A stretch of DNA of 26,154 nt from a virus (Duplodnaviria > Caudoviricetes). The position numbers and the translations under genes are program-made. The stretch is from positions 1 to 26,154 of IMG/VR virus record IMGVR_UViG_3300036987_000516. One strand, given 5' to 3'. Under the pieces are notes generated by a model. The model saw nothing but the letters and a program-made list of their open reading frames with translations, was not told where the DNA came from and searched no databases. Positions 1-26,154 of this stretch are shown here, in pieces (within the stretch, counting starts at the first letter, position 1; each line of letters starts with the position of its first letter).

Positions 1-72
1 TTTGACCGGCCCGCCGGGAACTACGATTATAATACGGTGGATCCGTTTGCGGATGAAGGGGGTACACAGTGA
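1..72 (+). CDS. 3' end of an upstream gene (partial), ...FDRPAGNYDYNTVDPFADEGGTQ*
   Basis: Frame 1 is open from base 1 to TGA at 70-72, overlapping the next GTG start (GTGA coupling). Product cannot be assigned. Confidence 0.5.
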   Translation, partial: FDRPAGNYDYNTVDPFADEGGTQ

Positions 73-797
73 GGAAAAACAAGGGATGCTACAATTGCGC
101 GTACGGAACGGTGAAAGGCAACGCCTATCCGTGCAAGACGTGTGCGGAAGGGACGCTTGACAGCCAAAGGTTCCTGCCGGAATGGGAACCGAGATGGTAC
201 CCGGCGCTGCTGGTTATCGCGAAGGTCTTTATGATACTGACTATCATTGCGTTCATCGCCGCGGTACTGTTTGCCTCCGCGCAGGTGGCTTTGGCGGCAG
301 TGCCGGAGGAAGAGGAGTCCGGCACGGAGCTGCGCACCATGACCGTGACCGTGGAGGATATCACGGCAGTGATGGAGCAGCTCTCCGGGATGGACGAGGA
401 GCTGGACATGCTGGCGCAGCTGGTATGGGCCGAGGCGCGCGGCGTGGGCAGCAGAGCGGAACAGGCGGCGGTGATCTGGTGCGCGCTCAACCGCGTGGAT
501 GCGGGATTCTCAGACGGCACCATATCGGGCGTCGTCCGGGCGCGGTCGCAGTTTGCGTGGGGAAAGCATCAGCCAGTTAAAGAGAAGTTCCGGGCGCTGG
601 CGCAGGACGTGGTCACCCGCTGGCTGCTCGAGAAGCGCGGCGTTGTGGGCGTGGGCAGGGTGCTGCCGGTCGATTACCTGTATTTCGCCGGTCGGAATGG
701 GCACAACTGGTTCCGGAAGGCGTATCGCAGCCGGAAATACTGGGACTGGTCGCTGCCGGATGTATACGCGGTGAATGAAGGAGAATCAGTGTCGTGA
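69..797 (+). CDS. Membrane-anchored SleB/CwlJ-family (Hydrolase_2) cell wall hydrolase with N-terminal Cys-rich segment
   Basis: Motif LAQLVWAEARG...AAVIWCALNRV...I.GVV....QF and C-terminal YLYF....GHNWF; hydrophobic stretch about aa 46-77; N-terminal CxxC...CxxC. Confidence 0.8.
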   Translation: MRKNKGCYNCAYGTVKGNAYPCKTCAEGTLDSQRFLPEWEPRWYPALLVIAKVFMILTIIAFIAAVLFASAQVALAAVPEEEESGTELRTMTVTVEDITAVMEQLSGMDEELDMLAQLVWAEARGVGSRAEQAAVIWCALNRVDAGFSDGTISGVVRARSQFAWGKHQPVKEKFRALAQDVVTRWLLEKRGVVGVGRVLPVDYLYFAGRNGHNWFRKAYRSRKYWDWSLPDVYAVNEGESVS

Positions 798-1033
798 GCT
801 ACGATAAAGTGATAGCCGAAAGAAAACTCGATGGCAGTGAGATGGACATAATCACATTACAGGAGCGCGAGCAGAGGCACCAGATTGATACGGGTTACCA
901 TGTGATGCCCGGTCATGAATATGTAGAGCTGAGAGATGCATATATCAAGATAATAGAAAACATTAAAAAGAAATCCCGGAGAGGGATCAAAGAAAAATGC
1001 TTGTTTTGTGGACAAGAAATCAAGGAGGACTGA
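794..1033 (+). CDS. Small AT-rich hypothetical protein with C-terminal CxxC (CLFC)
   Basis: GTGA overlap with the upstream gene, AAGGAG RBS, stop 3 nt before gam; visibly lower GC than neighbours. Confidence 0.65.
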   Translation: MSYDKVIAERKLDGSEMDIITLQEREQRHQIDTGYHVMPGHEYVELRDAYIKIIENIKKKSRRGIKEKCLFCGQEIKED

Positions 1034-1036
1034 ATT

Positions 1037-1555
1037 ATGGCAAGAGTACGAGTATTGGAAAAGTGCGAGTTGGCGAGCTGGGACGACGTGAACCTGACGC
1101 TCGCGGAGATTGGCGAGCAGCAGCGCGCCATCACGGAGATTGAGACGCAGATGCAGAAAAGCATCGATGACGCCAAGCTGGCGGCGGATATGGCGGCTGA
1201 TCCGCACATGAAGCGTATTGAGCGGCTGGAGAATCAGGTCAAGCTCTTTGTGGAGGACCACGCCCACGAGATGGGCGGCAAAAAGACCATGACGCTGACG
1301 TTCGGCCAGTGCGGGTACCGGAAGTCCACCAAGGTGACGCTGCCCAAAGCGGCGGCGAAGATCGCGGAGATCATCAAGGCGCTCAAGGCCCGCGGCATGG
1401 GCGACTGCGTGGTTGCGCCTCCGGAGAAGATCGACAAAGAGGCGCTGAAAAAGCACACGGCCAGCGACATCGTCGCCGCCGGTGCAGGCTTGAAGGTGGA
1501 AGACATCTTTTGGTATGAGGTCGACAAGGCGAAACTGGAGGCGCGCGCGGAATGA
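1037..1555 (+). CDS. gam: Mu Gam-like host-nuclease inhibitor (DNA end-binding protein)
   Basis: SWDDVN..L.EI, coiled coil, KKT..LTFG..GYRKST, EKIDKEALK, C-terminal EDIFWYE; AGGAGG RBS. Confidence 0.9.
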   Translation: MARVRVLEKCELASWDDVNLTLAEIGEQQRAITEIETQMQKSIDDAKLAADMAADPHMKRIERLENQVKLFVEDHAHEMGGKKTMTLTFGQCGYRKSTKVTLPKAAAKIAEIIKALKARGMGDCVVAPPEKIDKEALKKHTASDIVAAGAGLKVEDIFWYEVDKAKLEARAE

Positions 1556-1911
1556 CACCAAAGCAGGAGCGCGAGTGGGCGCAGGGCATCATGGAGCGCA
1601 TAAAGGACGATCGCTGGGGGGTCGAGGTCTGCGCGATGGGTGAATTTTTGGGCATCGTTAAAGGTCTGGCGAAAAGCGATAAGTACATTGATAAAGCTTA
1701 TGCACGAAGAATTGCCGGTACGTTTGAGAATGTCCTATGGCTAAGAGAATACCAGAAAGGCGAAATCACAAAAGAAGAGTTTTGGAAGCGGTTGGAGGAC
1801 AAAGGCCGGGCTGAGGCAGAAAAAAAGATTGACGCCTTTAATAAACGATTAGACCGGGAGCTCCATCCGCGGCGGAAGAAACGGAAAAAGCGAACTACGG
1901 CAGGGAGATAG
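1552..1911 (+). CDS. Hypothetical protein with very basic C-terminus
   Basis: ATGA overlap with gam, GGAGG RBS, fills the gap to gemA; ends RRKKRKKRTTAGR. Confidence 0.7.
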   Translation: MTPKQEREWAQGIMERIKDDRWGVEVCAMGEFLGIVKGLAKSDKYIDKAYARRIAGTFENVLWLREYQKGEITKEEFWKRLEDKGRAEAEKKIDAFNKRLDRELHPRRKKRKKRTTAGR

Positions 1912-1926
1912 TATTGGAGGTTCAAT

Positions 1927-2409
1927 ATGGGCGGAATTACAAAAGAACAGGTACGGAGCATCTACGCGCTGGGCAGCGCGGCGGGGATCCTCGAGTCCGG
2001 AAACAAGGATGATTCTCTCCACGCGCTGGTCCGCCGCGTCACCGGCAAGGATACGGTCAGCAGCCTGACGGCAGAAGAATATGAGAAGGTCAAGCATGAG
2101 CTGCTGCCGCTGCTGAAATACAGGAACCACAAGCCCGCCGTCCCGGCATACGCTCCGGGCATGATGAACAAGGCCCAGCAGTCGCTTGCATGGCGCTACA
2201 TCTACCGGCTGCGGGAGCTGGATCAGGATACGGACGCACATGCGGCCACCGTCGGCGAGCGCATGGTCGGCGCGATCAAAAAGGTGCTGGGCGTCGACGC
2301 GAAAGTCGAGAGCCCGTTCAAGTGGCTCTCGCAGGAGCAGGGCGGCGCGCTGATTGAGCAGCTCAAACGGTATGTGCGGTCGGCGGAGCGCAGGAAGGGG
2401 GTGCACTGA
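1927..2409 (+). CDS. gemA: Mu GemA/gp16 (DUF1018)-like regulatory protein
   Basis: Q.R.IYAL...GI, LV...TGK.TVSSLT..E, and C-terminal WL..EQG..LIEQLK; position directly upstream of mor as in Mu-like phages. Confidence 0.8.
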   Translation: MGGITKEQVRSIYALGSAAGILESGNKDDSLHALVRRVTGKDTVSSLTAEEYEKVKHELLPLLKYRNHKPAVPAYAPGMMNKAQQSLAWRYIYRLRELDQDTDAHAATVGERMVGAIKKVLGVDAKVESPFKWLSQEQGGALIEQLKRYVRSAERRKGVH

Positions 2410-2726
2410 TGGATCTATTAGATCAGCTGCAGCCGGAGCACCTTGACGGAGAGCAGCGCAAGCTGGCCGATGCGATCGGCATCGAGGCGTTCAAAACGCT
2501 GGTAAAGATGTACGCCGGGTGCGTGGTGTATATCCCCACTGTGGACAAACTGACGATAAAAGTGCGTGACAGCCAAATTAAAAGTGAGTATACTGGGTAT
2601 AATCAACGCGACCTTGCGATCAGATACGGGATATCGGAGCAGTGGGTGCGCGTCATCGTCGGCGCGGCCATGCCGCCGATCGAAGGGCAGGTCAGCCTGT
2701 TCGACGACACGTCAGCGGCGGTTTAA
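2409..2726 (+). CDS. mor: Mor/C-family transcription activator
   Basis: LADAIG.EAF..LVK.Y.G..VYIP then RD..I..EY.G.N..DLA.RYGISEQWVR.IV (C-terminal HTH), typical of the Mor family. Confidence 0.92.
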   Translation: MDLLDQLQPEHLDGEQRKLADAIGIEAFKTLVKMYAGCVVYIPTVDKLTIKVRDSQIKSEYTGYNQRDLAIRYGISEQWVRVIVGAAMPPIEGQVSLFDDTSAAV

Positions 2727-2762
2727 ACCAGTTTTAAAAGTAGTATTGTAAAGAAACCCGCA

Positions 2763-2803
2763 AAAGCAGTTTGCTTTATGGTCAAGCACCCCTATGGTAA
2801 GGT
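2763..2803 (+). promoter_or_regulatory. Putative Mor-activated late promoter (dyad plus extended -10)
   Basis: Perfect dyad AAAGCA-GTT-TGCTTT (2763-2777) centred about 28 nt upstream of TG-G-TAAGGT (2795-2803); no good -35 box. Confidence 0.55.
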
Positions 2804-2835
2804 TTTAGTGTCAAGCTAAGACCTTATTTTTTTTT
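2798..2835 (+). terminator. Intrinsic terminator of the middle operon, overlapping the putative late promoter
   Basis: Stem TAAGGTTTTAG / CTAAGACCTTA (one G-U), loop TGTCAAG, followed by 9 T. Confidence 0.8.
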
Positions 2836-2849
2836 ACGGGCGGTGTCGG

Positions 2850-3152
2850 ATGGGAACTGGCGTGATCGTAACAATCGTATTGGCGGGAATCACACTCGTC
2901 GCGGGTATCATCGGTTTTTTTCTTAAAAAGTCGTTTAACAAGGTTGATCAACTGGATCAGGACAAGGCGTCCAAAGCCGAGTTTTGCGAACTGGAGAAAA
3001 AGGTGGCCGTTCACGAGAAAACTATCGGGGAGATCAAAACCAACTATCTGACCAAAGAGGATTTTTTCCGCGAGCAGGCAAAGACAGACCGAATGCTTTC
3101 AAGAATATATGACGTTCTGTTGGAGATTAAAGGAGGCGGCAAGCATGGATGA
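2850..3152 (+). CDS. Single-pass membrane coiled-coil protein in the position of Mu gp25 (DUF2730-like)
   Basis: N-terminal hydrophobic helix (aa 5-25) then heptad-rich cytoplasmic part; upstream of gp26/gp27-like genes. Confidence 0.7.
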   Translation: MGTGVIVTIVLAGITLVAGIIGFFLKKSFNKVDQLDQDKASKAEFCELEKKVAVHEKTIGEIKTNYLTKEDFFREQAKTDRMLSRIYDVLLEIKGGGKHG

Positions 3153-3489
3153 GCGCGACGAACTGAAGAAACGTATCCGTGCCGGTAATTTCGTAATTAA
3201 CACTGGCCGCGTCATGCGTGCGATTAATGTCCTCCGGCATGAATATCACCCGCTGAAAGGCATCCAATATGCTCTTGAAGTCGAAATGGCCGAGGATGAA
3301 TTTTTGGATGCAATAAACTTCCTGCACGAGGCCGGATATATTCATCTGCGAAACATTGAAACAAAAGAGATGGCGGTTGCCGGGCTGGCGGATACGGATT
3401 ACCGACAACTCGCGGCAAAACTCACCGACAAGGGAATTCGCTTAACCGCTCCCAATAGCGGCCTCAAAGATCCTCTGGTCAAGGTTTAG
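3145..3489 (+). CDS. Mu gp26-like small winged-helix-type protein
   Basis: ATG 3145 after AAGGAGG; AINFLHEAGYI and AKLTDKGI motifs; synteny before DUF3486. Confidence 0.7.
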   Translation: MDERDELKKRIRAGNFVINTGRVMRAINVLRHEYHPLKGIQYALEVEMAEDEFLDAINFLHEAGYIHLRNIETKEMAVAGLADTDYRQLAAKLTDKGIRLTAPNSGLKDPLVKV

Positions 3490-3501
3490 GGGGTGTGACG
3501 T

Positions 3502-4041
3502 ATGGCAAGGCGCAAGCACTCCAAGATAGACGGTCTGCCAGCGGAGCTGAAGGACACCGTCGAGCAGATGATGCAGACCGACTTCACCTATGCGGATATC
3601 GCCGATTTCATCAAGCAGCAGGGCCACGACATATCGATCACGTCGGTGTGGCGGCACGCGAGCAATCTGGATAAGACGCTCAAAGAGCTGCGGATGGTGC
3701 AGGAAAATTTCCGCGTGGTGATGGACGAGATAAACCGGTACCCGCAGTTGGATCCCACGGAAGCCATTGCCCGGCTGCTCTCCCATCAGGTGCTCATGGC
3801 AATACAAAAGACTAAGCCGGAACAGTACGCAAACATGGACATCGACAAGCTTTTGCGCGAATCCGCAGGGCTGATCCGGGCGGTGTCGTTCAAGAAACGG
3901 GCGGATATGCAGAACAAGGGCGCGCTTGACGCAGGTCTCGAACAGGTCAAGGTGCTGGTATTCGAGGCGATGTCCAAGGAACGGCCTGACCTGTATGCGG
4001 CGGTCAGCAAGTACCTGGCCGAGAAGGGCGGCGCGGCATGA
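3502..4041 (+). CDS. DUF3486 / Mu gp27-like protein (probable small terminase subunit)
   Basis: N-terminus RRKHSKIDGLPAELK..VEQM....FTY.DI..FI..QG..IS.TSV.RH characteristic of DUF3486. Confidence 0.85.
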   Translation: MARRKHSKIDGLPAELKDTVEQMMQTDFTYADIADFIKQQGHDISITSVWRHASNLDKTLKELRMVQENFRVVMDEINRYPQLDPTEAIARLLSHQVLMAIQKTKPEQYANMDIDKLLRESAGLIRAVSFKKRADMQNKGALDAGLEQVKVLVFEAMSKERPDLYAAVSKYLAEKGGAA

Positions 4042-4544
4042 TCTATGTGGTGCACGTGCAGAGCGGCAAGGAGATGGCCGTGCGCGACGAGCTGCGGCGC
4101 AGCTGCTACCGCGCCATGGTGCCTCGGGAAAATGCGCTGGAGCGCGTGGACGGCAGGCTTCGCCAGCGCGAGCGGACACTGTTTACAGGCTATGTCTTTG
4201 TGGATATGGCCATGGACTTAAAGTCTTACTATAAGATACGCAACAACCCGCATGTGATTCGCTTTCTGGGCGGCAAGCAGCCGATTGAGCTGACCGCGGC
4301 GGAAGCTCGGTACATTGAATGGCTGGCAGGCGGCGGAAAGCCGCTGCAACCCTCCGAACTTGATAAAGACGGCGCGGTGATGACCGGCCCGCTGAAAGGC
4401 CACGAGCAATCCGTCGTCAGCGTAAATAAGCGCGCGAAACGCGCGAAGGTGAGGATCACTCTGGCGGGCGAGCCTCACGAGATCAGCCTGTCTGTAGTGA
4501 CCGCCGCCGGAGATAGCGACGGTGACGCTGACGGGGACCGTTAA
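4038..4544 (+). CDS. nusG: NusG-family transcription antiterminator (LoaP/UpxY-like paralog; NGN + KOW domains)
   Basis: YVVHVQSGKE, LFTGYVFVDM, VIRFLG...P..L...E (NGN); GPLKGHE..V..VNKRAKRAKVRI (KOW with basic patch). ATGA overlap with the upstream gene. Confidence 0.92.
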   Translation: MIYVVHVQSGKEMAVRDELRRSCYRAMVPRENALERVDGRLRQRERTLFTGYVFVDMAMDLKSYYKIRNNPHVIRFLGGKQPIELTAAEARYIEWLAGGGKPLQPSELDKDGAVMTGPLKGHEQSVVSVNKRAKRAKVRITLAGEPHEISLSVVTAAGDSDGDADGDR

Positions 4545-4585
4545 AATAACAAGGCTTGCGCCATAGATACACCTCCAAAACCGGT

Positions 4586-4664
4586 CCGATCGGCGGGGTT
4601 GATTCGTCCCCCGCCGGGCAGGATCGGCGTCATAAAGACAAAAAAACGGGTAAAAAGCTGCCCG
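4586..4664 (+). ncRNA. Candidate cis-acting antitermination RNA: bulged UUCG hairpin plus a second hairpin
   Basis: CGGCGGGG(4591-4598)-TT-GA-TTCG-TC-CCCCGCCG(4609-4616); flanking CCGATC/GATCGG; second stem CGGGTA/TGCCCG at 4647-4664. Non-coding gap between nusG and terL. Confidence 0.55.
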
Positions 4665-4671
4665 GATGTCC

Positions 4672-4703
4672 GACCTCACCCATTTTTGAGGTCTGTTTGT
4701 TTT
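4672..4703 (+). terminator. Intrinsic terminator between nusG and terL
   Basis: Perfect 7-bp stem GACCTCA / TGAGGTC, 8-nt loop, then TGTTTGTTTT. Confidence 0.7.
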
Positions 4704-4707
4704 AAAA

Positions 4708-4744
4708 GTATTCAACAGCGTTCGTCAGGTATTAAAGAGCGTTC
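4708..4744. repeat. Imperfect 16-bp direct repeat with 21-bp spacing
   Basis: GTATTCAACAGCGTTC (4708-4723) and GTATTAAAGAGCGTTC (4729-4744), 14/16 identical. Confidence 0.7.
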
Positions 4745-4839
4745 AAAAAGCCGGATGAGTGGGTACGGGCGCTTGGCAGGGTCGGGAGCACAGAACGCCT
4801 CACAGGGCGTCAAAAATATCAAAAAAGGAGGCTGCCTCC

Positions 4840-6576
4840 GTGAACGAGATCAAAAAGCACAGCATACAGGTTCTCGCCGACGCGGTTGCGGAGGCAGCCA
4901 TTAAAAACAGCGAGCAAATCAAGACCGATTTTAACGCTATTAAAACACTTTTAGAAGAGTGTTTAACGGTGGACGATGATCCCCGCCGCGCTGGGCTGCT
5001 GGAGCAGCTTCGGGCTGGCGCGAAGCTGACCGGCCCCGGCGGGCTGCGCAAAAGGCTCGCGGCGTTCGACCTGAACTATTTCGGGCGGGCGTACCTGCCC
5101 CACTATTTCAGCCGCCCGTCGCCGCCGTTCCACCGGGAACTGGACGCGCTCTTTGCCGAGGGCGTGATGAAGGGGCTGAATCCGCTGGACGACAGAAAGG
5201 CGATCAACCAGCGGCAGGGCTGCCGCCGGGCGACCGCCGCGCCGCGCGGCCACGCCAAGTCCACCAACTTCACGTTCAAGGACGGCCTGCACGCGACGCT
5301 GTATGAGTACAAGCACTACATCATCCTGATGTCCGATACGTACGGGCAGGCGGCGGGGTTCCTCTCCGCCTACGCTGAGGAGCTGGAGGAAAACGAAGCG
5401 ATCCGCGAGGACTTCGGGGAGCTGCGCGGCGGCGTCTGGCGCGAGGACGTGATCGTCACCAAAACCAACATTAAGGTGCAGGCGCTGGGCGCCGGGCAGA
5501 AAGTCCGCGGCCTCAAGCATAAGCAATGGCGTCCCGATCTGTTCATCCTCGACGACATGGAGAACGACGTCAACGTCCAGACGCCCGAACAGCGCAAGAA
5601 GCTGCTGGACTGGTTCACCAAGGCCGTGCTGAAGGCCGGAGACAGCTACACGGATTTTGTGTACATCGGCACCATGCTGCACTACGACGGCCTGCTTGCG
5701 AAGATCCTCAAGAATCCGGGATTCAAAGGCAGAAAATATCAGGCTGTGCTTTCCTTCTCCAGCTCCCCGCTTTGGGACGAGTGGGAGAAGATCTATATCA
5801 ACCTCGACAACGACAACCACGAAGCGGACGCGCTGGCGTTCTTCGAGGCCCGCCGCGAGGAGATGCTCTCCGGCACGCGGGTGCTGTGGGAGGAAAAGAA
5901 CAGCTACTACGATCTGATGCGGGAGCGCATCGACGGCGGCATATCGGCGTTCAACAGCGAGCTGCAGAACGAGCCGATCAATCCGGACGACTGCCTGTTC
6001 AACGAAGAGTGGTTCGATTACTACAACCCGTACGAGATCGATTTCCGCGACACCAAGTGGGATTTCTTCGGCTTTGTGGATCCGTCGCTGGGCAAGACCA
6101 AAAAGAGCGACTTCTCGGCGATCATCACGCTGGCGCTGGACAAAAAGACCGGGTACATGCTGGTGGCCGACGCGGACATCGAACGGCGGCACCCGGATAA
6201 GATCATCACCGACGTACTCGAGAAAGCGCGGTGGATCCAGAAGTCGTTCAATAAGCGGTACCGCAAGTTCGGCGCCGAAACCAACCAGTTCCAGTGGTTC
6301 CTGAAGGAACAGCTGGCCAAGGCCAGCGCCGCGGCGCGGGTGTACCTTCCCATCGTGGAGGTCAACCAGACATCGGACAAGACGCTGCGCATCCAGACGC
6401 TGCAGCCGGACGTGAAGAACAAGTACATCAAATTCAACCGGGACCACAAGCGGCTGCTCGAACAGCTCAAGTTCTTTCCGCTGGGCGACCACGACGACGG
6501 CCCCGACGCCCTCGAGGGCGCGCGAAGCCTCGCGACGCGCCGCGGCAGCGCCGGGTTTGTGGACGTAGTGATGTAA
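4840..6576 (+). CDS. terL: Terminase large subunit
   Basis: Walker A APRGHAKST, Walker B LFILDD.END, YIGT, nuclease FVDPSLG and HDDGPDALEG. Start set at GTG 4840 after AAGGAGG. Confidence 0.95.
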   Translation: MNEIKKHSIQVLADAVAEAAIKNSEQIKTDFNAIKTLLEECLTVDDDPRRAGLLEQLRAGAKLTGPGGLRKRLAAFDLNYFGRAYLPHYFSRPSPPFHRELDALFAEGVMKGLNPLDDRKAINQRQGCRRATAAPRGHAKSTNFTFKDGLHATLYEYKHYIILMSDTYGQAAGFLSAYAEELEENEAIREDFGELRGGVWREDVIVTKTNIKVQALGAGQKVRGLKHKQWRPDLFILDDMENDVNVQTPEQRKKLLDWFTKAVLKAGDSYTDFVYIGTMLHYDGLLAKILKNPGFKGRKYQAVLSFSSSPLWDEWEKIYINLDNDNHEADALAFFEARREEMLSGTRVLWEEKNSYYDLMRERIDGGISAFNSELQNEPINPDDCLFNEEWFDYYNPYEIDFRDTKWDFFGFVDPSLGKTKKSDFSAIITLALDKKTGYMLVADADIERRHPDKIITDVLEKARWIQKSFNKRYRKFGAETNQFQWFLKEQLAKASAAARVYLPIVEVNQTSDKTLRIQTLQPDVKNKYIKFNRDHKRLLEQLKFFPLGDHDDGPDALEGARSLATRRGSAGFVDVVM

Positions 6577-6585
6577 GGAGGTCAT

Positions 6586-7971
6586 ATGCTGACGAATCTG
6601 AACTGGCTGGCCGAAGGCAAACCGTGGCCTCCCATGAGCGAGAAGCCGCGGATCGAGCGGTACAGGGAGCATGAGCGGCTGTTCCTGACCGAGCACGATG
6701 CGGTATGGAAAAAACGGTTTCAGGCGCTGGCCGACCAGTACAAAAAGAAAAACGGCAGGGTCAAAACGATCATCAACTACCATCAGCTGCTTTCCAAGAA
6801 GACGGCGGATTTTGTGTGCGGTGCGTCCCCGCAGATCGAAACGGAGGGCGACACCGACAAGCTCATGGAGCTGCTGAGCGAAGTGAACTTTTTCGGCATG
6901 CTTTATGAAAACATGATCGATGTCAGCCGGTACGGCACCGGGCTGGTGAAGTTTGTGGGCAAGGAGATCACGGAAGCCAACCCGCAGCACTGGATCCCGA
7001 TCGTGGATCCCGGCAACTTAAAGCGCGTCCTGATGGATGTGATCGCGTACCCGACCGACACCGACGGGGACGGCAAGCCCACTGCGCTGTACGCGGAGAT
7101 CCACACGCCGGGCCGGGTGGAGATCCGGCAGTATCAGTACCACGCGGACAGCGCCACGATCGGCGCACTGGCCGGTACGCCGACGGTTCAATCGACCGGG
7201 CTTGATATTTCGGCGGTGCAGCGGCTGACGAACCTGACGCACAGCGGCAGCGTGTTCGGCCTCGACGATTACAATATCGTCAACAGCATCATTTTCGAGA
7301 TCATGTGGCGGCTGCACTGCGCGGATACGATCCTTGACAAGCACAGCGAGCCGAGCATGTCCGGCCCAAAGTCCGCGCTGGAATGGGACGAGAAGCTGAA
7401 AGTCTATTATGTGCCGCTGGGCAACTACTTCCAGCGCGAAAGCAAGGAAGATCCGGATTTCGGATACGTCACGTGGGACGGCAATTTAGAGTCCAACTTT
7501 AAGGAGCTGGAGCTGCTGCTCGATCAGCTCTACATCCTCACCGAGATGGGTCAGGCTTTTGCCGACGCGGGCGGCGACGCCGGGGATTCCTCCGGCACCG
7601 CGCTGAAGCTGCGCATGGTGTCCCCGCGGATCAAGGCGCAGCGCCTCGTCAGCCTCAACGACGCGGCGGTGAAGCGGATCATATACCACCTCGCCAAGCT
7701 CAACGGCATCGCCATCGACAGCAAGACGCTGACGATCCACTGGTCGGACGGCCTGCCGGTCGACGAGCGTGAGCAGCTCGAAACACTGAGCGCGGCGACC
7801 GGAGGCAAGCCGGTGATGAGCCAGTACACGGCGCTTAAAAAGCGCGGCCTGACCGACGAAGAAGTCAAGAAGGAACAGCAGCAGATCCGCGACGAGGATG
7901 CGGCCACGGCGCCAGTGGTTCCGATTGACCGCACTGGCCTCGGCGATGAAGGCGCAGGCGATGAAGAATGA
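6586..7971 (+). CDS. Portal protein, SPP1 gp6-like
   Basis: 461 aa right after terL; IINYH.L.SKKTADFV.G, DVSRYG.G, SSGTALKL, I.WSDGLPVD, EV.KE...I..E; AGGAGG RBS. Confidence 0.9.
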   Translation: MLTNLNWLAEGKPWPPMSEKPRIERYREHERLFLTEHDAVWKKRFQALADQYKKKNGRVKTIINYHQLLSKKTADFVCGASPQIETEGDTDKLMELLSEVNFFGMLYENMIDVSRYGTGLVKFVGKEITEANPQHWIPIVDPGNLKRVLMDVIAYPTDTDGDGKPTALYAEIHTPGRVEIRQYQYHADSATIGALAGTPTVQSTGLDISAVQRLTNLTHSGSVFGLDDYNIVNSIIFEIMWRLHCADTILDKHSEPSMSGPKSALEWDEKLKVYYVPLGNYFQRESKEDPDFGYVTWDGNLESNFKELELLLDQLYILTEMGQAFADAGGDAGDSSGTALKLRMVSPRIKAQRLVSLNDAAVKRIIYHLAKLNGIAIDSKTLTIHWSDGLPVDEREQLETLSAATGGKPVMSQYTALKKRGLTDEEVKKEQQQIRDEDAATAPVVPIDRTGLGDEGAGDEE

Positions 7972-9317
7972 CCGCCGCGGAAAGGCTCGTTAAGTACTAT
8001 AAGGACGCGTACAAGCGGCTGCTGAAGAAGATATCCGAGCTGCCGCCCGGCTCCGGCTGGCAGCGGTATTACAGGCGGCTGGTCAGGGAGATCGAGAAGG
8101 AAGTCGCGAAGCTGGACGGCGAAGCCGCAAAGCAGCTGGCTGAGCTGGTGAAAAAAACATACTCCGCCGCCGAGGCCAAAGCGCTCTCCGACATACAGGC
8201 CGGGCCGTTCGGCGGGCTGAACCGCAGCGCCATGCGGCTCATCGCCGAGAACGCCGTGGATCAGATGGTCGAAGCCAACCACTATTTCGGGCGGCACCTT
8301 GCGGACGCCATCCGGCAGATCGGGCTGGACGCGATCGCGGAGAAGCTCTCCGCAGGGCAGACGGTGCGCGAGGCCAGAAAGCGGCTCATTGAGCGGCTGC
8401 AATCGGACGGCATGACAACGGTATCCGGCGGCGCCGGGCGAAAGTACCGGCTGGAAAGCTACGCGGAGCTGGTGGCGCGCACCACCACGCGCGAGGCGAC
8501 CAATACCGCGACGACGTCGACCGGCGAGCAGCTGGGCTACGACCTCGTGAAGTTTTCGACCCACTACCCCACCTGCGAGGTGTGCGCGCCGATACAGGGC
8601 CGCGTGTTCAGCATCTCCGGAAAGGACACGCGCTTCCCCGCCCTCTCGGAGGTGCCGGGCTTCGACAAAGGCTTCAAGACGATCCACCCGAACTGTCGGC
8701 ACGTGCTGGTGCTCACGGTAGAGGCGCTGTGGACGGACGCGGAGCGCGAGAAGTACCTCGCCGACGCAGGCAAGCCGCTGCGCGGCGACACCCGCACCCA
8801 GCAGGAGGTCGACGCCTATAACGCCACGCAGGCCGAGAAGCGCGACCGCTGGCAGGACCGGCGGCAGTGGGAAAAGTACAGGGCGGCGCTGGGCGACGAC
8901 GCCCCCAAGACCTTCAGTGCGTTCCGGGCGGTCAAGCGGGCGGACGGCGAAAGCTGGGCTGAGCTGCAGGGCACATATAAGGATGTATCATGGCAGCTTA
9001 AGTGCCAGAAGAACCTGACGGTCACTCAGGATCACAAGCTGCCCACCACAGACCAGCCGCCGAACTCCGCTATTGACAGGATCAACCAGTATGATAAAAT
9101 TATAAGGCGGAGATACTTCAATGCGTATGGGAATGTGAAGCTGGACTTTGATACAACCGATCACGGGGCACCAAAAGATCATCCATATATACCGCATTCG
9201 CATGACTGGACTGACAGCTCGACAGGGACGCCGAAGCATTGGGATAACCGGAAAAGTTCGCGTGCGGAAATCATCGCGAACATGGATATAATAGGTGATC
9301 AGTATGGATATGAATGA
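7968..9317 (+). CDS. Minor head (MuF / Phage_min_cap2) protein with C-terminal Ntox24-like toxin domain
   Basis: Y.LESYAELVARTT.RE, STH..TCEVC..IQGRVFS and HPNCRH motifs; AT-richer C-terminal extension RRRYFN..G....DFDTTDHG.PK.HP.IPH.HDW. Confidence 0.85.
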   Translation: MTAAERLVKYYKDAYKRLLKKISELPPGSGWQRYYRRLVREIEKEVAKLDGEAAKQLAELVKKTYSAAEAKALSDIQAGPFGGLNRSAMRLIAENAVDQMVEANHYFGRHLADAIRQIGLDAIAEKLSAGQTVREARKRLIERLQSDGMTTVSGGAGRKYRLESYAELVARTTTREATNTATTSTGEQLGYDLVKFSTHYPTCEVCAPIQGRVFSISGKDTRFPALSEVPGFDKGFKTIHPNCRHVLVLTVEALWTDAEREKYLADAGKPLRGDTRTQQEVDAYNATQAEKRDRWQDRRQWEKYRAALGDDAPKTFSAFRAVKRADGESWAELQGTYKDVSWQLKCQKNLTVTQDHKLPTTDQPPNSAIDRINQYDKIIRRRYFNAYGNVKLDFDTTDHGAPKDHPYIPHSHDWTDSSTGTPKHWDNRKSSRAEIIANMDIIGDQYGYE

Positions 9318-9546
9318 TTTGAAATGGTTTAAGGATACCGTCAACATGGGCGACGATATTGTATTTACTATTGGCCAGAAACAATTTTGGATCGGAACGG
9401 CTGATGGTGGCAAGCATATTATTGCTCAAAGCCCTGATGGGCCGGACACGTTTTTCAAGAACGCTGATGACCTGCTGCATAATTTTATAATTGATAATAT
9501 GCCGTTGGGCAAACAGCTGGACAAAATTATCTTTATCAACGCGTAA
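9304..9546 (+). CDS. Probable immunity protein for the MuF C-terminal toxin
   Basis: 80-aa AT-rich ORF overlapping the toxin stop, AGGTG RBS, followed by a terminator. Confidence 0.7.
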   Translation: MDMNDLKWFKDTVNMGDDIVFTIGQKQFWIGTADGGKHIIAQSPDGPDTFFKNADDLLHNFIIDNMPLGKQLDKIIFINA

Positions 9547-9568
9547 CTACGACGCGCGACAACCCGTT

Positions 9569-9592
9569 AAAAAAGCCTTAAAGGGCTTTTTT
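9569..9592. terminator. Terminator-like hairpin (possibly bidirectional) after the toxin-immunity pair
   Basis: AAAAAAGCCT-TAAA-GGGCTTTTTT. Confidence 0.65.
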
Positions 9593-9607
9593 ATATTACC
9601 CAAAATA

Positions 9608-9690
9608 CGCCTACCATGCCGGGCACTTAACTGCATGGCCCCGCGAGCATCCGGAGTAGACCGGCATTTAAACCAAATCTACGGGGAGAA
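9608..9690 (+). ncRNA. Structured 5' leader of the scaffold gene (possible GP20-type cis-regulatory RNA)
   Basis: Stems CCATGC/GCATGG (9614-9638), CCGG-AGTAGA-CCGG (9651-9664), CCCCG/CGGGG (9639-9686); loop GTAGA complementary to TCTAC (9678-9682). Confidence 0.45.
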
Positions 9691-9699
9691 AGGAAACCC

Positions 9700-10248
9700 A
9701 TGGAATTTTTGAAACCGGTGCTGGGCGACGAGCTCTATGCCCAGGTGGAAGCCGACCTGAAGGGCAACGACAAGATCAAGCTCGCTAACCTCGCCGACGG
9801 CGGATACGTCGATAAAAAGAAGTTCGACGATATGGAGACCGACAAAAAGGCGGCGGAAGGTCTGGTCGCAACGCGCGACGGGGAAATCGCCGAACTGAAA
9901 AAGGTCGACGCCCCCGCGCTGCAGGGCGACAACGAAAAGCTCAAAGCCGACAACGCCGCGCTGCAGCTCGGGCGCAAGCTCGACGCCGCGCTGTATACGG
10001 CGCAGGCCCGAAACGCCGCCGCCGTGGGCGCGCTGCTCGACATGAGCAAGATCAGCCTCGACGACAAGGGCAACCTCGTCGGCGCCGACGAGCAGATCGC
10101 GGCGCTGAAGCAGGCCCAAAGCTGGGCCTTTGGCGAGACGCTGGTGCCGGGCGCTGGCGGAAACCCTGTCCCGCCCGCCGGTGGCGGAGACACGAAGGCG
10201 TCGTTCAGCGACGCGATCACGGAAAGAATGAGCGCCCAGACGTCCTAA
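9700..10248 (+). CDS. Capsid scaffolding protein (Phage_GP20 family)
   Basis: GGYVDKKKFD, coiled coil, ARN..AV.ALLD..KI.LDD.G.L.G.DEQI..LK....W.F; sits between minor head and capsid. Confidence 0.88.
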   Translation: MEFLKPVLGDELYAQVEADLKGNDKIKLANLADGGYVDKKKFDDMETDKKAAEGLVATRDGEIAELKKVDAPALQGDNEKLKADNAALQLGRKLDAALYTAQARNAAAVGALLDMSKISLDDKGNLVGADEQIAALKQAQSWAFGETLVPGAGGNPVPPAGGGDTKASFSDAITERMSAQTS

Positions 10249-10282
10249 ACGCAAATAAAAAAATATAAGGAGATGAAATTCA

Positions 10283-11233
10283 ATGCCTATTACATTGGCA
10301 GAAGCAAAACAGCTGACGCAGGACAAGCTTACGCAGTTTGTGATCGACGAATTCCGCAAGTCCGCGCTCCTCGACATGCTGCCGTTTGACAACACGGTAT
10401 TGCCCCCGGGCAATGGCCAGACGATGACCTACGCTTACAACCGGGTGACTACGCTCCCCAGCGCGGGTGGACGCGCGATCAACTCGGAATACCAGGCGCA
10501 GGAAGCAAAGACCACGCAGTACAACGTGAACTTAAAGCCGTTCGGCGGATCGTTCCAGCTTGACCGCGTGATCATACAGCACGAAAAGAAGGTCGTCGAC
10601 CATATCCAGTTCCAGACCCAGCAGAAGATAAAGGCGACCGTCGCGGTTTTCCACGATTGGCTTATCAACGGGGACTCCGGCGTTGATCCGCTTCAATTCG
10701 ACGGGCTGGAAAAGGCGGTCGCGGGCAGCTCCACCGAGCTTATCCCCGGTGCGGCCATAAACCTGTCGACGTCGGCGAACATCACGGCGAACTGGCAGGC
10801 GTTCCTCGACGCGATGCGCAAGCTGCGCTCGATGCTGGACGGAGCACCGACGCTGTGGCTGATGAACGCGGACATGTTCGGCGTGTTTCAGTCGGTCATG
10901 GACAGGGCGGGTATCAATCTCGCGAGCAAGCAGAATTACGGCGATGAAGCCGTACAGTGGGGCCCCTCGCTGGTCATGTCGCTGGGTGACAAACCGAACA
11001 CGGCGACGCCCATCATAGCGACAGCCAACGGCGAGACTTCCATCTTTACGGTACGCCTCGGCCTCGACGCCGTTCACGCTGCATCTCCAGAAGGGAATAA
11101 GGTCGCGGAAGTTTACCTGCCCGATTTGAAGGCACCGGGAGCGGTCAAGACCGGCGAAGTCGAGATGGTGGCCGCAGTGGCCGTAAAAGCTACCAGGTCT
11201 GCGGGCGTGCTGCGCAAAGTCAAGATCGCGTAA
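10283..11233 (+). CDS. Major capsid protein (HK97 fold)
   Basis: 316 aa after the scaffold; MPITLAEAK, LLDMLPFD, FGGSFQLDRVI, INGD......FDGL, GEVEMVAA; AAGGAG RBS. Confidence 0.92.
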   Translation: MPITLAEAKQLTQDKLTQFVIDEFRKSALLDMLPFDNTVLPPGNGQTMTYAYNRVTTLPSAGGRAINSEYQAQEAKTTQYNVNLKPFGGSFQLDRVIIQHEKKVVDHIQFQTQQKIKATVAVFHDWLINGDSGVDPLQFDGLEKAVAGSSTELIPGAAINLSTSANITANWQAFLDAMRKLRSMLDGAPTLWLMNADMFGVFQSVMDRAGINLASKQNYGDEAVQWGPSLVMSLGDKPNTATPIIATANGETSIFTVRLGLDAVHAASPEGNKVAEVYLPDLKAPGAVKTGEVEMVAAVAVKATRSAGVLRKVKIA

Positions 11234-11245
11234 GGGGGCGGCAAC

Positions 11246-11602
11246 ATGCCTTATATCGTGAAATCGCCTGTGGAGGGCTATAGCGGCATCTCCGCAGGCG
11301 TGCAGTTTAAAGACGGTGTGGGCCAGACAGCCAACACCGCAGCGGCGGACTGGCTGAAAAGCCACGGCTACGAGGTGGCGGAGAAGCAGGCGGACAAGCC
11401 CGACAAGGCCCCGCCGCAGCCTCCGGAAGCCCCGGCGCCGGAAGCATTGACGCCGCCGGAAGCATCGACGCCTCCGGAAGCCCCGGCGCCGGAAGCATTG
11501 ACGCCGCCGGAAGCATCGACGCCTCAGGAGGCACCGCAGCCGGAAGCGAAAGCGCCAGCCGCAGCCAATAAGGGCGGCGGCAAAAAAGGAGGGAAAGCCT
11601 GA
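11246..11602 (+). CDS. Small head-associated protein with Pro/Glu/Ala-rich repeat tail
   Basis: Compact N-domain (GVQFKDGVG.T.....ADWLKSHGYEV) then low-complexity repeats and a Lys-rich end. Confidence 0.8.
   Translation: MPYIVKSPVEGYSGISAGVQFKDGVGQTANTAAADWLKSHGYEVAEKQADKPDKAPPQPPEAPAPEALTPPEASTPPEAPAPEALTPPEASTPQEAPQPEAKAPAAANKGGGKKGGKA
11420..11525 (+). repeat. Perfect 51-bp tandem duplication (2 copies plus partial) encoding PPEAPAPEALTPPEAST
   Basis: 11420-11470 is identical to 11471-11521; built from shorter CCGGAAGC-containing subunits. Confidence 0.95.
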
Positions 11603-12171
11603 TGCCAAGAATATACGCTCCGAACGAGCAACACAACTACACGCCGGGCGACGTGGACTTTGTCAACGGCGCGGCAGCGGTGGCGGCGGACGCGGACACG
11701 AGCTGGTTTGCCGCCCAAGGGTACGCCATCGACAACAGCAAGCACGTGCTGACGCTGATCGACACGCTGACCTCGGCGCAGCTGCGCGCGATGTGCGCTT
11801 ACCTTGGGATCACGGTCGACGCGGGAGAGACGCCGGACACCAAGCAGGCGCTCGTGCGCGCGGTCGAGACCAGCGTCAGCGCGAAGTACATTGCGGCGGT
11901 GACGGTCGCGTCTACCGCGGGCGCGACACTGGGCACGTCCGACATCGCGATCACCGGCGCGGGCACGTACAAGTACAAGACGGCAGCGACCACCGCGCCC
12001 GCGCTGCTGTACATGGACGTGCCGGACGATACGTGGGAAGACATCGAAACGGGCGACGACATCGAGCCGATGGCCTCCGGGCATGACAAGATCGGCGTGG
12101 TGAAGCTCAATGCCGCGGGGTATGTCATCGGGTTCGGCAGCGACGACCTGACGCTGAACGACGGGAACTGA
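11602..12171 (+). CDS. Putative virion accessory/decoration protein
   Basis: N-domain resembles the preceding gene (DVDFVNG.A.......SWF..QGY.I), a short helical LT.AQLR.MC..LGI segment, then a beta-rich C-domain. Confidence 0.7.
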   Translation: MPRIYAPNEQHNYTPGDVDFVNGAAAVAADADTSWFAAQGYAIDNSKHVLTLIDTLTSAQLRAMCAYLGITVDAGETPDTKQALVRAVETSVSAKYIAAVTVASTAGATLGTSDIAITGAGTYKYKTAATTAPALLYMDVPDDTWEDIETGDDIEPMASGHDKIGVVKLNAAGYVIGFGSDDLTLNDGN

Positions 12172-12186
12172 TAAGGAAGTGAGCGC

Positions 12187-12645
12187 ATGACTGTGGGCAC
12201 GGATACGTACGTCACCGCCGCCGAGGCGGACGCGATCATCACCGCGTGGCTGCCCTCTTCCGACGCGCAGCGCGCGGCATGGGCAGCGCTGAGCACCGCG
12301 GACAAGGAGGCCTACCTCCTGCAGGCCGCGGCGTGGATCGAGGGGCTGCCGTTTTCGGGCTGCATCTACAGCCTTGATCAGCAGATGCAGTTCCCGCGGG
12401 ATTACAACGACACGGGCGAGGTTCCGGACGCGGTGAAGAAGGCGCAGGCGCTCGAGGCCGCGGCCAGCGTCGGCATGACCGCGCAGGCGGCAAAGCGCGC
12501 GCAGCTGCGCGCCATGGGCGTCACGTCGTTTTCCGCGGGATCCCTCTCGGAGACGTATGGCGCGCTATCCGGCAACGGGCTGTTCTCGCCGATGGCCGCG
12601 CAGCTGCTGCGGCGTTATCAGATGGGAGGAGTGCCGTTTGCTTGA
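12187..12645 (+). CDS. Head-tail connector/adaptor (DnaT-like phage family)
   Basis: TDTYVT.AEADA, L.QAA.WI, Q.MQFPR, VPDAVKKAQ, GVTSFS.G.LSETY, A.QLL.RY. Confidence 0.8.
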   Translation: MTVGTDTYVTAAEADAIITAWLPSSDAQRAAWAALSTADKEAYLLQAAAWIEGLPFSGCIYSLDQQMQFPRDYNDTGEVPDAVKKAQALEAAASVGMTAQAAKRAQLRAMGVTSFSAGSLSETYGALSGNGLFSPMAAQLLRRYQMGGVPFA

Positions 12646-12949
12646 GCTGTACGCGAATCAGGAGTTTGGCTGGCGCCACCGGACGGGAACCAAAGACAAC
12701 GGCACGGCGATATTCAATCCCGCCCGGCCCGCCGCTCCCCTCACGGTGAAAGGCCGTATCGATTACAAGCGCCGCCTGATCCGCAACGAGAAGGGAGAGC
12801 AGGTGGTCAGCGAGGCGCGGGTGCTCACGATGTCCGCGGTCGACGTCGGCGACATCGTCGTCATCGGAGGGCGCGAGTGGCCGGTACTCAAGGCCGGGCC
12901 GGAGTTTGGGCTGCTGGGCGAGGAGCTGCACCGGGAGGTGTTTCTCTGA
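12638..12949 (+). CDS. Head closure / head-tail joining protein
   Basis: TTG start 12638 after GGAGG; RLIRNEKGEQVVSEARV, VGDIVVIGGREWPV. Confidence 0.75.
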   Translation: MLELYANQEFGWRHRTGTKDNGTAIFNPARPAAPLTVKGRIDYKRRLIRNEKGEQVVSEARVLTMSAVDVGDIVVIGGREWPVLKAGPEFGLLGEELHREVFL

Positions 12950-13413
12950 TGGCGGCGTGGGCGATCAAGACCGCTGCGGATTACGAGCGGGCGTACCGGG
13001 CGATACAGGCCAAAATCGACGGGGTGATCAAGGGCGTCAAGGGCGCGTCGTTTCGGGCCGTGCTCGACATAGCCGTGGACTGGCTGGGCCGGGCGGTGCA
13101 AAAAGCGCCGCATGACACGGGCGATCTGCGCGGCAGCGGGTACATCCTCGTCAACGGCGACCTGATCGCGCACGGAACCGGAGACGAAAGCGGAAGCATC
13201 ACGGTGCTGAGCGATCCGTCCGTGCCGGAGAGCGATGTGCTCCGGGTGGAGATCGGCTTCGCGTCGCCGTATGCCTTCGTGCAGCACGAGCACGTGGAGT
13301 TCTATCACAAGAACGGCGAGGCGAAGTATCTCGAAATGGTGATCGTGGGCGGCGCGGCGGCGGCAAGAGCGCATTTGATCCGGTCCGTCCGGAACGCAAT
13401 CGGGGGTGGTTAA
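12949..13413 (+). CDS. Neck protein (HK97 gp10 / minor capsid-like)
   Basis: APHDTGDLRGSG, IGF.SPYA.VQHE, GEAKYLE motifs; ATG 12949 after GGAGG. Confidence 0.82.
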   Translation: MAAWAIKTAADYERAYRAIQAKIDGVIKGVKGASFRAVLDIAVDWLGRAVQKAPHDTGDLRGSGYILVNGDLIAHGTGDESGSITVLSDPSVPESDVLRVEIGFASPYAFVQHEHVEFYHKNGEAKYLEMVIVGGAAAARAHLIRSVRNAIGGG

Positions 13414-13773
13414 ATGGCTTTTTTAGACGACTTAAAAACGTATTTAACGGCCAAAGGCTACGGCAATATCTTCCGCGACACCATGCCGGATGAGCCGGAC
13501 GAGTGCATCGGGCTGTTTGTGTGGAACCACGTCGGCAGATGGCGCTATGTGCAGGTGCAGGTGCGGCGGATGGACGGCGACGACGCCTACGCCGCAGCAT
13601 TCGCGATTTACACGCTGCTGGACAGCGGACTGAACGAGACCGCGATCGCGCTGACCGCGACCCGCCAGTGCATCGCACGCCCCCGCCGCGGCCCGAAAAA
13701 GCTTTCCGACGACGGGCGGCGGGTGGTCTACTACACCGAAATTGCAATCAGATGCAAAAAAAATGAGCCATAG
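13414..13773 (+). CDS. Tail terminator-like minor structural protein
   Basis: IF...MPDEPD.CI.L, VQVQVR; located directly before the major tail gene. Confidence 0.75.
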   Translation: MAFLDDLKTYLTAKGYGNIFRDTMPDEPDECIGLFVWNHVGRWRYVQVQVRRMDGDDAYAAAFAIYTLLDSGLNETAIALTATRQCIARPRRGPKKLSDDGRRVVYYTEIAIRCKKNEP

Positions 13774-13788
13774 AAAGGATGATGAAAG

Positions 13789-14367
13789 ATGGGCGACAGA
13801 ATCGCACTGGACGGTTTTGCGGACGCGCGTTACTGGCCGATTACGACCAACAGTTCCACGACGTACGCGACGGGCACGATGGCACAGTTTGTCGGCGCGA
13901 GGAACCTGACCAAGAGCGACAACGCCGGAGAATACACGATACTGGGCGACAACAGGATATACGCCACCGGCAAAAAATTTAAGTATCAGGATATGGAGTT
14001 CGAGGTCAACGAGCTTTCGCTCGAAATGCTGGCACAGCTGCAGGGCTACACGTATGATGCCGGTACCAAATCATACAAGCGCGCGCGGACGGATCAGGCA
14101 ATTGAAATCGCGTTTGCCTATTCGGCGCCGCTGTTTGACGGCGGCTTCCGGATGTGGAAGCACTACTGCTGCACGGTGATGGAGGTCAAGGTGGACCACA
14201 AAACCGCAGACCCCGACAACCCGGATGCGCAGACGTACAAGATCACGATTCGCAACACGTACCGCCTGGCCGACGACCTGATCGAGTGGGTACAAGACGA
14301 CGCAGAAGACGTCGATTGGCTGGGTTCCATTGACCAGCTGCCTGTGGAAGGCGGCGGCGGAACCTGA
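13789..14367 (+). CDS. Major tail tube protein (siphovirus, phi13-like)
   Basis: 192 aa; GDN.IY, EFEVNELS.EM.AQL.G, EIAFAY......GGFR...HY; position before chaperone and TMP. Confidence 0.85.
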   Translation: MGDRIALDGFADARYWPITTNSSTTYATGTMAQFVGARNLTKSDNAGEYTILGDNRIYATGKKFKYQDMEFEVNELSLEMLAQLQGYTYDAGTKSYKRARTDQAIEIAFAYSAPLFDGGFRMWKHYCCTVMEVKVDHKTADPDNPDAQTYKITIRNTYRLADDLIEWVQDDAEDVDWLGSIDQLPVEGGGGT

Positions 14368-14397
14368 TCGGTTCCCGCTGCATTGACGTATAAAGCC

Positions 14398-14432
14398 GGG
14401 GATGGGGATCCCTCCATCCCCCACATTTTTTT
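14398..14432 (+). terminator. Terminator/attenuator-like hairpin between tail tube and chaperone genes
   Basis: GGGGATGGGG-ATCC-CTCCATCCCC (10-bp stem, one G-U), then CACA and 7 T. Confidence 0.65.
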
Positions 14433-14444
14433 CGGAGGTTTGTG

Positions 14445-14918
14445 ATGGCAATCAATTTTTTCAGAAAAGACAAAAGCATGAGCGTATCGCTGCCGAAAGC
14501 CCAAACAGTGCACGGCATCGAGGTGAAGAAGGCGCCGATCGGCCAGTACCTTGCCGCCATGCGCGAGATGGAGGAGCTTCCGCTGCAGCTGATCCGCGAC
14601 CTCTTCCCCGGCAAAACGCTGACGGAAATCATCGCGGAGTTTACCACGTTCACAGACGACAATCTGGCGGAGCTGTTTGTGCGCATACTGATCGTCGTGC
14701 CGGAAAAACTGATCAAGGTATTCGTCGCGATCACCGGCATTCATGAGGAGCGCATCATGGATCTGACACCCAAGGAAGGCGTCGACGTGTTCAAGGCGTG
14801 GTGGGCGCTCAACGACATGACCGGTTTTTTCGCGGACGCGGCGGGGCTGATCAAAAAGCTGCTGCCGCCGATACGGGGCATTGGCTCCAGCGCTGGATCG
14901 CAATCGGAGCGGAGCTGA
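14445..14918 (+). CDS. Tail assembly chaperone (gpG analogue)
   Basis: GGAGG RBS; helical acidic protein between tail tube and TMP. Confidence 0.8.
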   Translation: MAINFFRKDKSMSVSLPKAQTVHGIEVKKAPIGQYLAAMREMEELPLQLIRDLFPGKTLTEIIAEFTTFTDDNLAELFVRILIVVPEKLIKVFVAITGIHEERIMDLTPKEGVDVFKAWWALNDMTGFFADAAGLIKKLLPPIRGIGSSAGSQSERS

Positions 14919-15058
14919 AAATATCCAGAGAGCAGCTGCTTAATGAGTTTTACACGGACGAGTTCCTGCTCGTGCTCGACGAATACAACGATATGCATAA
15001 AATTGAGAAGGACAAAAAAGAGGATAAAGTGGTGTACGTCCGGGCCGAACAGTGGTAG
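14825..15058 (+). CDS. -1 frameshift extension of the tail chaperone (gpGT analogue; fusion 14445..15058)
   Basis: -1 frame open 14798-15058 with no clear RBS; slippery T TTT TTC (14825-14831) and C AAA AAG (14852-14858) lie in the overlap. Confidence 0.7.
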   Translation, partial: FFRGRGGADQKAAAADTGHWLQRWIAIGAELKISREQLLNEFYTDEFLLVLDEYNDMHKIEKDKKEDKVVYVRAEQW

Positions 15059-15061
15059 AAT
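15053..15061 (+). promoter_or_regulatory. Extended -10 promoter candidate for the lipoprotein moron
   Basis: TG-G-TAGAAT about 30 nt upstream of the GGAGG-ATG of the lipoprotein. Confidence 0.45.
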
Positions 15062-15092
15062 GTGGGCATCAAAAATTGTTGGAGGTAGCATT

Positions 15093-15605
15093 ATGCCAAA
15101 GTTATTGTCTATACTGCTTATTATTGGGCTGCTCATTTTGACAGGCTGTGCCGATACCGGAACTTATATAACGGAAAGCCAGCCTGATAATCCAACTTTG
15201 GAGGCAACGCATGATCTTACTCCAGAACCATTAAAGATGCCTGTAAGAATTGCATGGATGAATTTAGAGGCATCGTCCGAATCAACCGTGAATCTGCAAA
15301 TTCAGGTTGAAAACACAGGTGATAAGGTTGTGGTAGGATACAAGATTTATGCGCAGCTTTTTGATGCCGATGGGCAAATAGTAAGAGACACCTTTATGGG
15401 CGGCACAGGAGAAGAACGCCAAACAATTATGCGCAAAGGCATAGAGCTAAAAAAAGGTTATAAAACCGATAGGGATATAAAAACGGCTATTATGTCAGTG
15501 GAAGGTGTGGTCGCATTTAAGGCGGCGGTTTATGAATGTACGTATGAGGATGGTAACGTCAGCGAACTTTCCGATGGTGAGCTGGAGTGGATAATGTATC
15601 CATAA
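15093..15605 (+). CDS. Lipoprotein moron (beta-sandwich-like), possible superinfection exclusion
   Basis: Signal peptide MPKLLSILLIIGLLILTG-C with lipobox LTGC; AT-rich; GGAGG RBS; V.N.GDK and LFDADG.IV motifs. Confidence 0.8.
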   Translation: MPKLLSILLIIGLLILTGCADTGTYITESQPDNPTLEATHDLTPEPLKMPVRIAWMNLEASSESTVNLQIQVENTGDKVVVGYKIYAQLFDADGQIVRDTFMGGTGEERQTIMRKGIELKKGYKTDRDIKTAIMSVEGVVAFKAAVYECTYEDGNVSELSDGELEWIMYP

Positions 15606-15633
15606 TCCGCAATAATATCTTCAAATCTAACTG

Positions 15634-15658
15634 AAGCATCTTGCTGAGGTGCTTTTTT
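15634..15658 (+). terminator. Intrinsic terminator after the lipoprotein, upstream of TMP
   Basis: AAGCATCTT-GCT-GAGGTGCTT followed by a T run. Confidence 0.72.
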
Positions 15659-15684
15659 CGTGCGGCTAAAAGGAGGTGACGGCG

Positions 15685-18600
15685 TTGGAGGAAGAGCTTA
15701 AATTTATACTCAGCACCGAGGCGCAGGGCAGCGAAGCCACGAAGCAGAGCGCGACCAGCGCCATCCAGCAGGTCGGCAAGGTGTTCACGGAGGTCCGCAG
15801 CAACGTGCAGAAAGCGGCGGCGGATACGAAGAACACGCTCAACGCCATCGTGAACAGCGTCAGCTCCGCGGCGACCGATATGAGCAACCGCCTCAACGGA
15901 ATGTCGCTTGCCGGGCTGCAGAACGAGTTTATCAAGATCGAAGAGCAAATACAAAAGCAGGAAGCGGTGTTCCGGCAGGCCGAGCAGGCTTTTGAGGAAA
16001 TGGCCGAATGGAACAAGCAGTTTAACGGCGACGAATACAACAGCTGGCTGGCGACTCTCGGCGATGAGGCCAACAAAGCGGAAGAGCAGCTTCGCGCGTT
16101 GAAGGAGCAGCAGCAGCAGGTTGCGGCGGCGATCAATATCAAAACCAACGCGGCCCAGCAAATCGAGGAAACGAACGCGCAGCTTTCCGCCACGAAGCAG
16201 AGCGGCGCGCAGGCGAAGATGGGCCTCGACGCGGTGGCCAACGGGCTTTCGGTCGTCGGCAGGGCCACGGGCGGCGTGGGCAGCAACATCGCGGCCATCG
16301 CGATGGAAGTGCGGTACCTGAAGCAGGCGTACACGAGCACCGCCGCGACTGCGGGCAGCTCCGCCGCGACCATGTCGGCGGCGTTCGGCGCGGTCGGAAT
16401 CGCCGTCACGGCGGTCGTCATGGTTATCAGCGCGATCGCGAACGCAGCCGAGGAAGCAAAAAGAAAGCTGAAGGAAACGCGCGAGGAGATCGAGGAGCTG
16501 CGCGGCGGCAATATCGGCGCGTCGAAGCTGATCGGCGAATATGAGGAAATCAGCCAAAAGGCGGTCAAGTCTGCGGATGATACGAAGCGCATGCTGGAGA
16601 TCCGCGCGGAGCTGGTGGAAACCTATGGGTTTGCCGTGTCCGCCGTCGATGAGGAGGGGCGACTGCTCGCGGGAAACCTTGAAATCATGAAAGAGCAGCT
16701 CCAAATATCCCGGCAGCTGCTGTTAACACAGCTCGAAGCCAACAAAAGCGCGGAAGAAAAGGCATACAAGGAGGCTTTAAGAGATCGGGAGAGGTATCAA
16801 TTAGCAAAAGCGCTGGCAGAAGCGCAGGCGAAAAAGCTGTTTCGTTTTGATACTCCAGACCCCAAAAAATACGACATCGAAATTGAGAAGGCTGAAAAAG
16901 AGGCAAAGAGGGCGATCGAATCATTATTCCAGCAGATGGTGATGAGCGCACAGGCAGGCGGGCAGGAGGTATCGGAAGAGCTGCAAATCGCCATTTCATC
17001 CGCTCTTTCAAAAGCGCTGGAAAAGGCTTTTGCAGAGGGAACCGAATTCACAACCGAACAGGCGGAAGCCCTGATGCAGAGCATAATCGACGCGTTCAAT
17101 GCCCTCGATGCGCTCGTTGCGGACACCGATATTCCCGGCCTGCAGGCTGTCATCAACAAAATGATGGTCGATATGACCGGCAAGGGCGTGGACACGCAAG
17201 CCGCAGCGGACAGTATCAACGCGCTGATGGACGCAATCTTCGCGGGCGCGGACGAGGCGGTGTTTGAGCGCGCCGAGGAGCTGAAGAGGCGCATCCTGGC
17301 CGGGCTCGCGTCCCCGGAGGAGATGGACGAATACAACGCCCTCATGGAGCAGATCAACCGCGCACTCGCGGGCGCGATGGCCGACGCCAGCGGCGCGGAA
17401 CGCCGCGAGCTGTTCCGGCTGCGCGGCGAGCTGGTGATGACGTCCGACGAGCTGATCGAGTTCGCCAATCGGCAGGAAGCGGCGAACATGTCGCTGGAGG
17501 ACGCCGCAAGCAGGCTGCGCTCCGTCGCGGGTTCATTCAAAAGCGTGTCCGCCGCGATCGATGAAGCGGCAAAGCTCAAGGGCGCGTACGAAGCCATCAA
17601 GGCGTACCTTTCCGCCGGGGAAAAGACAGCGGAGATGCAGCAGGCCTACGCGGACGCAAAGGCCTACCTCGCCGAACAGTACGGCGTGGAAGAGGACGCC
17701 GTGGCCGGGATGCTCCCCACTATCAAAGACGATATCGAACTCAAAGAGGCGCTGGCGCTGGCGGATTATCAGGTGGCGCTGGCCAGCGCGTATGCGGCGC
17801 TGGCGACGATCCAGTCTATGATCGCAATGGGAAGCATCACTCAGACGCAGGGCCAGTTGATGGTCAATGCCTTGCAGGATGTCATTAACAAGCTGACGCA
17901 GCTGGGCAGCACCCGCATCACTGTCGGCGGAGTGAAAGCGTCGGGCGATTTCCAAAACGACAACAAAGTCACATCCTCCGGCGGAGGCGGCGGCGGGTCG
18001 CGGAACAAGGCGCTCGATAACGCGATCGCCCAGCTGGATCATTACCGGGCGATGGATCAGCTGACGACCGCCGAGGAGATTGCGAACCTTGAGCGCATTC
18101 TCGCCAAGTACGCCAAAACCACCGCCGAGAAGCGCAAGCTGACCGAGGAGCTGTACGCGCTGCGCAAGCAAAAGGCCGAGGAGGATCTGGAGTACCAGGA
18201 GGCGATGGATCAGCTGACGCTGCGCGAGAAGATCGCGGCGATGGATGCGATGATCGCGTCGCACAAGGCGGGCACCGACGCCCGCAGGGATCTCGAAAAG
18301 CAGCGCTACGAGGCCGCGCGCGAACTGGAAAAGCAGGAGTTTGATTTAAAGGTGCACTACGGGCAGCTCACGCTGACCGAGCAGGAGGCGTACATAAAGG
18401 CTCTGATCGCGTCGTATAAGGAGGGCGTGCAGGCGCGGATCGAGCTGGAGAAACAGCTTTTTGACGTGCAGCAGTCTCTCCGGCAGAAGCGCGAGGACGA
18501 GCTGTCCGCGCTGGCCGACGCGGTGACAGAAGCGTTCCGCGCGCGGTACGAGGCGATGCGCGAGGACGAGACGGAAACGCTGCAGGCGTCCATTGAGGCG

Positions 18601-19377
18601 TGGAAGGAATGGGGCGACGCCCAGACCGAGGCGCTGCAGGCGCAGATTGCCGCGCTGGACGAGCTGACAAAGCAGGAGAACGACGCCGAGATCGAGGCGG
18701 CCAAACGGCGCAAGGTCGCCGCGCTGGAGCAGCAGCTCCAGTATGAGCAGGACGCGTACAACCGCCGCAAGCTGGCCGAGCAGCTGGCCGCCGCGCAGAG
18801 CGACCTTGACAGCTGGCTGACGCAAAAGGAGCGCGAGGCGCAAAAGGCCGCGCTACAGGCGCAGATCGACGGCATAAAAACGACGGTGGACGAGCAGACC
18901 GCCGCGCTGGAGGATCAGATCGACGCCGTGGACGCTTACTACGACCAGCTCACCGAGGACGCGAGGCTGCAGGCCGAGGCGCAGCGCCTCATTATGCAGG
19001 GCAGCCAGGAGGAGATACTCGCGATGCTGCAGTCGTACGCGTCGGACTACAACCTGACCGGCAAGTCGCTCGGCGAGCAATGGCTGGACGGCTTTCTGGG
19101 CGCGGTCGGCGGCAGCTTCGAGGCGTGGTTCGACGGCCTGACGGAAAGGTTTGCCGCGTTTCAGACGCAGCTGGCCAGCGCGGCCACCGCCGCGGCGGAC
19201 GAGTACTACGCGAGCCGCGGAGCGTCCTCCACCACGCTGACGACCGAGAACTACAACAAGGTAATCAGCCCGGTGATCAACATTACGATCAACGGATCGG
19301 GCGCGGACAGCCTGATGACGCCGTCCGAGCGGCAGGAGCTGGTGGATGAGATTGTGGCCGCAATGAGCAATATGTGA
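15685..19377 (+). CDS. Tail tape measure protein
   Basis: About 1230 aa, Ala/Glu/Gln-rich coiled coil, hydrophobic segment (AFGAVGIAVTAVVMVISAIA), C-terminal PVINITING. TTG 15685 fits the AGGAGG spacing better than GTG 15676. Confidence 0.92.
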   Translation: MEEELKFILSTEAQGSEATKQSATSAIQQVGKVFTEVRSNVQKAAADTKNTLNAIVNSVSSAATDMSNRLNGMSLAGLQNEFIKIEEQIQKQEAVFRQAEQAFEEMAEWNKQFNGDEYNSWLATLGDEANKAEEQLRALKEQQQQVAAAINIKTNAAQQIEETNAQLSATKQSGAQAKMGLDAVANGLSVVGRATGGVGSNIAAIAMEVRYLKQAYTSTAATAGSSAATMSAAFGAVGIAVTAVVMVISAIANAAEEAKRKLKETREEIEELRGGNIGASKLIGEYEEISQKAVKSADDTKRMLEIRAELVETYGFAVSAVDEEGRLLAGNLEIMKEQLQISRQLLLTQLEANKSAEEKAYKEALRDRERYQLAKALAEAQAKKLFRFDTPDPKKYDIEIEKAEKEAKRAIESLFQQMVMSAQAGGQEVSEELQIAISSALSKALEKAFAEGTEFTTEQAEALMQSIIDAFNALDALVADTDIPGLQAVINKMMVDMTGKGVDTQAAADSINALMDAIFAGADEAVFERAEELKRRILAGLASPEEMDEYNALMEQINRALAGAMADASGAERRELFRLRGELVMTSDELIEFANRQEAANMSLEDAASRLRSVAGSFKSVSAAIDEAAKLKGAYEAIKAYLSAGEKTAEMQQAYADAKAYLAEQYGVEEDAVAGMLPTIKDDIELKEALALADYQVALASAYAALATIQSMIAMGSITQTQGQLMVNALQDVINKLTQLGSTRITVGGVKASGDFQNDNKVTSSGGGGGGSRNKALDNAIAQLDHYRAMDQLTTAEEIANLERILAKYAKTTAEKRKLTEELYALRKQKAEEDLEYQEAMDQLTLREKIAAMDAMIASHKAGTDARRDLEKQRYEAARELEKQEFDLKVHYGQLTLTEQEAYIKALIASYKEGVQARIELEKQLFDVQQSLRQKREDELSALADAVTEAFRARYEAMREDETETLQASIEAWKEWGDAQTEALQAQIAALDELTKQENDAEIEAAKRRKVAALEQQLQYEQDAYNRRKLAEQLAAAQSDLDSWLTQKEREAQKAALQAQIDGIKTTVDEQTAALEDQIDAVDAYYDQLTEDARLQAEAQRLIMQGSQEEILAMLQSYASDYNLTGKSLGEQWLDGFLGAVGGSFEAWFDGLTERFAAFQTQLASAATAAADEYYASRGASSTTLTTENYNKVISPVINITINGSGADSLMTPSERQELVDEIVAAMSNM

Positions 19378-19386
19378 GGTGAGCAG

Positions 19387-20265
19387 ATGCCACAGAGCGC
19401 AAGGTATGTAAACCCAAAGGGCAAGGCGGCGGTTTTCGGATCAGACCCGCCGTATTTATTTGAGACGATCAGCGGCACCGGCGCGGGCGACGTGCAGCAG
19501 AGCACCTCCGAGCCTGCCGACCTCGACGGCGAGCCGCTGGAAGACGTGATCATCGGGCCGCGCGAAGTGATGGTTAAGTTCCATATCGCGGGCGCCACGG
19601 AAAAGGAGCTGTACGAAAACCGGCAGGCGATACTGACGCTGCTTGACCCATACTGGAACAAGAACGGCGCGCTCGGACGGCTGGAGTACACAAACAAAAA
19701 CGGCACCGCATGGATCCCCGCGTCGGTCAAAAAAGGCCCGCAGGAATTCAGCTGCATCGCGGACTATTTCACGTCCATCCCGTGCGTGTTCTACTGCCCG
19801 GACAGCAACTGGCGCGGCATGACGTACAACCGCATCCGCCTTGCGTACCTGGGCGGCGGTATGCGATTCCCGCTGCGGCTGGGCGCGGTGCGCTTCGGCG
19901 CGCGCGGGTACCAGGCGACGATATACAGCCTCGGCGACAGGCCGTCCCACGTCGAGATGGACATTACAGGACCGGCCACGCGCCCGGAGGTGATCAAGTA
20001 CCGCACGGGCGAGTATATCCGGCTGCGGGCGGACAAGCCGCTGCTGGAGGGCGACACGCTGCACGTCGATACGACGCCCGGACAGCCGAGCCTGACGATC
20101 ACGCACAGCAACGGTGTGACGGAGGATGCCATCGGCTACCTCGACCTGTCGTCAAAGCTGTTCATGCTCGATCCGGGCGAAACCTTGCTGCAGTATGTAA
20201 GCGGCGACGACGGGCAGACGTCCACCGTGACGGTGGCCACGCTGCCGTGGTGGGGAGGGCGATAG
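19387..20265 (+). CDS. Distal tail protein (Dit, Sipho_tail family)
   Basis: Follows TMP; FYCPD..WR, FPLRLG, N/S.GD.PS.V.M.I.GP.T.P, F.LDPGE..L.Y. Confidence 0.85.
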   Translation: MPQSARYVNPKGKAAVFGSDPPYLFETISGTGAGDVQQSTSEPADLDGEPLEDVIIGPREVMVKFHIAGATEKELYENRQAILTLLDPYWNKNGALGRLEYTNKNGTAWIPASVKKGPQEFSCIADYFTSIPCVFYCPDSNWRGMTYNRIRLAYLGGGMRFPLRLGAVRFGARGYQATIYSLGDRPSHVEMDITGPATRPEVIKYRTGEYIRLRADKPLLEGDTLHVDTTPGQPSLTITHSNGVTEDAIGYLDLSSKLFMLDPGETLLQYVSGDDGQTSTVTVATLPWWGGR

Positions 20266-20266
20266 C

Positions 20267-21382
20267 ATGCCTGTACTGAGAGCGCAATCGCTGGACGGTA
20301 CGCCGCTGGCGTATATCGACAGCTGCACGTCCATACAGTGGACACGCAAGCTGTGGGAGATCGGCACGTTTGAGATCCACTGCAGCCTGAACAGGAAGGG
20401 CGCGGATCAGCTCATTGACGACAGGGTGGTGTTCCTCGACGCCCACCGCGCGGGGATCATCAACGCGTTTTCGATGGAGCGGACGAAAGCCCGCAAGAAG
20501 ATCGTGGCAAAAGGAAGCGAGCTGAAGGACTTATGCCGCTGGCGCGCCACCGTGCCCGGCCAGCTCGACGAGACGCAGTACTACGGGTGGGACCGCTACC
20601 CTGCGGCGGGCGATCCGGATGCGCCCGTGGAGAGCGTCATCAAGCACTATATTGACAGGCACATGGTAAACCCGGAGGACAGCAACCGCACGATGCCGGA
20701 TATCGTTATCGCGGCAGATCAGGCGCGAGGCGACGCGATACGATGGTCAAGCCGGTTTGCGGCGCTGTCCGAAGTGGGAAAGAAAATCGGCGAGACGTAC
20801 GGCGTAGGCTACGAGTTATACCTTGATCTGGATAACAATCAGTACGTGTTCGACACCATCCATGGCGCAGACCACACGGCCACCAGCTCAAGCCCGGTGG
20901 TGTTTTCCACCAGTTGGAGCAACATTGCGACGCTGAAATACGGCGTGGACAAGAGCACCTACAAGACCGCTGCGTACCTGGGCGGCGCGGGCGAGGACGA
21001 GGCCCGCCTGATACAGGTGATCTACGAGGATGACGAAGTAAAGGCCGGGTTTGAGCGCCGCGAGACGTTCATCGACTGCGGCAGCATTGACAGCCTTGAC
21101 GATCTGATTTACGAGGGCAGGTACAGGCTGAAGGACTATATTGCGGTGCGCACGCTCACGGGCGACACCGTGCCGAACGGGCCGTATGTCTACCGGCAGC
21201 ACTGGGACCTGGGCGACTTCGTGACGCTCAAATCCGAGGACTTCGGCGTCGAGCTGGACGTGCAGATCACCGAGGTCAAGGAGATCTATGAGCGCGGGAA
21301 GATCAGGGCGGTGCCGACGTTCGGCAAGCGCAGCCGGAACATCATCTATGACGAAATACGAAGGATAGGGGCGGTGAGATAA
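20267..21382 (+). CDS. Baseplate hub / Tal-like protein (ReqiPepy6 Gp37-like)
   Basis: SIQWTRKLWE.GTFEI, AYLGG.GE.EAR, G.ERRETFID, Y.YR..WDLGD.VT, ITEV.E.YE, PTFG. Confidence 0.88.
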   Translation: MPVLRAQSLDGTPLAYIDSCTSIQWTRKLWEIGTFEIHCSLNRKGADQLIDDRVVFLDAHRAGIINAFSMERTKARKKIVAKGSELKDLCRWRATVPGQLDETQYYGWDRYPAAGDPDAPVESVIKHYIDRHMVNPEDSNRTMPDIVIAADQARGDAIRWSSRFAALSEVGKKIGETYGVGYELYLDLDNNQYVFDTIHGADHTATSSSPVVFSTSWSNIATLKYGVDKSTYKTAAYLGGAGEDEARLIQVIYEDDEVKAGFERRETFIDCGSIDSLDDLIYEGRYRLKDYIAVRTLTGDTVPNGPYVYRQHWDLGDFVTLKSEDFGVELDVQITEVKEIYERGKIRAVPTFGKRSRNIIYDEIRRIGAVR

Positions 21383-22314
21383 TGGCACAGGAGATCAGCC
21401 GGTTTTGGGATTACGACGAGGTTAAAAACAACGAATATCAGGCGGACGAGCTGGCGGAGTACCTTCGGACGTTTTTCACGGACGGCGTGCCGGAGATGGG
21501 AACCAATTTGCAGATCGCAGCGGACGACAGCGGCATGCTGGTCAAGGCGGGATATGGCGCGGCATCGGTGCAGGGCTCGCTGTATCTGTTGAAGGACGAC
21601 GAGAGCGGCGTCAAGACGCTGCCGATCGCCGCCGCGCACGCATCCTTAACCCGCATCGACCGCGTGGTGCTGCGGCGCGACAAATCCGCCGCGGTGGCCA
21701 GCATCATACTGGCTGTTGTAACAGGCACGCCCGCGGCCAGCCCGGAGCCGCCCGCACTGACGCGCGAGGGCAATATATATGAGATCAGCCTCGCGCGTGT
21801 CAGCGTCGGCCCCGGAGTGCTGAGCATCACCGCCGCCATGGTCACCGACGAGCGCGAGGACAACGACCTGTGCGGGCTGTGCGAAAACAGGGTGACGCGC
21901 GTGCGGGTGGACGCCGTGGTGGCGGGGCTCGCGGGGAAAGCGAATATCAGCCATACGCAGGCGATGAGCACGATCACCGGGCTGCTGGACGCGCTGGCCG
22001 CGAAAGCGGATGCGGCGGCCACGACGGCGGCGCTTGCGGGGAAACAGGCCACTATAAACGGCGGGGCAAGCAGCATTACGGCTGCAAACCTGACCGCATC
22101 CAAGGCGCTTGTCAGCGATGGCGACGGCAAAGTCGCGGCGTCGGCGGTGTCGGCGACGGAACTTGGGTATATGGTGGGCGTCAGCTCTGCGATTCAGGCG
22201 CAGTTCAGCGGTAAAGAAGCAACGCTCAATGCCGACCAAAAGCGGAAGATCACGATCAGTTCAAGCGACCCGTCCGGCGGAGTCAACGGCGATATATGGA
22301 TCAAAACTCCCTAA
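21382..22314 (+). CDS. Upper baseplate / tail fibre protein 1
   Basis: N-domain RIDRVVLR.D...PALTR....YEISLA.V....TDER...LCG; H.HAMS.ITGL..AL-type repeat; C-terminal P.GG..GDIWIK. Confidence 0.8.
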   Translation: MAQEISRFWDYDEVKNNEYQADELAEYLRTFFTDGVPEMGTNLQIAADDSGMLVKAGYGAASVQGSLYLLKDDESGVKTLPIAAAHASLTRIDRVVLRRDKSAAVASIILAVVTGTPAASPEPPALTREGNIYEISLARVSVGPGVLSITAAMVTDEREDNDLCGLCENRVTRVRVDAVVAGLAGKANISHTQAMSTITGLLDALAAKADAAATTAALAGKQATINGGASSITAANLTASKALVSDGDGKVAASAVSATELGYMVGVSSAIQAQFSGKEATLNADQKRKITISSSDPSGGVNGDIWIKTP

Positions 22315-22330
22315 AGAGAGGTGATGCAGC

Positions 22331-22987
22331 ATGGCGAGAACTACGCCGGTACATGAAGGATATACCATCGTCAACGGTGCGGGTACCGGGCCGAATGGCG
22401 ACCGGATCGACGTCTGGATTGAGTATAAGTTAATACACCAAGCGCTTTTTGACGTCAATAACAGACATACGTCTTGGGTTGATTTTTATTTCTATGCAGC
22501 TTTAAAGCCCGGGCAGTCATCGAGCACAAACGGGGCCAGCGGAGCCTATGCTGAAATTGAATTATACCAGGCGGAATACCCGGAGGACCCATGGTCAATA
22601 TTTGCTGGCGGAAATAATTTACCATACGATTTCCGAAGCACAAACATCAATAATGACTTTACGCTTGACGCGGAGGTGGCCCATACCTATCCGGTGCCTG
22701 CGGATCCGTTTGAATGGGATGATTACCTCCCCTGGCCTTTTCTCCATGACAGTGACGGCGTATGCCGGGAAAAAATACGGGCGAGCTTTACAACGCCGTC
22801 CAGCTTTATCACGGGCGGCTATGTCAGCGAATTTACTCCGGCGCTGCCCGATATACCTTGTGGAAAGTTCAGGGCGCGAGCCGGAGACACGTGGAAGTCT
22901 ACCGAGGTATACGTAAGAGGGAACTCTTTCTGGCGGCCCGGAGATGTTTGGGTAAAAGATGGCGGCATATGGAAACAGGGGGTGTGA
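22331..22987 (+). CDS. Tail-fibre-associated beta-rich protein
   Basis: GAGGTG RBS; aromatic, beta-rich; C-terminal WK..EVYV....W...VWVK.GG.WK repeats typical of partners of GDIWIK-ending fibres. Confidence 0.7.
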   Translation: MARTTPVHEGYTIVNGAGTGPNGDRIDVWIEYKLIHQALFDVNNRHTSWVDFYFYAALKPGQSSSTNGASGAYAEIELYQAEYPEDPWSIFAGGNNLPYDFRSTNINNDFTLDAEVAHTYPVPADPFEWDDYLPWPFLHDSDGVCREKIRASFTTPSSFITGGYVSEFTPALPDIPCGKFRARAGDTWKSTEVYVRGNSFWRPGDVWVKDGGIWKQGV

Positions 22988-22990
22988 GCC

Positions 22991-23125
22991 ATGAGCAAAT
23001 ACAGCCGGTTCTGGTATGTCAAGATGGTCGTCCTGATGGCGCTGGTGCTGGCCGCGCTCCTATGCGGGTGTGCCATGGCCGCGATGGATACGCTTCAGTT
23101 GCTGCTTGCAGGGCAGCTTTTTTAG
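22991..23125 (+). CDS. 44-aa hydrophobic peptide, possible mini-lipoprotein (not in ORF track)
   Basis: MSKYSRFWYVKMVVLMALVLAALLCGCAMAAMDTLQLLLAGQLF*; GGGGGTG RBS; fills the gap exactly. Confidence 0.55.
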   Translation: MSKYSRFWYVKMVVLMALVLAALLCGCAMAAMDTLQLLLAGQLF

Positions 23126-23142
23126 AAAGGAAGTGCGTTTTA

Positions 23143-23361
23143 ATGGGATTTGAAGAGGCTTTAAGGCATATTAAAAACGGCGGGCGCGCGGCGCGCAGCG
23201 GCTGGAACGGCAAGGGCATGTGGGCGGCGTTATGGCATCCCCATCCGGATGACGCCATGACATTGCCGTACATCTATATGAAAAATCCAAAGGGCGATTA
23301 TGCGCCGTGGACGCCCACCCAGTGCGATGTGCTGGCTGAGGACTGGGAGATCGTCGCGTAG
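23143..23361 (+). CDS. tad2: DUF2829 / Tad2-like protein (predicted immune-signal sponge)
   Basis: F.EAL..IK.G.R.AR.GWNGKGMW...PYIYMK......PW.P.Q.D.LAEDW, the DUF2829 signature; ATG 23143 after AAAGGA. Confidence 0.82.
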   Translation: MGFEEALRHIKNGGRAARSGWNGKGMWAALWHPHPDDAMTLPYIYMKNPKGDYAPWTPTQCDVLAEDWEIVA

Positions 23362-23375
23362 GAAAGGAGATCGCC

Positions 23376-24680
23376 ATGGCACTCGAGGAGGGCCGTTTTT
23401 TTGTGGGCTCGATGACGGATAAGCGGTTTGAGGCGGACGGGCTGGCCGAATATGGCCGCCGCTTCCTGTCGTCCGGCGTGTGGGCACTGGTGACCAACCT
23501 GCAGGTATCCGCAGGGGGCGGCATGACGGTAATCGTAAACTACGGCGAGGCGCTGGTAGACGGGTACCCGTACCGGGTGCGTGATAACGGCACCGGGCAG
23601 CTCACATTCACACTGGAGGACGCGGACGCGACCAACCCGCGCATCGACCGGGTGGTGGTGCGCAAGGATCCCGCGACGCTGCGGATCAGCGCATACATCA
23701 AGGCGGGTACCGCTGAGGCGTCGCCATCGGCGCCGCCCATGGAGCGCGAGGACGAGGTGTTTGAGATCAGCTTGGGGCGGTTGTCGGTGGCTGCTGGCGC
23801 GACGGTAATCACCGAGGACGATATCACGGACGAGCGGGAGGATGCGGATGTCTGCGGGCTGGTGGAAAATAAGCTGGGCACGCCGATAGCAGGCGATGCC
23901 GGGAACATCCCCGTATATGCGGCAGGCGGCGGGCTTGAGGACGGCGGGAAAGCCCTTGGCGATCTCGTGTCAGGCGCAAACGAATCTGCCGATAATCAAG
24001 TAGCGCGGATGAGTGGGGTAACCGGAAAAGTCATCAAGGGGTCGCCCGTCACGATCGATGACGAAGGGAATGTCAATATACCGACCGGGAAGAAGTATAA
24101 GATCAATGGCGTGAATTTCTCAAAAAGCGACGTAGACCTCAGTAATGTTACGAACAACGCGCAGATGAAAAAGATCCCGTCCAGCGTAAGCGGTAACCTG
24201 ATAAAGTTTGCTGATGCAAACGGAGATACACCTGCAGATAGCGGCATCCCCGCGCTTGGTCTTAAGCGTGAAATTTTAACGCTGACGAAATCGGGCGATC
24301 AAACGGTATCATCAACAAGTGATACTGTTATAACATGGGATACGGTTGCAACGGTAGGCGGCACGACACTGCTTGAACGTAACGGTAATACAATAAGAGC
24401 AAAAGTAAATTGTTATGTAAGAGTTTCAGCGGTTATAGGTGGCGCAAACGTAACAATATCCTATGTCAAGATACGAATAAAACTCAATGGCAATACACTT
24501 ACACAGATTTTAGCGCCATCGGTATCGGGTTCAAGTGCATATGGCGGCATGCTAAATGCCCGCGCGATTGCAGTGTCATCGGGAGATTATTTTGAAGCTG
24601 AAATCCAATCGGGGGATTCTTCGTATTATGTTGCAAGTGGCGAATATTGCTTTTTTGAGGCGGAAGGGTGGGCGAGATAA
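23376..24680 (+). CDS. Tail fibre / receptor-binding protein 2, paralogous N-terminus to 21382..22314, C-terminal C1q-like jelly-roll head
   Basis: RIDRVVVRKD, FEISLG.L.V, ITDERED..VCG; shaft repeats GN.......G...DSG; DV.LSNVTN; AT-rich C-domain (I.WDT, IKLNG, V.SGDYFE). Confidence 0.8.
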   Translation: MALEEGRFFVGSMTDKRFEADGLAEYGRRFLSSGVWALVTNLQVSAGGGMTVIVNYGEALVDGYPYRVRDNGTGQLTFTLEDADATNPRIDRVVVRKDPATLRISAYIKAGTAEASPSAPPMEREDEVFEISLGRLSVAAGATVITEDDITDEREDADVCGLVENKLGTPIAGDAGNIPVYAAGGGLEDGGKALGDLVSGANESADNQVARMSGVTGKVIKGSPVTIDDEGNVNIPTGKKYKINGVNFSKSDVDLSNVTNNAQMKKIPSSVSGNLIKFADANGDTPADSGIPALGLKREILTLTKSGDQTVSSTSDTVITWDTVATVGGTTLLERNGNTIRAKVNCYVRVSAVIGGANVTISYVKIRIKLNGNTLTQILAPSVSGSSAYGGMLNARAIAVSSGDYFEAEIQSGDSSYYVASGEYCFFEAEGWAR

Positions 24681-24737
24681 TTTTCTACGGTGGGCAACTA
24701 CGAATCATTAAAGAACATAAATGATAAAAGTGAGCCG

Positions 24738-24767
24738 ATAGGCGCCGGAGAGGCGCTTATTATATTT
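24738..24767 (+). terminator. Weak terminator-like hairpin before the lysis genes
   Basis: ATAGGCGCC-GGAGA-GGCGCTTAT then TATATTT. Confidence 0.5.
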
Positions 24768-24791
24768 ACCTTAAAGGAGGATTAAGTAGTC

Positions 24792-25334
24792 ATGAAAAAG
24801 GTGTTTTTGCTGTTGATGGTTGCGCTTCTGCTGGTGCTGATACCTACGGTGGCGCTGGCGGCGGACGCGGTGGCGGTGGAGACGGGCACGGCGGTCGTGC
24901 CGTCGATGGACGTGATCATGGCCAAGCTGGCGGAGGCAGTGGCCGTATTCTTTGCGATATGGATACTGGCCATGGTCGTTGAGAGGATTATTGAATTGGT
25001 CAAGGCGAAGCTGGCACCCAAAAAAGCGTCCAGCCTGGTATGGTTTCTGATCACGAGCGCGATCGGTATTTTGATCTGCGTGCCGTCCGGCCTGAATATG
25101 CTTGGATTCCTCGGGCTTAACGGCATCGTGGTGGAGTACACATTCAGGGTGCTGACGGGCATTGCGATCGGTGCCGGTTCGGGCTTTGTCCACTCGCTGC
25201 AAACGAAATTTAACGAGAGCAAGACCTTTGCAACGTCTGTGAATTACGTAGTGGAAAATACGGGCGGCGATCCGGATGAGGACGCGGTGGAGACACCCGA
25301 CGAGCTGCATGACACATCGGACGGGAGCGAGTGA
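24792..25334 (+). CDS. Holin-like membrane protein
   Basis: Signal-peptide-like N-terminus plus three hydrophobic segments (VVERIIELVK, GILIC...GLNML, VLTGIAIGAGSGFVH), acidic tail; directly upstream of the endolysin; AAGGAGG RBS. Confidence 0.72.
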   Translation: MKKVFLLLMVALLLVLIPTVALAADAVAVETGTAVVPSMDVIMAKLAEAVAVFFAIWILAMVVERIIELVKAKLAPKKASSLVWFLITSAIGILICVPSGLNMLGFLGLNGIVVEYTFRVLTGIAIGAGSGFVHSLQTKFNESKTFATSVNYVVENTGGDPDEDAVETPDELHDTSDGSE

Positions 25335-25335
25335 T

Positions 25336-26154
25336 ATGAGTAAGCGCGACGAGTTTATCGCGGTAGCCGACGCTCAGGACAAAAACGGCTCCGGATACGT
25401 GCTTGGCGCACAGGGCCAAAGAGCCGCGACCGCTTCCGAGGCGTGGGTTAAAAAGCGCGAGCACGGCAATGCGGACAACATCAAAAGGGTGTGGGCTTAC
25501 ATCAAGAAGATGCTCCCGACACATCCCGATATGCTGCTGTTTGACTGCTCCGGATACGTACTGTGGTGCCTCGCACAGATTGGTATCCTTCTCACCGATA
25601 CGACCGCAAACGGCATCTTCTTCAACATGTGTGTGCAGATCAGCAAGAGTGATCTTATCGTGGGAGATCTCGTGTTCAAAAAGTACTCGACGAAAAATAA
25701 GATGTACCACGTCGGTATCTATTGCGGAGATGGTACGGTGCTGCACTGTAAGGGCCGCGACGTAGGCGTGGTGCGCGAGAAGATCAGCGCGACAGGCTGG
25801 AACCGCTTCGGGCGGCTCAAATGCCTTGCATCAATTCAGGAGGATGATATGCGTGTAAACAAGAACAGTTCGCCGGAGGCGATCGGCGCGATGCAGCTGC
25901 TGCTGTTCGCGACTGGATTTCCGGGCAAGATGGACAGAACTAAAATCAAGAAATGGGGCACCAGCACCGAGGGCGCGCTTCATGAGGCGCAAGCAGCGTT
26001 TGGGCTGCCGGTGAAAAACGAGATGGATGACAATTTGTTCCTTTCGTTGGCTGGCGTCGTGCCGGATGAAGCGGCGGACAAGATCATAATAGGGCAACTG
26101 CGCGCGGATCTCAGTGACGTGGCCGCTTACGCAGCGGAGAAGGCAAAAAGATAG
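25336..26154 (+). CDS. Endolysin: NlpC/P60 cysteine peptidase plus C-terminal peptidoglycan-binding-like domain
   Basis: YVLGAQG, FDCSG (catalytic Cys), GDLVF, HVGIY.GDG.VLH; C-terminal Q.LL...GF....WG..TE.AL..AQ..FGL. ATG 25336, stop at 26152-26154. Confidence 0.88.
   Translation: MSKRDEFIAVADAQDKNGSGYVLGAQGQRAATASEAWVKKREHGNADNIKRVWAYIKKMLPTHPDMLLFDCSGYVLWCLAQIGILLTDTTANGIFFNMCVQISKSDLIVGDLVFKKYSTKNKMYHVGIYCGDGTVLHCKGRDVGVVREKISATGWNRFGRLKCLASIQEDDMRVNKNSSPEAIGAMQLLLFATGFPGKMDRTKIKKWGTSTEGALHEAQAAFGLPVKNEMDDNLFLSLAGVVPDEAADKIIIGQLRADLSDVAAYAAEKAKR
25838..25851 (+). promoter_or_regulatory. Internal in-frame translation start in the endolysin
   Basis: AGGAGG (25838-25843), 5-nt spacer, in-frame ATG 25849 at the linker between catalytic and binding domains. 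Confidence 0.65.

Follow-up and report, generated by a model that had tools for sequence, protein, structure and literature searches.

Results

Gene content of the locus

The 26,154 bases analysed here, referred to below as the window, make up a provirus record (49% complete) that covers the late region of a Mu-like phage. Its genes all lie on the plus strand and encode Gam, GemA, a Mor/C-family activator and a small terminase subunit (TerS) like Mu gp27, followed by the large terminase subunit, portal, head and siphovirus tail proteins (Table 1). The terS stop codon (4041) overlaps the start (4038) of an ORF encoding a 168-residue protein of the NusG family (PF02357, 62.5 bits; PHROG 6386, "transcription antiterminator"). 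Downstream lies terL, whose likely start is GTG 4840, as judged from a ribosome binding site at 4823-4830 and from relatives, the ORF caller having chosen a longer start at 4759. A 5-bp hairpin could form at this ribosome binding site (4826-4838), with no obvious conservation in relatives. Further into the window, a weak match to the Rfam family GP20-a lies directly 5' of the scaffold gene (9605-9696; 32.7 bits, gathering score 47.2), and the 3' part of ORF 22762-23361 encodes a domain resembling Tad2 of Thoeris anti-defence (PF11195, 87 bits).

Records of relatives belong mainly to Oscillospiraceae, Ruminococcus, Lachnospiraceae and other Bacillota, and the Mu-like prophage family that carries the LoaP-type gene together with the Rfam motif RAGATH-28 is found in gut and soil Bacillota.

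Table 1. Coordinates of genes and of observed or predicted regulatory features in the window
Feature	Position	Strand	Basis or detail
Mor/C-family activator gene	2409..2726	+	PF08765, 55.2 bits; PHROG 836/532, late transcriptional activator
Mor/C-type late promoter, predicted	2763..2803	+	dyad 2763-2772; -10-like hexamer 2798-2803
Strong intrinsic terminator, predicted end of middle transcript	2796..2837	+	d 27.2
Terminase small subunit, Mu gp27-like	3502..4041	+	PF11985; PHROG 426
LoaP-type NusG paralog, NGN and basic beta-barrel KOW (predicted)	4038..4544	+	NF033641, 115 bits (cut-off 125); 8F5G best PDB match
P1, covarying stem with 5' UU bulge, G-C and A-U pairs and UUCG loop; 5' half of RAGATH-28	4590..4617	+	Rfam match, folding, covariation
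P2, variable-sequence hairpin, predicted pause hairpin	4647..4664	+	ends 13 nt before predicted pause
Predicted pause element	4667..4678	+	G-10 at 4668, C-1 at 4677, A+1 at 4678
Weak intrinsic terminator overlapping pause element	4672..4703	+	scan; d'Aubenton-type score -15.3
Terminase large subunit, first gene 3' of module	4840..6576	+	PHROG 38, TIGR01630
Terminator-like hairpin before scaffold gene	9569..9595	+	d under -10; site recurs at this position in homologues
Terminator-like hairpin after major tail gene	14398..14432	+	d 4.7
Terminator-like hairpin before tape measure gene	15634..15658	+	d -3.4
Terminator-like hairpin late in tail region	24737..24766	+	d -2.3

The NusG paralog lies closest to LoaP

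The window protein was compared with models of the specialised and housekeeping NusG families. The best NCBIfam model was LoaP (NF033641), at 115 bits just under the cut-off of 125, and LoaP was the top model for all nine proteins tested, namely the window protein and eight phage homologues picked across the tree. Six of these eight homologues scored above the cut-off, including one 52% identical to the window protein (L020, 136 bits); the clade thus reaches the LoaP family, and the window protein falls narrowly outside it. The other models scored far below their cut-offs with the window protein: 36.2 against 100 bits for UpxY (26-73 for the homologues), 22.5 against 144.5 for RfaH, and 61.7 against 135.7 for housekeeping NusG (TIGR00922).

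The nearest PDB entry by sequence (E 1e-16) was 8F5G, entitled "NusG-RNA complex", which we take to be the published LoaP-RNA structure. Its chain is close in sequence to the paralog of L233, a locus above the LoaP cut-off, and its fold matched a predicted model of the window protein (pLDDT 90) over both domains with a TM score of 0.86 and an rmsd of 2.2. The C-terminal domain (CTD) is predicted from this model to be a basic beta barrel as in LoaP and not the helical form of RfaH, and neither the helical autoinhibited CTD of RfaH nor GCGGTAGC was found in the window protein and locus.

The basic KOW patch NKRAKRAKVR, picked out when the DNA was first read without database searches, occupies residues 130-139. 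The window protein shares R36, R132, R135 and a KOW charge of +4 with LoaP. Arginine occupies position 36 in 59 of 60 viral proteins, in 140 of 150 cluster representatives and in 6 of 8 LoaP proteins, and it is not among the four commonest residues there in 26 housekeeping NusG proteins. The same 26 have a KOW net charge of -3, compared with +3 to +4 (median +3) in the phage proteins. Residues E40, R41 and I143 are named as RNA contacts of LoaP in PMC12691694. E35 and R36 align with the E-R pair of 8F5G by deduced numbering, and E35, the likely equivalent of E40, is glutamate in 30 of 60 proteins.

A quick tree of 75 sequences, UpxY not among them, put the phage proteins outside the clade of housekeeping NusG (support 97) and apart from RfaH-like sequences; support for the branch uniting them with LoaP was just 80. 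The window protein formed a subclade with L017, L018 and L019 (support 89). A profile search returned representatives of 161 clusters (50% identity) at E values up to 1e-30. A metagenome scan yielded 24 distant relatives at 24-34% identity and no members of the subclade, and a scan of viral contigs with the single protein yielded one locus.

The paralog gene is followed by RAGATH-28 and a covarying hairpin

Positions 4593-4675 match the Rfam motif RAGATH-28 (RF03052) over its full length (model positions 1-85 of 85) with 42.5 bits and an E value of 2.5e-4. The P1 stretch is identical to the consensus, and the score stays below the gathering score of 45.3 because the 3' end of the window copy is variant. 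The sequence-only reading had offered the locus as its best candidate for an undescribed system. The RNA is in fact a catalogued orphan motif, and what stands of that claim is that no paper on a phage LoaP system turned up in our literature search, which left out most subscription papers, the original LoaP papers among them. The name RAGATH-28 itself was found neither in the literature searched nor in the main text of Weinberg 2017 (PMC5737381), whose supplement may note the nusG neighbour.

The bulged UUCG stem that had been described about 45 nt past the stop codon of the paralog gene was recovered: 4590-4598 pair with 4609-4617, a UU bulge lies at 4599-4600, and the pairs G4601-C4608 and A4602-U4607 close the UUCG loop (4603-4606). 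The region 4540-4720 folds with a z score of -4.15, and none of 200 shuffles was as low. In ViennaRNA the bulged UUCG form (-16.5 kcal/mol) is nearly level with a form having an open 10-nt loop (-16.9 kcal/mol), and the inner pairs have probabilities of 0.25-0.32; the evidence for the cap therefore comes from comparison across homologues.

For that comparison we used 79 sequences of less than 80% identity, drawn from 149 plus the window, bearing in mind that the search pattern imposed the hairpin core of the genome set. Outer pairs 3-7 of P1 are paired in 94, 75, 77, 58 and 61% of the sequences, against about 40% when the halves are permuted, and none of 1000 permutations, which ignore kinship, was as high. 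The stem is thus conserved in homologues and its outer pairs covary, as the first description of the locus had asked to be checked. RNAalifold on a MAFFT alignment recovered four P1 pairs, each showing changes on both sides (in 41 sequences at one of the pairs); P2 was not recovered. The capped hairpin is present in 70 of 81 distinct contexts, with A-U (55) or U.G (14) as the closing pair and G-C as the second pair in 67, and its strict form occurs in 57 of 81 contexts compared with 0 of 118 control sites. P1 is degenerate in L031 and L043. Most loci without the class A core have a class B cap (G-C, U.G and UNCG, with a single-U bulge or none).

The class B cap (G-U-UUCG-G-C) also occurs 3' of loaP at two of seven chromosomal LoaP loci and at one of 26 housekeeping loci. 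The hairpins at L236 and L237, which resemble the class B cap and lie 0-100 nt 3' of loaP, are candidate LoaP target hairpins. On sequence grounds, P1 is predicted to be the LoaP-binding hairpin of the phage family.

Gene and motif are tightly linked

Linkage was followed from the motif, from the protein and from terS; some seeds of the query alignments came from loci selected by motif, so the sets are not fully independent. A 17-base motif pattern identified 15 loci in viral contigs, five of them near-copies: the paralog gene directly precedes the motif in 13, the contig end truncates another, and the remaining one is unrelated. A two-part pattern identified at least 120 loci in GTDB genomes (about 130 estimated), and in 96 of the 120 matches listed the paralog gene ends between -55 and +263 nt from the motif. 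Of the 24 gene-negative matches listed, 23 have only 0-1 flanking pairs and appear to be chance matches. At L172 a full motif stands near position 4000 with no paralog upstream, beside what looks by eye like a transposase-type N-terminus, probably a remnant of prophage deletion. Among 80 loci with wide flanks, at least one further gene of the window phage was matched in 63 of the 65 that were gene-positive.

When loci were selected by protein, the best 80 of 177 relatives gave 60 distinct proteins, and the class A core followed 42 of the 60 (controls 1/60 and 0/57). When they were selected by terS, an HMM found the paralog at 45 of 48 distinct loci, and inspection by eye found it at L309. Among the same 48 loci there was no usable phage without the paralog, since L352 breaks into host DNA and L372 ends. 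The paralog gene and RAGATH-28 are tightly linked.

A pause-like element resembling opsX follows the hairpin

The second hairpin reported behind the UUCG stem, P2, is present. At least five contiguous pairs form at this position in 76% of the 79 sequences (50% in the control), with a median z of -2.1. Behind it lies a part of the element that the sequence-only reading had overlooked, a pause-like sequence (GGCGNAGC) that shares its register with opsX of Bacteroides; its counterpart in the window is 4667-4678. It is the most conserved part of the element across the family. RTGGCGNAGC occurs about 65 nt 3' of the loop in 51 of 59 loci, with variants in three more, and in none of the upstream (0/58), distal (0/57) or reverse-strand (0/59) controls. 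A looser pattern permitting two mismatches had matched 45 of 60 control regions and was replaced by this strict one. The spacing from the UNCG loop to the pause consensus is fixed at about 59-75 nt. With the first G taken as -10, positions -1 and +1 are Y and R in 65 of 81 contexts, and another 14 conform if -10 is assigned to the second G (79/81), the estimated chance fit being about a quarter per register. L348 and L350 have no recognisable pause element.

The central base of GCGNAGC is variable (A 33, G 9, C 5, T 1), and the bases on either side are fixed. GNA loops are stable. In the phage element the variable N lies at -6 and P2 ends at -13/-14. According to Saba 2024 (PMC11685472), the opsX hairpin of Bacteroides is YGCGNAGCR, its key position is -6, and a pause hairpin immediately precedes it. 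The window, L017, L018 and L019 keep G-10, Y-1 and R+1 and have lost the GCGNAGC core, so that any claim about a DNA hairpin covers the family and not the window copy. Neither the core nor P2 was found at any of seven chromosomal LoaP loci (500 nt upstream, 600 nt downstream).

Immediately beyond, at 4690-4820 in the window and 25-175 nt past the pause element in homologues, are A/T tracts phased at 10-11 bp together with CGTTYAA repeats (149 in 143 loci, compared with 13 in 113 control stretches). Judging by its sequence, this region is possibly bent DNA, a gyrase site or a packaging site.

A single late promoter is predicted upstream of the module

Downstream of mor, 83 of 90 loci have a terminator-like site. 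Its 5' arm contains a -10-like hexamer (G+TAnnnT) in 51 of 83 loci, compared with 11% of shuffled sequences, with a dyad about 25 nt upstream. Mu late promoters are described in PMC2582627 as activator-dependent, with a -10 and no -35 element, and the post-mor signature fits a promoter of this type as far as its sequence goes. The Mor/C-family protein encoded just upstream is its likely activator. In the window the predicted promoter likewise lies in the 5' arm of the post-mor terminator; since the start site would fall inside the hairpin, the late transcript would escape that terminator.

A position weight matrix (PWM) for this promoter scored 22.2 at 2798 and no more than 11.8 elsewhere in the window (training range 15-25, the window being part of the training set). 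Among 26 long loci it matched upstream of the paralog in 23, a partly circular result, and downstream of the paralog it gave background, with 9 sense and 15 antisense matches and none recurrent, although divergent promoters can escape the PWM. An internal Mor-type promoter had been suspected before the scaffold gene, and the PWM gave it no support. A separate promoter between 4703 and 4840 would have undercut the notion of a gate before terL; no promoter signature was found in that interval. The stretch from the element to the next gene shows no excess of -10-like hexamers (56 of 143 loci, 67.5 +/- 5.2 in shuffled sequence), and none occurs there in the window.

Terminators of the late region

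The terminator that had been placed directly before terL exists at 4672-4703. Its U-tract is interrupted, its score is low, and it ends about 137 nt before GTG 4840. Stems similar by eye are present in the four nearest relatives of the window. As a fixed part of the module, such a gate did not hold up. By relaxed criteria a terminator lies within 150 nt of the element in 60 of 144 loci (within 60 nt in 25 of them), compared with 45 of 144 on the antisense strand and 7% of shuffles, and in L077 and L073 the element runs nearly straight into the terL start.

The sequence-only reading had also listed internal terminators at 9569, 14398, 15634 and 24738. These are intergenic hairpins with U-tracts, as claimed, but their scores are only moderate, and over the whole window sites with d > -10 number 8 sense and 9 antisense. 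Across 9 kb of the 26 long loci, 28 sense terminators have d > 0, of which 22 are intergenic, compared with 13 antisense terminators, 6 of them intergenic; intergenic DNA makes up 10% of the sequence. Eighteen of the 26 loci have at least one intergenic sense terminator at this threshold, often before the scaffold gene, and eight have none. Most of the internal terminators viewed (19 of the 22) sit a few tens of bases 5' of a ribosome binding site.

GC content is lower upstream of three of the four internal terminators in the window. It is plausible from the sequence that morons here keep their own terminators in the lysogen. A strong sigma-70-like promoter (11 of 12, extended -10) lies at 9073-9100, inside the 3' end of the minor head gene, which is low in GC. 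Together with a small ORF (9295-9546) and the terminator at 9569, this stretch has the look of a polymorphic C-terminal domain whose partner gene is expressed separately. A second moron candidate, ORF 14943-15605, is low in GC, stands between the tail chaperone and tape measure genes and is followed by a terminator; leads point to an Ig-like fold only. A search of the ESM Atlas with the two candidates (9295-9546 region and 14943-15605) returned no named function.

Discussion

A proposed antitermination switch for the late transcript

The above considerations indicate that the paralog and RAGATH-28 probably act together as a processive antitermination switch on the one late transcript of this Mu-like phage, a reading drawn from sequence comparison. 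The protein and RNA module acting after Mor, as first proposed, is supported by the linkage, the covariation, the LoaP signatures, the single predicted promoter and the internal terminators of homologues; it has to be extended by the opsX-like pause.

In this proposal, the Mor/C-family protein would activate one promoter near 2800, and transcription starting inside the terminator of the middle transcript would escape it. Early rounds would yield TerS and the paralog, after which most transcription would end at the weak 4672-4703 terminator or at one further on. Because the paralog gene lies inside the transcript that it would control, a delay after activation would follow while the paralog accumulates. 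RNA polymerase would pause near 4677 behind P2, and the paralog would bind the bulged UNCG hairpin about 65 nt upstream of the pause and dock on the polymerase. In most family members it would probably also contact the GCGNAGC non-template DNA hairpin, which probably helps loading at the pause. The modified complex would resist NusA-aided intrinsic termination across more than 21 kb of head and tail genes, on a transcript of more than 23 kb. Virion genes would be delayed, and leaky or moron transcripts would be kept short in the lysogen. LoaP is reported in PMC12691694 to require a UNCG hairpin, to be helped by a downstream pause and to oppose NusA-aided intrinsic termination, and we infer loading at the pause through P1 from the match of the element layout to these features.

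Going further, we tentatively suggest a hybrid loading site of a kind not reported for any NusG paralog, an idea that we hold to be somewhat short of probable. At a pause stabilised by a hairpin, a single factor would read both a nascent RNA hairpin of the LoaP type and a non-template DNA hairpin of the opsX type. RAGATH-28 would be that site, and one promoter with a self-encoded antiterminator would replace the four late promoters of Mu. The subclade of the window would have switched the DNA half, and late switches based on NusG paralogs would have arisen more than once in temperate phages.

Alternative explanations

It is also conceivable that the paralog is recruited at the motif and acts mainly against Rho or through coupling to translation, as RfaH does, or at the first terminator only, with the distal hairpins serving as leaky attenuators that set stoichiometry. 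The ops-like pause core is the best conserved part of the element, the gate terminator is missing in most loci and the internal terminators are weak, all of which would suit such a role. The CTD, however, is predicted to be a basic beta barrel as in LoaP and not the RfaH helical form, RfaH models score the window protein at about 22 bits, and LoaP acts on intrinsic terminators without a ribosome, according to PMC12691694. We consider this explanation unlikely.

The spacing of the element bears on whether RAGATH-28 might instead be a separate small RNA, or a stability or autoregulatory element in the 3' UTR of the paralog mRNA with no effect on downstream elongation. Rfam types the motif as "Gene; sRNA", its place is always directly 3' of the gene, and the window copy ends in a terminator. 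Against this, the distance from the UNCG loop to the pause consensus is fixed, some loci pass from the element nearly into terL with the terminator absent, and the variable middle base of GCGNAGC fits the DNA mini-hairpin described in PMC11685472, which leaves an RNA of this kind very unlikely.

Still less credible is a scheme in which several activator-dependent late promoters drive the structural blocks, as in Mu, with the module giving no more than a minor boost. Four C-dependent late promoters are described for Mu in PMC2582627 and PMC4461284, and -10-like hexamers occur in the AT-rich tails behind internal terminators. The promoter signature nevertheless does not recur downstream in the window or in the 26 homologous loci, with the reservation that the PWM can miss divergent promoters, and between the element and the next gene the hexamers lack enrichment.

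That the conserved sequence is a DNA packaging or topology site between terS and terL, unrelated to the paralog, is suggested by the phased A/T tracts directly behind the element and is barely credible given that compensatory changes including G-U pairs, together with the UNCG loop, point to RNA and that the motif follows the paralog even where the next gene is not terL.

Significance and comparison with known systems

If correct, the antitermination switch would give a function to the orphan Rfam motif RAGATH-28 and, for a common group of prophages of gut Clostridia, would add a route of phage late-gene control to the known N, Q and put. It would also form a bridge between LoaP, recruited by RNA, and RfaH and UpxY, recruited by DNA at a pause. 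At about 700 bp the module is compact, and it comes in dozens of natural variants, which suits it to a Bacillus reporter and makes the loading of LoaP on RNA polymerase directly testable. For prophages, passages in PMC7819879 and PMC7593976 name rfaH-like genes only. The system is widespread and appears to be an uncharacterised variant of NusG-paralog antitermination.

The closest relative is LoaP (NF033641; the dfn and mln operons of Bacillus velezensis; 8F5G), which has in common with the phage system a NusG paralog with a basic KOW domain, the beta-hairpin arginine, the predicted two-domain arrangement, and the order of UNCG hairpin, pause and intrinsic terminators on a long operon in a Bacillota host. 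The phage paralog differs in being phage-borne, in lying inside the transcript it would control and in targeting virion genes. Its element has the opsX-like GCGNAGC core and P2, and the window protein falls 10 bits under the LoaP cut-off.

In Bacteroides, UpxY/opsX combines a pause hairpin with a non-template DNA hairpin behind it, GCGNAGC, in which N lies at -6 and the register is G-10/Y-1/R+1 (PMC11685472). The phage family shares GCGNAGC with N at -6 in 51 of 59 loci, though not in the window. P2 ends at -13/-14 and not at -12 to -9. The Bacteroides site precedes upxY and is read as DNA; the phage element follows its gene and has a separate conserved RNA hairpin. The window protein is far below the UpxY cut-off (36 vs 100 bits). 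RfaH/ops resembles the phage system in having a GCG..AGC stem in a 12-nt pause register, but the phage core has a one-base loop in place of a two-base loop, the CTD is a predicted beta barrel, and the RfaH HMM score is 22.5 against 144.5. Rfam models P1 of RAGATH-28 with an open 10-nt loop as an sRNA, whereas here we read the motif as a cis element.

With lambda N and Q and HK022 put the proposed switch shares control of read-through in a phage. N and Q are not NusG-like, and put acts without a protein. In conAn of pLS20, too, an RNA element comes after a protein gene, close to where a long operon of a mobile element begins; in PMC8191782, NusG-like antiterminators are grouped separately from it, and conAn2 is given as 260-600 bp. 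Three alphaproteobacterial temperate phages, phi2LM21, phi3LM21 and PPF1, have an annotated NusG paralog before their late genes, followed by hairpins and a strong terminator, and in two of the three an ops-like GCG-AA-AGC stretch precedes that terminator. In the two Sinorhizobium phages among them, phi3LM21 (L297) and phi2LM21 (L298), the hairpins, ops-like stretch and strong terminator lie 150-210 nt behind nusG. The proteins of the three phages, known as NusG from annotation only, are 26-29% identical to the paralog; the phages are not Mu-like and have no RAGATH-28, which in the family described here stands directly behind the LoaP-type gene.
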